Of a DNA stretch of 64,000 nucleotides, positions 1 to 64,000 are shown piece after piece. The translations under genes were made by a program, and so were the position numbers. Origin of the DNA: an uncultured delta proteobacterium (GTDB lineage Bacteria; Myxococcota; UBA727; VGSZ01). Within the stretch, counting starts at the first letter, position 1. The number at the start of each line of letters is the position of its first letter. Location: assembly GCA_963775425.1 (NCBI GenBank), contig CAVZJB010000012.1:320001-384000 (forward strand). Direction: 5' to 3'. Under the pieces are notes generated by a model. That model worked only from the letters and a program-made list of their open reading frames with translations. It did not search any database and was not told the origin of the DNA.

Positions 1-440
1 GCCGGCGTCGCGCCTCGGCGAGGAAACGCCGAGGGGAAGTTGTTGGTGAGGATGAGGTACGTCTTGTAGCCCTTGGACAGGAGCAGCCAGTACAGCGGCG
101 TGAGGGGGCTTCGCAGCTTGTGGCGCACGGAGAACGCGAGGAAGCCGCGGTGGAGCGCCTTGGTGCCCCAGCAGTCGGGGTGGATGACGGTGTCTCCGGA
201 GAACAGGATGTCCACCGGCTTTCCCGAGAGCGTCTCGCGCGCGACGCGGATGGTGGAGAAGCCCTGCACCGCGCGGTGCTCGTCGACGAGCAAGATGACG
301 TGCTGCTTTTCGGCGAGGTCGGCGGCGAAGCGCGCGGGATCGACGTTGTCGTAGCAGAGCTGCATGAGCGCGAGCATGCGCGCGCGCGTGTGGTCGTCGA
401 GCGCGGCGCGGGCCACGATCTTATGGCGCAGCCGGCTCAC
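1..440 (-). CDS. Conserved hypothetical protein, probable GNAT-like fold (3' end runs off the window)
   Basis: Not in the ORF track because it lacks a stop. Manual translation from GTG at 440: MSRLRHKIVARAALDDHTRARMLALMQLCY...VQGFSTI...ILFSGDTVIHPDCWG...LYWLLLSKGYKTYLIL. The GTG overlaps the TGA of the upstream gene (GTGA). Confidence 0.75.
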   Translation of the reverse strand, partial: MSRLRHKIVARAALDDHTRARMLALMQLCYDNVDPARFAADLAEKQHVILLVDEHRAVQGFSTIRVARETLSGKPVDILFSGDTVIHPDCWGTKALHRGFLAFSVRHKLRSPLTPLYWLLLSKGYKTYLILTNNFPSAFPRRGATP

Positions 441-1069
441 GTGAGCACCTCGGCGGCGTAGCGCGCCACGAACGCGCCCACCGCGCCCGTGACAGCGGCG
501 TTGCACAGCGCGGTGGCGCGGTTGATGGCGGCGAAGCGCGGGTCGCCCTCGGGGGCGAACCACACACCGTGCGCGCCGGTGGTGCGGCCGCCGACGGCGC
601 CGAAGAAGCGCCAGGCGTGGTGGATCTCGACGGCGAGCGAGCCGACGACGGCGGCGCACAGCCCGAGCGCCCAGCGGTCGATGCCCGGCGACGCCACGGC
701 CTCGGCGACATCGTCGGCACGCCACAGGAGCGCGCCGCCGACGAGGGCGATGGAGAGCGCGCAGTGGGCGATGCCGTACGGCGGGCGCCAGCTTCGCGTC
801 ACATAGAGCATGAACATCTCGACGGCGCCGCGGAGCCACATGAAAGCGGCGAACGCGCCGAGCGCGGTCCGGAAGCAGGGCGCGACGACGTCGTCGAGGG
901 CGAGGGCGGGGCAGACGAGGAACCAGAACCACACGGCGAAGCCGAGCCAGTACGCCTTGGGCGACGACATCGCGCCGCCCATGGCTCCGCGACCCTGGCG
1001 TCTGCGGAACATGGCCGCGAGCGCGGCGACGGCGACCGCGCCGCCGACGATGACGACGAGGGACGTCAT
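437..1069 (-). CDS. Hypothetical multi-pass membrane protein
   Basis: 210 aa with several hydrophobic helices (YWLGFAVWFWFLVCPAL, FAAFMWLRGAVEMFMLY, WRPPYGIAH); stop overlaps the next start. Confidence 0.75.
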   Translation of the reverse strand: MTSLVVIVGGAVAVAALAAMFRRRQGRGAMGGAMSSPKAYWLGFAVWFWFLVCPALALDDVVAPCFRTALGAFAAFMWLRGAVEMFMLYVTRSWRPPYGIAHCALSIALVGGALLWRADDVAEAVASPGIDRWALGLCAAVVGSLAVEIHHAWRFFGAVGGRTTGAHGVWFAPEGDPRFAAINRATALCNAAVTGAVGAFVARYAAEVLT

Positions 1070-1164
1070 CGCGCTCGACCCCCGTCAGCGCGCTCGACCC
1101 TCGTCATCGCGCGCAGCCTCGCCCTCCGCCGGAGGTCGCGCGCGCTCATTGGACAACCTCTACG

Positions 1165-1372
1165 CCGCGGTGACGGGTTGAGCGATCTTCCCGGCGCCGT
1201 CTCCCGGGCTTCGTCGGGGAGGGCCGCGCTCGCTTGCCGGTGAACGGCCCCTGTGAGACCCGCCCCCTCGACGAAGCCGGGAGCCTTGAAGCGGCTACAG
1301 GACGTTGCGCCCGACGATGTTTGCTGACGACGACGGAGCGCCTGTCAATGAGCAACCGATCAAGGCTCCCAG
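1165..1372 (+). ncRNA. IS110 bridge RNA (target-binding loop and donor-binding loop); ends approximate
   Basis: Stem GGCTTCGTCG 1207-1216/CGACGAAGCC 1269-1278 encloses guides CGCGCTC (1225-1231) and CCTGTGAG (1250-1257), which match the flanks. Stem GGGAGCCTTGA 1279-1289/TCAAGGCTCCC 1360-1370 encloses ACAGGACGT (1297-1305) and CAATGAG (1346-1352), which match the element ends. Confidence 0.88.
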
Positions 1373-1406
1373 CCCGGGGGACGGTACCGCAACAAGGAGG
1401 TCCGTC

Positions 1407-2612
1407 GTGTCGTACTTTGCAGGTTTGGATTGGGCGGCGAACGAACACGCCGTCTGCGTCATCGACGACAAGGGCAGCGTCGTGCTCCGCCTCGTCGTCA
1501 AGCACACCGAGGAGGGTCTCACCGGCGCTGTGGCGAAGCTCCGTAGGTTCACTGAGGAAGCGCCGCTGCGCATCGCCATCGAGCGGCCGACGGGGCTCGT
1601 CGTCGACACGCTGGTCGATGCGGGATTCCACGTCGTGCCGATTCACCCGAACGTCGTGAAAGCGACGCGTCCGCGCTACTCGAGCGTTGGCGCCAAGAGC
1701 GACCCCGGCGACAGCTACCTGCTGGCAGACTTGCTGCGCACCGATGGGCATCGCTTCAAGACGCTCACGCCGCTCGGAGACGAGACGAAGGCGCTGCGTG
1801 CCCTCGTTCGCGCACGCGGCGACCTCGTTGCCGAGCGGGTTGCACTGGCGAACCAGCTGCGCGCGCTCGTTGAGAGCTTCTGGGCCGGCGCCGCGTGCAT
1901 CTTCCGCGACATCGACTCGCCCATCGCGCTGGCGTTCCTCGGGAGGTACCCGACACCGCAGCACGCCGAGCGCGTCGGCGAGAAGCGGCTCGAAGCGTTC
2001 CTGGCGCGCAACCACTACTCCGGTCGCAGGGACGTCGCCGAGCTCCTGGGCCGCTTGCGAGGTGCGCCCAGCGGCAAGTGCGGCGAGATGGAGGCCGAGG
2101 CGAAGGGGGAAGCCGTGCAGCACCTCGTCGCGGTCCTCGACATCGTCGTCGCACGTCTCAAGAAGCTCAACGCCGCCGTCGAACACGCCGTCGAGGCGCA
2201 CCCCGACGGGCACATCGTGATGTCGTTTCCGCGCAGCGGACGCATCAACGCCGCGCAGATTCTCAGCGAGCTCGGCGACGAGCGCGCGCGCTTCGACAGC
2301 CACGAGCACCTCGAGGCCGAGGCTGGCGTGTGCCCCGTAACGTTCGCGTCCGGCAAGCACGTCGGCGTCGCGTTCCGGTGGGCGTGCAACAAGCACCTGC
2401 GCTCCGCCGTGACCCTCTGGGCCGACAACTCGCGACACAGCTCGCCATGGGCCGCCGCCCTCTACGACGCTGCCCGCGCTCGCGGCCACGACCACCCGCA
2501 TGCGACCCGCATCCTCGCTCGTGCGTGGCTCCGGGTGCTGTACGCGTGCTGGAAAGCCCGCGTCCCGTACGACCCGGCCCTTCACGGCCGCGCCGCCGCG
2601 CTCGCCGCCTGA
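1407..2612 (+). CDS. IS110-family transposase/recombinase
   Basis: RBS AAGGAGG at 1394-1400 before GTG 1407. RuvC-like DEDD motifs GLDWA, AIERP, KSDPGD; C-terminal AGVCPVTFASGK with the conserved Ser, and RILARAWLRVLYACW. Confidence 0.95.
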   Translation: MSYFAGLDWAANEHAVCVIDDKGSVVLRLVVKHTEEGLTGAVAKLRRFTEEAPLRIAIERPTGLVVDTLVDAGFHVVPIHPNVVKATRPRYSSVGAKSDPGDSYLLADLLRTDGHRFKTLTPLGDETKALRALVRARGDLVAERVALANQLRALVESFWAGAACIFRDIDSPIALAFLGRYPTPQHAERVGEKRLEAFLARNHYSGRRDVAELLGRLRGAPSGKCGEMEAEAKGEAVQHLVAVLDIVVARLKKLNAAVEHAVEAHPDGHIVMSFPRSGRINAAQILSELGDERARFDSHEHLEAEAGVCPVTFASGKHVGVAFRWACNKHLRSAVTLWADNSRHSSPWAAALYDAARARGHDHPHATRILARAWLRVLYACWKARVPYDPALHGRAAALAA

Positions 2613-2635
2613 GATGGCGTGACGCAGCGCGGTGG

Positions 2636-2641
2636 TTGACA
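2636..2641 (+). promoter_or_regulatory. Outward-facing -35 box of the IS110 circle-junction promoter
   Basis: Perfect TTGACA. On circularisation through CTCA it lies 17 nt from CAACCT (1154-1159), upstream of the bridge RNA. Confidence 0.7.
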
Positions 2642-2650
2642 CAGGACGTC

Positions 2651-5596
<2,946 letters not shown>

Positions 5597-5705
5597 GCGC
5601 CGTCGAGCCTACCCGCTGGCGCCCCGCGAGGGCAGCGCCCGGCCGGCGCCCGGCCCTCGCAGCCGACGGTCTTGGTCGCGGCGCGCCGCTGTAGAGTCCG
5701 GCTGC

Positions 5706-6848
5706 ATGCGCTTCGACGAAACCCTCGCCGCCGTGCGCCGGGCGACGCCGGCGGACAACCAGCTCCTCGTCGATCTCATGGCCGAGGTGCCGATGGAGGG
5801 CTCCCTCGTCTTGTCCACGCGCCGCGATCCGGACTTCTTCGCCCTGTACGCGATGCAGCGCGGCAGCGCCGACGCCTTCTGCTACGACGACGGCGCCTTC
5901 GCCGGCATGGGCGCCATCCTCGTGCGCGACGGCTTCCTCGACGGGAGGCCGGCCCCGGTGGGCTACCTCGGCGATCTGCGCACCCGCGGCATGGGCCGCG
6001 CCCGCCGCGCCTTCCCCGGCGTGTTCGCCCACTTCTTCACGGACACCGTCGCGCGCACCGGCTGCGAGCACTTCCTCACCGGGGTGCTGGCGTCGAACGC
6101 GGTGGCGCTGCAGTCGCTGGTGCGCCGCAAGAGGCGGCGCGCGGAGCAGCCGTACTACCACCTGCTCAAGCGCTACCAGATGGCCTCGGTGCAGCTCGTC
6201 CTGCCCCCGCGCCGGCGCCTGCGCCCGCGCGCGGATGAGGGCGGGGGCGTGCGCGTCGACGTCGCCGGCGCGGCGGACGTCGGGGCGCTCGCGTCGTTCC
6301 TCGCGGAAGATCACCGCACGCGGCCGTTCGGCTACCGCTTCGACGCCGGCGAGCTCGAGCACCGCCTCGCAGCCTGGCCGGGCTTCTCCCTCGACGACAC
6401 CTTCGTCGCGCGCGACGACGCCGGCCGCGTCGTCGGCTGCTGCACCGCGTGGGACGCCGCGCCCGTGAAGCGCTACCGCGTGATGCGCTACGCCGGCGAC
6501 ATGCGGCTGATTCGCGCGGGGCTCGCCGTGGCCTCCAGGGTCGTCGGCTGCCCCGCGCTCCCCGCGCCCGGCGGCGACTTCCGCTACCTGTACCTGACGA
6601 ACCTCAGCGTCCTCGACGACAACCCCGCGGTGATGCGCGCGCTCCTGCGCAAGGTCTACGTCCACGCTTGGGACAAGCGCGTCCACTTCTTCTCCTTCCC
6701 GCTGTACGAGGACGACCCCTACGCCGCCGCGCTCGACGGCTTCGTCGTGCGCAAGCTGCCGTTTCACCTCTACGCGGTCACGGCGGCGTCGCGCGCCCGC
6801 ACCGACTGGCCTGCCGGCCGCCCCGGCTTCGAGATGGCGCTCGCGTAG
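5706..6848 (+). CDS. GNAT-like acyltransferase
   Basis: ATG 5706; VRRATPADN...RRDPDFFALY...VGYLGDLR pattern typical of GNAT-fold proteins; divergent from the fusion gene. Confidence 0.65.
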   Translation: MRFDETLAAVRRATPADNQLLVDLMAEVPMEGSLVLSTRRDPDFFALYAMQRGSADAFCYDDGAFAGMGAILVRDGFLDGRPAPVGYLGDLRTRGMGRARRAFPGVFAHFFTDTVARTGCEHFLTGVLASNAVALQSLVRRKRRRAEQPYYHLLKRYQMASVQLVLPPRRRLRPRADEGGGVRVDVAGAADVGALASFLAEDHRTRPFGYRFDAGELEHRLAAWPGFSLDDTFVARDDAGRVVGCCTAWDAAPVKRYRVMRYAGDMRLIRAGLAVASRVVGCPALPAPGGDFRYLYLTNLSVLDDNPAVMRALLRKVYVHAWDKRVHFFSFPLYEDDPYAAALDGFVVRKLPFHLYAVTAASRARTDWPAGRPGFEMALA

Positions 6849-6850
6849 CG

Positions 6851-6890
6851 CGGCAACGAATCCCGTACGCGTCGATTCGCCGCCGATTTT
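6851..6890 (+). terminator. Possible intrinsic terminator
   Basis: CGGC-AA-CGAATC...GATTCG-CC-GCCG imperfect stem followed by ATTTT, immediately after the stop at 6848. Confidence 0.35.
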
Positions 6891-6989
6891 GACCTCCCGA
6901 CTCGCGCCGGCGCGCGATTTGGAGAGACGGAAATCACGGGGCGCGGCGCAGCATTGTGTCCACCCGGGGCTCTCTGCCATGGTCGACAG

Positions 6990-9900
6990 ATGCGCCCCTT
7001 TCGATTCCTCGCCCTGATTCTCCCCATGGCATGCGCGACGGCGACCAGGCCGCCGCCCGCGGCGCCGCCCACGGCGTCCCCGGCGCCGGCGGCGCGGACC
7101 GGGGGCAGGGCCGATCCGGTCGTCATCGAGCTGAGCGAGATCACCGTCACGGTGGACGCCAAGGGCGACGCCGTCGAGGACGAGCACGACGTCTACCGCG
7201 TGCTCGTGAACGATCCGCCGGCGTCGTGGTCGTCCGTGTACGCGGCGTGGCGCCCGTGGGACGACGATCCGCCCACCCTCGACGCCGTCGTCGTCGGCCC
7301 CGACGGCACCACCACGCACCTCGACAAGAAGACCGTCGTGGATCAGCCGGAGCCGCGGGAGGACGGCATCCTCAGCGACGGCAAGATGCGCGTGGCGCCG
7401 CTGCCCGGACTCACGCCCGGCGCCGTCGTCGATCGCCACGTCCGCACCGTCCACCGCGCGCAGCTCGTCGCTGGCTGGTCCACGGGCTTCGGGCTCGCGG
7501 GCGACATCCCCGTCAAACGCAAGCGCATCGTCCTCGACGTCCCCCGTGACGCGCCGCTGTCCATCGCGCTCCTGCACAGCGACCTGAAGCCGCGTCGCGA
7601 GGAGAAGGACGATCGCCTCGTGCTCACGTTCGACAGCGCGCCGGCGCCGCCCTCGCCCGATGTCCCGTTCCTGTCGCCGCGCGAGGCCTGGACGTGGCCG
7701 GTGTTGCGCGTGTCGACGGTGGCGTCATGGCAGGCGGCGGCGCGGGCGTGGACTGCGCGCGCGGAGCAGCAGATCGACGTCGACAAGGTCGCGCCCCTCG
7801 CCCGCAGCATCACCAAGGCGGCCACCACGCGCGACGACAAGGTCAAGGCGGTGCTCGCCTGGCTGCGCCGGAACATCCGCTACACCGGCCTCGAGCTCGG
7901 CGAGTCCGCGTGGGTCCCGAGCACCAGCGCGCAGGTGCTCGAGCGCAAGTTCGGCGACTGCAAGGACCTGGCGCTCCTCACCGTGGCCATGCTGCGCTCC
8001 GTCGGCGTCGACGCCGACGTCGCGCTCGTCCGCTCGAGCGGCCTCGACGTGAGCCCCGAGATCCCGGGCCTCTCCCCCTTCGACCACGCCATCGTCCACC
8101 TCCCCGCGGCGCCGGACCTCTGGCTCGATCCCACCAACCCCTTCATCGCCTACGGCGAGATGACGGGCGCCCTCCTCGGCCGGCGGGCGCTCCTCGCGCG
8201 CGACGACACCACCGGCCTCACCGTCATCCAGTCGCGCGGCACGTCGCGCCTCGACGCCCTCGTGACCACCACGCTCTCCGAGCACCAGCCGGCGCGCTTC
8301 GAGCGCGTGCGCGACACCGACGGCTGGCTGTTTTCGTACCCGCGCGAGCTCGCGATGAAGAACATCGACGAGTACCGGAAGAACCTCGAGAAGTGGGCCC
8401 ACGACGCGCACAACTCCAAGCAGAGCCCGGTCATCGCCCTGGGCGATCCGTTCGCGTCGGCGCCTTTGCACGAGACGCTCACGGTGCCCGACTCGTCCTT
8501 CGGCGTCGCCGACGGCCCGTCGGCCGAGGCGCTCCTCGTCGTCGACCAACTCTTCAACCCTGTCGACGACGTCACGCAGCTCGACGAGGACGGTGACCTC
8601 GCCAAACGAGAGGCGCCGCTGTTCCTGCCGATGACGGCGGACGCCAAGGTGGTCAACCGCGTGGTCCCGCCGCCCGGCTACCGCCTCGAGACGCTGCCCG
8701 ACGACATCGCTCAAGGCGAGGGCCCGGTCGCCATCGGCCTCCACTGGGCCCACGACGGTGACGCCGTCCTCGCCACGCTCACCCTCAAGGAGGCGTCGGG
8801 CACGCTCACCGCCGACGAGGCGCGCGACCTCGTGGCGCTCGTGTCGCGCATCGAGTCGATGCGCGTGGGCTTCAAGAGCACGGTGTTCGCGGCGCTCGAG
8901 CACGGCCGCTATGTCACCGCGGTTCGCGAAGCCAAGGGGCTCACCGGCGCCGGCGACGCGCCCCCCGCGGCGCGCGCGTTGGTCGCCTACGCGCTCGCGT
9001 CGGCGGGGCTCGCGGAGCTCGCGCGGCCGGAGGCGGAGGCCGCGCTGCGCGCCGCGCCCGACGACGTGCTCGTGAGAAATCGTGTCGCCTACGCCTTTTC
9101 CGTCGACGAGCACGGCGTGGAGCTCGGCAAGACGTTCGCTCGCAAGCGCGTGCTCGAGATCTGCAAAGGCACGCTCGACAAGCACCCCGACGACGAGTGG
9201 TCCCAACGGCTCTACGTCCTCGCCGCCGCGCGCAACGAGCACGGCGTCTACCTCGGCCCCGGCGTCGACTTCGACGACCTCGCAAAGCGCGCGCAGAGCT
9301 ACCGCGACAAGACCGAGTCGACGCAGCTCGACGACGTGCTCATCGATTCGCTCCTGCGGCTCCACGCCTGGAAGGAGTTGGCGACGTTGGCGGCCAAGCT
9401 GCAGCAGACGCCGCGGCGCGACGCGGTCTGGCTCGCCGCCGACGTCTCCGTGGACGGCGCGGACAAGGCCATCGCGCACGCCCTCCACGACAAGAGGTAC
9501 AACGACACCACCGCGGGCAACGCGGTGCAGATGCTGCTGATGTCACGCGCGTACGCGAGCGCCGAGAAGCTCGTGAGCGTGGCGGCGGAGCGCAACGGGC
9601 GCGGCGCCGCCGTGCGTCCCTTCGTGGAGCTGATGCAGAAGCTGAAGCCCTGCACCCTCGTGAAGGGTGATCGCAGCGAGCCCATCCTGCGGCTCATGCG
9701 CGGCGTCGTCGACGGCGACGACAAGGAGATCGCCAGCGCGTTCGACGTCGTCGACGAACAGCACGCGCACGACATCGCCACCGGCGCGCGCAACGCGTTC
9801 ACGAGCCAGACACACGGCCAGGCCATCGCCGGCGACACCGTGTGCGACGTGATGCAGACCGCCACCACGCTCAAGAGCGAGCCGCTGCCGCCGTACGGAG

Positions 9901-10943
9901 AGGTCGTCTCGGTGGAGCCGAACCTCCCGGGCATGTTCCCTCCGATGACGGCGCTGGTGGTCCACCACAAGGACGGCTGGCGCATCGTGTCGTCGGCGGA
10001 GGAGCGCCTCGCGGTCGACGCGCTCGACGCCCTCGACCACGGCGACGCTGCGCGCGCCGCCACGCTCCTGCGCGTGCTGCGGCGTGTGAGCAACAACGAC
10101 AGCGCCGTCGTCGCGGCGGCGGAGCACGGCGAGTGGACCACGACCGTGCCGTGGTGGGCCGCGAGCATCGCCGTGCAACACGCACCTACGCGGGGGCGCG
10201 CGCTCGCGTGGATGGCCGCCCACGTCGGCGACATCGCCACGGGGCAGCAAGCGAGCTTCGCGGCGTCGGCGCTGTACACGGTGATGGTCGACGACGGAAA
10301 GCCGCCGCTCGCGCTCGGCAGCAAGCTCGCGGCGAGCGCGTCCGCCGACGTGCACCGCATCGGCGCGCGCCTCGAGATCCAGGCCCTGCGGCGGCTGGGC
10401 CGCTTCGCCGAAGCCAAGGCGCGCGTGGCCGAGGAGCTGAAGCGCACCCCCGACGACACGGTGCTGCAGTCGATGGAGATCAACGTCGCGGCCGACCTTG
10501 GCGACCTGGCGCGGGCGCGCTCGCTCGCGGTGTCGCGCGCGGCCTTGGCCGACGAGGCCCGCGCCGGCGATATGTTGAACAACGCGGCCTGGTACTCCAT
10601 CTACGACGGGCCCGACGACGCGGCGGTGCAGCAGGCCGAGCGCTCGGTGCAGATCAAGGCCAACGCGGCGCGGCTCAACACGCTCGCCGTCGTCGACGCC
10701 GAGCTCGGGCGCTTCGACGAGGCGGCCTCCGCGCTCCATCGCCAGCTCGCCGCGGAGCCCGACAACAACAATCGCCCGCCGCACGCGAGCACGCTCTTCG
10801 TCTTCGGCCGCCTCGCCGAAGCGCTTGGCTACACGGACGCGGCCAAGGCCGACTATAGGAAGATCGTGAAGCGCAAGGACGGCAGCGCCGACGACGTCTG
10901 GCGCCTCGCGCAGAGGCACCTGCGTTCGCTGGCGCACCCCTGA
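6990..10943 (+). CDS. DUF3857/transglutaminase-like domain lipoprotein with C-terminal TPR-like repeats
   Basis: Signal MRPFRFLALILPMAC; triad motifs FGDCKDLA, PFDHAI, WLDPT; helical repeats such as LNNAAWY and LNTLAVVDAELGRFDEA. Confidence 0.85.
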   Translation: MRPFRFLALILPMACATATRPPPAAPPTASPAPAARTGGRADPVVIELSEITVTVDAKGDAVEDEHDVYRVLVNDPPASWSSVYAAWRPWDDDPPTLDAVVVGPDGTTTHLDKKTVVDQPEPREDGILSDGKMRVAPLPGLTPGAVVDRHVRTVHRAQLVAGWSTGFGLAGDIPVKRKRIVLDVPRDAPLSIALLHSDLKPRREEKDDRLVLTFDSAPAPPSPDVPFLSPREAWTWPVLRVSTVASWQAAARAWTARAEQQIDVDKVAPLARSITKAATTRDDKVKAVLAWLRRNIRYTGLELGESAWVPSTSAQVLERKFGDCKDLALLTVAMLRSVGVDADVALVRSSGLDVSPEIPGLSPFDHAIVHLPAAPDLWLDPTNPFIAYGEMTGALLGRRALLARDDTTGLTVIQSRGTSRLDALVTTTLSEHQPARFERVRDTDGWLFSYPRELAMKNIDEYRKNLEKWAHDAHNSKQSPVIALGDPFASAPLHETLTVPDSSFGVADGPSAEALLVVDQLFNPVDDVTQLDEDGDLAKREAPLFLPMTADAKVVNRVVPPPGYRLETLPDDIAQGEGPVAIGLHWAHDGDAVLATLTLKEASGTLTADEARDLVALVSRIESMRVGFKSTVFAALEHGRYVTAVREAKGLTGAGDAPPAARALVAYALASAGLAELARPEAEAALRAAPDDVLVRNRVAYAFSVDEHGVELGKTFARKRVLEICKGTLDKHPDDEWSQRLYVLAAARNEHGVYLGPGVDFDDLAKRAQSYRDKTESTQLDDVLIDSLLRLHAWKELATLAAKLQQTPRRDAVWLAADVSVDGADKAIAHALHDKRYNDTTAGNAVQMLLMSRAYASAEKLVSVAAERNGRGAAVRPFVELMQKLKPCTLVKGDRSEPILRLMRGVVDGDDKEIASAFDVVDEQHAHDIATGARNAFTSQTHGQAIAGDTVCDVMQTATTLKSEPLPPYGEVVSVEPNLPGMFPPMTALVVHHKDGWRIVSSAEERLAVDALDALDHGDAARAATLLRVLRRVSNNDSAVVAAAEHGEWTTTVPWWAASIAVQHAPTRGRALAWMAAHVGDIATGQQASFAASALYTVMVDDGKPPLALGSKLAASASADVHRIGARLEIQALRRLGRFAEAKARVAEELKRTPDDTVLQSMEINVAADLGDLARARSLAVSRAALADEARAGDMLNNAAWYSIYDGPDDAAVQQAERSVQIKANAARLNTLAVVDAELGRFDEAASALHRQLAAEPDNNNRPPHASTLFVFGRLAEALGYTDAAKADYRKIVKRKDGSADDVWRLAQRHLRSLAHP

Positions 10944-10982
10944 CGCGGCCAGGCGGCGCGCCCGCCCGCGCCGGCCCCGGTG

Positions 10983-13900
10983 TTACGTGCGGGGCAAGCC
11001 CGCGGGCTCCACGGGGCCGCCGTCGACGACGACGGGCTTGCCGCCCTGCAGGCGCCGCTGCACGCGATCCATCCACACGAAGAACACGGGCGTCACGAAC
11101 AGCGTGAGGAGCTGCGAGAAGAACAGGCCGCCGACGACGGCGAGGCCGAGGGGCTGGCGGATCTCTGCGCCGCTGCCGATGCCGAGCGCGATGGGGAGCG
11201 TGCCCATGAGCGCGGCCATGGTGGTCATCATGATGGGCCGGAAGCGCACGAGGCTCGCCTCGAGGATGGCGTCCTCCGCGCTCTTGCCCTGCTTTTGCGC
11301 CTCGAGGGCGAAGTCCACCATCATGATGCCGTTCTTCTTCACGAGGCCGATGAGCATGATGATGCCGACGAAGGCGTAGACGCTCAGATCCTCGTGGAAC
11401 ACCAGCAGCGTGGCGAGCGCGCCGAAGCCGGCGAACGGCAGCGCCGACAAGATGGTCAGCGGGTGGATGAAGCTCTCGTAGAGGATGCCGAGCACCAGGT
11501 AGATGACGAGCACGGCGAGGAGCAGCAGGCCGCCCATGCCGTGCAACGAGGACTGGAAGATCTGCGCGCTGCCCTGAAAGCTCGTGGTCACCGAGGGCGG
11601 CACCACGTCGGCGGCCGCCTGCTGCACGATGTCGACGGCATCGCCCAGGGCGGTGCCCGCCTTGAGGTTGAACGAGAGCGTCACGGCCGGGAGCTGCCCG
11701 GCGTGGTTGATCTCGAGCGGCGCCGCCACCGTGTGCAGCGTGGCGAGGTCCGCGAGCGGCACCAGGGCGCCCGTGGCGGACTTGACATAGAGGCGCGACA
11801 GCGCCGCCGGGTCGAGCTGCATCTCGGGCAACAGCTCGAGGATGACCTGGTAGGTGTTGTTGGTCGCGTAGATGGTGGACACCTGCCGCGCGGCGAACGC
11901 GGAGAACAGCGTGTCCTCGACGGCCTCGGCGGAGACGCCCTTGGCGGAGGCGCGGTCGCGGTCGAGCTCGACCTCGATCTGTGGGCTTTTCACCTGGAGG
12001 TCGCTGTTGACGTCTTGGAGCTGCGGCGCGGCGCGCAGCTTCTGCTCGAGGGCGGAGGCGGTGGCGTAGAGCGTGTCGATGTCGGCGCTCTGCAGCGCGA
12101 ACTGGAACTCGCTCTTGCTCAGGTGGTTGCCGAGGCGGATGGACGGCGGCACCTGCATGAACACGCGGATGCCCGGGATCTCGGCGAGCTGCGGGCGCAG
12201 CCGATTGATGATCTCCGACGCCGACGCGCGCTCGCCCCGCGGCTTGAGGTGCAGGAACATCACGCCGGTGTTGGTGGCGCCGGCGCCCCCGCGCGCGCCC
12301 ATGCTCGACATGAACGCGTGCACGCCGGGATCGCGGGCGACGATCGCAGCGGCCGCGCGCTGGTGGCGCATCATCTCTTCGAACGACGTGCCCTCGATGG
12401 CCTGCGTCTGCACGAAGATCTGGCCGGTGTCCTCCGTGGGGAACAGGCCCTTCGGCGACCGCACGAAGAGGAACGCCGTGGCGCCGAGCACGACGACGGA
12501 GCCGGCGAGCACCAGGCCGCGGCGGCGCAGCGAGAAGCGCAGGCCGCGTTCGTAGATGGCGAGCACGCGCGCGAACAGGCGCCCCGCGCCGCTCGCCTTC
12601 GAGGGCGACCCGCCCGACGACGGCTCCGCGGGAGAGTGCGGCGCCGACGACAGCAAGCGCGAGGCGAGCATGGGGGTGAACGTGAGCGACACCACGCCCG
12701 AGATGAGGATGGCGACGCCGATGGTGATGGCGAACTCGCGGAACAGGCGGCCGAGCACGCCGCCCATGAACAACACCGGGATGAACACCGCCGACAGCGA
12801 GATGGTCATCGACACGATGGTGAAGCCAATCTCCCTGCTGCCCGTGAGCGACGCCTCGCGCGGCTCCGCCCCCTTCTCCATGTGGCGGACGATGTTTTCG
12901 AGCATGACGATGGCGTCGTCGACGACGAAGCCCAACGAGAGCGTCAGCGCCATGAGCGAGAGGTTGTCGATGGTGTAGCCGAGCACGTCGAGCACGCCGA
13001 ACGTGCCGAGCAGCGACAGCGGCAGCGCGAGGCTGGGGATGATGGTGGCGCGCACGTTGCGCAGGAAGACGTAGATGACGAGCACCACGAGCACGAGCGT
13101 GACCAAAAGCGTGGCCTGGACGTCGTTGACCGACGCGCGGATGGACGCCGAGCGATCGAAGAGCACCGCGGTGGTGACCGACGCCGGCAACTGCGACTGC
13201 AGCTTGGGCAGCAGCGCCTTGATGGCCTGCGCCACCTCGATGGTGTTGGTGCCCGGTTGGCGTTGGACGGCCAGCACCACGGAGCGCTGGTCGTGCATGA
13301 GCCCCGTCTTTTCGTCGCGCGTGACGAACCAGGCGGCGGTGCGCACGTTCTCGACGCTGTCCACCACGCGCCCGAGGTCCCCGAGGCGGACGGGCGCGCC
13401 GTTCTTCCACGCCACCACGAGCGGCTTGTACTCGGCGGCGCTCTGGAGCTGCCCGCGCGCCTCGATGGTGAAGGCACGGTGGGCGCCGTCGAGGACGCCG
13501 CCGGGGAGGTTGACGTTGGCGGACTGGACGGCCTTGGCGACGTCGTCGATGGACAGGCCGCGCGACGCGAGCGCGTCCGGCGAGAGCTGCACACGCACCG
13601 CGTACTTCTGGGAGCCGTAGACGGACACCTGCGCCACGCCGTCCACCATGGAGATGCGCTGCGCCATCATGGTCTCGCCGTACTCGTCGAGCTGCGACAG
13701 CGGCAGCGTGGGCGACGTGAGGGCGATGTAGAGGATGGGCGACGAGGCCGGGTTCACCTTGCGGTACGACGGCGGCGTCGGCATCGACGGCGGCAGCTTG
13801 CGCGCCGCGCCGGCGATGGCCGCCTGCACGTCCTGCGCGGCGGCGTCGATGTCGCGCTTGAGCGAGAACTGCAGGGTGATGGACGTGGAGCCGAGCGAAG

Positions 13901-14150
13901 ACACCGACGACATGGAGTCGATGCCGGCGATGGTGGCGAACTCCCGCTCGAGGGGCGTGGCGACGGCCGCCGACATCGTCTCCGGGCTCGCGCCGGGCAG
14001 GGACGCGCTCACCTGGATGGTGGGGAAGTCGACGTTGGGGACGTCGTTCACCGGCAGGTCGCGATAGCCGACCACGCCGAAGGCGATGATGGCGGCGACG
14101 AGCAACGTGGTCGCCACCGGCCGCCGGATGAAGATCTCGCTGACGTTCAC
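10983..14150 (-). CDS. RND efflux permease (MdtB/MdtC-like)
   Basis: GTG 14150, NVSEIFIRRPVATTLL; GFVVDDAIVMLENI; GLVKKNGIMMVDFA; RFRPIMMTT. Confidence 0.95.
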   Translation of the reverse strand: MNVSEIFIRRPVATTLLVAAIIAFGVVGYRDLPVNDVPNVDFPTIQVSASLPGASPETMSAAVATPLEREFATIAGIDSMSSVSSLGSTSITLQFSLKRDIDAAAQDVQAAIAGAARKLPPSMPTPPSYRKVNPASSPILYIALTSPTLPLSQLDEYGETMMAQRISMVDGVAQVSVYGSQKYAVRVQLSPDALASRGLSIDDVAKAVQSANVNLPGGVLDGAHRAFTIEARGQLQSAAEYKPLVVAWKNGAPVRLGDLGRVVDSVENVRTAAWFVTRDEKTGLMHDQRSVVLAVQRQPGTNTIEVAQAIKALLPKLQSQLPASVTTAVLFDRSASIRASVNDVQATLLVTLVLVVLVIYVFLRNVRATIIPSLALPLSLLGTFGVLDVLGYTIDNLSLMALTLSLGFVVDDAIVMLENIVRHMEKGAEPREASLTGSREIGFTIVSMTISLSAVFIPVLFMGGVLGRLFREFAITIGVAILISGVVSLTFTPMLASRLLSSAPHSPAEPSSGGSPSKASGAGRLFARVLAIYERGLRFSLRRRGLVLAGSVVVLGATAFLFVRSPKGLFPTEDTGQIFVQTQAIEGTSFEEMMRHQRAAAAIVARDPGVHAFMSSMGARGGAGATNTGVMFLHLKPRGERASASEIINRLRPQLAEIPGIRVFMQVPPSIRLGNHLSKSEFQFALQSADIDTLYATASALEQKLRAAPQLQDVNSDLQVKSPQIEVELDRDRASAKGVSAEAVEDTLFSAFAARQVSTIYATNNTYQVILELLPEMQLDPAALSRLYVKSATGALVPLADLATLHTVAAPLEINHAGQLPAVTLSFNLKAGTALGDAVDIVQQAAADVVPPSVTTSFQGSAQIFQSSLHGMGGLLLLAVLVIYLVLGILYESFIHPLTILSALPFAGFGALATLLVFHEDLSVYAFVGIIMLIGLVKKNGIMMVDFALEAQKQGKSAEDAILEASLVRFRPIMMTTMAALMGTLPIALGIGSGAEIRQPLGLAVVGGLFFSQLLTLFVTPVFFVWMDRVQRRLQGGKPVVVDGGPVEPAGLPRT

Positions 14151-15376
14151 GGCGCCGCAGCCCCGGGCGTGCGCTTGCCGTCGCCCTGCTGCGCGGGGGC
14201 TCCGCCCGCGCCCGAAGGTGCCGCCGAAGGCTCCCCGGTCACCGCCGGCTTCTCGACGATGTGCGCGCCGGGGACCAGGGCGAGCTGGCCGTCGACGACG
14301 ATCTTCTCGCCGGCGCCTACCCCGTTGTCGACGACGACGGTGCCGTCGTGCGCCGGCCCGGTCTTCACCGGCCGCATCTCCACGGTGTCGTCCGCCTTGA
14401 CCACGAAGACGAACGGGCCCTGCTGGCTGGTCTGCACGGCCGACGCCGGCACCACCACGGCGTCGTCGCGCACGCCGAGCCGGAGCACCACGCGCACGTA
14501 CGCGCCTGGCCACAAAAGCTCGTCCTTGTTGTCGAAGTCGGCCTTGCACGGCACCGAGCCCGTGGACGCGTCGACGGCGCCACCGACGAAGGTGAGCGTG
14601 CCCTTGGCGACGACGTCCTCGTGCTCGGGCAAGCGCGCCTGCACCTCCAGCGCGCCGCTCTTCATCCGCTGCTGCACGTCGTAGAGCCGCTCCTGGGGCA
14701 GACCGAAGGAGACCTGGATGGGCGACACCTGGCGGATGACGACGACGGGCGCGCCGCCGGGCTGCACGAGGTTGCCCACGGTGATCTCGCGCTTGTCGGT
14801 GCGGCCCGTGATGGGCGACGTCACGCGCGTCCAGCTCAGGTCGAGCCTGGCCTTGTCCACCGCCGCCTGGTCCGCCACCACGGTGGCGTGCAGCGCCTTG
14901 GCCGTGGCCGCCTTGCTGTCGGCCTCCTGCGGCGACACGAGCTTCTGCGTGATCATCTGCGCGTAGCGGCTGGCCTCGGCGTCGGCGTTGTCGAGCTGCG
15001 CCTGATCGCGCGCGAGCACGGCCTCCGCCTGCGCGAGCGCGGCGACGTAGGGCTCGCGATCGATCTCGAAGAGCAGCGCGCCCTTGTCGACGGTCTGGCC
15101 CTCCTTGAATTTGAGCGACGTGATCTGCCCGCTCACGCGCGGCTGCACGGACACGGTCGCGAACGGCACCACGCTGCCGACGGTGCTCACCTCGAGCGGC
15201 ACCGACGCCTTGCGCGCGACGTCGACGGTGACGGACGCCGGCGGCCTCGCGCGCTTCATCGCGCCGGCCTTGTCGCCGCCCGAGCAGCCGCCCGCGACGA
15301 GCGCCGTGACCAGCGCGGCGACGGCGACGAGCGCGCCCAAGGCGCCGCGGTCATGGTGGTGGGGGACGGTGATCAT
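14147..15376 (-). CDS. RND periplasmic adaptor (membrane fusion protein)
   Basis: C-terminal part of ORF 14147..18475: VSGQITSLKFKEGQTVDKGALLFEID, VTSPITG, LWPGAYV; stop overlaps the permease start. Confidence 0.92.
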   Translation of the reverse strand: MITVPHHHDRGALGALVAVAALVTALVAGGCSGGDKAGAMKRARPPASVTVDVARKASVPLEVSTVGSVVPFATVSVQPRVSGQITSLKFKEGQTVDKGALLFEIDREPYVAALAQAEAVLARDQAQLDNADAEASRYAQMITQKLVSPQEADSKAATAKALHATVVADQAAVDKARLDLSWTRVTSPITGRTDKREITVGNLVQPGGAPVVVIRQVSPIQVSFGLPQERLYDVQQRMKSGALEVQARLPEHEDVVAKGTLTFVGGAVDASTGSVPCKADFDNKDELLWPGAYVRVVLRLGVRDDAVVVPASAVQTSQQGPFVFVVKADDTVEMRPVKTGPAHDGTVVVDNGVGAGEKIVVDGQLALVPGAHIVEKPAVTGEPSAAPSGAGGAPAQQGDGKRTPGAAAP

Positions 15377-16683
15377 CGCTTGAGCACACCGGTGGCGGCC
15401 ATCAATCGGAGCTTGGCACCTTCGAGCCGAAACCGCGCCCCGATCACGCTCAAGAGCGCGTCGGACTGCTGCGTCTCGGCGTCGATGAGCTCGAGGAGGC
15501 CGGCCGCCCCCGCTTCGTAGCGCCCCGACGCCTGCCGGTAGTTCTCGTCGGCCTGCGTCTGGAGCTGCTCCGCCGCACGGAGCGCCGCGTCGAAGGAGCG
15601 CACGGCGATGGCCGCCTGCGCCGCCTCGCCGCGGATGGCGAGCACCTCCTGGCGGTAGGCCGCGCGCGCCACCAGGGCCTCGGCGTCGGCCGAGGCGATC
15701 TGGGCGCTGATGCCCGCGTCGAAGATGGGGACGGTCAGCGAGGCGCCGACGCCGACGGACTCGCCGGCGGTGGCCCCGGGGAGCACGGTGCCGACGAGGT
15801 CGGTGCCGGCGCCCGCCGTCGCCGACACCGCGGGCATGCGCGCGGCGCGGGCGGACATGGACGCGGCCTCCGCGGCGTCGACGCGCAGCTTGAGCGACTG
15901 CACCTCGGCGCGGCTCTGCTCGGCGAGGTCGGCGGCCTGGGCGGGATCGTCGGCGACCGCCAGCGCGCCCGGGGGCGCGATGCGCAGCGGCCTGGCCGGG
16001 TCGAGGCCGAGGGCGATGGCGAGGGAGGCGGCGTCGTCGGCGGCCGCGGCGTCGGCGCTCGTGACGTCGACCTTGGCGGTCTCGAGGGCCACCTGCGCGC
16101 GCGTCTCCTCGATGGGCGAGGCGAGGCCGCTCTGCACGCGGCCCTTGGCGACGTCGAGGAGGCGCTGGCGCTCGCCGACGAGCTTCTTGCGCGCGTCGAT
16201 GAGCTCGAGGTCGCCGGCGAGCGCGAGGAACGAGGTGCCCGCGGCGACGGCGGCGTCGTTGCGGACGGCGTTGACGTCGGCCTCGGCGGCGTCGTGGGAC
16301 AAGCGCGCGGAGCGGACGCCCTCGGAGGTGCGCCCGAAGTCGAGCAGCAGCCAGCGCGCGTCGACGCCGGCGCCGGCGTTGGCGGTGGCGCCGAACCCCT
16401 TGCCGCACGCGAGGCCGCTGCAGGGCAGGAGCGCGTTGTCGTTGGTGACCGTGGCGCCGGTGTCGATGGAGGCGGACAGCGAGGGCAGGGCGGGGGCGGC
16501 GGCCACGTCGATGCGGGTGCGGGCCACGTAGGCCTGCGCCTTGGCGGACGCCACCGCCGGCGCCTCCTCCCACGCGCGGGTGAGCACCGCGTCGAGGCTG
16601 AGCGTCTGCGTCTGCGCCGCGGCGGGCGTCGCGAGCAGCGCGGCGACGAGGAGCGCGGCGCTCCGGTGAAAGAGAGGGCGCAT
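15373..16683 (-). CDS. TolC-family outer membrane efflux protein
   Basis: Signal peptide; LSLDAVL, LLLDFGR, VPIFDAG, RYEAGAAGLLELIDA; coupled to the adaptor gene. Confidence 0.9.
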   Translation of the reverse strand: MRPLFHRSAALLVAALLATPAAAQTQTLSLDAVLTRAWEEAPAVASAKAQAYVARTRIDVAAAPALPSLSASIDTGATVTNDNALLPCSGLACGKGFGATANAGAGVDARWLLLDFGRTSEGVRSARLSHDAAEADVNAVRNDAAVAAGTSFLALAGDLELIDARKKLVGERQRLLDVAKGRVQSGLASPIEETRAQVALETAKVDVTSADAAAADDAASLAIALGLDPARPLRIAPPGALAVADDPAQAADLAEQSRAEVQSLKLRVDAAEAASMSARAARMPAVSATAGAGTDLVGTVLPGATAGESVGVGASLTVPIFDAGISAQIASADAEALVARAAYRQEVLAIRGEAAQAAIAVRSFDAALRAAEQLQTQADENYRQASGRYEAGAAGLLELIDAETQQSDALLSVIGARFRLEGAKLRLMAATGVLKR

Positions 16684-16773
16684 GGGTCGGACATGACACC
16701 TGGCGCCTCGAATGTCTAAACCCCGGCTCGCACGGATCCGGGCGCGGTCCGGCCGTGACGCGGACGGCAGCGG

Positions 16774-18207
16774 TCACGCGCGGGGCGGGTACGCGGGCTC
16801 GAAGCCGCCGAGGTCTTCCTCGAGGGCCATCGCCACGGCGATGGTGGTGCGATCGTTTCCGCCCGAGCCGATCACCTGCACGCCGCTCGGCAGGCCGTTG
16901 CCGTCGCTGCCGACGGGGACGGCGGTGGCGGCGACGTCGAGCACGTTCCACACGGCGGCGAGCACGACGTCGCCGGGGCGCCGCAGCGCCTGGCCGTGGA
17001 ACGGCGCCGTGGTGGTGTAGGGCGGAAAGAGGATCACGGCGTCGTCGCCGAGGAGCGCGCGCAGCCGCCCCTGGAAGCGCAGCGCCTTTTCGTGTCCGCC
17101 GCGCGTGAAGTGCAGCCGCGCCGCCGTGCGCTCGAGCGCCATGAACGCGAGCGCCGGCACCGTGTGCCGCGCGCGGCCGAGGGCGAGCCCGACGAGCTCG
17201 CGCCCGAGGGGGACGGACGTGTCGTCGCCGAGCCACGACTCGAAGCTCTTGTCGGCGGTGGCGCGCAGCGAGTCGCCCCACATGTCGAACGCGTCTTTGA
17301 GCTCGGGCAGCTCGGTGTCGACGACGTGCGCGCCGCGCGCCTTCAGCGCCGCCGCCGCGCGCGCCTGCGCCGTGCGCACCGCCGGCGACGGCGTGCGCCG
17401 CCCGTCGTTCCTCACGACGTGCACGGTGAGGTGCTCGATGCGAACTGCGCGCGGATCGCCGAGCGACGGATCGTGTCCGCTCATGACGTCGAGGAGCGGC
17501 CCGATGTCGCGGGCGCTGCGCGCGACGGGGCCGATGCCGACGAAGCGGCGCGCACGGGGCGACGCCTCGGGGATGTGGCCGTCGGCGGGCACGAGGCCGC
17601 CGGTGGTCTTGTGTCCGAACACGCCGCAGAAGAACGCGGGCAGGCGGATGGAGCCGCCGACGTCGGAGGCGACGCCGAACGGTGACGCGCCCGCGGCGAC
17701 GACGGCGGCCTCTCCGCCCGAGGAGCCGCCGCAGGTGCGCGCGGGATCGTGCGGGTTGTTGGTGCGGCCATAGACGCGGTTGTCCGTCTCCATCCACATG
17801 GCCATCTCGGGCATGTTGGTGACGCCGAGCGGGATGCCGCCGGCGGCGACGAGCCTCTCGACGACGAGCGCGGAGCGATCCGCGGTGCGCCCCGCGCGCA
17901 GCACGGAGCCCGAGGTGTGCGGCAGGCCGGCGACGCCGAAGCACTCCTTGACGGTGAAGGGCACGCCGAACAGCGGCGGCAAGCCCCCGACCTCGCCGCC
18001 GCCGCCGGGGCGCCGCACCAGCGCGGCCTCCTGGGCGCGCGCGTCGCCGCGCGCCTCCTCGAAGCGGTTGGCGACGACGGCGTTGATGATCGGGTTCCAG
18101 CGCAGGATCTCTTTGATGTGCGCGTCGACGAGCTCGATGGGCTTGAGCGCGCGCCGGCGCACGAGCGCCGCGAGCTCCACGACGGGGGCGCGCAGCAGGT
18201 CGCTCAC
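16774..18207 (-). CDS. Amidase signature family protein
   Basis: GVPFTVKE (Lys), GGSSGGEAA, SDVGGSIRLPA (Ser-cisSer-Lys triad); GTG 18207 overlaps the upstream stop. Confidence 0.93.
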   Translation of the reverse strand: MSDLLRAPVVELAALVRRRALKPIELVDAHIKEILRWNPIINAVVANRFEEARGDARAQEAALVRRPGGGGEVGGLPPLFGVPFTVKECFGVAGLPHTSGSVLRAGRTADRSALVVERLVAAGGIPLGVTNMPEMAMWMETDNRVYGRTNNPHDPARTCGGSSGGEAAVVAAGASPFGVASDVGGSIRLPAFFCGVFGHKTTGGLVPADGHIPEASPRARRFVGIGPVARSARDIGPLLDVMSGHDPSLGDPRAVRIEHLTVHVVRNDGRRTPSPAVRTAQARAAAALKARGAHVVDTELPELKDAFDMWGDSLRATADKSFESWLGDDTSVPLGRELVGLALGRARHTVPALAFMALERTAARLHFTRGGHEKALRFQGRLRALLGDDAVILFPPYTTTAPFHGQALRRPGDVVLAAVWNVLDVAATAVPVGSDGNGLPSGVQVIGSGGNDRTTIAVAMALEEDLGGFEPAYPPRA

Positions 18208-19208
18208 GGCGCGGGAGGCGCGGCGCTGAAGCAGGCGCTCGGGACGCTGGTGCACAGGCCGTTGTCGCAGGCCTTGGTCTGGCACTGGGCGGAGCGCTGG
18301 CACGCGCCGCCCTGCGGGACGAGCGCGGTGCACGTCGTCGACGTGCCGTCGCAAAAGCCGGAGTCGCATTCGACGTCGGCGCCGCAGCTCTCGCCGAGCT
18401 CGACGGTGGCCTGGCAGACGCCGGCGGCGCACGCGGCGGCGTACGGGCAGGCGTCGGCGAAGTCGCAGGCGTCACCGACGCCGACGTAGCTGGGCGCGGC
18501 GCACACCTGATTGTGGCAGGTGGCGCCGAGGACGCAGGGGTCGTTGCCGCCGCAGCTCTCGCCGGGGTGCTTGCGGGCCTTGCACGTCAAAGAGACGGAG
18601 TCGCACACGCTGTCGTGGCCGCAGGTGACGCCGTCGGGCTCGCAGCTCGCGCCGTCGTCGACGACGCTCTCGCAGACGCCGCACCCGGTGAGGTCGACGG
18701 CGCACACGGTGCCGGGGGCGCACGTGAAGCTCTCGATGTCGAAGCCGCACGGCTCGCCGGCGGCCTGGGTGCCGACCCACATGTCCGCGCAGGGGCCCTC
18801 GAGGTCCTGGACCTGCTGGTCGCACTCGACGGTCTGCAGGTGCGCGCGGCACGCGTCGATGCCCTCCTGCGAGAGGGTGAGGAGCCCGGCGTTGACGAGG
18901 GAGACGTACGTGGGCTCGAAGCGCGCGTTGCACGCCTCGAGGAACACCGAGCGGCACGTCTCTTCGTCGGGGACCGCCATGCGCCCGCAGCGCAGGTAGA
19001 AGGGGCAGAAGAAGTCGACGATGTCCTCGCAGTAGCCGGTGGGGTCGAGGCCGCCGGGGCCGGCGTCGACGACGCCCGCGTCGTCGGGCACGCCGGCGTC
19101 GACGACGATGTGCGGCGGCGGCGGGCACCCCGCGAGCCACACGGTGGCGGCGGCGAGCAGGCCCGCGAGCGGGCGCGCGGCGGTGGATCGGGCGACGACG
19201 CGAGGCAC
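18204..19208 (-). CDS. Cysteine-rich lipoprotein
   Basis: Lipobox WLAGC, DAG-rich linker, repeated G(E/A/D)xC...C...C disulfide modules. Confidence 0.8.
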   Translation of the reverse strand: MPRVVARSTAARPLAGLLAAATVWLAGCPPPPHIVVDAGVPDDAGVVDAGPGGLDPTGYCEDIVDFFCPFYLRCGRMAVPDEETCRSVFLEACNARFEPTYVSLVNAGLLTLSQEGIDACRAHLQTVECDQQVQDLEGPCADMWVGTQAAGEPCGFDIESFTCAPGTVCAVDLTGCGVCESVVDDGASCEPDGVTCGHDSVCDSVSLTCKARKHPGESCGGNDPCVLGATCHNQVCAAPSYVGVGDACDFADACPYAAACAAGVCQATVELGESCGADVECDSGFCDGTSTTCTALVPQGGACQRSAQCQTKACDNGLCTSVPSACFSAAPPAP

Positions 19209-19367
19209 GCCCTCGCTTGTCCCGCCGCACCCGGTTTTTCAATCGCCGCAGCAGGCGGCTCGACGCCCTGTTCGCCGGCGGCGCGGACGCGTGCGCGGCG
19301 CCCGCCCGGCATCGGTCGAATGACGGACGTCGTCGGCCGGAAGACGCCCGCCCCGGACCTTGATAGC

Positions 19368-19381
19368 AGAATCATGATTCT
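19368..19381. promoter_or_regulatory. AT-rich perfect palindrome, candidate operator
   Basis: AGAATCATGATTCT just upstream of RBS GGAGG (19386-19390), beside TTGATA (19360-19365), in a divergent intergenic region. Confidence 0.5.
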
Positions 19382-19394
19382 AAATGGAGGCGGC

Positions 19395-20900
19395 ATGCAA
19401 ACGCGGTGGATCGGGCGGATCGGGGCGGCGGCGTGGGTGGTCCTCGGGGCGGGCTGCGTGAACGAGATCGGGCCCGCGGGGCCCGACGGGGCCGGTGAGG
19501 CCGGGGCGGAGCAAGCCATCGCGCCTTCGCCGTTCTTCGGCGGCGACGACACCGGCGCGGTCTTCGCCGTGGATCTCTCGTTTTGGGAGGGGCCGATCGC
19601 CGAGCAGGAGATGGACTGTTACTGGGACAGCGGCGTCCGCCACGTCGTCACCGGCACCCAGCTCGAGGAGGTCACGCGCCAGCAGCTCGACATGGCGGTG
19701 CGCCGGGGCATGACCGTGGACGGCTACGTCTACCTGTATTGGACCGACGACATGGCCGGGCAGGTCGACACCGCCTTCGCGCGCACCGACGGCTCCCCCA
19801 TTGGCCGCATGTGGCTCGACGTCGAGGAGGACGTCAAAGACCTCGGCGCCAACGCCGTCATCGACAAGGTGCAGGCCGCGCTCGACCGCTGCCGCATCGA
19901 CGGCGCCGCCCGCGGGGTGCAGTGCGGCATCTACAGCGGCAACGGCTTCTGGCGCGGGGCCATGGCCAACACCCCGCTCTTCGCCGACGTCCCCCTGTGG
20001 TACGCCCGCTACAACGGCGGCCACGACGTCGAAAAGCGCGCGCTGTCCTCGTGGAGCGAGGGCGAGTCGTTCGGCGCCTGGGAGGCGCCGGTGGCCAAGC
20101 AGTGGGCGGAGCAGGCGCTGTGCGGCACCGGCCCGGACGAGGACACCATGCAGGTGCTGACGCAGCCGAGCGTCGTCGTCGATCGCAGCGTACCGCCCGA
20201 CGACGGGCTCCCGCCGCCGGCCCCGACCGGGCTCATGCCCGCCGACGGCAGCGTCACCGCGCTCGACGTCGTGAAGCTCGCCGTGACGCCCATCGCGCAC
20301 GCCACGCGCTACGAATTCGCCCTCGAGAGCTTCACCCGCGGCGCCTGGCAGACCTACTTCACCTGGCCGGGCCCGAACGCGTTCCGCGTGGTCTCGCCGG
20401 CGTGGGACGACACGACCTATCGCTTCCGCGCGCGCGCCACCAACGCGCACGGCGCTGGCCCGTGGTCGCCGTGGGCCGTGTTCGACTTCGGCGCGTCGTC
20501 GTCGTCGCCGCCGCCTGCAGAGCCGCCGCCGGCGACCGACCCGCCGCCCGCGAGCAATCCGCCGCCGTCATCGCCGCCGCCCGCGAGCAATCCGCCGCCG
20601 TCGTCATCGGAGCCGCCCGTCGACGGTGCGCCCACCGGCCTCGCGCCGAGCGGCGGCACCATCAGCGGCGACAGCGTCACGCTGTCCTGCGCCGACGTCG
20701 CCGGCGCCGTACGCTACGAGTTCTCCCTCGAGACCGTCGCCGCCGGGACCGCGCGCCCCTACTACACGTACGACAAGACCGCGCCGCAGGTGACCTTCTG
20801 GCCGCAGGTCCACGGCGTCACCTATCGCTTCCAGGTGCGGGCCGACGCCGGCGCCGGCTTCGGCCCCTGGTCGGCGCCGTCGTCGTTCGACGTCCCGTGA
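19395..20900 (+). CDS. GH25 lysozyme-like lipoprotein with two FN3-like domains and a Pro/Ser linker
   Basis: Lipobox GAGC; AVDLSFWEG, WLDVEE (DxE), GIYS, LWYARY; YRFRARATN..GPWS and YRFQVRA..GPWS. Confidence 0.8.
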   Translation: MQTRWIGRIGAAAWVVLGAGCVNEIGPAGPDGAGEAGAEQAIAPSPFFGGDDTGAVFAVDLSFWEGPIAEQEMDCYWDSGVRHVVTGTQLEEVTRQQLDMAVRRGMTVDGYVYLYWTDDMAGQVDTAFARTDGSPIGRMWLDVEEDVKDLGANAVIDKVQAALDRCRIDGAARGVQCGIYSGNGFWRGAMANTPLFADVPLWYARYNGGHDVEKRALSSWSEGESFGAWEAPVAKQWAEQALCGTGPDEDTMQVLTQPSVVVDRSVPPDDGLPPPAPTGLMPADGSVTALDVVKLAVTPIAHATRYEFALESFTRGAWQTYFTWPGPNAFRVVSPAWDDTTYRFRARATNAHGAGPWSPWAVFDFGASSSSPPPAEPPPATDPPPASNPPPSSPPPASNPPPSSSEPPVDGAPTGLAPSGGTISGDSVTLSCADVAGAVRYEFSLETVAAGTARPYYTYDKTAPQVTFWPQVHGVTYRFQVRADAGAGFGPWSAPSSFDVP

Positions 20901-20957
20901 GGGGAGGTCGTGCCGGCCAAGCACGCGGCGCGAAGCGATGCGCACGAAGCGGCAGGC

Positions 20958-21003
20958 GTGCCGGCACGCGCACCGGCGGCGGGACCACCGCGCGTGCCGG
21001 CAC
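20958..21003. repeat. 13-bp perfect inverted repeat between convergent genes (terminator- or REP-like)
   Basis: GTGCCGGCACGCG (20958-20970)/CGCGTGCCGGCAC (20991-21003); each arm contains the palindrome GTGCCGGCAC. Confidence 0.55.
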
Positions 21004-21033
21004 TGACCCTGTTCCGCTATGCGGATCACTTCT

Positions 21034-22356
21034 CTAGAGCTGGTGTTGCACGACGACACCACCGCCGCCGCCGCCGCCGCCCGCGCCGTAGTCGACGTGG
21101 CCGTTTCCGCCGGCGACCCCGCTGGCGCCGCCGTCGCCGCCGCGTCTCATGCCGCCGCCGCCGCCGCTGCCGCCGTCGCGTCCGTCGGTCCCGTCGTTGC
21201 CGACGTCACCGGTGGCGCCGCCGCCGCCCGTGGTGTCGATGACTCCGGCGACGCTGACGCTTTGCGCCTCGAGGAGCACCGCGCCGCCGCTGCCGCCGCC
21301 GCCGCCGCTCTTGTCGACGCCGCCGGACCGGCCGCCGCCGCCGCCGGCGTCGATGCGGCCGCTGAGCAGGATGGTCGTCGACGACGAGATCTGCAGCGCC
21401 CCGCCTGCCGCGCCGCCGGGGCCGCCGCGGGGGGCGCCGGTGGCGTTGTCGGAGCCGCCGGAGCCGCCGGGGCAGCCGGCGCGCAGCACGCCCGCGACGA
21501 GGTCCGCGCCGGCCGCCGTGCCGCCGGGGCCGCCGACCGCGGTGTCGACACCGTCGCCGCCCGTGCCGCCGCCGCCGCCGAAGCCGCCGCCGCCGCCGCC
21601 GGAGCCCGCGGCGAAGTCGTTGCCGCCGTCGCGCCCGCTGCCTTCGCCGCAGAGCGACTGCGTGAAGCCGGGGCCGGCGGTGCTGCCGCTCGCGCCGACG
21701 TCAATGGAGCTGCTGATGGTGACGTCGCCGAACGCGAGCACGACCGGCGCGCGCGTGCCGTGGAAGCGCAGCGCTCCGCCGCCGGTGACGCTGAACCCGC
21801 GCGCGACGATCACCAGCAGCGCCGGGCCGCTCGCCTGCGGGAGGCTGGTCACGGGGACGGTGTGGCCGCACAGCGAGATCGCCGTCGTCGTCGTCGAGGT
21901 GTCGATGTCCGCGCTGCAGTCGACGATGACGTCGGTGGTCGGCTGCACGGTCACCGCGACGGCTGCGGCGTGGCTCGGCGCGCCGGCGGGGAACGGCGTC
22001 CAGCAGAAGCTGCCGCCGGCGTTGCAGACCTCTCCTTCGCCCTCGCCCTCTCCTTCGCCCTCTCCTTCTCCTTCGCCTTCGCCTTCGCCTTCGCCCTCGC
22101 CTTCGCCTTCGCCTTCACCCTCGCCTTCGCCTTCGCCCTCTCCTTCGCCCTCTCCTTCGCCTTCGCCTTCGCCTTCGCCCTCTCCTTCGCCTTCGCCTTC
22201 GCCTTCGCCGCCGACGACGAGGATGTCGACGCAGCGGCCGACCCGGCAGAACAGGCCGTCGCAGTCGGCGTCGGTGTTGCAGTTGGCGCCGGGGGCGCTC
22301 ACGCACGCGGCGAGCAACGCGAGGGGCGCTACGAGGAGCGTGGGGGCGGCGCGCAC
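21034..22356 (-). CDS. Gly-rich lipoprotein with a (GE)30 spacer
   Basis: GTG 22356, lipobox LLAAC, small Cys module, GE tract, then a GGGGGSGG-rich domain. Confidence 0.8.
   Translation of the reverse strand: MRAAPTLLVAPLALLAACVSAPGANCNTDADCDGLFCRVGRCVDILVVGGEGEGEGEGEGEGEGEGEGEGEGEGEGEGEGEGEGEGEGEGEGEGEGEGEGEGEGEGEGEVCNAGGSFCWTPFPAGAPSHAAAVAVTVQPTTDVIVDCSADIDTSTTTTAISLCGHTVPVTSLPQASGPALLVIVARGFSVTGGGALRFHGTRAPVVLAFGDVTISSSIDVGASGSTAGPGFTQSLCGEGSGRDGGNDFAAGSGGGGGGFGGGGGTGGDGVDTAVGGPGGTAAGADLVAGVLRAGCPGGSGGSDNATGAPRGGPGGAAGGALQISSSTTILLSGRIDAGGGGGRSGGVDKSGGGGGSGGAVLLEAQSVSVAGVIDTTGGGGATGDVGNDGTDGRDGGSGGGGGMRRGGDGGASGVAGGNGHVDYGAGGGGGGGGVVVQHQL
22030..22209 (-). repeat. Coding hexamer repeat encoding (Gly-Glu)30
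   Basis: 60 codons alternating GGN and GAR, with synonymous variation. Confidence 0.95.
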
Positions 22357-22444
22357 ATCGCCACTATACCTGCCCCCTCGGCGCGCCGCTGCCGCGCGCC
22401 GCGCGCTTTTTCGAAGCCGCTGTGTCGTGGTGTAGCTTCGACGC

Positions 22445-23353
22445 GTGGAGACGTTCGAGGGCACCTCGCCGGGGCGCTTCGGCCGGCTGACTCTGCTGCG
22501 ACCCATCGCGCGCGGAGGCATGGGCCAGGTGTGGTCCGCGGAGACGCCCGCGGGGGAAGCCTGCGTCGTCAAGCTCCTGCGCGCGGCCCTCGTCGACGAC
22601 GCCCAGGCGCGCCGCCGCTTCGTCGCCGAGGCCGAGCTGCTCGCGCGGCTGCACCACCCCGCCATCGTGCGCGTCATCGAGCAGGGCGAGGTCGACGGGC
22701 GTCTGTACGTCGCCCTCGAGCACATCGAGGGCGTGCCGCTGCGCTCGCTGATGAACGCGGTCGCCCGCCGCGGGCGCGTGTTGCCGCCGGCGGCGGCGTC
22801 GCGCATCGCGGGCGAGATCGCGTCGGCGCTGCACCACGCGCACAGCTCCGTCGACGCGAACGGCGCGCCGCTCGGCATCGTCCACCGCGACGTCTCGCCG
22901 CAAAACGTGATGGTCTGCTTCGACGGCGCCGTGAAGCTCATCGACTTCGGCCTCGCCACCTGGCGCGACCGCAGGGACGCGGGCGCCACCGCCGTCCACG
23001 GGACGTTCCCCTACATGTCTCCGGAGCAGGCGGCGGGCGAGCCGGTGGACGCGCGGGGCGACATCTACGCCGCCGCCGTCGTCCTGTACGAGCTCCTCAC
23101 CGGCGGCCCGTTCTTCGGCGGCCTCCTCGTCGAGCAGGCCGTCGAGCGGCTCGCGCGCGGCTATGTGCCGCCGGGCCTCACGGCCCTCGACAAGCCCGTC
23201 GCCGACGTCGTCGGGCGCGCCCTCGCCCCGCGTCCCGACCGGCGCTACGAGAGCGTGGCCGCGTTCGCCACGGCGCTCGCGCGCGCGCTACCGCCGTGCT
23301 CGCAGGAGGAGCTCGGCGCGCTCGTGGAGGCGCTCGTCTCTCCACACCCGTAG
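22445..23353 (+). CDS. Ser/Thr protein kinase
   Basis: ARGGMGQV, VVK, HRDVSPQN, DFG, YMSPE. Confidence 0.92.
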   Translation: METFEGTSPGRFGRLTLLRPIARGGMGQVWSAETPAGEACVVKLLRAALVDDAQARRRFVAEAELLARLHHPAIVRVIEQGEVDGRLYVALEHIEGVPLRSLMNAVARRGRVLPPAAASRIAGEIASALHHAHSSVDANGAPLGIVHRDVSPQNVMVCFDGAVKLIDFGLATWRDRRDAGATAVHGTFPYMSPEQAAGEPVDARGDIYAAAVVLYELLTGGPFFGGLLVEQAVERLARGYVPPGLTALDKPVADVVGRALAPRPDRRYESVAAFATALARALPPCSQEELGALVEALVSPHP

Positions 23354-23389
23354 GCGATGAAGCGCGCGCGGTCGGCGGGCGGGATCGGG

Positions 23390-23521
23390 CTACTCGTCGA
23401 GGCCGAAGGGGTCGCCGGCGTCGTGCTTCATCCACGTCCGGGCCACGGCGACGACGCCCGCGGTGAAGAACCCCGCCGCGGCGAGGAAGGGGAGGGCGAG
23501 GTCGAAGGACGAGGTCCACAT
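23390..23521 (-). CDS. Small single-TM protein (CcoS-like by position)
   Basis: 43 aa MWTSSFDLALPFLAAAGFFTAGVVAVARTW...FGLDE; ATG overlaps the ATPase stop. Confidence 0.4.
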   Translation of the reverse strand: MWTSSFDLALPFLAAAGFFTAGVVAVARTWMKHDAGDPFGLDE

Positions 23522-25668
23522 CAGGGTCTCCGGGGCGCAGGCATCAGGCACGTGACGAGGGCGGCCGCGACGGCGGCGGCGGGGAGGGCGACGGCGGCGA
23601 GCCCGGGCGTCATGCGCCCGGCCATCGCCAGGGCGATCCACGCCGCGCCGCTCACGCCCGACAACGTCGCCGCGGCGAGCGCCGCCCTGCGCGCGCTCCG
23701 CGCGACGTCGACGATGGCGGCGAGCGGGCCGGCGCCGCCGCCGAGGAAGACGAAGTCCGCGCGCGCCGACAGCGCAGGGCGGCCGAACGCCGGCGCGGCC
23801 GTCACGCCCGCCGCGGCGAACGCCGGGGCGTCGCCGGCGCCGTCGCCGACGAACAGCACGCGCTTGCCGCCGAGCGAGCGCACCAGCGCGCTCTTGTCGT
23901 CGGGGCGCGCGCCGGGCGCGGTGTGCTCGACGATGACGCCGCGGGCGGCGAGCGCCGCCGCCTGGTCACGGCTCTCGGCCGTCGGCTGCTCGACGAACGC
24001 GAGCTGCACCAGGCGCGCGCCGCCGCGCCACAGCGCGTCGCCGGCGAAGTGCGCGCCGAGGGCGCGGGCGTGGACGCCGAGGCCGGGCTGCTCCTCGACG
24101 TCGACGCGGGTGAGCCGGAGCGACGGCTCGCGCGCGCGCAGGAACGCGGCGACGGCGCGGCTCTTCGGGTGTGACGAGCGGGCGCACAGGTCGAAGAGCG
24201 TCTGGCGGTCCACCGCGTCGAGCGACGCGAGCGCCTTGTCCGACGCCGAGTCGAGGCGCGGCTCCGTGAGGACGACCTTGCCGGTGGCGTCGAGGAGGGC
24301 GCGGTCGACGCCGAGCAGGCGCTCCACGGCGTCGGGCCCGCGCACGAGCACGCCGAGCCGGCGCAGCCGCGCGGCCACGAGTCCGTCGAGGAGCGGCGCG
24401 GCGACGCCCGCGGCGAACGGCGAGGCCGCGAGCACCACCGCCGTGGCGACGGCCACGGCGCGAGCGGGGCCGGCGCCCCACCAGGACACGCCCGCGACGG
24501 CCGCGAGCAGGAGGATGCCGACGGTCGACGCCGTGGCGTAGCGGCCCCACAGCGCGGTGGTGCCGTCGCCGCAGTCGCGGGCGGCGAGGAGCGAGGGCAG
24601 CGGTGAGCGCGCGGCGTCGTCGGCGGCGTCGACGACCGCGGCGGCGCCGCCGGCGAGCCGGGCCCCCGCGGGGACGGTGTCGCCGGCGCGGAAGGCGCGT
24701 GGCGCGCCGTCCCCGGTGAGCCACGCGAGCGAAAACGAGACGTCGTCGTGACCAGCCAGGCGCGCGGGGACGGGCAAGATCTCCTTGGGGAGGATCAGCA
24801 GGCGGTCGCCGGCGCGCACGGCGCCGGCGGCGGCGGTGCCGACGGCGTCGCGGTGAAGCGGGTGCACGACGAGGCCGTCGAGCGCGGAGGCGCCGGGGAA
24901 GCCCTCGCGGACGAGGCGGCGGGCGAGCAGGCGGGCGCCGAGCGCGAGGGCGAGCAAGACGCTGACGGCGGCGAAGGGCGCGGGGTCGGGCGCGAGGATC
25001 GCGGACGCGACGGCGCCGCCATAGGTGACGACGGCGCCGAGGAAGATGGGCAGGTCGAGGTGCGGGACGCCGCGGGCGAAGGCGCGGGCGGCGCCCCGCA
25101 GCAACCAGGAGCCGGCGACGGTGAGCGAGGCGGTGGCGACGACGAAGAGCAGGGGGAGCGCGCTCGGTCCGCGGTGGAGGACGGCGAGCACGGCCGCGGC
25201 GGCGGCGAGGCCGACGGCGAGCACCGTGCGGGCGAAGAGATCGTCGCGGGGGCCGCGCGCGGGCCGCTCCGGCCGGACGCCGAAGCCGACGCGCTCGACG
25301 TCGTCGAGGAAGGCGGGCAGGTCTCCGGCGAGGCCGGCCTCGAGCCGGCCGCTCCCGGGGTCCACGCGGCAGGCGACGCCGCGCCCGGCAGCGAGCTCCT
25401 CGATGATCAAGGCCCCGGCGGCGCCGGCGCCCTCGACCTCGACGGCGACGAGGCCCGTGTCACGGGCCCGCTCGAGGAGCTCCGGCAGCCAGGCGCGCGG
25501 GGACGGCGGGCGCGCCCGGGGCAGTGTCCCGCCCGCGAGGGCGTACGCCCGCTCGAGCCCCCGCTCCACCAGGAGCGCGTGCGCGCCCTGGCACCGCGGC
25601 CCGCAGGCAGCAGGCGCGCCGGCGGGGGCGTCGACAGGGGCTCCACAATGCAGGCAGGCGCCGCGCAT
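23521..25668 (-). CDS. Degenerate heavy-metal P1B-type ATPase (CcoI/FixI-like)
   Basis: N-terminal CLHCG...ACGPRC; actuator-like GDRLLILPKEILP..LTGD; DATGK in place of DKTGT, SPF in place of CPC, GDGAGD in place of GDGxND. Confidence 0.7.
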   Translation of the reverse strand: MRGACLHCGAPVDAPAGAPAACGPRCQGAHALLVERGLERAYALAGGTLPRARPPSPRAWLPELLERARDTGLVAVEVEGAGAAGALIIEELAAGRGVACRVDPGSGRLEAGLAGDLPAFLDDVERVGFGVRPERPARGPRDDLFARTVLAVGLAAAAAVLAVLHRGPSALPLLFVVATASLTVAGSWLLRGAARAFARGVPHLDLPIFLGAVVTYGGAVASAILAPDPAPFAAVSVLLALALGARLLARRLVREGFPGASALDGLVVHPLHRDAVGTAAAGAVRAGDRLLILPKEILPVPARLAGHDDVSFSLAWLTGDGAPRAFRAGDTVPAGARLAGGAAAVVDAADDAARSPLPSLLAARDCGDGTTALWGRYATASTVGILLLAAVAGVSWWGAGPARAVAVATAVVLAASPFAAGVAAPLLDGLVAARLRRLGVLVRGPDAVERLLGVDRALLDATGKVVLTEPRLDSASDKALASLDAVDRQTLFDLCARSSHPKSRAVAAFLRAREPSLRLTRVDVEEQPGLGVHARALGAHFAGDALWRGGARLVQLAFVEQPTAESRDQAAALAARGVIVEHTAPGARPDDKSALVRSLGGKRVLFVGDGAGDAPAFAAAGVTAAPAFGRPALSARADFVFLGGGAGPLAAIVDVARSARRAALAAATLSGVSGAAWIALAMAGRMTPGLAAVALPAAAVAAALVTCLMPAPRRP

Positions 25669-25679
25669 GCCCCGCATTG

Positions 25680-25696
25680 AGCAAAGTGCGATCCAG
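25680..25696 (-). promoter_or_regulatory. Candidate sigma54 promoter
   Basis: Minus strand CTGGATCGCACTTTGCT, GG-N10-GC spacing, directly upstream of the ATPase-like gene. Confidence 0.45.
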
Positions 25697-25773
25697 CCCG
25701 CCCGCCGTCCCCGCCCCGGTCTGGCGTCCTCCCTCCCGCGCCCTGCGCCAAATCACACAGCCCGTCCGGGCGC

Positions 25774-26427
25774 TCACGCGCACCGCGGCACGCCGACGAG
25801 GAGGCGGTTTTTGGGCGTCACGGCGGCGGGGATCGCCTGGGTCGAGACCGCGTAGCCCGCGGCTTTGAGGCGGGCGGCGCGCGTGGCGTCGATGGCCAGG
25901 GCGCTGTCCATCCAGCCGGCGAGGCCGCCGGTGTCGCAGGTGGCGGCGTCGTGGCAGCAGGGGAGCACGGCGACGGCGGCGCGGTGCGCGAGCGCGGCGG
26001 CGAGGACGTCGTCGGTGAGGGCGCCGCAGGCGTGGCAGGACACGACGACGTCGCCGGCCCTGAGCTCGGGCGGCGCTTCCACGAGCGAGACGCGCCCGGC
26101 GATGCGCGGCCACGCGCGTTCGAAGGCCGCGTGGAGGATCGGCGCGCTCTTTGGGAGCCGAACGTCGAACGCGACCGCGAGGGGGCTCGTGTCGTCGAGG
26201 ACGAGCATGAGGTGCGCGAGGAGCCCGTGGCCGCACGCCATGTCGACGACGCGGCCGCCGCGCACCCGCCGGCGCACCCGCCGCGCGACCTCCCACGCCT
26301 CGAACAGCTCCTTGCGCGGCAGGCAGCCCGCGCCGCACACGACGCGCGCGACGCGATGAAGCAGCGTCTCCTCGGGGAAGAGCGCCGCGTGGCGCGGCAT
26401 CAGGCGGTTCTTCGAGCCCGGGTGCAC
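25774..26427 (-). CDS. SAM-dependent methyltransferase
   Basis: VVDMACGHGLL motif I, HACGALTD, PCCH, TPKN; start may instead be ATG 26400. Confidence 0.85.
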   Translation of the reverse strand: MHPGSKNRLMPRHAALFPEETLLHRVARVVCGAGCLPRKELFEAWEVARRVRRRVRGGRVVDMACGHGLLAHLMLVLDDTSPLAVAFDVRLPKSAPILHAAFERAWPRIAGRVSLVEAPPELRAGDVVVSCHACGALTDDVLAAALAHRAAVAVLPCCHDAATCDTGGLAGWMDSALAIDATRAARLKAAGYAVSTQAIPAAVTPKNRLLVGVPRCA

Positions 26428-26471
26428 GGCCCCGTGTAACGCACCGGGCAACGCGCGTCGCGCCGGCTCGC

Positions 26472-26909
26472 CTACGCGAGGGCGCGGCGAGCGGCGTCGG
26501 CGGCGTCGGCGCCGGCGAGGACGGCGAACAAGCCCGGGCGGAAGCGGTCGACGCTGGCGACGTTGGCGAGGCAGGCGTTCTTCACGAGCGCCGCCGTCAG
26601 CGTGGTGCCCTCGACGTCGACGCTGGTGCGGAAGCGCAGGACGCCGCGCTCCCAGTCGAGCTCGAAGTTGCCCGTGGTCAGCGCCGCGTTCACGCGCGTG
26701 ATGTACTCGGCGACCGCGGCCCTGCGCGCGTCGTCGACGCGCTCGCCGAGCACCGACGTGAACACGAACACCTCGCCGGGCCGCTCCTCGGCGATGCACA
26801 CCCACGCGCCGCTCTTGCCGCGGAAGGGCACGCGCAGGGTGCCGTCCTCGACGTCGAAGCGCCACTGCTCGGAGGTCAGCCACTGCGTGGCCACGTCGAG
26901 CAGGCTCAC
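26472..26909 (-). CDS. YbjN-domain protein
   Basis: VAEYITRVN..LTTGNFELD..GVLRFRTS pattern. Confidence 0.75.
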   Translation of the reverse strand: MSLLDVATQWLTSEQWRFDVEDGTLRVPFRGKSGAWVCIAEERPGEVFVFTSVLGERVDDARRAAVAEYITRVNAALTTGNFELDWERGVLRFRTSVDVEGTTLTAALVKNACLANVASVDRFRPGLFAVLAGADAADAARRALA

Positions 26910-27172
26910 GAGGCACGCTCGAGCACGTCGAAGCCCTGGAAGCACTCGGCCTGCACCGGGTCGAGCGGCGTCCGCGTCGCCCAGCCGTCATGATCGGCGC
27001 GGTTCGGGGCGTCGAGGGACGCGACCTCGGCGTCGAGGGACGCGACGTCGGCGTCGAGCCTCGACGTCGCCGGCGCTCCTGCCGTGGCCACGGTGTGGAC
27101 GACGCCTGCGGTGCCGCGGACGGGCATGGCCAAAAGCTAGCACGGCGCCGGTGCGGCCCCGGAAGACGCCGC

Positions 27173-27586
27173 TCAACGGGGCTGGGTCTTCTTGTCGCGC
27201 AGGGCGCGCAGCTTGGCCGCCACCGGGCTCTGCGGCGGCAGCGCCGCCTCCCGCGCCACCCGCGTGAGGGCGGGGACGCCGCGGTCGCGCACCAGGTGGG
27301 CGTTCATGGCGATCTCGGCGTCGGCGGGGCTCATGCCCGAGTAGACCGTCTCGTTGGGCTGCTCGGTGAGCGTGAGGCGATCCACCTCAGGGTCTGGGAG
27401 TTGCTCCGTGTGCCGGCGAACCACGACGTTGGGCCCGATCTCACACAGCCCGTAGCAGCCCCCGCGCAGGACCCGGCAGCGCTCGCCGTGGCCGGCGCCG
27501 ACGGCGCGGGCGCGCTCGGCGACGGCGTCGCTGCCGTTGGCCGTGCACATCCGGCCCTGGCACACCCAGACGTCGAAGAGGGCCAT
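27173..27586 (-). CDS. Thioredoxin-like [2Fe-2S] ferredoxin
   Basis: VWVCQGRMC...GCYGLCEIGPNVVV four-Cys pattern; divergent from korAB. Confidence 0.8.
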   Translation of the reverse strand: MALFDVWVCQGRMCTANGSDAVAERARAVGAGHGERCRVLRGGCYGLCEIGPNVVVRRHTEQLPDPEVDRLTLTEQPNETVYSGMSPADAEIAMNAHLVRDRGVPALTRVAREAALPPQSPVAAKLRALRDKKTQPR

Positions 27587-27679
27587 CCCGTCAGATCTAG
27601 CGAACTCACCGCCGAAACGCCCGTCTTGTCACCTGCGGATGCGGGTGGCTAGGGTGCCGCCATCACAGGATTTGCCCCC

Positions 27680-29581
<1,902 letters not shown>

Positions 29582-29584
29582 ACC

Positions 29585-30634
29585 ATGACCACCGCCTCCG
29601 CCCCCTCCGCCCCCCCCGCCGGTCTCGTCAAGCTCACGCGACGGGACTTCCAGACCAAGAACGACGTGCGCTGGTGCCCCGGCTGCGGCGACTACGCCAT
29701 CCTCGCCACGGTGCAGCGGCTCATGCCCGAGCTCGGCGTGCCGCGCGAGAACATCGTGTTCGTCTCCGGCATCGGCTGCGCCGCGCGCTTCCCGTACTAC
29801 ATGGAGACGTACGGGATGCACACCATCCACGGGCGCGCGCCCGCCATCGCCACCGGCTTGAAGATGACGCGCCCCGACCTTGACGTCTGGGTCATCACCG
29901 GCGACGGCGACTCGCTGTCCATCGGCGGCAACCACACGCTGCACATGCTGCGCAGGAACGTCGACCTGAAGGTGCTGTTGTTCAACAACCGCATCTACGG
30001 CCTCACCAAGGGGCAGTACTCGCCGGCGTCGGAGCAGGGCAAGATCACCAAGTCCACGCCCATGGGCTCGGTGGACTTCCCGGTGAACCCCGTGCAGTTC
30101 GCGCTCGGCGCCAACGCCACCTTCGTGGCGCGCGCCGTCGACACGGAGGCCAAGGGCCTGCTCGAGGTGCTCAGGAAGGCGCACGCGCACAAGGGCGCCG
30201 CCTACATCGAGATCCTGCAGAACTGTGTGGTCTTCAACGACGGCGCCTGGGCCGACGTGCGCGACAACAAGGACAAGAAGCCGATGAGCCAGCTCCTGCT
30301 CGTCGACCAAAAGCCCATGTTGTTCGACGGCGGCAAGCGGGGCATCGGCTTCGACAAGAACACGATGAAGCCGTTCGTGATCGATCTCGACAGGGAGCCC
30401 GGCAAGAAGGACCAGGTGCTCGTGCACGACGAGAGCGACCCCTCGGGCCTGATGGCGCACGTGCTCGCGTCCATGGATTACCCGCACTTCCCCATCCCGC
30501 TCGGCATCTTGAAGCGGCACGCGCGCCCGACGTTCGACGACCTCACCGTCGAGCAGGGCAACAAGGCCCGGGAGAAGGGCACGGCGGATCTGAAGAAGCT
30601 GCTGTTCTCCGGGGATCTCTGGACCGTCTCCTGA
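29585..30634 (+). CDS. korB: 2-oxoacid:ferredoxin oxidoreductase beta subunit
   Basis: WCPGCGD, SGIGC, HGRA, TPP motif GDGD...NN, YGLTKGQ. Confidence 0.95.
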   Translation: MTTASAPSAPPAGLVKLTRRDFQTKNDVRWCPGCGDYAILATVQRLMPELGVPRENIVFVSGIGCAARFPYYMETYGMHTIHGRAPAIATGLKMTRPDLDVWVITGDGDSLSIGGNHTLHMLRRNVDLKVLLFNNRIYGLTKGQYSPASEQGKITKSTPMGSVDFPVNPVQFALGANATFVARAVDTEAKGLLEVLRKAHAHKGAAYIEILQNCVVFNDGAWADVRDNKDKKPMSQLLLVDQKPMLFDGGKRGIGFDKNTMKPFVIDLDREPGKKDQVLVHDESDPSGLMAHVLASMDYPHFPIPLGILKRHARPTFDDLTVEQGNKAREKGTADLKKLLFSGDLWTVS

Positions 30635-30655
30635 CCACGACGGCGACGACGACGG

Positions 30656-31666
30656 TCAGCCGTCGCCGTCGCGAGGCTTGCCCGCGGTGGTGAGCACCGC
30701 GCGCCCGCCGAGCATGCCGATGGGCGTGAGCTCCGTGTCGCGGAACCCGGCGTCGGCCACCATCTGCCGCACCTCGACCTGCTCGTACGACTTCCCCTGG
30801 TCGGTCAAGACGAGCATCGTGAAGTTGAACATCAGCGCGGAGCTCGGCCCGCTCCTTCCGTCGTCGACGACCCAGTCCGACAGGAGCAGCCGGCCGCCGG
30901 GCTTCAAGCATCGGTGGCAGAACGACAGGAGCGCACGCGCCTCCGCCGGCGACTCGAGGTGGATGATGTTGGAGACGACGGCGACGTCGACCGGACCAAT
31001 CTCGGGAGGCCGTCGGTAGTCGCCGTCGACCGCGCGGAAGCAATCCGCGAGCCCGGCCGCTTCCACCACCTGCCGCGCTGCCGCGTTCACGTGCGGCAGA
31101 TCGAGCTGCGTGACCCGCGCCGCCGGGTCCGCGCGCAAAAACGCGAGCGCGTACAGCGCGCCGGCGCCGCCGCCGACGTCGAGGACCTCGGGGGCGGCGT
31201 CGCACCCGGCAGCGCGGACGACCTCCTCGGCGATGGCCCGGCCGCTGCGCGCCAGCGACGGGGTGAGCAGCGACCAGAAGGACGCCGCGTTTTCTCCTCC
31301 GATGGAGCGCGCCGGCACACCGTCGCGCACCATGCGATCGAGGTCCTGAAACGCCGTCAGCCACGCCTGGAAGAGCGCCGGCTGCTCGTCGCCGACGTAG
31401 CTCGGGCTCTCCGGCACGAGGAGCGCCTGCGCCGTCGGCGTGTTCGCGTAGCGGCCGGCGGTGACGCTCCAGAGCTTCAACGCGACCATGCCGTCGGCGA
31501 TCGCCTGTGTGCCGCGGAGCGACGTCGACGCGAACGCCGCGAGCTCTTCGACCGTCGCCGGGCCTGTGGACAGGCGCGCGCAGAAGCGGAACCGCAGCGC
31601 CGCCACGACGATGGCGTTCATGCGCGCGCCCTCGAGCGCCAGCGACACGGCGTTTGCTCCAAACAC
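30656..31666 (-). CDS. Class I SAM methyltransferase with dimerisation domain (O/N-methyltransferase)
   Basis: LDVGGGAG, LDLP, GDY, SNIIH, LKPGGRLL; start uncertain (GTG 31666 or ATG 31621). Confidence 0.88.
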   Translation of the reverse strand: MFGANAVSLALEGARMNAIVVAALRFRFCARLSTGPATVEELAAFASTSLRGTQAIADGMVALKLWSVTAGRYANTPTAQALLVPESPSYVGDEQPALFQAWLTAFQDLDRMVRDGVPARSIGGENAASFWSLLTPSLARSGRAIAEEVVRAAGCDAAPEVLDVGGGAGALYALAFLRADPAARVTQLDLPHVNAAARQVVEAAGLADCFRAVDGDYRRPPEIGPVDVAVVSNIIHLESPAEARALLSFCHRCLKPGGRLLLSDWVVDDGRSGPSSALMFNFTMLVLTDQGKSYEQVEVRQMVADAGFRDTELTPIGMLGGRAVLTTAGKPRDGDG

Positions 31667-31725
31667 TGCACCGTTTGCTAGCACAGATCCCGGTGTGATA
31701 TTCACAGTGACGACGGGAGGAGCCG

Positions 31726-31980
31726 ATGCCGCATCCGGATCGCGAGCAGGCGGTGAAGTCGTTCATCATCGCGGAATTCCTCACCGGGAGAGAAGACGTC
31801 GTCGACGATGACAGCCATCTCCTCAAGCTGGGGATCATCGACTCCATCTCCCTCGTACGGCTGACGGGCTTCATCCAGGACGAGCTCGGGATCGAGGTGC
31901 CTCCCACCGAGGTCACGCCGGACAACTTCAAGTCCATCCGCTCCATCGTCGAGCTGCTCGGACGGCTGCGCCCCGCCTGA
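31726..31980 (+). CDS. Stand-alone acyl/peptidyl carrier protein
   Basis: 84 aa, LGIIDSISLV phosphopantetheine site, RBS GGAGGAG. Confidence 0.92.
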   Translation: MPHPDREQAVKSFIIAEFLTGREDVVDDDSHLLKLGIIDSISLVRLTGFIQDELGIEVPPTEVTPDNFKSIRSIVELLGRLRPA

Positions 31981-33119
31981 TGGATTTCGCGCTGACCGAC
32001 GATCAGCTTCGGGCGCGCGACGGCGCCGTCCGCTTTGCGCGCGAGGAGCTGAACAGCGGCGCGCCGCCGGACCGGCTCCACTTCCCGTGGGAGCTGTGGC
32101 GCAAGAGCGCCGACTTCGGCCTGCTGCAGATGTTCGTCCCCGAGCCGTACGGCGGCGCGCCCGTCGACTGCGTCACCGCGGCGGCCATCCTCGAAGGCGT
32201 CGGCTACGGCTGCGCCGATCGTGGCTTCGTGCACGCGCTCTCCGCGCAGCTCGTCGCCAGCTTGCAGCTCGCCATCTTCGGGACCGAGGAACAAAAGCGC
32301 GCCTACCTGCCGGCGATGTGTGGCGGCGAGCTGGTGGCGTGTCAGGCCATCACGGAGCCCGGCGCGGGGTCGGACGTCTCGTCCATGCAGGTGCGCGCGC
32401 GACGCGACGGCGACGTCTGGCTCGTGAGCGGCACCAAGAGCTACGCGAGCAACCTGCCCATCGCGCACCTCGCCCTCGTCTTCGCCGTGACGGACCCGGA
32501 GATGCCGGCGCTCGGCAGGCTGTCGTGCTTCCTCGTCGAGCTGAACGCGTCAGGCGTCGGCCGCAGCGCGCCCTTTCACAAGCTCGGCCTCGACACACTT
32601 CAAAACGGCGAGCTCTATCTCGACGCATGTGCGGTGCCGCGGGACCGCTTGCTCGGTGCGGAGGGCTCCGGCGGCGCCATCCTCATGGAGGCGATGGACT
32701 GGGAGCGCATCATCTTCTTCGCCGGCGAGGTGGGCTCCCTGCGGCGTCAGCTCGAACGAACCGTGAAGTTCGCCAAAGATCGTCGTCAGTTCAACAAGCC
32801 GATCAGCGACTTCCAGGCCGTCTCGCACAAGATCGCCGACATGCAGGTGCGCCTCCAGCTCGGCGAGCTCATCATCTACAAGGCCGCCTGGCTGAAGTCG
32901 CAGAGGAAGCCGGCCACGCTCGAAGCCTCCATCGCGAAGCTGTTCGTGAGCGAGGCGAGCCGGACCGGCGCGAGCGACATGCTCCAGATCCACGGAGCGC
33001 TCGGCTACATCGAGGAGTCCGGCGTCGCCGTCGAGCTGCGGGACAGCGCGGCGCTCACCATCCTCTCGGGGACGTCGGAGATCCAGCGCAACATCATCGC
33101 CAAGTTGACGGGGCTGTGA
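31980..33119 (+). CDS. Acyl-CoA/acyl-PCP dehydrogenase (PltE/AnaB-like)
   Basis: TEPGAGSD, GVGYGCADRG, RRQFNKPI, QIHGALGY, SGTSEIQR. Confidence 0.9.
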   Translation: MDFALTDDQLRARDGAVRFAREELNSGAPPDRLHFPWELWRKSADFGLLQMFVPEPYGGAPVDCVTAAAILEGVGYGCADRGFVHALSAQLVASLQLAIFGTEEQKRAYLPAMCGGELVACQAITEPGAGSDVSSMQVRARRDGDVWLVSGTKSYASNLPIAHLALVFAVTDPEMPALGRLSCFLVELNASGVGRSAPFHKLGLDTLQNGELYLDACAVPRDRLLGAEGSGGAILMEAMDWERIIFFAGEVGSLRRQLERTVKFAKDRRQFNKPISDFQAVSHKIADMQVRLQLGELIIYKAAWLKSQRKPATLEASIAKLFVSEASRTGASDMLQIHGALGYIEESGVAVELRDSAALTILSGTSEIQRNIIAKLTGL

Positions 33120-34711
33120 GCGCGCGCCTGGTGCAGCACTACGTGGCGGAGAGCGCGCGGACGGCTCCCGCGAAGGTCGCTGCGTGCGGCGGCCCGGACG
33201 ACGAGGCCGTCACCTACGCCGATCTCGAGGCGGGCTCCAACCGCATCGCGCACTGCCTCCGGGACAGCGGCGTCGCACGCCAGGAGCGGGCGATCCTGTG
33301 CATGGCGCGCTCCCCGCGCAGCGTCTGCGCGATGCTCGGCGTGCTCAAGGCGGATGCCGTCTACGTCCCGTTGGCGCCGGCCCAACCCGCGGTGCGCAGC
33401 CGGCGCATCCTCGAGGATTGCGATCCCGCCGCGATCGTCTGCGACGCGGCGGGCGCGCGTTCGCTCCTCCCCCTCGCGCGTGAGGTCGCGCCGAAGGCGC
33501 GCGTGCTCGTCCTCGGAGGGGCAGGCGCCGGCGACGGCGAAAGCGCGGAGGGCGCCCGCCTCTGCGAACGCGACGTCGACGCCTGCTCTTCGGAGGCCCC
33601 GGCCACCGCCAACATCGATCGCGACCTCGCCTACATCCTGTACACCTCCGGATCCACCGGCCGGCCCAAAGGCGTGATGATCTCCCACGCGAACATCCGC
33701 CACTACATCGACTGGGCGGTGGACTTCGTCGGGATCCGCGCCGAAGACGAGCTCCTCTCCACGGCCCCGTTCGAATTCGACATGTCGACGTTCGACATCT
33801 ACTGCGCGCAGAAGGCCGGGGCGACGCTGCACATCATCCCCGACGAGCTCGTCATCTTTCCCACCGCGATGTTGGACTTCATGGAGGCCCACGGCATCAC
33901 CGTCTGGAAGGGCGCCTCCTCCCTGCTGCTCCACCTCGACAAGCTCGGCGCGCTCACGCCCGAGCGCGTCCCGCTCCTGCGCGCGGTGCTCTTCGGCGGT
34001 GACCGCCTTCCCGCGTTCAGCCTCATCCGCTGGATGGAGACCTTCCCCGAGAAGCGCTTCTACAACGCCTACGGCCCCACCGAGGCCACCGGTGTGTCCG
34101 CCTGCTGCCTCATCTCCACACCGCCCGCGGACGCGCGCGCGGCCGTCCCCGTCGGCCGGCCGCGCGCGGGCACCGAGCTCGTGATCATCGACGAGGACGG
34201 CCGACCGGCGCCCGCCGGCGCGCAGGGCGAGCTGTGCATCGGCGGAGCGGGCGTCAGCCGCGGCTACTGGGGCGACGACGACAAGACGCGGCGCGCGTTC
34301 ATTCCCCACCCGGTGACCGGCGACCCGCGCGACCCGGTGCACAAGACCGGCGACCTCGCCTTCCAGGGACCCGACGGCAACTTCCACCTCGTCGGGCGCA
34401 AGGACGACCAGGTGAAGATCCGCGGCTATCGCGTGACGCTCGGGGAGATCGGCGCCGAGCTGTCTTCGCTGCCCGATGTGCTCGACGCCGCCCTGGTGAT
34501 GAGCGCGCGCGGGGACGAGCCGGAGCTGGTCGCCGCGGTCGAGCTCCGTGCGCCCGCCACGCCGGCGGACGTCCAGCGTCTCCTCAAAGGCCGGCTCCCG
34601 CATTACATGGTGCCGGCGAGGATCGTCGCCGTCGACGCCGTCCCGCGCAACGAGCGGGGCAAGCCGGATCGCGATCGCCTGCTACGGCTGGTGCAAAGGC
34701 CGGACGGTTGA
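33116..34711 (+). CDS. Stand-alone amino acid adenylation protein
   Basis: GTG 33116 overlaps the upstream TGA; YTSGSTGRPKG, YGPTE, KTGD, GRKDDQVKIRGYR, NERGK. Confidence 0.92.
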   Translation: MSARLVQHYVAESARTAPAKVAACGGPDDEAVTYADLEAGSNRIAHCLRDSGVARQERAILCMARSPRSVCAMLGVLKADAVYVPLAPAQPAVRSRRILEDCDPAAIVCDAAGARSLLPLAREVAPKARVLVLGGAGAGDGESAEGARLCERDVDACSSEAPATANIDRDLAYILYTSGSTGRPKGVMISHANIRHYIDWAVDFVGIRAEDELLSTAPFEFDMSTFDIYCAQKAGATLHIIPDELVIFPTAMLDFMEAHGITVWKGASSLLLHLDKLGALTPERVPLLRAVLFGGDRLPAFSLIRWMETFPEKRFYNAYGPTEATGVSACCLISTPPADARAAVPVGRPRAGTELVIIDEDGRPAPAGAQGELCIGGAGVSRGYWGDDDKTRRAFIPHPVTGDPRDPVHKTGDLAFQGPDGNFHLVGRKDDQVKIRGYRVTLGEIGAELSSLPDVLDAALVMSARGDEPELVAAVELRAPATPADVQRLLKGRLPHYMVPARIVAVDAVPRNERGKPDRDRLLRLVQRPDG

Positions 34712-35947
34712 GAGCTTGCCGGAGCGCTCCGTCGGCAGGTAGTCGACCCGCTCGACGCTCACCGTCGAGGTGCGCAGCACGCTCCCGAGCGCCTCGGTGA
34801 GGCGCTCCCGCTCGCCTTGGGGGAGCTCGCCGTCGGCGAGGTAGCGCAGGACGACCTCGTGCGCGCCGGTCTGCACCAACTGGTACAGCGCGAGGCCGTC
34901 GGGGGCCCCCACGGCGTCGTCGATCTGCCGCGGGGTGACCGGCGGGCCGCCGGGGGCGTGGATCATCCGCGTCGCGCGCCCTTGCATCGTCACGGCCGGG
35001 AAGCCGTGGCCGCACGGGCACGGCTCTTCGAGCAAGCGATAGACGTCCCCCGTCAGATAGCGAACGCGTGGGAGGACCTGGTCGCCGATGCTGGTGACGC
35101 ACAGCTCGCCCGCCTCGCCGGGGGAGGCCCAGCGATCCTCGACGAGCAGCTCGAGGAAGAACGACTTCGCGTTGAGGTGCAGGACGCCGCGCGGACACTC
35201 CATCCCGAGCCAGCCGAGCTCGCTCATCGAGACGACCTCGGACAGCGGCGTCGCCGGCGGGAACGCTGCGGCGAGCCGACGCCGCACGGTCGCCGTCAGC
35301 ATCGCGTTCGTGCACGCGATGGCGCGGACCGCCGGCGGGGAGATCCGGCGGCGCGCCATGTGCCGCGTCAGCAGCCACAACTGGTTCGCGTCTGCGTACA
35401 GCAGATCGGGCGCGTAGTCGCAGAGCTCTTGCGCCGATTGATCGAGCAGCGCCGCCGGCGTCGCCAACAGGTCGTTGTCGGCAGGCAGGAGCAGAGTGCG
35501 GTCGGGAAAAATCCGCTCGGCCATCGGCGCGTCCGCGCCGGGGCGGCCGGGCTCCGTGGAGTTGGGCGCCGCGAGGCGCGCGGTCTTGTAGCCGCGCAGC
35601 GTCAGGGGGAAGCCGAAGGCGGGGTGGATCGCGAGCGTCTCGAGCCACCGTCGCGTCAGGAGGACGCGCGCGCACACGGAGATCACCGGCTCGCCGTCGC
35701 TCCCGGAGCTGCGCGAGCGAACGAGCCACGCGTCGTCCTCACCTCGGCCCCGCGCGAGCATCTCCGAGGACGGGGTGCGCCGGTAGTCGGCCTTCTGCGT
35801 CGTCGGCAGGCGGGACCAGGCGTCCGCCGCGTGGACGTGTTCGGGGCGTACGCCGGCGTCGTCGTACAGCCGCCGGAAGAACGCGACGTTGTCGTACGCA
35901 AACACGGCCTCGGCCCGCGCACGCTCCAGGTTCTCGGGCGTGATCAT
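34682..35947 (-). CDS. Phenylacetate-CoA ligase (PaaK)-like AMP ligase
   Basis: FFRRLY, LPTTQK, RSSGSDGEP, RYLTGD, CPCG, ERSGK; ATG overlaps the PKS-NRPS stop. Confidence 0.8.
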   Translation of the reverse strand: MITPENLERARAEAVFAYDNVAFFRRLYDDAGVRPEHVHAADAWSRLPTTQKADYRRTPSSEMLARGRGEDDAWLVRSRSSGSDGEPVISVCARVLLTRRWLETLAIHPAFGFPLTLRGYKTARLAAPNSTEPGRPGADAPMAERIFPDRTLLLPADNDLLATPAALLDQSAQELCDYAPDLLYADANQLWLLTRHMARRRISPPAVRAIACTNAMLTATVRRRLAAAFPPATPLSEVVSMSELGWLGMECPRGVLHLNAKSFFLELLVEDRWASPGEAGELCVTSIGDQVLPRVRYLTGDVYRLLEEPCPCGHGFPAVTMQGRATRMIHAPGGPPVTPRQIDDAVGAPDGLALYQLVQTGAHEVVLRYLADGELPQGERERLTEALGSVLRTSTVSVERVDYLPTERSGKLSTVRPLHQP

Positions 35948-38900
35948 CCCCGCGTGATCCCGTCGATCATCGTCGCGAGCGCGCGCGCGACGCCTGAGAC
36001 GGCGGGCGGCGTGAGCAGCGTGAAGTGGTCGGCCGGCACGTCCACCACGTCGATGCGGGCGGCGACGGGCGCCCAGCCGAGCGACGCATCCGCGTCTTTG
36101 AACAGCGGTCGTGCGGCGCGGAACAGCGCCAACGGAGCGCGCGCGGGCTCGAGGCGGTGGGCGCGCGCGCCGACCGCGTTCGACCGATAGACGCCGAACA
36201 GATGCAGGGCCTGCTCGACGTCCATCTCGGGCGGGACAAGGCCCGCCGCCCGGGCGCGCTCGAAGCCGGTGCGCAAGGCGCGCTCGGCGCTTGCCCCCGA
36301 CGCGCCGGCGCCGCCGGCGCCGCCGGGAGCGCTCCGGCCGCCGGCGAGGTCGCGCAGGAAGGCCTCGGTCAGCGCGCCGTCGTCGAGGGCCGGCGCCGCG
36401 CCGGGCGCCCAGGTGTCGATCAGCGCGACGAGGGGGACGCTCTCGCCCGCGCGGATCAAGCGCTCCGCCATCTCGACGGCGATGACGCCGCCCGACGACC
36501 ACCCGCCGAGCGCATAGGGGCCGTGGGCGCGGACGGATCGCACCGCCGCCAGGTACGCCTCCACCGCCTCGGTCAACGACAGGGGCGCGGCGCCGGGATG
36601 AACGCCCGGGCATTCGAGCCCGTAAAACGGCCGATCCGTCCCCAGGCCCCTGGCCAGCTCGGCGTAGCAGAGCACGCCCCCGCCGGCGGGATGAACGAAG
36701 AAGAGCGGGGTGCGGTCGCCGCGCGGTTGAATCGCGACGAGCGGTGAGCGCCGTGCGCCGCCGCCGTCCTCGAGCAGCTTCGCCATCTCGGCGATCGTCC
36801 CGCCGCCGGTGAGGACCGTCGACACCGGGAGCTCGCGACCGAAGGCGGCGCGGACGCGGGCCACCAGACGCACGGCCATCAGCGATTGGCCGCCGAGCTC
36901 GAAGAAGTTGTCCTCGACGCCGATGGTCTCCACCTCGAGCACGCTCCGCCAGATCTCCGCCAACCGCTCCTCCAGCGCGTTGCGCGGCGCGGTGCGCTTG
37001 CGCGGCGTCGCCGGCGCCGTCGTGTCCGGCAGCAGCCGCCGGTCGACCTTGCCGTTGGGGCCGAGCGGCAGCGCGTCGAGGACGCCGAAGCTCTGCGGCA
37101 CCATGTACTCCGGCAGCTTGCTCAACAACAACGCGCGCAGCTCGCCCGGCGACGGCGGCGCGCCCTTGTCACCGACGACATACGCCGCGATGCTCTTGGG
37201 CCCACGCTCCTTGCCCCTCACCGTCGCGACCGCCGCGCGCACGCGCGCGTGCTGCAGGAGCGCCGCCTCGATCTCGCCGAGCTCGATCCGGTACCCCTGC
37301 ACCTTCACCTGTTGGTCGTCCCGGCCGAGGAACTCGAGCGTCCCGTCGGGCAGGTACCGCGCGACGTCGCCCGTCCGGTAGAGGCGCTCGCCCGTGCGCG
37401 GGTGGCGAACGAAGCGCTCCGCCGTGCGCTCGTCGTCGCGCCAATACCCGAGCGCGACGCCGGCGCCGCCGATGTAGAGCTGCCCGGGCACGAACACCGG
37501 TCGCGGCTCGAACGCTTGATCCTCCACGTGCAGCGTCTGGTTCCTCATCGGAACCCCGTAGGGGATGCTCGTCGCGCCCGCGTCCACCTCGCCGATGGGA
37601 TGAATCACCGACCAGATCGAAGCCTCGGTCGCGCCGCCGAGGCTCACCACCTCCACCTTGTCGCTGAGCGCGCGCACGCGCTCCGGCAGGTTGACGGGGA
37701 TCCAGTCGCCGCTCAACAAGACCAGCCGCAGGTCGGCGGGCAGGGCGCGGCGGCCGGCGCAGTGCTCGACGAGCATCTCCATCATCGCGGGCACGGTGTT
37801 CCAGATCGTCACCTGGTGGCGCTCGAGGAGATCGAGCCAGTGCGCGGGATCGCTCTGGCGAAGCGCCTCCGGCATGACCACCGCCCCGCCCGCTGCGAGG
37901 GGCCCGAAGATGTCGTAGACGGACAGATCGAACGTCAGCGCGGCGAGCGCGAGGACGCGATCGGCGGGGCCCACGTGGAAGCGCTCGTTGACGTCGACGA
38001 TGGTGTTCACGGCGCCGGCGTGCGTGATCATCACGCCCTTGGGCCGGCCGGTGGAGCCGGAGGTATAGATGACGTAGGCGAGATCCTCGGGCGTCGCCGT
38101 CGCGCCCTCGGCCGAAGCGTCGTCGGCGGCCGCAGCGTCGTCGGCGGGGGCGCCGTCGACGACGATGCGCTCCACTCCCGGCGGCCACACGAGGCGCTGG
38201 TCCACCCGGGGTTGGGTCAAGACCACGCGCACCTCGGCGCTCGCGAGGAGGGCACGCAGGCGATCGGGCGGGACGCCGGGATCGATCGGCAGATAGGCGG
38301 CGCCCGCGTGCAGCACGGCCAGCGCGCCCACCACCTGCTCCCATCCCTTCTCCATGACGACGGCGACCATCGTGTTGGCGCGCGCGTCGCGCTCACGCAG
38401 CGCCCGCGACAGCGCGCGGGCGCGGGCGCCGAGCTCGCCATGGCTCAGGGTCCTGTCGGCCGTGATCACCGCCGGCGCCGCGGCGTCCTTGACGGCGGCG
38501 TCGCGCGCGAGCCCGTGGAGGGTCGCACGGGGCGCGGGCGTCCCCGCCCGGTTCAGCGCGCGCCGCTTGTCGAGGTCCTCCTTCGGCGTCAGCCCCGACA
38601 GCGGCCGCTTCCACGCGCTGGCGTCGGCGGCGAGCGTGCCCACGACGTCCGCGTACGCCCGAAACATCTTCGCGCACACGCCGGGGGGGAACACCTCCTC
38701 CACCATGTCCCAGTTGAAGACGAGCGCGCCTTTGCGCTCGTAGGTCTGGTGGTCCAACAGCACGTGAGGCGTCTGGATCACGCCGTAGCTCCAGGCGTCC
38801 GCCCACTCCCGCGGGAACGGCTCCTCGGCCCCGAGCAGCGTGGCGAACACCACCGGCATCAGCGCGCGCGCGGAGCCGTGCAGACGATTCAGCTCCCGCA

Positions 38901-41900
38901 CCACCTCGACGCCGCTCACGAGCCCGTGCTCCATCGCCTCGGCGAGCTGCTCTTGTACGTCACGCGCGCGTGTGACGAACGCGTCGCGCGCCGAGAGATC
39001 GATGTCGAGCAGGAGCGTCGAGCTGAAGTTGCCCACCACCCGATGCACCTCCGGGTGAAACGGCGGGCGGCTCTGCACGAGGACGTTCATGCCGAAGCGC
39101 TGCGACTTGCTCCAGGCGCCGATGACCTCGGCGAAGGCGGTGGCGAGCGCCGCGGTGGGTGTGAGTCCCAGCTCCGCCGCGGTGGTCTTGAAGCGACGCC
39201 AGGCGACCGCCTCGATCCGCTCGGTGCGGTGGCCGAAGCGCGGCCGCCCCACCGCGGCGAGGCTCTTTTCAAGCGGCAGCTCGGGACCCGAGGGGAACGT
39301 CGGCAAGCGGCGCCACCAATACTCCCGGTCGCGCGTATAGGCTTCCGTCCCCTTCTGGGCTTCGATCGCGAGCCGGACGTCGCGGGGACCCAGGGTGAAG
39401 GGCGGCAGCGCCGCGGCCGGATCACGATAGAGCGCCGCCATCTCGTGGAGGATGGTTCCGAGGCTCTCGCCGTCGGCGGCGATGAGCGCGAACGACACGT
39501 GGACGCGCGCCGAGAGGTCGGGGCGCCGCACCACCACCCACTCGAACAGCGGCCAGCGATCCGTGCGCGGGCCCCGCTGCGTCATGTCTTCGCGCACCTC
39601 GGCCAGCGCCTGCTCCACCTCCGCCGCGCCGGCGTGGCGGAGATCGCGGACGGCGAGCGCCGGCCTGACCGGCTCGTCGAGCACCCGCACCATCCCGTCG
39701 TCGGTGACGACGGCGCGGAGCATCTCGTGGCGTTCCACCACGCGCTCGAGGGCCCGCTGGAGACGGTCGAGATCCAGCTCCTGGAATTCGTACTCGACGT
39801 AGAAGTGGCCGAAGACGTTGCCGAGCTCGAAGTGGGCTGCCTGCCCCATCCAATACGCCTGCTGCAGATCGGTGAGCGGGAACGGCCCGTCGCGCTCCTG
39901 CGGCGACGATGACGACGATGACGACGACGGCGGCGACGCCGGCGCGGCGGACGGCTCTCCCGCCACCGCCGCCGTCTCCTTCCGCGACGCGGGCTCGAGC
40001 TTGTGCAAGACGTGCTCGGCCAACTGGGCGAGCGTCATGCGCGAGAGCAGATTGGCGAGCCGCACCGAGACGGAGAGGTCGGCCTCGAGCGCGCTGCGCA
40101 GCTCCATGCCCATGAGCGAGTCGAGGCCGAGCTCGCGCAGCGGCTGATCGACGGAGAGCGACGCCGACGGGATGCGCAGGATCCGGCTCGCGTGCGCCGC
40201 GAGGTACTCCGCCACCAAGGCGGGTCTGCGGGCGGCGTCGGCGACGACGAGCGCGTCGGCGGTGGGCGCGCTCGCGGGCGGCGGGCTCGCCGGCAGCGGC
40301 TCCGCGCTCTTGGCCTGGGCCGTGAGCCGCGACAGGAACGGCAAGCGCGCCGCGCGCGGGTACAGGCGGCCGAACTCCCTCCAGTCCACCGGGATGACGA
40401 GCGCTTCCGTGGCGCCCTGCTGGACGAGCTGCTCGAGGAGCACCAGGGCCTCGGCGGGATCCATGCCGGACATCGCGCGGGGAGAGCTCTGTCCGCCGTC
40501 GAGGACGTCGTCGGCCATCCCCCCTTCCTTCCACATGCCCCAGTTGACCGAGAGCGCGGGGCGGCCGAGCGCGCGGCGGTGATGGGCGAGCGCATCGAGG
40601 AAGGCGTTGCCTGCAGCGTAGTGGGCGAGCTGCGGTGAATTCAGGATCGACGACGCCGACGAGTACAGGACGAAGAAGTCGATGGGTTGGTCCAGCGTCG
40701 CCTCGTGCAGCGTCCAGGCACCATCGACCTTCGCCCGCGCCATCGACTCGTAGTCGTCCGCCGTCATCTCCGCGACGGGGCGGAGGCTGCCGACGCCGGC
40801 GCAGTGGATCACGCCGCGCAGCGGGCGCGCGCCTCCCGCGATCGCGCGCTCGATCACGGCCGACAGCGCCGCGCTGTCGCCGACGTCGGCGGCGGCGACG
40901 GTGACCGCGGCCCCGAGCGACTCGATCTCGCGAATCCTTGCGATCTGCTTTCCCGCGGGGCTCTGCGGATCGACCCGGTCCCACTGTCCCCGGTCGGGCG
41001 GCGTGCGGCGCGAGACGAGGACGATGTGGCCCGCGCCGTTGTCGGCCAACCAACGGGCGGAGTGCAGCCCGAGGGCACCGAGCCCGCCGGTGATGAAATA
41101 GGTCCCGTCCTGCGCGAGCGGGGCGATCTTCTCGAGCCGGCGGACGACGCGCATGCGGGACAGGCGCGCCAGATGCCGGCGGCCGTCGCGGTACGCGACC
41201 TGATCTTCGGCGTCCTCGGTGCGCAGCTCCCCCAACAAGTCGGTGGCCGCCTGGGTGGGGGACGCGTCGGGGTCGAGGTCCAAAAGGCCGCCCCACAGCG
41301 AGGGGTGCTCGAAGGCGAAGCTGCGACCGAAGCCCCACAGCGGTGCCTGCTCGACGCTGATGGGGTCGTCCGCGGCGACCGCCTGGCACCCGCGGGTGAC
41401 CATGAACAGGCGCGCCGCGCTCCTGGACTCTTCCGGGATGAGCGCCCGCGCCGCGTGGAGGGCGGCGGTGATCGTGCGCCGCTGGTCCGCTCCGAGCGTT
41501 TCGCGCGCCGCGTCCAGGGCCGCCAGCAGCACCACGCCGCGGATGGGTCCCTTCTGCGCCGCGGTGCGCACGAGCGCCTGCACCGTCTCCATTTGCGTCG
41601 CGTCCTCGGTGCGCGCGAGGAGGCACCGCTCGCCCTCGCGGGTCAACAAGCGCGACAGCTCGGCGCCGGTTCCGTCCCGGCCGCCGATGACGATCCAGGA
41701 CCCCGGCGCGCGCGCGCGCCATCGCTCCGCGGCCACCGGCGGCGGCGCCGGCTCCCAGCCGAGGTTGTAGAGCCACTCCAACCGCTCCGGCGCGTCGACG
41801 GCGATGCCGGACTCGAGGATCTGCAGCTCGAGATCCTCGATCTCGAGCGCGAGCCGGCCGTCTTGATCGTAGGCGCGCACGTCGACGGAGAAGGAGTCGG

Positions 41901-44900
41901 GGCGAACGCTCTCGGGTCGAACCCGCGCGTGGCTCCACAGCCGCACCGCCGGCCGCTCGAACACGCGCATGTGGCCGATTCGCACGGGGACGAAGGGGCG
42001 CGGGGCGCCGCCTGCGAGGACGGCGAGGTGGGCGCATGCGTCGCAGACCGCGGGGTGGAAGCGGTAGCGCGGGAGCTCAGCCACGAGCGCGTGCGGCACG
42101 CGGATCTCCGCCAGCGCTTCGCCCGGACCGAGGTGGAGGAGCTCGATGCCCCGGTAGGCGGGTCCGTAGTGGTTGCCCACCGCCTGCAGCCGGGCATAGA
42201 CGTCGGCGGGCACCGCCTCCTCGCGACACCGCGCGCGCACGTCGTCGAGGGAAACGCGCTCCTGCGCGTCCTTGACGACGTCGCGGACGACCTGTCCGTG
42301 GGCGCCGAGGATCCACGGCTGCTCGTCGGAGCGGCGGCCCTGCATGTGGATCTCGAAGCGCGGCGGCTCCGTCTCGCCGGCGAACAGCAGCAACTGGAGC
42401 TTGCGCGTGGCCTCTTCGGGAAAGACGAAGGCGCGGCGGATGTGCAGCTCCGCCACGGACCACGGCCCTGGACCGAGCGCGCGCTCCGCAGCGGCGAGCG
42501 CCATCTCGAGGTACGCCGCGCCGGTGAGGACCGCCGCGCCCTGGATGCGGTGGTCGTCGCCGTGCACCGTCTGTTTGTCGAGGTCCACGGTGAACGCGTG
42601 CGCGCCGCCGGGGGTCGCGAGCTCGACGTGGCCGCCGAGCAGCGGGTGCGCATCGCCGTGCTGCGTCGCTCCCGCGGCGCCGCCGGCGAGCGCACGATTC
42701 GCGCGCGCAGGTGCAGCGTCGAACCAACAGCGCTCGCGTTGCCAAGGGTAGGCGGGCAGCGGGTAGACGGCGCCCGGCTCGTCGTACAGCGACGCCCACT
42801 CGACCGGCGCGCCCAGACACCACAGCGCCGCGAGCAGCTCCAGGAGCGCGGCGTGCTCGCGCTCGCGCTCGCTCGCAGCGATGACGGCGCCCTTGTTCCC
42901 CGCCTCCCGCAGCGTCCGTGCGATCACCGGCCGCAGGACGGAGTGGCCCGAGATCTCCACCCACGCGTCGATCTTGTCCGCGAGCAACGGGCGGATCGCC
43001 GCGTCGAACATCACGGGCTCGCGCGCGTTGCGCCACCAGTAGCGCGCGTCGAGGTCCGAGGACGCCGCTTCGCGGCCCGCCATCTCCCCCGCGGTGGGCA
43101 GGAACCGCGCCGTCAGCGGTGCGGTGCGCACGACTCCGACCGCGGCGAGGAAGGAGTCGAGCAGGGGATCGAGCTGCGTGCTGTGTGCGGCGAACTCGAT
43201 GTCGACCCTGCGACAGAAGACCCCCTGGCGCGAGAGCTCCTCCTCGACGGCGTCCATCGCTTCCGTGTCGCCGGACAAGACCGTTGACCGGCTCCCGTTG
43301 TGGGCGCCGACGACGACCCCGGCGTAACCGGCGACCAGGCGGCGGGCGTCGTCGATCGACAGCTCCGTGGCGAGCATCTTCCCCTTGCCGGCGATGCGTG
43401 CGCAGATGGCGCCGCGCTCGCAAATCAGCCGGCACGCGTCCTCCAAAGAGAGCGCGCCCGCGACGTGGGCGGCGGCGATCTCCCCCATGCTGTGCCCGAG
43501 CACGACGTCGGGGACGACGCCGTAGCGCCGCAAGGCGGCGACGAGCCCGACCTGCATGGCGAAGATGGCGGGCTGGACGAGCGCCGCGTCGTGCAGGTCC
43601 GGCTCCGCGGCGGCGAAGACCTTGTCGATGATGGAGCCGGGCAGGAACGCGGACATCGCCCGGTCGCACGCCTCGATAGCCTGACGAAAAGCCGGGTCGC
43701 CGGTCATGAGCTCGCGGCCCATGCCGGGCCACTGTCCGCCATGGCCGGGGAAGACGAACGCGACACGCGGCGGTCGCGCGGCCGCGTGCAAAGAGGCGCC
43801 CCGCAGCGAGGCGGCGAGCTCGGCCGCGGAAGCGCCGACGACGGCGGCGGCGTGCTGATGGCGGGTGCGACGGAGCGCGGCCGTCGAGCACAGATCGCCG
43901 AGCGCCGACGCCGTCGCCGGCTCCTCCAGGAGCGCCGCCGTGCGGTTGGCCATCGCCTTGAGCGCGTCGCTCGTCGCCGCGGACAGCGGAAGCACGAAGC
44001 GCGCGACCCGCTGCGCCGGGCGCTTCGGCGGCGCGGGCGCCTCCTGCAACACCACGTGCGCGTTTCCGCCGCCGAACCCCAACCCGGTCACCCCGGCGTG
44101 GCGTGGGCGTCCCCGATCGGGCCACGGCGCGTGACGTGCCTGCAGCTCGAGCCCGAGCGCATCGAAGGAGATGGCGGGGCTCGGCTCGCGGAAGTGGAGG
44201 CTCGCCGGCAGCTCCGCGTGGTGCAGCGCGAGCGCGGTCTTGATGACGCCGATGATCCCCGCCGCGGCGGTCAGGTGGCCGATGTTCGACTTCACCGAGC
44301 CCACCGCGAGGCGCGCGCTGCGCCCGGAGCCCATGACTGCGCCGAGCGCCCCGGCCTCGACCGGATCTCCGCGCGCCGTGCCGGTGCCGTGCAGCTCCAC
44401 GTAGTCCACCTCGGCGGGATCGACGCCCGCGCGGCGGTAGGCGGAGCGCAGCAGCTCCTCCTGCGCGCTCGGGCTCGGCGCCATGATCCAGTCGGCGCTG
44501 TGCCCGCCCGCGTTGACCGCTCCCCCGCGCAGCAGCGCGTAGATGCGATCGCCGTCGGCGCGCGCGCGCGTGAGCGGCTTCAAGTAGATGGCCCCCGCGC
44601 CTTCTGCGGGCACGAACCCGTCCGCGCCGCGGTCGAACACGGCGCAGCGTCCGTGCGGCGAGAGCACGCCGGCCTTCCCCAGCGCGATCGCGATGGACGG
44701 CGTGAGCATCAAGTGCACGCCCGCCGCCACCGCCGCGTCGCACTCGCCGCTCCAGATGCTCTGCATCGCGTAGTGCACCGCCGTCAACGAGGAGGCGCAC
44801 GCCGTGTCGAACGCGATGCTTGGGCCGCGAAAGTCGAAGAAGTACGAGACGCGGTGCGCGGCGAACGCGTCGTGCGTGGTGGTCGCGTAGGCGTCGAGCG

Positions 44901-45327
44901 CGGTGAGGTCTCCTCCCTGGAGCAGCAGATAGTCGGGCCACATCGCGCCGACGAAGACGCCGGTGCGCGTGGCGGCGACGCGCTCCTGGGGAACGGCGGC
45001 GTCGTCGAGCATCTCCCACGCCACCTCGAGGAGCAGGCGGTGTTGGGGATCCATGTAGTTCGCTTCGCGGGGGGAGACGCGGAAGGCGCGCCAGTCGAAC
45101 CCGTCCAGGCCTTCGAGCAAGCCCGCGCGCATGCCGTCCTTGAACACGGGGATGCCCGAGAGCGCCTCGGGCGCCATGCCCCAGGCGGCCCACCGCTGCG
45201 GCGGCACCGCGCGCACCTCGTCTCGACCCTCGCGCAACAAGCGCCACAGCTCCGCCGGCCCGGCGGCGCCCGGGACTCGGCACCCGATGCCGACGATGGC
45301 GATCGGCTCCGGGCTCGTGTCGCTCAT
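35944..45327 (-). CDS. Hybrid PKS-NRPS: KS-AT-DH-KR-ACP-Cy-A(Cys)-PCP-TE
   Basis: KS DTACASS/HGTGT/GHL; AT GHSMG; DH HPLLG..HRIQG; KR GGLGALG..YAAGN; ACP GLDSL; Cy FPLTDLQQAY..QTPHVLLD; A pocket read by eye as DLYNLSLIWK (Cys); PCP GGQSL; TE GWSSGG. Confidence 0.95.
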   Translation of the reverse strand: MSDTSPEPIAIVGIGCRVPGAAGPAELWRLLREGRDEVRAVPPQRWAAWGMAPEALSGIPVFKDGMRAGLLEGLDGFDWRAFRVSPREANYMDPQHRLLLEVAWEMLDDAAVPQERVAATRTGVFVGAMWPDYLLLQGGDLTALDAYATTTHDAFAAHRVSYFFDFRGPSIAFDTACASSLTAVHYAMQSIWSGECDAAVAAGVHLMLTPSIAIALGKAGVLSPHGRCAVFDRGADGFVPAEGAGAIYLKPLTRARADGDRIYALLRGGAVNAGGHSADWIMAPSPSAQEELLRSAYRRAGVDPAEVDYVELHGTGTARGDPVEAGALGAVMGSGRSARLAVGSVKSNIGHLTAAAGIIGVIKTALALHHAELPASLHFREPSPAISFDALGLELQARHAPWPDRGRPRHAGVTGLGFGGGNAHVVLQEAPAPPKRPAQRVARFVLPLSAATSDALKAMANRTAALLEEPATASALGDLCSTAALRRTRHQHAAAVVGASAAELAASLRGASLHAAARPPRVAFVFPGHGGQWPGMGRELMTGDPAFRQAIEACDRAMSAFLPGSIIDKVFAAAEPDLHDAALVQPAIFAMQVGLVAALRRYGVVPDVVLGHSMGEIAAAHVAGALSLEDACRLICERGAICARIAGKGKMLATELSIDDARRLVAGYAGVVVGAHNGSRSTVLSGDTEAMDAVEEELSRQGVFCRRVDIEFAAHSTQLDPLLDSFLAAVGVVRTAPLTARFLPTAGEMAGREAASSDLDARYWWRNAREPVMFDAAIRPLLADKIDAWVEISGHSVLRPVIARTLREAGNKGAVIAASEREREHAALLELLAALWCLGAPVEWASLYDEPGAVYPLPAYPWQRERCWFDAAPARANRALAGGAAGATQHGDAHPLLGGHVELATPGGAHAFTVDLDKQTVHGDDHRIQGAAVLTGAAYLEMALAAAERALGPGPWSVAELHIRRAFVFPEEATRKLQLLLFAGETEPPRFEIHMQGRRSDEQPWILGAHGQVVRDVVKDAQERVSLDDVRARCREEAVPADVYARLQAVGNHYGPAYRGIELLHLGPGEALAEIRVPHALVAELPRYRFHPAVCDACAHLAVLAGGAPRPFVPVRIGHMRVFERPAVRLWSHARVRPESVRPDSFSVDVRAYDQDGRLALEIEDLELQILESGIAVDAPERLEWLYNLGWEPAPPPVAAERWRARAPGSWIVIGGRDGTGAELSRLLTREGERCLLARTEDATQMETVQALVRTAAQKGPIRGVVLLAALDAARETLGADQRRTITAALHAARALIPEESRSAARLFMVTRGCQAVAADDPISVEQAPLWGFGRSFAFEHPSLWGGLLDLDPDASPTQAATDLLGELRTEDAEDQVAYRDGRRHLARLSRMRVVRRLEKIAPLAQDGTYFITGGLGALGLHSARWLADNGAGHIVLVSRRTPPDRGQWDRVDPQSPAGKQIARIREIESLGAAVTVAAADVGDSAALSAVIERAIAGGARPLRGVIHCAGVGSLRPVAEMTADDYESMARAKVDGAWTLHEATLDQPIDFFVLYSSASSILNSPQLAHYAAGNAFLDALAHHRRALGRPALSVNWGMWKEGGMADDVLDGGQSSPRAMSGMDPAEALVLLEQLVQQGATEALVIPVDWREFGRLYPRAARLPFLSRLTAQAKSAEPLPASPPPASAPTADALVVADAARRPALVAEYLAAHASRILRIPSASLSVDQPLRELGLDSLMGMELRSALEADLSVSVRLANLLSRMTLAQLAEHVLHKLEPASRKETAAVAGEPSAAPASPPSSSSSSSSPQERDGPFPLTDLQQAYWMGQAAHFELGNVFGHFYVEYEFQELDLDRLQRALERVVERHEMLRAVVTDDGMVRVLDEPVRPALAVRDLRHAGAAEVEQALAEVREDMTQRGPRTDRWPLFEWVVVRRPDLSARVHVSFALIAADGESLGTILHEMAALYRDPAAALPPFTLGPRDVRLAIEAQKGTEAYTRDREYWWRRLPTFPSGPELPLEKSLAAVGRPRFGHRTERIEAVAWRRFKTTAAELGLTPTAALATAFAEVIGAWSKSQRFGMNVLVQSRPPFHPEVHRVVGNFSSTLLLDIDLSARDAFVTRARDVQEQLAEAMEHGLVSGVEVVRELNRLHGSARALMPVVFATLLGAEEPFPREWADAWSYGVIQTPHVLLDHQTYERKGALVFNWDMVEEVFPPGVCAKMFRAYADVVGTLAADASAWKRPLSGLTPKEDLDKRRALNRAGTPAPRATLHGLARDAAVKDAAAPAVITADRTLSHGELGARARALSRALRERDARANTMVAVVMEKGWEQVVGALAVLHAGAAYLPIDPGVPPDRLRALLASAEVRVVLTQPRVDQRLVWPPGVERIVVDGAPADDAAAADDASAEGATATPEDLAYVIYTSGSTGRPKGVMITHAGAVNTIVDVNERFHVGPADRVLALAALTFDLSVYDIFGPLAAGGAVVMPEALRQSDPAHWLDLLERHQVTIWNTVPAMMEMLVEHCAGRRALPADLRLVLLSGDWIPVNLPERVRALSDKVEVVSLGGATEASIWSVIHPIGEVDAGATSIPYGVPMRNQTLHVEDQAFEPRPVFVPGQLYIGGAGVALGYWRDDERTAERFVRHPRTGERLYRTGDVARYLPDGTLEFLGRDDQQVKVQGYRIELGEIEAALLQHARVRAAVATVRGKERGPKSIAAYVVGDKGAPPSPGELRALLLSKLPEYMVPQSFGVLDALPLGPNGKVDRRLLPDTTAPATPRKRTAPRNALEERLAEIWRSVLEVETIGVEDNFFELGGQSLMAVRLVARVRAAFGRELPVSTVLTGGGTIAEMAKLLEDGGGARRSPLVAIQPRGDRTPLFFVHPAGGGVLCYAELARGLGTDRPFYGLECPGVHPGAAPLSLTEAVEAYLAAVRSVRAHGPYALGGWSSGGVIAVEMAERLIRAGESVPLVALIDTWAPGAAPALDDGALTEAFLRDLAGGRSAPGGAGGAGASGASAERALRTGFERARAAGLVPPEMDVEQALHLFGVYRSNAVGARAHRLEPARAPLALFRAARPLFKDADASLGWAPVAARIDVVDVPADHFTLLTPPAVSGVARALATMIDGITRG

Positions 45328-46922
45328 CGCGCCCCGGCCGCGGTGGGGGCCTCACCGCTCGGGGGAGGCTTGATCGTCCGGAGCAGGTCCGCGGCCATCT
45401 GCCCCCCGTCGGCGGGAGCGGCCTCCACGAACAACACCGCCGACAGCTCCTCGAGCTTCTCGAAGGCCCACGCGAGGTGAGCGAGGTGGTCCGCCGGCCG
45501 CCGTTGTCCGTCGAGGGCGAGGTAGATGTCGATGAGCGAGCGCAGGGGGTTGAGGGGGTGAAAGCCGCGCCAGCTCCGCGTCGATGCGCCAGGCGCACGC
45601 GCGACGATCTCATCCTGCACTCTCCGGTTGAGCGCGCGGGTCCGCTCGAACAATGCGTCCATCTCCGGGATGACGGCGTCGAACTCGAGCGTGGAGTGGC
45701 ACAGCGGGGACGCGACGTAGCTCCAGTACAGCGCCGCGTCCCAGACGATCTTTCGCAGCGTCAGGTCCGGTGAGCCGAACACCGCGTACCGGCCCGCGTA
45801 CATATCGGTGATCATCGTCGCCGTGCGGAGGAACAAGCGGTTGTACGCGTCGACGGTGGGCTCGTCGGCCGGGTGCCCCTCTGCGTCGCACTGGATGATC
45901 CTCGTCGTGATGGTGTTTGCCCACGCGATGAGATCGGAGCCGATGCTGTAGAGCGGGTCGGTGAACAGCGCGGCCTCACCCACGCACGCCCAGCGGTCCA
46001 CGGAGAATGCCTGCCGTGTCAGGTGCGCGATGGAGCGGAGCACCCGATAGTCCAACGGCGTTCCGCGCGTGAGCCACGCCGCGAGCGGAGGCTGCTTCAC
46101 GGCGAGCCAGCGCCTCGCGTCGTCGAATGACGTTCGTTCGCGGATCGGGTGCAACGATTCATCGGCGACGATTCCCACACTGGTGTTGCCCGTGGCGAGG
46201 GGGATCACCCAAATCCAATACCCCGGCCCCATGATGTGATTGGTCGAAAGACGTCGATCGCCGCCGGGCGTGCGCGCGTGCCACCGCGCATCGGATGCGG
46301 GAACCAGCTCGGCGACGTCGAGCGGCTCGGGGACGCGCCACCAGCACGCGTTCGCGTGGTGGGGCGAGGGCACCTGCAAGCCGAGCTTGCGGGCAAGGAG
46401 CCGGCTCCTGCCGGTGGCATCGACGACCCACCGCGTGGTCACGCTGCGCTCTTCGCCGTCGACCTCGAAGCGGACGCGATGCGGATCTCCGAGCTCCACA
46501 TCGATGATGCGCGCCTGGATGAGCTCGATCCCGTCGCCAACGCACATCTCGCGCAGATCGTTTTCGAGGCGCCCCCGATCGAGCTGATGTGCGGGGATCG
46601 GGAGCTCGTCGCCGGTTCCCTGCTCGACGCGCTCCGCCAGCGGCGTCCCGCCCGCGCCGAGGAAGAAACGCAGTCCGAACTTCTTCAGGTGCCGTTCGTC
46701 GAGGTACGCGCCGAGGCCGAGGGTCTGCGTGAGGTACGCGGACGCGCCCTCGACGGTGGACTCGCCCACCTTGTGGGCGGCGTCGGGGAGGGGGCCGATC
46801 TCCCGCTCGATGACGGCCACCGACACCGTCGGCACCCAGCGGCGCAGTTGCCGCGCCAGCGTCAACCCCGCCAGCCCGCCACCGCACACGACGACATCCC
46901 AGTCCTGCGACCAACGTCCCAT
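45324..46922 (-). CDS. Flavin-dependent halogenase
   Basis: GGGLAG FAD motif, KVGES, KKFG (candidate catalytic Lys), WIWVIP (WxWxIP), DPLYSIG. Confidence 0.8.
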   Translation of the reverse strand: MGRWSQDWDVVVCGGGLAGLTLARQLRRWVPTVSVAVIEREIGPLPDAAHKVGESTVEGASAYLTQTLGLGAYLDERHLKKFGLRFFLGAGGTPLAERVEQGTGDELPIPAHQLDRGRLENDLREMCVGDGIELIQARIIDVELGDPHRVRFEVDGEERSVTTRWVVDATGRSRLLARKLGLQVPSPHHANACWWRVPEPLDVAELVPASDARWHARTPGGDRRLSTNHIMGPGYWIWVIPLATGNTSVGIVADESLHPIRERTSFDDARRWLAVKQPPLAAWLTRGTPLDYRVLRSIAHLTRQAFSVDRWACVGEAALFTDPLYSIGSDLIAWANTITTRIIQCDAEGHPADEPTVDAYNRLFLRTATMITDMYAGRYAVFGSPDLTLRKIVWDAALYWSYVASPLCHSTLEFDAVIPEMDALFERTRALNRRVQDEIVARAPGASTRSWRGFHPLNPLRSLIDIYLALDGQRRPADHLAHLAWAFEKLEELSAVLFVEAAPADGGQMAADLLRTIKPPPSGEAPTAAGAR

Positions 46923-47056
46923 CGCTTCGTTCCCTCGTTCGCGGACGACGGCGGAGGGATCGAGCCTACGCGACGGCTTTCGCGTCCGGCAAATGCGCGC
47001 CGGTCGCGCGCACACCCCGGGTCATGTCGCTCGCCGTCGCGTGTTACGATGAGGCG

Positions 47057-50000
47057 ATGACGGTGTCGTCCGCGTCCTCGATGTCGGCACCCAAGCGGAT
47101 CGGCCGCTACGACGTCGGGCCGGAGCTCGGTCGCGGCGCCACCAGCGTCGTGTACCGCGTCACCCGCGACGGCCGCGCCTACGCGCTCAAGATGATGGCG
47201 CCGGACATCGACCCGCACGCGGCGGTGCACATCGAGCTGCAGTTCCGGCGCGAGGCGACGACGCTGGCGAGGCTCCATCACCCCGTGCTGATCGAAGCGG
47301 TCGAGATGGGCGAGACGGGCGGCGTGCCCTACTTCGCGATGGAGCTCGCGGAGGGGGAGGCGCTGGACGTGGTGCTCGGCCGTCGCGCGCTCGGCGAGGA
47401 CGAGGCGATAGAGCTCGGCAGGGCGTTGGCGGGCGCGCTCGACGAGATCCATCGCCATGGGCTCGTTCACCGTGACGTCAAGCCGGCCAACGTCGTGCTC
47501 GGCCCGCAGGGCCGGGTGAAGCTCCTCGACTTCGGCTTCGCCGCCGGCGTGACGGAGGAGCGCCCGCTCGAGAGCGACGCGATCGTCGGCACGCTCTTGT
47601 ATGCGCCGCCGGAGCAACTGGGCGTGATCAAGCGCGGCATCGACGGGCGCGCGGATCTGTACGCGCTCGGCGCGACGCTCTACGAATGTCTGACCGGGTC
47701 ACCACCGTTTCAGGCGGGGTCGGTCAGCGAGCTCCTGCAAGCGCTCGCGACGCAGCCGCCCCCGGACGTCCGCGCGGCGAAGCCGGGCGTGCGCGCGAGC
47801 CTGGCGGCGGTGATCGCCCGCCTGCTCGCCAAAGATCCCGACGACCGATACCAGAGCGCGGCGGGGCTGTTGTGGGACCTCGACCACCTCGCGCGTCTGG
47901 AGGACAACCACGCCGCGCTCGGCAGCCACGACGCGCCGGTCCTGCTCACGCAGGAGGTGGCGCTCGTCGGACGCGACGCGGCGCTTGCGCAAATGCGCCG
48001 GCTCTGGTCCGAGGCGTCGGGCGGCCGCTTGACCTTCGCCCAGGTCGAGGGGGAGGGCGGGCTCGGCAAGAGCCGCCTCGTGCGCGAGATCCTCAAGGCG
48101 GCGCGCGGCGAATCCGCGCTCGTGCTCGCGGGCAAGTGCCAGGAGCTGGCGGCGGTCCCGTACGGCGCACTCCGAGAGGCGTGCGACGACTTCGCCGCCA
48201 GGATCGGCCGGATGGAGCCGGCGGCGCGCGAGGCGTGGACGAGCCGCGTGGTGCGCGCGGCGGGCGACGCCGCAGGGTATTTGAAGCGCCTCTCGAACGG
48301 GCTTTCGCAGTTGCTCGGCGACGCCGCGGAGCCGAAGGCCGCGAGCCCGGAAGCGGAGCAGCGGGCGTTCCACGAGGCGCTGCTCCGGTTCTTCGTCAAC
48401 CTCTCGATCGACAGCGGCGCCGCCGTCCTCGTGATCGACGACGTTCAGTGGATCGACGGCGGGTCTCGGGAGGTCCTCCACCTGATGGCGAGCCTGGATG
48501 AGCCGGCGCCGCTGTTGGTGGCCACCACGGCGCGCAGTGACCCCCAGAGCGACGAGGCTCGTCAGGCATTCGTCGATGCGGTCGGCGCGAAGCGCTTGAG
48601 CCGCATCGCGCTCGAGCCGCTCGATCGCGAGTCCGTCGGTCGCTTGATCGCAGCGTTCCTCGGGGGCCGCGCGCTCGACGACTCCGTCGTGGGTCGCGTC
48701 GCGCAGATCACGCGCGGGAACCCTTTCGCCATCGGTGAGTACGCGCGCGTGCTGCTCGAGCAAGGGCTCGTGCGGCCCGCCGGCGCGACGTGGGTGCTCC
48801 TGCCCGAGGCGCTCTCCGAGGAGGTGTTGCCCCGAGACGTCATCCATCTCGTGGTGAAGCGCTTCGACTCGCTGAGCGCCGATGCGCGACGGCTCGTCAG
48901 CGCGGCCGCGTTGCTGGGCATGCGCTTCGAGACCACCACGCTCGCGGAGGCGGTGGGCACGCCTGCGGATCGCGCGCAAACGCTGCTCAAGGAGGCCGAG
49001 CGCGCGACCCTCGTGGAGAGCGTCGAGCAGGAGAGCTACGCCTTCGTACACGATCGTGTGCGGGAGGCGGCGTCGCAGCGGCTCACCGACGACGAGGCCC
49101 GCGAGGTGCACCAGGCGATCGCCGACGTGCTGGATCGCCGCCGCGACGGGTCCGTGGAGCACGTGTACGCGCTCGCGAGGCACTACGCCCGCGGGCTCAC
49201 GGATCGACACGCGCAGCGCGTGTGCGAGACCAACCTCGAAGCGAGCCAGCACGCCTTGCGCAACGGCGCCTACGAGAGCGCCTACCAGATGGCGAGGACG
49301 GCGTTGGAGGCCTCGCGCACGGCCGGCGTCTATGAGCGACACGCGATGGCGATCTGTGAAGCGCTGGCGCGGGCTTGCACCTACACGGGTCGCCTCAAGG
49401 ACTCGTTCGGCTACATCGAGGAGGCGATCCGATTTGCGTCGGATCGTGAGGATCAATTTCAGGTTGCAATATCTGCTCGCGCTGACGGAGAGCAGCGAGG
49501 GACGCCGCGGCATCGACGCCTTGCTCAAGATCTTCGACATCGCCCGCAAGCCGTACCCGCGCTCGGCGGTGGCGCAGGGCCTCACGATGCTCTTCGCGTG
49601 GATCGCGGCGATCTTCCTGAAGTGGACCGGCATCGGCTACGGCAGCGCCAAGGGCAGCGCGCGCCGGCAGCGGCAGATCATCTCTCAGGCACACACGGCC
49701 GGGACGATGCTCGCGCTCGTCGACGGCAATCCCTTCCTGATGATGCAGTTCGTCTTCCGGGATCTCTTGAACGGACACTTCCTCGGCGCCACCGAGGAGA
49801 CCGCTGTCGCCTACTGCGCCTACGGCGCGTCCATGGCGCAGCTCGGGCTCCGCGGCACCTTCCGGCACTACACCGAGCGCGGCACGCGGATCGCCGAGCA
49901 GTTGGGCAACCCCGGGGTCGTGGGCATCTGTCGAATGTGGCGGGCCTACGGAACCGAGTGGCTGGGCGACGCGCATCGAGGCGGCGAGCTGATGTCGCAA

Positions 50001-52148
50001 GCGATCGACGACCTGCTCCGTCACCTGCCCGGGAGCTGGCAGCTCCTGTTTGCGTGCATCGGCCGCACGGGTCCCGCGCTGATCCTGGGGCGCACGCGAC
50101 GGATCATCGACCACGTCCAGACGCGCCTCCCCGACGTCGACAAGACCAGCAACTACAATTGGATGAGCACGCTGCGCTGCTTCCTGTACCAGCACCTGCG
50201 GCTCCAGGGCCGCACGGGCGAGGCCGCAGAGGCGCTCAAGGGATACCAGCAGATCAAGGCGAAGGTCCCGCCGCCGCTGCCGCAGTACATGGCGGCGCAG
50301 TGGAGCTGGAATGAGATCCCCGTCTTGCTCGACGAGGAGGAGCTCGGCCCGCCGCTCGAGAAGCTGATCGACGAGCACTACGCGCTCGGGTCGCCGCTCG
50401 ACTACTACAACATCATTCTCGACTGGAACATCGCGTACGCGCGCCTCGAGCAATTCCGGCGCGCTCGCGGCACCGGCGGCGAGCGCGCGGCGCGACGGAA
50501 GCTCGTCAAGGCGCTCGCTCGTCTTCGCAGCGCGGCGCTGCCGTCCGCGCGGGTGCCTGCGAGCCGGTGTCATCTGAAGATCGTCTCGGCGGGCTTCGCC
50601 ACGCTCGAAGGCAAGCTCAAGCGCGCGGCGGCGCTCCTCGACGACGCGGACCGCCTCGTGAAGGCCTGCCGGAGCTTGATCGGGGAGTACTACCTCTCCG
50701 TGGAGCGCGCTCGCTGGGCGCGCGCGTACGGCGCGGCGACGGCGCGGGGGCACGCGCTGCAAGCCGTCGAGGTGGCGCAGGGCCAAGGCTGGGTGAACCG
50801 GGCGCGGAGGGTCCGCGAAGAGTTCGGCCTCGACGACGGAGCGCGAGCGCCGGAGCGGTCGCTCGGTGCGCTCACGCGCGCGACACCGGTGGGCTCGCTG
50901 ACGCGCGGCGACCTCGGCTACCTCGACGCGCTGCTCAAGGTGAGCATCGCCTCGGTGTCGACGTTGGACCCGGGGGCGCAGGCGGAAGCTGCGTTGAAGG
51001 AACTGGTCTCGGTGCTCCACGCCGAGCGGGCGATGTTCTTCCTCGCCGACGCGGAAAAGGGCGGGCTTCGCCTCCTGGCCATGCATGGTGTGTCCGGAAC
51101 GGAGGCTGCCGACCTCGAAGGCCACAGCTCGACCGTGGTCAACCACGTCTTCGAGGATCGGCAGGCGCTCGTCGTGAACGGGAGCGAGCAGGGGGAGAGC
51201 CTCGGCTCGCGGAGCGCGGTCGCGTTGGGCCTGCGCAGCATCATCGCGGCCCCGCTGTTGCTGCGCGACAAGTGCATCGGCGTCGTCTACCTGGATACCC
51301 GGCTGGTGAAGGGGCTGTTCACGGAGGGCGACATCCCCATCCTCCTCGGCATCGGCAACCACATCGCGATCGCCGTCGAGACCGCGCGGGCCGCCCAGGT
51401 GGAGGCGGAGCGCAAGGCGCTGCAGAAGGACCTCGCGCTCACGGGCGCGGTCCAGGCCCTCCTGCTGCCGCGCTCGACGACGTTCGATGCGCCCGGCCTC
51501 CGCGGGAGCGCCCTGTATCGGCCCGCCACGCAGTGCGGCGGCGACTGGTGGTGGCAGGATCCGCAACGCGGCGGCGCCCTGGTCATCGTCGGGGACGTCA
51601 CGGGCCACGGCGCCCCCTCGGCGATGATCACGGCCGCGGTGGCCGGCAGCTACCACACGGTCCGGGCGATGAAGGAGTCCGCCGGCGCCGGCGAGGTGTT
51701 GGCCGAGCTCAACCGGCAGATCCTGAGCATGGGCAACTCGTATCAGATGTCGATGTGCGCGGTCCGCGTCGACGTCGCCGCGGGCGAGGTGACCTGGTGG
51801 AACGCCGGCGGACCGCCGCTGTTCGTCTGGCGACGCGACGCCGAGAAGGTCGAGAGTCTGCTCACGCCCGGGAACCCGCTGGGGACGGACTCACAGCTCG
51901 TGCTCGGAGAGGGGCGCGCCGCGTTTCATCAGGGAGATCGGCTGCTGGTGTGCACCGACGGGATCTTCGAGCAGCCCATGGCCAACGGGCGTCCCCTCGG
52001 CTTCCGGAACTTGACCAAGCTGCTGCGCGAGACCGCGTCGCTCGAGGCCGCGGAGGCGCGAGCGACGATGGGCGAGCGAATCACGGCCATGACCTCCGGC
52101 CGCGTGCAGGAGGACGACATGACCCTCGTGCTCCTCGACCGCGTTTAG
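47057..52148 (+). pseudogene. Ser/Thr kinase-AAA ATPase-helical-GAF-PP2C (SpoIIE) protein split by a +1 frameshift at ~49457-49460
   Basis: Frame 1: HRDVKPAN, DFG, GEGGLGKS, IDDVQW. Frame 2: RSIIAAPL..GVVYLD, GGDWW, GDVTGHG, CTDG, QEDDMT. Junction GAT CAA TTT C AGG TTG. May be a sequencing error. Confidence 0.85.
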
Positions 52149-52597
52149 CTTCGCACCCGCAGGAACGCCAGGTAGCTCGACGGCACGTCGTCGAACTCCA
52201 TGTGCGCGCCACACTTCGGGCACAGACGCTCGGCGGCGAGCTGCGCGTCGACGTCCGCGGCGAGCTCCACGAGCGTCGTGGCGGAGGCGTCGCACTCCGG
52301 GCACAGGAAAGGCGCGTGGATGGACGTCACCTCGGCGTCGCCGCCGAAGCGGGCGATCATGTTGAGCTGGTGCACGATGGGCACCGAGCACGCGGACAGC
52401 TTCAGGCTCCTCCCCTGCAAACGACCGATGAACGCGAGCCACATGCGGACGCCGACGGAGTTCACGCGCTCGACGCCGGACAGGTCGAGGACCGCGCCGT
52501 CCTGAAGCTCGTCGGCGAGCGGGTCGAGCATGCACTTCTCGTCGATGTCGCCCCGGAGCGCGACGCCGTCTCGCGTGGCGGTCCACTCAAGCTGCAT
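52145..52597 (-). CDS. STAS-like anti-anti-sigma protein with C-terminal Zn ribbon
   Basis: LRGDIDE, LDLSGVERVNSVGVRMW, CPEC...CPKC. Confidence 0.8.
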   Translation of the reverse strand: MQLEWTATRDGVALRGDIDEKCMLDPLADELQDGAVLDLSGVERVNSVGVRMWLAFIGRLQGRSLKLSACSVPIVHQLNMIARFGGDAEVTSIHAPFLCPECDASATTLVELAADVDAQLAAERLCPKCGAHMEFDDVPSSYLAFLRVRS

Positions 52598-52599
52598 CC

Positions 52600-53553
52600 T
52601 CAGAACCCCTGATAAAAGATGTTGAACGACTTGGAGCGTACCGCGAAGTCGCGGTAACTGCCCTTCATGTCGATGATGCCAATCATCTCCGTCTGCTTCC
52701 CGGGCGCGAGGTTGATGATGAAATGCGAGAGCGCGTCGAAGATGTAGTAGAGCCCGAGGCCGGCGCCTCCCGCCTTGGTGTCCACTTGATCCTCGCCCTG
52801 GCGCATGCACTTGGCGAGGTAGTCGAGCACCGTCGTGATCTTCAGCGTGCCGAAGGGATCGGACGCGGAGATCCCGAGCCTGCGCCCGTCGCAGCAGAAC
52901 TTGATGTCGACGACCTCGTGGGGCTCGAGCCCGACGGGCTCCGTCCTCGGCTTTGCCGCGTGCCGGCGGTTCCCGTTGCCGTCGACGGGGGCGTTGTAGA
53001 CGGCGTTGGTGACGAACTCGTCGGCGACGGTGCAGAAGTGGGAGATGAAGCGCTCCTGCACGCCGATGTCACGGGCGTACTCCTCCGCCGCCGCCACGAT
53101 CTCGTCCTTCTGTGTGGACGAGGTCACCTGCATCCCCTTCGGCGCGACGCCCCAGATGAAGTACTTCTCGATGCCGAAGATGTCGCCGTCGAGGATCTTC
53201 CTCGTGGTGACGATGAGCTCCTCGGGATCGACCTCTTCGTTGTTCCTCGCCACCAGGTTGGTGAGAGAGTGGGTGCCGAAGAGCTGCACGAACTCGTCGC
53301 GCTTGCCGCCCTCCGAGAACAGCAGGAGCCGCGTGCGCGTCCGGGCTCCCGAGAAGCGCTCGCGCAGGACATCGCGATCTTCGCTCGTGAGCGTGTCGTA
53401 GTTGACCGCGACGAGCCCGACCTGGCCGTCGGGGGGGAGCTCCCCGAGCTCGTCGCGGGCTTCGACGCAGCCGACGATCGCCTTCAACGTTCTCGTCAGC
53501 ACCCTGCGGTGCTTCTGGTTTCCTTCGACGACCAGGACGCTGCCACGAGTCAT
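52600..53553 (-). CDS. Receiver-like + HATPase (anti-sigma-type kinase) protein
   Basis: N-terminal VLVVEG receiver-like fold; EFVTNAVYNA (N box), DPFG, GGAGLGL (G2 box); no obvious His phosphoacceptor domain. Confidence 0.75.
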   Translation of the reverse strand: MTRGSVLVVEGNQKHRRVLTRTLKAIVGCVEARDELGELPPDGQVGLVAVNYDTLTSEDRDVLRERFSGARTRTRLLLFSEGGKRDEFVQLFGTHSLTNLVARNNEEVDPEELIVTTRKILDGDIFGIEKYFIWGVAPKGMQVTSSTQKDEIVAAAEEYARDIGVQERFISHFCTVADEFVTNAVYNAPVDGNGNRRHAAKPRTEPVGLEPHEVVDIKFCCDGRRLGISASDPFGTLKITTVLDYLAKCMRQGEDQVDTKAGGAGLGLYYIFDALSHFIINLAPGKQTEMIGIIDMKGSYRDFAVRSKSFNIFYQGF

Positions 53554-55703
53554 ACGTCCACGTCCTCCCAGCCGATCATCGCCACGGTGTCGTCTTCGAA
53601 GCCCGCGGCCTTCAGGCGCCCCACCTTCTCCGGCGTCGTCTTCGTCGTGTCGGGCGGCGCCGGCTCCGCCATCGCGGCCGTCCCCGCCTTGGCGAGGAAG
53701 GTGTCGAGCCACGTGGCGATGTGCGCCGTCGCCGCGGACAGGCCCGCGTTCGCGAGGAACGCCTCGAGGGCGAGCTGGAAGTCCTTGGCGTGCTGGTAGC
53801 GCTTCTCCGGGTCGCGCTCGAGCGCCTTCCTCACGATGGCGTCCAGCTCCTCGGGGATCTCCGGGCGGAGCTGGCGCACCGGCGGGATCGGCGCATCGAG
53901 CACGGCCTTCAGGCTCTCGATCTCGCTCGATCCCCGGAACGGGTGGCGCTGGACCAGGCAGAGGTAGAGCACCAGGCCGGCGGAGAAGATGTCGATGCGC
54001 GGATCGGAGACGCCCGAGCTCACGTGCTCGGGCGCCATGTACATCACCTTCCCCTTCAACACACCCGACGCCGTTTGCTGCGCGGAGTCCGCCGCCTTCG
54101 AGACGCCGAAGTCCGTGAGCTTCACCTGTCCGTCGCGGCCGACGAGGATGTTGTGGGGCGTGACGTCGCGGTGGAGCACGGGCAGCGGGCGTCCGTCGTC
54201 GTCGACGAAGGAGTGGGCGGCGGCCAGCGCGCTGCACACGTCCGCCGTTACGCGGCAGCACAGCTCGATGGGCAGCGGGGTCTCGGTGCGAACGGCGAGC
54301 TTGATGAGCGTGTTCAGGTCGGGCCCGCGGACGTACTCCATGACCATGAAGAACTCGTCCTGCTCGCGGCACAGGTCATAGATCTGCACGATGTGGGCGT
54401 GGGACAGGCGGGCGGCGACGCGCGCCTCCTGTGTGAACATCTTGACGAACGCGGGCTGGGCCGCGAGGTGCGGCAGGATTCGCTTGATGACGACCTTCTT
54501 CTCGAAACCCTCGAGGCCGAGCTGTTTGCCGAGCAGGATCTCCGCCATGCCTCCGATGCCGATGCGGCGGGCCACCCGGTACTTGCCGAGGCGCGCGCCG
54601 GGGCCGAACAGCAGGGCGCCCGTGGGCGTGCTCGGCGGGTCGAGCGGCTCACCCACCGGGGGCGTCGGGTTCTCGGCGAGGTACTGCGCGACGTCCGGGG
54701 TCATCGGCGTCAGATCGATGGCGGCGAGGGCGGCCGTGGACGCCTTGCGCCAGGTGAACTCGAGCGGCTCGCCGCACACCGGGCACGGCGCGCCGGAGAT
54801 GGGGGCGCCGGTGGACCAGGCGCTCACATCGACGCAGCGCTCGGCGTCGCACCGGCCGCAATGCGCGCGCATCTCGAAAGATGCGACCTTCGGCCGCTTG
54901 GGGTGCGCGGCGATCCACTCGGCGAGGGCGATGGGGACGCGCGCGAGCAGGGCGTCGGGCGCGACGGCGAGCGCCTCGTCGAGCCGGGCGAGCCCGTCCT
55001 CCGTGGAGCTCGTGACGAGGGAGAGCACGAAGACGACGTGGCCCTCGAGCCCGTCCGCATAGCGGCGCACGCGCGTCGACTTGCCGAGGTGGCCGACGAG
55101 CCAGAGCGCGGTGAGCGAAGCACCGACATGCTTCGCCACGCGCAAGACGGACTTGGGCCGCTCGATGGTGCCGTCGAGGATCGCCTCGACGCGCGGGGGC
55201 ACCGAGGCGGGCAGTGTCTGCAACGCGCTGCGAAAGTAGGTCTGCTCGAGGTCGTCGAACTCGGCTTCGCTGGAGCACTTCGGACACCGTACCGCCGGCG
55301 CGCGCTGCGCCACGAGGGCGTCCCGCCCCGAGCGCACGTCGAGGATGACCTCGAAGGCGAGATCGCACTCCGGGCAGAGGTACGGCAGGTAGAGGCTGAG
55401 GATGCAGCCGCGTCCGCCGAACCGGGGCACGCTGTTGAATTGCGCGACCATCGCGGGGCGACAACGCATGAAGTAGAGGTGCTCGGTCGCGGTGCCCTTG
55501 AGACCCTCGAGCCACTGGCGCACGCCGAACGACGTGATGCGAGGGACCGCGTCGAGGTCGATGACGATCGGGTGCGCGCGCTCGGCGAGCCGCACGCTGA
55601 GGCTCGCGCCGTCGAGGTGCTCGTCGATCACACCTGAGAGGCGGATGCGGGACACCCCCTCGTAGTGTTTCACCTCGATGGTCGCGCCGTTCGTCACCGA
55701 CAC
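53550..55703 (-). CDS. Tandem STAS-Zn-ribbon domains fused to a Ser/Thr kinase
   Basis: LSGVIDE..IDLDAVPRITSFGVRQW..CPEC..CPKC; second degenerate copy with CGRC..CPVC; GIGGMAE, HRDVTPHN, DFG, YMAPE. Confidence 0.88.
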   Translation of the reverse strand: MSVTNGATIEVKHYEGVSRIRLSGVIDEHLDGASLSVRLAERAHPIVIDLDAVPRITSFGVRQWLEGLKGTATEHLYFMRCRPAMVAQFNSVPRFGGRGCILSLYLPYLCPECDLAFEVILDVRSGRDALVAQRAPAVRCPKCSSEAEFDDLEQTYFRSALQTLPASVPPRVEAILDGTIERPKSVLRVAKHVGASLTALWLVGHLGKSTRVRRYADGLEGHVVFVLSLVTSSTEDGLARLDEALAVAPDALLARVPIALAEWIAAHPKRPKVASFEMRAHCGRCDAERCVDVSAWSTGAPISGAPCPVCGEPLEFTWRKASTAALAAIDLTPMTPDVAQYLAENPTPPVGEPLDPPSTPTGALLFGPGARLGKYRVARRIGIGGMAEILLGKQLGLEGFEKKVVIKRILPHLAAQPAFVKMFTQEARVAARLSHAHIVQIYDLCREQDEFFMVMEYVRGPDLNTLIKLAVRTETPLPIELCCRVTADVCSALAAAHSFVDDDGRPLPVLHRDVTPHNILVGRDGQVKLTDFGVSKAADSAQQTASGVLKGKVMYMAPEHVSSGVSDPRIDIFSAGLVLYLCLVQRHPFRGSSEIESLKAVLDAPIPPVRQLRPEIPEELDAIVRKALERDPEKRYQHAKDFQLALEAFLANAGLSAATAHIATWLDTFLAKAGTAAMAEPAPPDTTKTTPEKVGRLKAAGFEDDTVAMIGWEDVDV

Positions 55704-55778
55704 GCACTGTAACGCGACGGAGCCGGCAATCGCGATCGTCTCACTTCAGCTCGTTCGAAGCCTGCCGATGAGAGGGAC

Positions 55779-56546
55779 ATGCGCCCCGTCCTCACCCTCC
55801 TCCCGCTCTCGTCCGCGTCGCTGCTTTGTGCCTGCTCGTTCGCACCGTCGATCCCCGTCAGCGTGGTGACGCCCGCGGTGGATGTGGACGTCGACGCCGA
55901 GCGAACGGCGCTCGAAGACGCCGTCTGCCGTGACGCCGGCTCCCAGGGCTGCGGCGTGATCGCCGCGCTCGACGAGAGCGACGACGGCGTCGCCGCCGAT
56001 CCCCCGCGGCTGCCACGACTGCTGCCGTTCGACATCCTCGCGCACGGCGCAAAGGTGAACGTCGCACGTTGGCTCGAGAGCCAGCGCGCGGTCCATGACG
56101 TCGTCCCCGCCGTCACCGTGCCGGTGGACCTCGGCGCCTTTCAGCTCGCGGCGTCGGAGATCAGGAGCGCCCACGTCGTCGATGCGAAGCTGACGTTCGG
56201 CGACGACACGTTGACGATCGACCTCCCCGCGCTGCGCATCGCGGTGCAGCAGGGCGACGGTGAGCCCGTGGACGTCGCCGCCGTCGCGCCCCACAGCGGC
56301 GGCAGCGGCGAGGACGCGGCGGTCTTCTTCGCCGACGGCGGCACCGACGCGCTCCTCGCGGCCGTCGCCACCGGCAACGCCACGCTCACCGTGCACGCGG
56401 ACTCCGATGCGCCGCTCGGCCTCCTCGCCGGCCCCACGCAGGAGACCCTGGAGCGGCCCGGCGGCGCCGCACAGGTGGCGCTCGCCGTCACCCTCGACAT
56501 CACCACGAGCCTCTCGACGAGCCTCGACGCCGCGGGCGTCCGCTAG
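55779..56546 (+). CDS. Hypothetical lipoprotein
   Basis: RBS GAGAGGG, signal ending LLCAC, typical codon usage. Confidence 0.65.
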   Translation: MRPVLTLLPLSSASLLCACSFAPSIPVSVVTPAVDVDVDAERTALEDAVCRDAGSQGCGVIAALDESDDGVAADPPRLPRLLPFDILAHGAKVNVARWLESQRAVHDVVPAVTVPVDLGAFQLAASEIRSAHVVDAKLTFGDDTLTIDLPALRIAVQQGDGEPVDVAAVAPHSGGSGEDAAVFFADGGTDALLAAVATGNATLTVHADSDAPLGLLAGPTQETLERPGGAAQVALAVTLDITTSLSTSLDAAGVR

Positions 56547-56681
56547 TCCCCGGCTGGTGAGCGGGATGCTCTGACACCTTGGGACGCGGCTCAGCGTGAC
56601 GGGCGAGCGGGGAGCGGTCGCGTGTACGGCAGGCGCGTGCGGCGCACGTGCGCGGTCCCGGTGAGGACGTCAGCGGTGACG

Positions 56682-57989
56682 TCAGCCCTCGCGCGCCTTG
56701 GCCTCCGCGGCGGCGGCGCGGGCTTCGACGTCACGGAAGCGCTTGGCCAGGGCCGTCACGAACGAGCGCGCGCCGAGGCGGCCGGTGATCTCCTCGGCAG
56801 GCACGACCACCAGCTCGACGTCGTCGACCGCGGACACCGACGCCGTGCGCGCGCCGCCGTCGAGCACGGCGGCTTCCCCGAAGACGTCGCCCGGGCCCAT
56901 CTCGCGCAGCACCGTGCGCGCGCCGCCGATGTCGCGCCACGCGGCGCACGTGCCGCGCACGATGACGAAGGCTTCGACTCCGGGCTCGCCTTCGCGCACG
57001 ACGACGTCGCCGGCGGCGACCTCGCGCACGTCGACGGACGCGCGCTCCTCCAGCGTGGCCTCGAGCTCTTCGCGAAACGCCGCCGCCGACGGCGGGCGCC
57101 GGCGCGGCTCACGAGCGAGCGCGCGCGCGCAGAGGTCGACGAGCGCGCGCGGAACGGTGAGCGCGGCCGCGTCGATCGGCGGGATCTCCAAGAGCATGTC
57201 GGCGAGGTCGGCGCCGCTCGCGCGCGGCGGGCGGCGCAGGAGCACGTCGTGGAGGATGGCGCCGAGGCCGAACACGTCGCTGCGCTCGTCGACGGCGGAG
57301 GGGTCGATCGCCTGCTCGGGCGCCATGTACGCCGGCGTCCCCGCGCGGACCCGCGGCGCGTCGTCGACGACGACGCCGCCCGGGCGAGGCAGCGCGCGCG
57401 CGATGCCCCAGTCCATCAGCGTCACCTCGCCGAACGCCCCGACCATCACGTTGTCCGGCTTGAGGTCGCAGTGGATGACGCCGCGGCTGTGGGCGTAGTC
57501 GACGGCGTCGCAGATCTTGACGAGGACCGGGAGGGCAAACCGCGCCCGCGCGGGAGCGCTCATGCCCTGGAGCTCCGCGAGCTTGTCGCCGAGGGTGCGC
57601 CCCTCGACGAGCTTCATCGCGAAGCACGGCCGCCCGTCGGCGTCCACGCCGACGCGGTACACGGGCACGATGTACGGGTGCGCGAGCTGCGCGAGCACCT
57701 GCGCCTCGGCCAGGAAGCGCCGCGCGGCGTCGGCGTCGTCGGCGCGCAGGACCTTGAGCGCGACGTCGCGGCGCAGGGCCTGGTCGCGGGCGCGGTAGAC
57801 GGCGCCCGCGCCGCCGCTGCCGAGCAGGGCGCCGGGCTCGAGCGGCACGCGCTCGGCGTGCCGCGCCCAGGTGCGGCCGACGTCGTCGGCCTCGAGGGCG
57901 GCGGGCGAGAAGACGCGCGTGCTCGCGTCCGGGTGCTCGGCGACCGGCGCGACGGGGGGTGGCGGGGGGCGTCCGGGCTTGTCGGTCAC
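56682..57989 (-). CDS. Ser/Thr kinase with C-terminal cNMP-binding domain
   Basis: GSGGAG, VALK, HCDLKPDN, DWG, YMAPE; GDVFGE..RTASV. Confidence 0.9.
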   Translation of the reverse strand: MTDKPGRPPPPPVAPVAEHPDASTRVFSPAALEADDVGRTWARHAERVPLEPGALLGSGGAGAVYRARDQALRRDVALKVLRADDADAARRFLAEAQVLAQLAHPYIVPVYRVGVDADGRPCFAMKLVEGRTLGDKLAELQGMSAPARARFALPVLVKICDAVDYAHSRGVIHCDLKPDNVMVGAFGEVTLMDWGIARALPRPGGVVVDDAPRVRAGTPAYMAPEQAIDPSAVDERSDVFGLGAILHDVLLRRPPRASGADLADMLLEIPPIDAAALTVPRALVDLCARALAREPRRRPPSAAAFREELEATLEERASVDVREVAAGDVVVREGEPGVEAFVIVRGTCAAWRDIGGARTVLREMGPGDVFGEAAVLDGGARTASVSAVDDVELVVVPAEEITGRLGARSFVTALAKRFRDVEARAAAAEAKAREG

Positions 57990-58014
57990 GCCGGCGGGAT
58001 CAGCGACCGGGGGG

Positions 58015-59202
58015 TCATCGGCGGTCGCCGATCACCCGGATGCCCGGGCCCGACACCGTCTGGCGCACGCGCGTGACGCCCTCGGCCTGGACGCCGATGG
58101 CGAGCGCGCTGGTGCCGTTCACGACCTTGACGACGATGGGGCCGGCGACGTCGTCGCTGGCCTGCGCGTCGAGCTGGTGCAGGAGATCGTCGGTGAGGAG
58201 CTGGTCGAGCGAGACGTGCAGATCGATGGGGAGGACCTGGCCCGCGTCCACGTTGCCCGCGAGCACGTCGCCGGCGGGGACGCGCAGCGCGAAGGTGTCG
58301 TCGAGGACGAGGAAGAAGGGCACGAGGGCGTAGTTGCCGCTCTCGTGGACGCCGACGACGGCGCTGTCCGAGGAGAGCGCGCGGTCCACGTGCTTGCCGG
58401 CGGAGCCGCCGTCGGGATCCTGCGACGGGTTCCCATCGGGGTCGCCGTCATCCTGGCCGGGGACGGCGGGGTTGCCGTCGGGGTCCCCGTCGTTGCGGGT
58501 GCCGTCGCGCGGCACGGCGGGGTTTCCGTCGGGGTCGCCGTCGGCGGGGTTGCCGTCGGGATCGCCGTCGGCGAGCTTGCTGTGGCAGTGGGCGGGGTTT
58601 CCGTCGGGGGTGCCGTCGGCCGTGCAGGGAACGGTGAAGCCGCGGGAGGTGCGGTCGCCCGCGCTCCTGGTGAGCATGTAGCCGTGCACGACGGCGGTGT
58701 GGCCCTCGAGCTCGCCGAGGCTCACGCCCGTGCTGTCCTCGAGCTTCTCGCGCTCGGGGGCCTGCAAGCCGAAGTGCTCGAAGCCGAAGACGAGGTCGCC
58801 CTGGTCCTGCAGGACCCAGTTGCGCTCGCCGCCGAGCACGTCGCCGAAGCCGTCGCGGTCATTGACGTCGTAGCGGAACAGCAGCGGCGACTCGTTGTCC
58901 GGGTCGCTGCCGAGCACGTCCGCGAGGACCTGGTCGTGATCACGCAGGGTGACGGTGGGGGCGTGGAAGATCACCTCGTCGATCACGACGCGGTCGGCGC
59001 GGGCGCCCAGCTCGATGAGCCCGTCCACGACCACGCGGGGCTCGACCGCGACGCTGCGGGCGCCGTCGGGCAGGGCGGACAGATCCGCGACATCGGCGCC
59101 GCACCCCGCGGCGAGCGCGCACAGGGAGACGCCAGCGATCACCGTGCTGATCGCTCGCGCAACAGGTCCCTGTCGTGTGATCTCGGGCATCGACACGCGC
59201 AC
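58015..59202 (-). CDS. Acidic lipoprotein with five DG[DT]PDGNP repeats
   Basis: Lipobox AAGC; repeats at 58426-58617; start may be slightly downstream. Confidence 0.75.
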   Translation of the reverse strand: MRVSMPEITRQGPVARAISTVIAGVSLCALAAGCGADVADLSALPDGARSVAVEPRVVVDGLIELGARADRVVIDEVIFHAPTVTLRDHDQVLADVLGSDPDNESPLLFRYDVNDRDGFGDVLGGERNWVLQDQGDLVFGFEHFGLQAPEREKLEDSTGVSLGELEGHTAVVHGYMLTRSAGDRTSRGFTVPCTADGTPDGNPAHCHSKLADGDPDGNPADGDPDGNPAVPRDGTRNDGDPDGNPAVPGQDDGDPDGNPSQDPDGGSAGKHVDRALSSDSAVVGVHESGNYALVPFFLVLDDTFALRVPAGDVLAGNVDAGQVLPIDLHVSLDQLLTDDLLHQLDAQASDDVAGPIVVKVVNGTSALAIGVQAEGVTRVRQTVSGPGIRVIGDRR

Positions 59203-59279
59203 ACTCCCGTCCCCATGCGGCCGTAGGGCCGTCGGGGTGCCGCCTGATCGTACATCGATCAGCCGCCGGGACCCAACAA

Positions 59280-59294
59280 AGCAAGTGACATGCC
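59280..59294 (-). promoter_or_regulatory. Candidate sigma54 promoter for the repeat lipoprotein
   Basis: Minus strand GGCATGTCACTTGCT (GG-N10-GC with TTGCT). Confidence 0.6.
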
Positions 59295-59346
59295 CAGGTG
59301 GGCCCGTGTGCGACCCGAGGCCCCGCTCCCGCCGCCGAGGAGCTCG

Positions 59347-62300
59347 TCAGTCCTCGGCGTCTTCGCCGCGCGAGGCCTCCTTGATGGCCTTCAGCTCCGG
59401 GTTGCCGTTCACGATCTGCGACAGCCGCGGCCGCTTCATGCGCAACAGCGCCGCCGCCCGCGTGATGTTGCCGCCCGTCTGGCGCATGGCGTTGGCGATG
59501 GCCTCGAACTCCAGGCGGCGCTTGAGGTCGCCGAGCGCGATGCCCTCGTCGGCGCCGGCGGCCACCCGCCCGAGCACGTCCGCGGGGCGCCCGCCGTTTT
59601 GCTCGCGCGGCGCCGCAGGGCGCGCGGCCGGCAGCGGCGGGCGAACCGGCAGCGGGGCCCGCGCCGGCAGCGGCGCCGCCGCCGGGGCGACCGGGGCCGC
59701 GTGGGCCACCGGCGCCGCCGCGTCGAACAGCTCGGGGAACTCCGCGAGGTGCTCGACGTCGACGACGTCGCCCTCGCAAAAGAGCGCCACCGAGCGGATG
59801 ACGTTTTGCAGCTCGCGGATGTTGCCGGGCCAGCGGTGCCGCATGAGCACCGCCTCCGCCTCCGGCGAGAGCGCCAGCGGCGCGCGCCCCACCTCGTCGC
59901 GGGTCTTGGAGAGGAAGCGCGTGGAGAGCACCGGGATGTCGTCGGGCCGCTCGCGCAGCGCGGGCATCTCCACCACCACCCCGCGCAGGCGGTAGTAGAG
60001 GTCCTCGCGGAAGGAGCCGTCCTTCACCATGCTCTCGAGGTCTCTGTGGGTGGCGCAGATGACCACGGCGTCGGTGCTGATGGTCTGCGTGCCGCCTACG
60101 CGCTCGAACTGGCGCTCCTGCAGCACGCGCAACAGCGACACCTGGGTCTTGGGCGAGATGTCGCCGATCTCATCGAGGAAGATGGTGCCGCCGCGGGCCA
60201 GCTCGAAGCGCCCGATCTTCCTGGCGAGCGCGCCGGTGAACGAGCCCTTCTCGTGGCCGAACAGCTCGCTCATCAAGAGCGTCTCGACGAGCGCCGCGCA
60301 GTTCACGCGCACGAAGGGCCCGTGGGCGCGCTCCGACAAGCGGTGCACCGCGGCGGCCACCAGCTCCTTGCCTGTGCCGCTCTCGCCGCGGATGAGCACC
60401 GTGGCGTTCTTGCTGCGCGCGATGCGATCGAGCCTGTCGAACACGCGCAACAGCGTCGGCGAGCGACCCACGAGCTCGGGGTAGCGCGCGTCCCACTCGG
60501 GCTTGCGCACCGCGGGCGCCGGCGCCTGCTGCGGCCGCAGCGTCTCGTCGGCGGCGCCCTCCGCGGCTTCGCCGGCGTCGTCGGCCACGGCGGCGGCGCC
60601 GAACAGGGCGGCGCGCGCGTTGTCGCGCAGCATGACCTCGCGCAGCGCCGGCGGCAGCCGCTCCGCCGTGGCCTCGACGAACGCGCGCGCGCGCGCGCGA
60701 GCGGCGTCGGCGCTTTTGGGGTCGCCGCGGCCCTCGAAGCGGTCGGCGAGGAAGGCGAGCGTGCGCCACGCGTCGTCGTGGGCGCGCAGCTTGTCCATCT
60801 CGTCGACGGCCTGCGACAGGAGCGACAGCCCGCGCACGGCGTCGTCGTCGCCCTTGGAGAGCGCGAGCGCGCCCTCGACGGCGGAGCGCCGCGCGTGCGG
60901 CAGCGTCCCCGGCGCCGCCGCCGGCAGCTCGGCGACGCGCTCCTCGGCGCTGCCGAGGTCGCCGAGCAGGATGGCGGCCCACGCGGCCTTGGCGGTCATC
61001 TCCACCACGCGCGAGGTCTCGCCGATGCGCAAGAACAGCTCGCGCGCCTTCTCGTACGAAGCGAGCGCCGCGCCGGGCTGGCCCTGGTTGAAGGCGAGGT
61101 CGCCCTCGGTGAAGTGCACGAAGGCGCGGCCGCGGTCGCTGTCGTCGGACTCGGCGAGGCGGCGGCTCTGCTCGAGCCACGTCTGCGACGCCTCGTAGTC
61201 GCCGAGCGCGCAGGTGAGGTTGGCGAGGTTCCAGGTCACGCGGCGCACGGCGTTCCTGTCGCCGAGGCGTGAGAAGCGCGCCCACGCCGCCTTGTAGCGC
61301 TCGAGGCTCCGCCCCAATTCACCGGAGCGCTGCTCGATGGCGCCGAGGTTCAACAGCGCGTTCGACTCCGAATGCAGATCACCCGCCGCCTGCGCCGACG
61401 ACAGCGCGCGCTCGAGCATCTCGCGCGCCTCGTCATTGTGGCCGCGACGGTGGCGCGCGAGGCCCGTGTTGACGCGCGCGAGGATGGACTCGTGCTCGAG
61501 GCCGTGCTCCTCGGCGAGCTCGAGGTTCGACAGGAAGCGCGCCTCGGCGTCGTCGAAGCGGTCGCGCGAGTAGGCGACCTTGCCGAGCGTGTTGCTGTTC
61601 CTCAAGCGGAACGCCATGGGCGCGTCCGGCGCCGCCCGCGCGGCCTCCTCGGCGAGCCGCTCGGCGGCGTCGAGGTCGCTCTTCATGTAGTTGACCTCGG
61701 CCATGGCGGCGAGGACGAGGGCGCGCTCGGGCAGGACGTCGCCGTCGGCGTCGTCGTCGGCGTCGGCGTCGGCGTCGTCGGCGTCGGCGTCGCCCGCGGC
61801 CGGGGCTTCGCCCAGCGTGCGGGTCTCCTCGAGGACCTCGAGGGCCGCGCGGTGATCGCCGCGCGCGCTCAACAGCTCGCCGATGCGGCGCAGCACCGTG
61901 GGGAGCTGCTTTTTGGACGCGAGCGTGCGCATCTCGGCGGCGGTGGCCAAGGCCCCGCGGAGGTCGCCGCGCAGGCGTTGGGCCTCGACGAGGTGGCCGA
62001 GCAGCGCGAAGCGCTCCTCCGACGACGCCACCGGCAGCGTGCGCCCCACGAGGTCGACGACGGTGCCGTAGGCGAACGTGAGGAGCAGGCGCTCGCACGC
62101 CGCGAGCACCCAGGGCACGGCGCGCTGTGGGTGCGTGCCGCGCAGGAAGTGGAACGCCAGCAGCGGCTCCGACAGCTCGCTGCCGCGCTGCTCGAGGGTG
62201 CCGGCGACGGCGTGGTGCAGCGCCGCGCGCTCGTCGGCGGGCAGGTTCTCCTTCAGCACCTCCTGGTGGTGCGGGCGCGAGAACGTGAAGAGCAACTCGC

Positions 62301-63258
62301 CGTTTTGCAGGCGGCGCGCGAGCATGCGCTGCTCGACGAGCTGGCCGAGCGCGTGCGCCACCTCGCCCACCGGCGCCTGCACGATGGCCGAGAGCAGATC
62401 CGGCGGCGCCGGCCGCGACAGCACGGCGAGGGCGCGCAGCGCGCGACGCGCCACGGGATCGAGGGCGTCCACGCGCTGGAGCAGGAGCGCGTCGGTGTCG
62501 CGGGGCAGCGACTCGAGCAGCTCGTCGACGTCCTCGGGGCGGCCGCGGCTGGCCGCGAGCAGCTTGTCGAGGAGCGCGTGGTTGCCGAGGTACTCGACGA
62601 GCTGCGCGCGCGTGAGCCCGGCGACGTCGAACATGCGCGCGCGCTTGCCGGCGGACAGCGAGCGGGCGAAGGCGGGGCCGCCGTCGTCGTCGGTGCGCGC
62701 CCCCACCATCAGCACGCCGGGGACGTCGTCCTCGCCCACGTCGGGGTTGAACAGGTGCTGCGCGAGGAAGCGCACGGCCTCGCGGGTGTCGTCGTCGGCG
62801 TAGTGCAGGTCGCTCAGCAGCACGGTCAAGGGCGCGGCGCGCGACAGCTCGATGAAGAACGCGCGCAGGGCCTCGAGGAAGCCGGTCTTGTCGCGCGCGC
62901 GGGGCGCGGGCTGGTGCTGCAGCGTGGGCAGCAGCACCGCGAGGGCGCGGGCGTGGGCGTCGAGGAAGTCCTCGGCGAGCCCGCGCGCCTCGAGGAAGGC
63001 GAGCGCCTGCGCCGCCGGCTCCCGCAGCGCCGCGAACGGGTGGGGCGCGGCCTGCTCCGCGCGGCCGAAGAGCACGAGGCGCCCGCGCGCGGACAGCTCG
63101 CGCCTCAGCTCCGAGAGCAGCAGCGCCTTGCCGACGCCGCGGGGCCCGCCGAGGACCACGACGCCACCGCCCTTGTCGGCCAGCTCGTCGTGAAGCTCGA
63201 GGAGCTCACGAACGCTGCGCTTGGACCCCTCGAGGAGGGGCTTTGCGGGGGCCACCAC
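59347..63258 (-). CDS. sigma54-dependent enhancer-binding protein with N-terminal NTPase-like and TPR regions
   Basis: [16 protein letters not shown]; TPR-like repeats; [45 protein letters not shown]; [13 protein letters not shown]. Confidence 0.93.
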
Positions 63259-63678
63259 GACGTCGCGCTTAGCACCCTGAACGCGACCCGGCGAGGCCCG
63301 CGGTCACACCGATCCACCGCGCGGCCGTCGACGTGCCCGTCACTCCGCGCCTGCGTCGGGCTGCAGGAGCGCGCCCGCGCCCGGGGCCGCGCCGCGGACC
63401 CAGCCGTCGAAGAGGCCGGCGACGACGCCGGCGCCGGCGCCTACGGCGGCGACGGGCACGATGACGGGGCATGATCTGCGGGGGATCGTGGACGCCCTGG
63501 AAGCTCGCGCAGCCGACGCCCGCGGCGAGGACGAGCCCGAGCACCGAGGCGCCGCCGGTGGAGGCCGCGACGAGCGCGGTTCGCGGACGACGACGACGAC
63601 GAGGGGGACGGGTCGCATGGCGCGGCTGTCGCCGGGCTCCCGGACAGCGAGCAAGCGGCGCGCCGTGGTGTCCGCTCG

Positions 63679-63694
63679 TGGCACAGGCACTGCA
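63679..63694 (+). promoter_or_regulatory. Candidate sigma54 promoter
   Basis: TGGCACAGGCACTGCA, near-consensus -24/-12; RBS GGAGG at 63723-63727 and ATG 63736 follow. Confidence 0.65.
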
Positions 63695-63735
63695 CGCCAT
63701 GCTCTCGACCCACCCGCGGTCGGGAGGTGCGCACC

Positions 63736-64000
63736 ATGTGGCGACGACGTCTTCTCTCCATGACCCTGGCGTCCGTGTCCATCGGCGCCGTCGCGGTCCT
63801 CGTGCACGCCTCGCCGGTGCCGTCCCTCGCCGCCGCCGTCGTCGACGCGCCCCCGGACGCCGCGCCCCCCGGCCCGGCGTCGCCGGACGCGGGCCCCGGC
63901 GCAGCCGACGCCGGTGTCGACGTCGAGGCGCCCGACGACGCGGGCAGCGCGGATGAGGCGGCCGACCAGGAGGCCGACGCGGGGCCGAGCGTGGACCAGG
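63736..64000 (+). CDS. Secreted protein, N-terminal fragment (runs off the window)
   Basis: MWRRRLLSMTLASVSIGAVAVLVHASP signal-like, then an acidic DAG-rich linker; frame open to the window end. Confidence 0.65.
   Translation, partial: MWRRRLLSMTLASVSIGAVAVLVHASPVPSLAAAVVDAPPDAAPPGPASPDAGPGAADAGVDVEAPDDAGSADEAADQEADAGPSVDQ

Follow-up and report, generated by a model that had tools for sequence, protein, structure and literature searches.

An IS110-family insertion sequence at a stop/start overlap: a possible translation relay through bacterial operons

The window analysed here is a stretch of 64,000 nucleotides from the genome of an uncultured delta proteobacterium, in which two minus-strand host genes are separated by an insertion sequence. 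The upstream gene (2651..5596 in the open reading frame list) encodes a 981-aa protein in which Pfam recognises FG-GAP repeats and an UnbV_ASPIC domain, the latter at residues 888-973 of 981. Its G+C fractions at the first, second and third codon positions are 0.81, 0.55 and 0.95, and it ends in CTG TGA. The downstream gene (437..1069, minus strand, from the same list) encodes a 210-aa membrane protein without a Pfam match. In relatives the orthologue of this second gene overlaps the UnbV_ASPIC gene directly, via GTGA or ATGA, and the orthologous loci free of the insertion sequence (L175 and L176) show native GTGA and ATGA overlaps. The element itself lies on the plus strand at 1149..2653 (1,505 bp with one core copy), as delimited by comparison of its genomic copies, of which there are four full and one truncated. 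Junction alignment of the full copies shows that copy-to-copy identity extends from GCTCA/TTGGAC to GACGTCTCA/CAG. A core, CTCA, is found at the left junction (1145..1148) in all four full copies and, in the same alignment, at the right junction (2650..2653), where it reads TGAG on the minus strand. Since CTCA stands at both junctions, at a spacing of 1,505 bp, the uninterrupted target can be deduced as CTGTGAGC on the minus strand, that is, on the strand opposite the transposase. No terminal inverted repeat joining both termini was present among the 25 longest inverted pairs, and a DNA search covering 38 genomes of its order located the element in the source genome only.

The transposase gene (1407..2612, plus strand) begins with a GTG after AGGAGG and encodes a bridge recombinase of 401 aa. 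Pfam assigns to it DEDD_Tnp_IS110 (PF01548, E = 1.5e-32) and Transposase_20 (PF02371, E = 2.3e-14); it scores 183 bits against the NCBIfam model NF033542, 'IS110 family RNA-guided transposase' (cut-off 140), and IS621 is a distant match in the PDB. The left end carries a bridge-RNA-like structured RNA (1204..1375, plus strand) with two long stem-loops and internal loops. Its fold has a z-score of -5.99, with an equally stable structure in 0 of 200 shuffles, and compensatory changes occur at 17 of 30 consensus pairs across 15 sequences; an Rfam scan of window positions 1-6000, at E up to 1, matched nothing. Four plus-strand guide segments can be placed in this RNA: LTG at 1227-1234; RTG at 1247-1259, reading CCCCTGTGAGAC; LDG at 1297-1306, a copy of the right end, ACAGGACGT; and RDG at 1343-1352, reading TGTCAATGAG, which is complementary to the left end. 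From element to element, the guides change together with the target and the ends of the element that carries them, to a degree reached in 0 of 10,000 permutations, and this covariation, together with the conserved two-stem-loop RNA, backs the RNA-guided targeting that the first-pass annotation had proposed. The motif RTGAG (R, a purine) is encoded by the guide RNA itself, and the purine before TGA is set by the guide: it agrees with the target-side guide of 14 elements out of 15 and with the donor-side guide of all 15. The recombination mechanism could itself require this purine. The recombinase domains, the lack of terminal inverted repeats, the shared core and the structured left-end RNA place the element in the IS110 family, within a widespread clade of bridge-RNA-guided insertion sequences. 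Twelve nucleotides from the right end is a -35-like hexamer, TTGACA (2636..2641, plus strand), conserved throughout the clade in alignment. By the IS110 model in the accessible text of PMC11208160 it is presumed to be half of a promoter formed on the excised circle, in which case the circle-junction promoter would be split when the element is integrated. A consensus scan of both strands from 400 to 3000 gave no complete promoter, and promoters of high G+C genomes may not fit the consensus used.

The strand opposite the transposase is organised differently. The right core contains the host stop TGA (2653-2651), retained after insertion, and base 2654 completes a GTG. From this host GTG (2654-2652) an antisense open reading frame of 502 codons (1146..2654, minus strand), here called the relay frame, extends to a TGA at 1148-1146, covering the whole element in codon alignment with the transposase gene. 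It is listed as an open reading frame of 574 aa at 1146..2870 because it remains open for 72 codons further upstream, inside the neighbouring gene. The remaining two antisense frames of the element contain 9 and 12 stops. At the left-end terminus (1149..1160, minus strand), GAGG (1160-1157) is followed after 7 nt by an ATG (1149-1147) which overlaps TGA 1148-1146; its A comes from the element and its TG lies within the duplicated core. Judged by its sequence, this arrangement is a Shine-Dalgarno-like motif with a replacement start for a downstream open reading frame. The frame that the ATG opens has 27 aa (1066..1149, minus strand) and a TGA that overlaps the ATG of the membrane-protein gene. 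The target overlap GTGA with its retained TGA and its GTG at 2654, the 502-aa frame across the element, the GAGG 7 nt before the overlapping ATG, and the 27-aa frame leading to the next gene had all been described in the first-pass annotation, and each was confirmed at the positions given here. The 27-aa frame is situated on a 19-nt tandem repeat. At this site, then, a relay through to the downstream gene would need a second hop via the 27-aa frame. A point against a relay is that, of the four full copies in the source genome, three have a junction GTG which opens a frame of 18-27 codons and not a long gene, so that coupling to the next gene would there be indirect or absent.

Comparison with relatives shows this antisense frame to be conserved. 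Of the 17 elements whose two ends are defined, 16 have a frame open from the ATG or GTG of the target to the stop at the left-end junction, namely the window element, L037, L038, L039, L043, L045 and 10 of 10 intact metagenome copies; L040 is a second site of the L039 element, and L042, being too short, was left out. The 15 transposases compared, a set to which L045 does not belong, form 13 groups at less than 80% amino-acid identity, and besides the source genome the carriers belong to Methylomirabilota, Alphaproteobacteria, Gemmatimonadota and Actinomycetota, giving at least five phyla. All 16 element lengths, from 1,202 to 1,637 bp, equal 2 modulo 3. Measured from the left end, the DW codons of the transposase lie at 11 distinct distances between 235 and 436 nt, each of them 1 modulo 3, and the non-coding right end falls into five length classes (14, 20, 29, 32 and 41), each 2 modulo 3. 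Within the non-coding left end, indels that would shift the frame are offset nearby (66 with 43; 118 with 38; and 62, 38 and 43, read from alignment columns). On the sense strand of the left end, the transposase frame is interrupted by stops in 15 of 15 elements, and no sense frame is stop-free throughout the 15. At the left-end terminus the antisense strand of the relatives likewise reads a purine-rich RRGG, 7 nt and RTGA. Two elements speak against a relay: L036 has an intact transposase but a length of 1 modulo 3, and a stop closes its frame about 35 nt short of the left-end GTG, while L041 is non-conforming, with putative ends that lack a common core and with every frame broken.

The insertion sites are equally uniform. 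Each of the 30 right junctions with a terminal TCA gives ATGA or GTGA when read antisense. Where enough flank was available, a long coding frame has its stop in the junction TGA at 13 of 15 sites, and another long coding frame starts at the RTG of the left end at 11 of 15. At all classified sites the host genes run opposite to the transposase, and Shine-Dalgarno-like purine runs occur in the host flank upstream of the junction RTGA. By Pfam, five flanking pairs are recognisable operon partners: VirB8 and VirB9 (CagX); LivG-like and LivF-like; xseB and ispA; OppD-like and OppF-like; and LivH and LivM-like. The carrier with the OppD/OppF site is Salinispora pacifica CNR114, and that with the LivH/LivM site is Haloechinothrix halophila YIM 93223. 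The first-pass annotation had proposed to ask whether homologues keep the antisense frame open through the left end and favour start codons as targets, and had named scattered antisense stops and unrelated targets as evidence to the contrary; the comparison of homologues came out in favour of its hypothesis.

Insertions into operons are normally polar. The features above suggest, with moderate confidence on our part, that the element is a translation relay which keeps such insertions non-polar. The target guides of the clade are set to the 4-nt RTGA(G) stop/start overlap of translationally coupled genes, and the element is always oriented with its transposase opposed to the host operon. When it recombines at the TGAG core, both neighbouring genes stay unaltered and the upstream TGA remains in place. 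The host start codon and its Shine-Dalgarno sequence now open the element-wide antisense frame. At the end of this frame, the purine-rich motif, the 7-nt spacer and RTGA provide the downstream gene with a replacement start overlapping the stop of the relay frame. In the proposed relay, ribosomes ending the upstream gene would reinitiate on this frame, cross the insert of 1.2-1.6 kb, terminate at the left end and reinitiate on the downstream gene. With the operon mRNA covered by ribosomes, Rho-dependent polarity and inhibitory RNA structure would be avoided, and the insertion could be near neutral for the operon. This reading is built on the anatomy of the element, the match of guides to targets, the conserved open frame with its phase, and the intact operon neighbours, from which we infer that the relay frame is translated, that ribosomes reinitiate at either junction, that polarity is relieved and that fitness benefits. 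A search for terminator-like sites within the element on the minus strand found none, which counts for a relay. On the other hand, the purine-rich motif, which reads ACCYTC on the plus strand, might in fact serve as a -10-like promoter element or be bound by a protein. The broader proposition, that across at least five phyla an IS110 clade has combined a guide held to RTGA, a phase-locked antisense frame and a rebuilt ribosome-binding site and start, and would thereby be translationally transparent and tolerated even in essential operons such as xseB-ispA, is one that we hold to be only slightly better than even.

The nearest precedent is IS900 of the same family. Doran et al. (1997) reportedly found that this element enters translation initiation signals in a single orientation, and its target is reported to lie between the ribosome-binding site and the start codon. 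The window element resembles IS900, compared here by its description, in that an open reading frame of the complementary strand spans the element and takes its ribosome-binding site and start from the host target. Unlike IS900, going by that reported target, it inserts after the host start codon, within the TGAG of a stop/start overlap, and it supplies a new RTG that overlaps the stop of the frame and has a purine-rich motif upstream. The accessible text of PMC8141618 describes the host-expression-dependent (hed) open reading frame of IS900, from Mycobacterium avium subsp. paratuberculosis, as lying on the complementary strand across the whole element and relying on host translation signals, so that the precedent cited in the first-pass annotation is a real one. 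The published idea for IS900 is the expression of hed, whereas preserved expression of the operon is proposed here. The antisense frame of the clade might likewise encode a protein that the element itself needs, with the targeting of overlaps serving the expression of that protein and not the host operon. Such a reading, which we regard as unlikely, gains from the lack of a ribosome-binding site and start of its own in the IS900 frame (PMC8141618, accessible text), and a conserved open frame in constant phase would suit any translated sequence. Against it, the C-terminal 70-140 codons of the product would come from the left end, the first part of which varies from 26 to 227 nt and does not align from one element to another; the 502-aa product of the window element matched nothing in Pfam or NCBIfam; and L045, a shortened derivative of 1,202 bp, nonetheless keeps its frame open and in phase. 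A protein of this kind would also leave unexplained why a Shine-Dalgarno-like motif and a stop-overlapping RTG restore the start of the neighbouring gene.

A second alternative, and in our estimate quite an improbable one, is that the guide is tuned to RTGA only because insertions that fall between genes survive. Both the open frame with its phase and the left-end motif would then be by-products of high G+C, of codon alignment, of the recombination core and of a promoter element. Enrichment between genes could indeed come from the survival of harmless insertions alone. Of the unoccupied CTGTGAGC sites in the source genome, 23 of 91 (about 25%) end a gene, which makes selection on survivors plausible. 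In addition, 1,394 of 2,192 windows of 401 codons in source-genome genes (64%) have an open codon-aligned antisense frame, so that the open frame in the source genome alone proves little; the first-pass annotation had rightly cautioned that such openness is expected at high G+C. Over the 258-nt left end, base composition predicts about 1.8 stops. In the variable left end of the clade, the relay frame has no internal stop and a second antisense frame has 2 in 484 codons, a difference without clear signal; since these counts are weak evidence and do not discriminate, phase was used as evidence instead. The open frame exceeds chance only once relatives are compared. TTA, CTA and TCA are absent from the 6,175 transposase-frame codons of 15 elements, whereas they occur at 0.00137 per codon in the host genes of the source genome. 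The control from IS110 elements outside the clade in the carriers' own genomes is thin, with only four distinct elements, two of which have 4 and 5 of these codons; in the other two the antisense frame stays open across the transposase gene, which counts against a relay. A set of IS110 transposases taken from 151 genomes of the phylum was excluded as a control, since its third-position G+C is much lower (0.36-0.87) and its open reading frames were picked unreliably. By-products do not account for the absence of antisense stops in 13 or more lineages, nor for the way in which 11 left-end lengths and five right-end classes, with their indels compensated, all keep one phase. Nor do they account for insertions within operons, for example between xseB and ispA, where an untranslated insert of 1.5 kb would be expected to be polar.

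Equally improbable is that antisense translation serves to regulate the element, a host-driven, ribosome-covered antisense RNA silencing transposase and guide RNA as long as the element resides in an active operon, and the sparing of downstream genes being a side effect, for although the constant antisense orientation and the presumed splitting of the circle-junction promoter on integration (IS110 model, PMC11208160, accessible text) would agree with this, antisense transcription would suffice for it and neither an open, phase-locked frame nor a restored start would be needed.

The translation relay may also be set against other known systems. As in termination-reinitiation coupling at ATGA or GTGA, both insertion junctions have an exact 4-nt overlap with Shine-Dalgarno-like runs upstream, and a same-strand RTGA overlap with such a run was found at all conforming sites at the level of sequence. 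Unlike in ordinary coupled operons, a mobile element would here copy the device at both of its ends, with a frame of 400-546 codons apparently bridging the host genes. Other mobile elements that limit their own harm to host expression include inteins, self-splicing introns and the in-frame Rickettsia palindromic elements, which work by splicing or by translation within the host protein. In the relay, by contrast, the proteins of the host stay as they are, and ribosomes would cross the insert on a frame apart from theirs. With IS621 and the IS110 bridge-RNA (seekRNA) systems the element shares the DEDD recombinase, a two-loop left-end RNA with guides matching target and ends, a short core at both junctions and a -35-like hexamer at the right end. 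It differs from IS621 in its junction repeat (CTCA for the window element, TCA for the clade, in place of a CT dinucleotide) and in a left end that would double as coding sequence of the opposite strand. IS621 and its relatives target REP and other intergenic repeats, as given in the accessible text of PMC11208160, whose main text does not contain 'antisense', 'stop codon', 'start codon' or 'IS900'. In open-access text, no published account was found of targeting to RTGA stop/start overlaps, of start-codon restoration or of a translation relay in IS110 elements.

If the translation relay is correct, it would explain how these members of the IS110 family persist within operons for transporters, type IV secretion and isoprenoids, and would give a functional reading to the long-puzzling hed-type antisense open reading frames of this family. 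It would also mean that the gene for a guide RNA can double as coding sequence of the opposite strand. A mobile element would in this way cancel its own polarity via translation, and offer a natural model for inserting DNA into operons in an RNA-programmable and non-polar manner. For cargo delivered by bridge recombinases, the rules suggested would be to target RTGA, to keep an open frame in phase, and to end it with a Shine-Dalgarno motif, 7 nt and RTGA, so that downstream genes may remain unsilenced.

On the minus strand, an UnbV_ASPIC/FG-GAP gene of 981 aa (2651..5596; ORF list and Pfam) ends in CTG TGA, and its stop is overlapped by a GTG at 2654. From this GTG, a frame antisense to the transposase, here termed the relay frame, remains open for 502 codons to a TGA at 1148-1146; the remaining two antisense frames of the element contain 9 and 12 stops. 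The terminal TGA is overlapped by an ATG at 1149, with GAGG 7 nt upstream, which opens a 27-aa ORF whose own TGA overlaps the ATG of a 210-aa gene (437..1069). The first-pass annotation had placed the overlap, the antisense ORF, the left-end ATG and the 27-aa ORF at these coordinates, all of which were confirmed on the sequence. At orthologous loci free of the insertion sequence, the UnbV_ASPIC gene overlaps a membrane-protein gene by GTGA (L175) or ATGA (L176), or the two genes are separated by a few bases (L177). A 19-nt tandem repeat (1064-1112; 2.6 copies, 90% matches) spans the 27-aa ORF and contains a second copy of the ATGACG with which the 210-aa gene begins. Removal of two repeat units (38 nt), counted on the sequence, would bring the junction GTG and the 210-aa gene into one frame, so the insertion may originally have hit a direct GTGA overlap, like those of the relatives.

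The element encodes on the plus strand a transposase (1407..2612) with two IS110 domains, which scores 183 bits on the NCBIfam model 'IS110 family RNA-guided transposase'. The source genome (8.26 Mb, 71.9% G+C) has four complete copies and a truncated one, and the ends were set by alignment of genomic copies. CTCA is present at both junctions, 1,505 bp apart, and the flanks share nothing beyond (Y)GCTCA at the left and CAG at the right; the empty target, read on the strand opposite the transposase gene, is therefore CTGTGAGC. No terminal inverted repeats were found among the 25 longest inverted pairs. The left end (258 nt) is predicted to form two long stem-loops (fold z = -5.99) and carries four guide-like segments: CGCTCGCT is similar to the left target, CCCCTGTGAGAC gives the right target as it appears on the antisense strand, ACAGGACGTT repeats the right end, and TGTCAATGAG is complementary to the left end. 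RNAalifold, run on 15 left ends, gave 30 pairs with compensatory changes in 17. Guides agree with their own versus others' targets at 5.73 versus 4.14 of 8 positions and at 4.07 versus 2.87 of 7, and none of 10,000 permutations reached the observed guide/own-target total.

Read in the antisense direction, the left end shows a purine-rich run followed, after 7 nt, by an ATGA or GTGA stop/start overlap (RTGA). The run is, for example, GAGG, GGAAGGG, GGAGGG, CAGGG or AAGAGGG; it is GATGG in L046 and L069, and weak (ACGG) in L037. The same bases read ACCYTC on the plus strand, where they lie ~17-18 nt past a conserved TTGACA once the ends are joined, and a -10-like promoter element is an equally possible role for them. 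In the window this TTGACA (2636-2641) is perfect and sits 12 nt short of the right end; most relatives share it unchanged (alignment A2), and it is consistent with the -35 half of a circle-junction promoter of the type described for IS110 elements. The target-guide segment 1244-1264 and positions 1511-1531 inside the transposase gene (GGAGGGTCTCAC...) form a 21-nt inverted repeat (81% complementary), which may reflect chance or pairing of guide RNA with mRNA. The fifth genomic copy (G000:C18:86451-87382; L005/L035) comprises the left end and first 932 bp only and stops partway through the transposase gene; local repeats of a CCCGGGCAGGTCACGCCCCGGCACAGGG-like unit come next, and on its left lies an intergenic repeat instead of a clear gene. 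A second, unrelated IS110-family transposase of the same genome (G000:C13:290974-294805; L172, L173, L201) gives two matches ~3 kb apart and may be interrupted.

Relatives were collected by a protein-guided scan of species genomes, which found 10 loci with identities of 45-67% (by record title, Methylomirabilota/Rokubacteria, Roseomonas, Gemmatimonadales, and Actinomycetota including Salinispora and Haloechinothrix), and by a metagenome scan with the right-end pattern, in which at least 121 stretches matched and 80 of those loci were fetched. In the species-genome loci the conserved left end is ...TCA/YTGGnnnACC and the conserved right end GGTTGACACAGnnnnnnTCA/, with slashes at the element boundaries. 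Among the matches listed, 18 metagenome loci carried a related transposase, 10 of them intact with both ends, and 63 oriented matches carried none. The 15 conforming transposases compared (L045 left out) form 13 groups at <80% amino-acid identity. Counting metagenome copies among the matches listed, the relay frame is open from the junction RTG to the left-end stop in 16 of the 17 elements with both ends defined. It spans 497 codons in L037, 530 in L038, 502 in L039 with L040 (as in the window element), 506 in L043 and 401 in L045; among the matches listed, it is open in 10 of 10 intact metagenome copies, at 480-546 codons. In L043, L046 and L069 it ends in TAG directly before GTGA. The sole exception, L036 (Methylomirabilota; 1,579 bp, 1 mod 3), has an intact transposase and a clean GTGA junction between two coding ORFs, and its frame ends at a TAA ~35 nt before the left-end GTG (left end near 2157-2200). 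L041, whose ends are unclear, is nonconforming and was not counted among the 17; the frame is broken in L044, L049, L056 and L087, which are copies with frameshifts or deletions; only remnants are left of L054 and L066; and in L094, L099 and L074 the frame is still open at the contig end after 503, 466 and 336 codons. In the shortened derivative L045 (Haloechinothrix halophila, ~1,202 bp), whose transposase similarity is weak (45%, E = 7e-42), the antisense frame is fully open from ATGA to ATGA.

In the source genome taken alone, an open antisense frame is unremarkable. Host genes of the source genome use TTA, CTA and TCA at 0.00137 per codon, so that the codon-aligned antisense frame is open in 1,394 of 2,192 (64%) host-gene windows of 401 codons; the first-pass caveat that high GC favours open frames was correct, and the source genome on its own proves little. 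Across 15 transposase frames the three codons are absent from 6,175 codons, with ~8.5 expected at the source host's low rate; in a small control, two of four non-clade IS110 elements in the carriers' genomes hold 4 and 5 of them and two hold none. For the left end, base composition predicts ~1.8 stops. Internal stops in the variable left end number 0 in 485 codons of the relay frame, 2 in 484 and 13 in 473 of the other antisense frames; alone, such counts are poor evidence. One non-clade IS110 transposase, L218 (G154:C7:62856-67031; 135/408 residues identical to the window's), has no antisense stops and a codon-aligned antisense frame that stays open beyond the gene by 435 nt upstream and 156 nt downstream, and may be an independent hed-like case (hed being the 'host-expression-dependent' antisense ORF of IS900).

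The evidence of greatest weight for conservation of the frame is phase. The lengths of all 16 conforming elements (1,202-1,637 bp) are 2 mod 3. Between the left end and the transposase DW codons there are 11 distinct spacings (235-436 nt), every one 1 mod 3; between the donor guide and these codons there are eight, all 2 mod 3; and right-end non-coding lengths fall into five classes (14, 20, 29, 32, 41), all 2 mod 3. Donor-loop hairpins measure 18, 30, 33 or 39 nt, and, within segments, non-triplet indels are balanced close by (66 against 43 in elements of the L043 type; 118 against 38 in L078; 62, 38 and 43 in L047). By our own arithmetic, with classes assumed independent, agreement under free phase would have a probability of ~(1/3)^10 for the 11 classes and ~(1/3)^4 for the five. 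Because the left-end sense frames contain stops (the transposase frame in 15 of 15, and no sense frame being stop-free in all 15), the constraint implicates the antisense frame. On these alignments, a phase-locked open frame crosses the insert and the left end rebuilds a start codon.

Each of the 30 right junctions with a TCA end has ATGA or GTGA when read antisense (18 metagenome junctions among the matches listed, 8 from species genomes and 4 from the source genome); in the metagenome set TCA lay within the search pattern and the next base outside it. The purine before TGA agrees with the donor-side guide in all 15 elements and with the target-side guide in 14 of them; the predicted guide specifies this purine. 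With coding ORFs judged by length and by G+C periodicity per codon position, a long coding ORF ends in frame at the junction TGA in 13 of the 15 sites that have sufficient flank (the case is weak for L125 and fails for L116). The left-end RTG opens a long coding ORF at 11 of 15 sites, and only 18-41 codons in three source-genome copies and L078. According to Pfam, the neighbours are VirB8 and CagX (VirB9) in L037; ABC_tran with a LivG-type C-terminus and ABC_tran in L039; exonuclease VII small subunit and polyprenyl synthetase in L040; two ABC_tran+oligo_HPY genes in L043; two BPD_transp_2 permease genes in L045; and, at the second copy on contig C12 of the source genome, an unnamed gene and an ECF sigma factor. 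Both partners are intact in these flanking pairs, which are classical co-transcribed genes. Only 23 of 91 unoccupied CTGTGAGC sites in the source genome end a same-strand gene, and 4 of 4 full copies lie at such an end. The comparisons show insertion, apparently RNA-guided, at the TGAG core of the RTGA overlap and in one orientation, and host ORFs on either side that are unchanged by it.

IS900 reportedly targets translation initiation signals, to go by the title of Doran et al. 1997. The window element resembles it as an IS110-family element with a hed-type antisense ORF. As reported in PMC8141618, hed is a complementary-strand ORF across the whole of IS900, without its own RBS or start codon. 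The main text of the bridge-RNA paper (PMC11208160) contains none of 'antisense', 'stop codon', 'start codon' or 'IS900'; the seekRNA paper (PMC11187229) lacks 'IS900' and 'stop codon', and it and its preprint mention stop or start codons only for the transposase or an engineered cargo gene. The hed-type antisense ORF is known already in the family, and no published description of RTGA targeting, an element-restored start codon or a relay was found in open-access full text.

Put to its comparative test across homologues, the first-pass reading passed on frame and RTGA targets: in 16 of 17 elements the antisense frame stays open through the left end instead of showing scattered stops, and junctions sit on start codons. 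No terminator-like site was found on the relay-frame strand inside the element. Ribosomes stopping at the host TGA would start again at the RTG that overlaps it and go on translating through the element, which would prevent Rho-dependent polarity and unfold the guide-RNA complement; at the left-end TGA they would terminate once more, with reinitiation at the RTG overlapping it. At the window site a second hop, via the 27-aa ORF, would be required. In two other source-genome copies the next gene lies ~100-130 nt further on, with its own GGAGG in the C4 copy, and there only polarity relief would apply. With moderate confidence, the antisense frame may be read as a translation relay by which these elements would insert into operons without polar effect.

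Follow-up and report, generated by a model that had tools for sequence, protein, structure and literature searches.

An IS110-family element of about 1.5 kb occupies positions 1147-2649 of the window (the whole stretch of 64,000 nucleotides that was analysed), and the dinucleotide CT flanks it on either side. A transposase gene lies between a left end (LE) of 260 nt and a right end (RE) of 37 nt. This is the long-left/short-right layout of the IS110 group, in which the LE exceeds the RE in length (Durrant 2024, PMC11208160). CATTG, the right donor (positions 10-14), forms the start of the LE. Coordinates are collected in Table 1, which also gives the position numbering of target and core.

The genome of 8.26 Mb (72% GC) contains four full, near-identical copies of the element together with one truncated copy, which ends at element base 928. 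The full copies show 100% identity (a rounded figure; one copy has a slightly lower score). All copies are found in differing flanks, and identity breaks off precisely at CTCA, a tetranucleotide present at the left junction of 5/5 copies and at the right junction of 4/4 full copies. For the window copy these are positions 1145-1148 and 2650-2653. At the right junction of this copy, the stop codon of a convergent gene (2651-2653) overlaps target bases T9-C10-A11. As a separate observation, the junction TCA is the TGA stop of a convergent gene in all four full copies and in 31 of 46 relatives.

The first-pass annotation, made from the window alone, had suggested looking for an empty allele. No strict one was found among the genomes compared, none of which is of the same genus. 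In three family relatives (G009, G007 and G001) the flanking genes are present at roughly the spacing seen here and without the insertion sequence; the insertion site itself has diverged in these three, with no CTCACAG there. A search of sequencing runs gave four DNA runs with 5-8% of words, and no RNA run was among the matches.

Table 1. Features of the element and its flanks (window coordinates).
Feature	Position	Strand	Remark
Left target (LT), positions 1-7	1138..1144	+	G1144 = position 7
CT core, left copy, positions 8-9	1145..1146	+	
Left end (LE), 260 nt	1147..1406	+	encodes the bridge RNA; -10-like CAACCT at 1154-1159
Structured bridge RNA	1204..1377	+	outer helix 1204-1209 with 1372-1377
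Target-binding loop module	1210..1275	+	inside outer helix
Left target guide (LTG), family register	1226..1234	+	GCGCUCGCU; matches own target at 8/9 positions
Target-loop cap hairpin	1236..1248	+	GCCG-GUGAA-CGGC; consensus fold
Right target guide (RTG), 7 nt	1251..1257	+	CUGUGAG; pairs with top-strand positions 8-14, CTCACAG
Handshake guide, target-binding loop	1258..1259	+	AC; complementary to donor positions 6-7, GT (2648-2649)
Donor-binding loop module	1280..1369	+	inside outer helix
Left donor guide (LDG), 8-9 nt	1297..1305	+	ACAGGACG plus U; identical to right-end bases 2641-2649
Right donor guide (RDG), 7 nt	1346..1352	+	CAAUGAG; pairs with CTCATTG (1145-1151)
Handshake guide, donor-binding loop	1353..1354	+	CA; C complementary to target G7, A unpaired with C6
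Ribosome-binding site	1394..1400	+	AAGGAGG
IS110-family RNA-guided transposase gene	1407..2612	+	GTG start, 401 aa, TGA stop
Right end (RE), 37 nt	2613..2649	+	-35-like TTGACA 2636-2641; left donor ACAGGACGT 2641-2649
CT core, right copy	2650..2651	+	
Right target, positions 10-14	2652..2656	+	CACAG
TGA stop of convergent FG-GAP/UnbV_ASPIC gene	2651..2653	-	gene 2651-5596, 981 aa

The transposase was assigned with Pfam to DEDD_Tnp_IS110 (PF01548, 1.5e-32, residues 5-158) and Transposase_20 (PF02371, 2.3e-14, residues 269-353), and it scores 183.1 bits against the NCBIfam equivalog NF033542, for which the cut-off is 140. The structure of IS621 (8wt6) was matched at an E-value of 3.8e-7, mainly in the Tnp domain, and both the Ser and the D..D motif line up: KSDPGD faces KTDTVD and ASG faces ESG. 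D99 and D102 align with the D..D motif of IS621, and S315 with the serine of ESG. The catalytic residues of IS621 are D11, E60, D102, D105 and S241; by count, the serine of ESG is residue 243 of the chain, and it was equated with S241 on the assumption of a two-residue tag. In six relatives D8 and E59 do not vary, as judged from the alignment of the relatives. With an N-terminal DEDD RuvC-like and a C-terminal Tnp domain, the predicted protein reads as an intact RNA-guided transposase of the IS110 group.

The comparison set comprised about 90 homologous elements with 45-68% protein identity. Guides and junctions were extracted by regular expressions that assume conserved anchors, and the counts are conditional on this. 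N-T-[C/T]-A was demanded of left junctions and TGA[G/C] of RDGs. A relaxed left-junction expression gave spurious sites and was discarded for the stricter parse. Two elements (L019 and L021) are degenerate, having frameshifted or truncated reading frames, and were used anecdotally only.

The region 1204-1377 is predicted to fold as a two-loop RNA, as the first-pass annotation had expected of this part of the LE, with a minimum free energy of -143.2 kcal/mol and a z-score of -5.97. A consensus fold of 36 sequences has 93.9% of cells paired, compared with 36-44% when the partners are slid, and compensatory changes occur in 22 of the 39 stem pairs. The covariation score of this fold is 0.417 versus at most 0.109. 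In the cap hairpin three of the four pairs are invariant in 36/36 sequences, the fourth being CG in 35 and UG in one. No Rfam family for the bridge RNA was found (Rfam 15, E up to 1, positions 900-2900); an Rfam snoRNA match on the opposite strand was judged to be chance. A two-loop bridge RNA, as predicted from these alignments, is strongly supported among the roughly 90 homologous elements.

Four matches between this RNA and the element boundaries had been reported from the window alone, and all are present. CGCGCTC of the left flank (1141-1147) recurs at 1225-1231, and CCTGTGAG (1250-1257) is the reverse complement of 2650-2657, with the GCCG-GTGAA-CGGC hairpin at 1236-1248 between them. 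Further on, ACAGGACGT at 1297-1305 equals 2641-2649 and CAATGAG at 1346-1352 is the reverse complement of 1145-1151. Chance was evaluated using 2000 dinucleotide-preserving shuffles of 1165-1406. Shuffled sequences gave a match of at least the observed length in 29% of cases for the left flank (7-mer), in 7.9% for the right flank (8-mer), in 0.75% for the right end (9-mer) and in 4.3% for the left end (7-mer); all four were reached jointly in 0/2000. Because 29% of the shuffles reach a 7-mer, the left-target match by itself is not beyond chance. The main support for the putative guides is covariation among the homologues, rather than the matches within the window.

The RTG, LDG and RDG stand as first read, and each of the three changes together with its DNA partner from relative to relative. 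For the RTG, the match fractions at positions 8-16 are 1.0,.99, 1.0,.97,.97,.94,.81,.24 and.41 (70 pairs). C1250 pairs with G15 in the window copy, and in the family position 15 equals background. Contiguous pairs past CTCA number 2.74 on average versus 0.87 (sd.15, max 1.41) in 2000 shuffles, using 54 pairs. The LDG 8-mer is identical to the element's own right end in 39/40 relatives, the exception being a G-T wobble, and its positions covary; the AC variant found in the window element is unique to it and matches its own right end. A 7-nt match of the RDG was found in 37/38 relatives, and its positions 12 and 14 covary. The LDG reaches no further than position 6-7, without core pairing, and the next two RNA bases are variable. 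CT is covered by LTG, RTG and RDG, but not by LDG. Such a deviation concerns a detail within the family and does not exclude the element from it.

For the LTG the register had to be revised. The family register places GCU (1232-1234) on G7-C8-T9, and target position 7 is G in 49/50 relatives. Over 50 relatives, the identity observed at positions 3-6 exceeds the expected one by.18 to.26, and covariation is confined to the diagonal placing GCU on G7-C8-T9, which corresponds to 1226-1234 in the window; the originally read register, 1225-1231, has no family covariation. Complementarity between LTG and left target is weak, with 14/30 matches at positions 1-6 of this genome's five targets, and in the family no more than 36-74% identity is reached at positions 2-6. 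The covariation check across homologues, suggested in the first-pass annotation, came out positive for RTG, LDG, RDG and the LTG at 1226-1234, and negative for the LTG at 1225-1231. The 5' side of the target loop would accordingly represent left target plus core, and its 3' side the complement of core plus right target.

The 1225-1231 match could still be held if the LTG of the window element were shifted by 4 nt in the 5' direction, that is GGCCGCGCU at 1222-1230 on positions 1-9. The internal loop could accommodate such a shift, and the target of the L001 copy has 8/9 matches in the shifted register versus 5/9 in the family register. However, the shifted register shows no covariation across the 50 relatives, and the canonical GCU is kept beside the cap. 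Over the five targets the two registers tie at 14/30, the window copy favours the family register by 8/9 versus 7/9, and a 7-mer match like that of the left flank is frequent among the shuffles. We find the shift unlikely, and the family register is used here.

The dinucleotides following RTG and RDG are candidate handshake guides, a concept of Hiraizumi 2024 (PMC11208158), and are predicted to pair with the non-cognate DNA at positions 6-7. GAGAC is kept in 36/36 aligned relatives, and the donor GT in 65/66.

A 4-nt CTCA core was the central proposal of the first-pass annotation. It would mean that exchange spans all four shared bases, in this element or in the whole clade, and a bridge recombinase with a longer core, if true, would alter target choice. 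CTCA bounds the copies of this genome at either end and occurs at 65/78 right junctions, and the junction 4-mers are identical in 46/52 relatives; the RNA 3' of 1225-1231 could moreover be extended by a G-T wobble followed by a matching C. Yet the 4-mers at the two ends are unequal in 6/52 elements with both junctions parsed. These six have CTCA at the left junction and a different 4-mer at the right, and L080, L046 and L114 in particular contradict the proposal. The right junctions without CA are GTTATAG, CTCTTGT, CTCCCGG, CTCTCGG, CTTCGGG and CTCGCGC. In 6/6 of these relatives the RTG, which departs from CA at positions 10-11, agrees over 7 nt with the right junction of the same element, the RTG bases facing these two positions covarying with the target. 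The junctions of L080, GTAGCG-CT-CACTAGG and GGGAGT-CT-TCGGGAC, have only CT in common, and all four of its guides match.

The left side of the target loop gives the same picture. The family LTG halts at T9 and the RNA base after it is unconstrained (C21, T16, A8 and G5 of 50); target C10 is invariant in the LTG parse, whose regular expression itself demanded T-[C/T]-A at positions 9-11. The first core position varies (GTCA in L018, where RTG and RDG have UGAC) and the T is constant, as in IS621, where the core T is constant and the first base variable (Hiraizumi 2024, PMC11208158). CTCA was therefore rejected as a 4-nt core, since six relatives differ at positions 10-11 with covarying RTGs and L080 shares CT only; we give the longer core next to no chance. 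CT is the only obligatorily shared sequence, an IS621-type core, and CA is positions 10-11 of both right target and right donor, which have the same letters in most of the clade. With this standard core there is therefore no new rule for target choice. CA is common to donor and target in 46/52 elements, for which the mechanism gives no explanation. A literature search gave nothing relevant on 3- or 4-nt cores or on CTCA in IS110; the supplements of Durrant 2024 may list cores and guide lengths of this clade, and the Caloranaerobacter preprint is without passages on the core.

The copies might also be inactive relics in which the guide matches were merely inherited. One copy is truncated, and the left-target complementarity is weak. 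Against this, the four full copies are about 100% identical (rounded) in unrelated flanks, with an intact reading frame, catalytic motifs and all four guides, and the LDG variant unique to the window element agrees with its own right end. Relics are thus quite improbable. Positions 1147-2649 very probably represent an intact IS110-group insertion sequence that was active recently, having a bridge RNA with two internal loops in the LE and a CT core. The first-pass annotation had likewise seen an intact IS110-group element with target-loop/donor-loop bridge RNA, which protein families, fold compensation and guide covariation all bear out.

By analogy with IS621 we infer circle formation, a junction promoter, RNA expression and the cleavage positions. 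The element would excise as a circle with an RE-LE junction of ...ACAGGACGT-CT-CATTG..., placing the TTGACA of the RE 17 nt from the weak -10 of the LE, and the transcript driven from the junction would fold into the bridge RNA. A transposase tetramer would hold this junction via the donor loop (LDG 1297-1304 on the bottom strand, RDG 1346-1352 on the top strand) and a (N6)G-CT-CACAG site via the target loop (LTG 1226-1234 on the bottom strand, RTG 1251-1257 on the top strand). Strands would be exchanged at the CT dinucleotide, after which the handshakes (AC 1258-1259 and C 1353) would pair with the non-cognate partner. TTGACA is found at the same place of the RE in 68/84 relatives. The -10 CAACCT has 2/6 matches to TATAAT, and the family -10 is only YACCYT-like. 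No sigma-70-like promoter was found in the integrated copy.

The core-like CA might be explained by the convergent genes. Tentatively, and with somewhat more doubt than confidence, we suggest that the soil-dwelling clade fixes the RTG opposite T9-C10-A11 and so lands on a convergent TGA, a stop-codon safe harbour. The programmable RTG bases (12-14) would then read the last sense codon, and the donor CT would rebuild the stop. The donor CA may also aid recognition of the hybrid junction during excision. Most insertions lying on TGA stops may show how such elements spare their hosts. A literature search for IS110 target sites at stop codons returned nothing on the topic among the entries listed, and a stop codon is nowhere mentioned in the seekRNA paper (Siddiquee 2024, PMC11187229).

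Among the closest known relatives is IS621 of E. coli (Durrant 2024, PMC11208160; Hiraizumi 2024, PMC11208158; PDB 8wt6). Both elements have a DEDD/RuvC-like and a Tnp domain with the catalytic serine, and a bridge RNA in the long left end with the target loop followed by the donor loop. In each loop the 5' guide is for the bottom strand, and the one on the 3' side is for the top strand. The two elements also share the CT core with constant T and variable first base, a -35 element in the right end, and handshake dinucleotides directly 3' of RTG and RDG. The protein is distant, however (E 3.8e-7; 401 aa here versus about 326), and the RTG has 7 nt versus 4 in IS621. The RDG pairs over 7 contiguous nt here, whereas IS621 uses a discontiguous 9-on-7 pairing; the LDG stops at 6-7, whereas that of IS621 reaches C8 (as its numbering was read); and positions 10-11 are CA in donor and target here. 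In the window element an outer helix surrounds both loops. Right guides longer than those of IS621 had been put forward as a distinguishing feature. The length of the RTG is correct, but not new, as Durrant 2024 (PMC11208160) had already described longer RTGs in some orthologues and a usage of 4-7 nt on the 3' sides of the loops. The element is useful as a well-documented high-GC orthologue, apparently active, in which the RTG is naturally 7 nt long and the RDG spans 7 contiguous nt, and its clade of several hundred relatives provides natural examples of reprogramming at positions 10-14.

IS622/ISCro4 (Perry 2025 preprint, 10.1101/2025.05.14.653916; PDB 9t56) is close to IS621 and equally distant from the window protein (E 9.7e-7); it has the same architecture, with 14-nt recognition around a dinucleotide core and handshake guides. 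ISEc21 and the other IS110-type seekRNA elements (Siddiquee 2024, PMC11187229) likewise take their guide RNA from an upstream non-coding region; they have other targets and belong to other clades. In the same paper, seekRNA elements are said to insert without true target duplication, and duplications claimed earlier (4 bp for ISEc11, the logo of IS492) are attributed to one copy belonging to the insertion sequence. On that account, CTCA here has the same kind of appearance as the apparent duplications of ISEc11 and IS492. With its CT core, the element is an unexceptional member of a family already known.

The first-pass annotation read this IS110-family element as carrying a bridge RNA with four guides and an apparent 4-nt CTCA core, and every sequence match that it listed was recovered by direct reading of positions 1000-2800 (see table). 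Chance levels were estimated from 2000 dinucleotide-preserving shuffles of 1165-1406, where a match at least as long as the observed one was counted. This length was reached in 29% of the shuffles for the left flank, 7.9% for the right flank, 0.75% for the right end and 4.3% for the left end, and in none of the 2000 for all four jointly. The matches in the window alone are thus only moderately unusual.

Coordinates of the features (window positions unless a locus is named)
Feature	Position	Strand	Remarks
CTCA copies	1145-1148, 2650-2653		
CGCGCTC, present twice	1141-1147, 1225-1231		
GCCG-GTGAA-CGGC hairpin	1236-1248		
CCTGTGAG	1250-1257		reverse complement of 2650-2657
ACAGGACGT, present twice	1297-1305, 2641-2649		
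CAATGAG	1346-1352		reverse complement of 1145-1151
Outer helix	1204-1209 with 1372-1377		
Left target guide, family register	1226-1234	+	GCGCUCGCU; 8/9 to the window copy's target
Left donor guide region	1297-1306		
Transposase ORF	1407-2612	+	GTG start, 401 aa; domains DEDD_Tnp_IS110 and Transposase_20
TIGR-Tas model match	residues 130-363 of the transposase (1407-2609)		27 bits, cut-off 100
TGA stop overlapped, window copy	2651-2653	-	convergent gene
TGA stops overlapped, copies L001, L003, L004	1497-1499	+	convergent genes
Truncated copy	L005:1501-2428 (G000:C18:86455-87382)		
Repeated motif behind it	L005 ~2429-2560 (G000:C18:87383 onward)		GGGCAGGTCACGCCCCGGCACAGGG-like

Relatives were taken from two scans. 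The species-genome scan gave 10 loci of 45-67% identity from Methylomirabilota, Gemmatimonadales, Roseomonas, Rokubacteria, Acidimicrobiia, Salinispora and other Actinomycetota, and the metagenome scan gave 530 relatives, the best 80 of which (61-68% identity) were used. Guides and junctions of these 90 loci and the window were extracted by anchored regular expressions, and the anchors cause some conditioning of the counts. Target and donor positions are numbered 1-7 on the left, 8-9 for CT and 10-14 on the right. One relative (L093) has the right junction CCCA, with C at position 9, and another (L019) has the right junction GTTA, a presumed left junction GCCA and a frameshifted ORF; both are possibly decayed or off-target insertions.

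The window RNA folds with -143.2 kcal/mol (z -5.97). A curated structure, consisting of an outer helix and a stem with cap for each of the target and donor loops, was tested on 36 sequences. Paired cells amounted to 93.9%, versus 36-44% with partners slid by 1-3 columns, and compensatory changes were found in 22 of 39 pairs. The covariation score was 0.417; sliding the partners brought it to 0.109 or less, and 0/500 shuffles reached 0.417. This conserved two-loop fold, together with guides covarying with the DNA across relatives, bears out the bridge-RNA reading. The outer helix surrounds both loops and has compensatory changes in 6/6 pairs across the 36 relatives.

For the right target guide (RTG), the Watson-Crick match to the right junction at positions 8-16 is 1.0,.99, 1.0,.97,.97,.94,.81,.24 and.41 (70 pairs). 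Because the fractions drop after position 14, the family RTG is 7 nt long; the eighth pair of the window copy (C1250-G15) is at background level in the family. Contiguous RTG pairs past CTCA average 2.74, versus 0.87 when shuffled (sd.15, maximum 1.41; 54 pairs, 2000 shuffles). In 37 of 38 relatives the 7-mer of the right donor guide (RDG) fits the left end of the same element, and positions 12 and 14 covary. Directly 3' of the RTG stands AC in 36/36 aligned relatives, complementing donor GT (65/66), and the C directly 3' of the RDG complements target G7 (49/50); these are the handshake guides in the sense of Hiraizumi 2024 (PMC11208158, consulted part). A long RTG had been put forward as a departure from IS621. 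Its 7 nt hold in the family, but RTGs longer than that of IS621 are already stated for some orthologues in the part consulted of Durrant 2024 (PMC11208160).

The 8-mer of the left donor guide (LDG), ACAGGNNG, is identical to its own right end in 39/40 cases, the single exception being a G-T wobble. The window variant (AC) is unique and fits its own right end. For the left target guide (LTG), an excess identity over expectation of +.18 to +.26 at positions 3-6 appears on one diagonal only (50 pairs), on which the invariant GCU beside the cap falls on G7-C8-T9; the RNA base just before the cap is free to vary (C21 T16 A8 G5). C10 is invariant in this parse, but the regular expression demanded T-[C/T]-A at positions 9-11. 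The register first assigned to the LTG, 1225-1231, has zero family covariation signal and gives way to that of the family diagonal. The five targets in the genome do not discriminate between the registers, with 14/30 matches at positions 1-6 for either.

The host genome (8.26 Mb, 18 contigs, 71.9% GC) contains four full copies at 100% identity (rounded) and one truncated at element base 928. CTCA is present at 5/5 left and 4/4 right junctions, and the flanks are unrelated to each other. The targets of the full copies are GCCGCG-CTCA-CAGC, GCGCG-CTCA-CAGG, CGTCG-CTCA-CAGG and GGCCG-CTCA-CAGC; of the truncated copy's target GGCTG-CTCA alone is visible. The truncated copy runs into unrelated DNA, and directly behind it a motif of ~30 nt occurs twice in ~100 nt. 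Among the genomes compared, all from outside the genus, a strict empty allele was not found: in three family relatives the genes on either side are present and the IS is absent, but the site has diverged.

CTCA is very common in the clade, though not obligatory: it is found at 65 of 78 right junctions, and 46 of 52 elements carry the same 4-mer at both junctions. Six elements have an RTG that specifies bases other than CA at positions 10-11, and each of the six fits the right junction of its own element along 7 nt (GTTATAG, CTCTTGT, CTCCCGG, CTCTCGG, CTTCGGG, CTCGCGC). The relative L080 has the junctions GTAGCG-CT-CACTAGG and GGGAGT-CT-TCGGGAC, with CT alone in common, and its four guides all fit; in L046 and L114 the junctions have CTC alone in common. 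In the Salinispora element CTCA is replaced by GTCA, and its two right guides carry UGAC; hence the first position of the core is variable and the T constant. The compensated non-CA guides, the junctions of L080, L046 and L114, the constant T and a family LTG ending at T9 jointly show an ordinary CT core and do not support one of 4 nt. CA falls within the right target and the right donor, outside the core. We found no publication on a 4-nt core in IS110 elements; the supplementary tables of Durrant 2024 may list clade cores. Short duplications claimed in the family come about because one of the two copies is part of the IS, according to the consulted part of Siddiquee 2024 (PMC11187229).

In 4/4 full copies a long convergent ORF has its TGA stop exactly at the TCA of the right junction. 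Three of these ORFs are confirmed genes, with Pfam domains near the C-termini (dCTP deaminase-like, FemAB_like, FG-GAP/UnbV_ASPIC), and the opposite strand of the target reads last codon, TGA, GC. Among the 46 relatives with junction TCA and a flank of 180 nt or more, third-position GC is highest in exactly the stop frame in 31 (binomial P versus 1/3, 2.5e-6), and 23 are strong cases. Unoccupied GCTCACAG sites in the genome are in stop phase in 35/92 cases (22/92 strong), and all GCTCA sites in 16% (6% strong). GCTCACAG lies above GCTCA and occupied sites above both: the motif is over-represented at gene ends, with a further excess among occupied sites. Either targeting or the survival of harmless insertions could account for this. 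Stop-codon siting offers a reason for the near-fixed CA in the target guide.

A promoter scan found no sigma-70-like promoter in the integrated copy. TTGACA stands 8 nt ahead of the core in 68/84 right ends, and the left ends share a conserved YACCYT hexamer; by our own reading a circle would place the two 17-18 nt apart.

With NCBIfam NF033542 ('IS110 family RNA-guided transposase'; cut-off 140) the transposase reaches 183 bits; the NCBIfam model of the TIGR-Tas RNA-guided endonuclease matches it weakly. The solved proteins of IS621 (E 3.8e-7) and ISCro4 (E 9.7e-7) are distant relatives, and the D..D motif and ESG serine of IS621 can be aligned with it; this serine is taken to be the catalytic one, by residue count on the printed alignment. 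The element is a new, well-supported member of the known IS110 family. The part consulted of Durrant 2024 gives 8-9 nt for the pairing of the 5' loop sides with the bottom strand, and 4-7 nt for that of the 3' sides with the top strand. Among relatives L012-L123, target complementarity is strong on the right (81-97% at positions 12-14), whereas the left is weak (36-74% at positions 2-6). We infer that this fits 2026 abstracts dealing with excision and half-match recombination, and it is reminiscent of the 'half-match' insertions that a 2026 preprint, consulted as its abstract, reports for IS621. IS621 has the same variable first core base and constant T (Hiraizumi 2024, consulted part). By our reading of that numbering its LDG reaches C8, unlike the clade LDG, which extends no further than donor position 6-7 and does not pair with the CT core.
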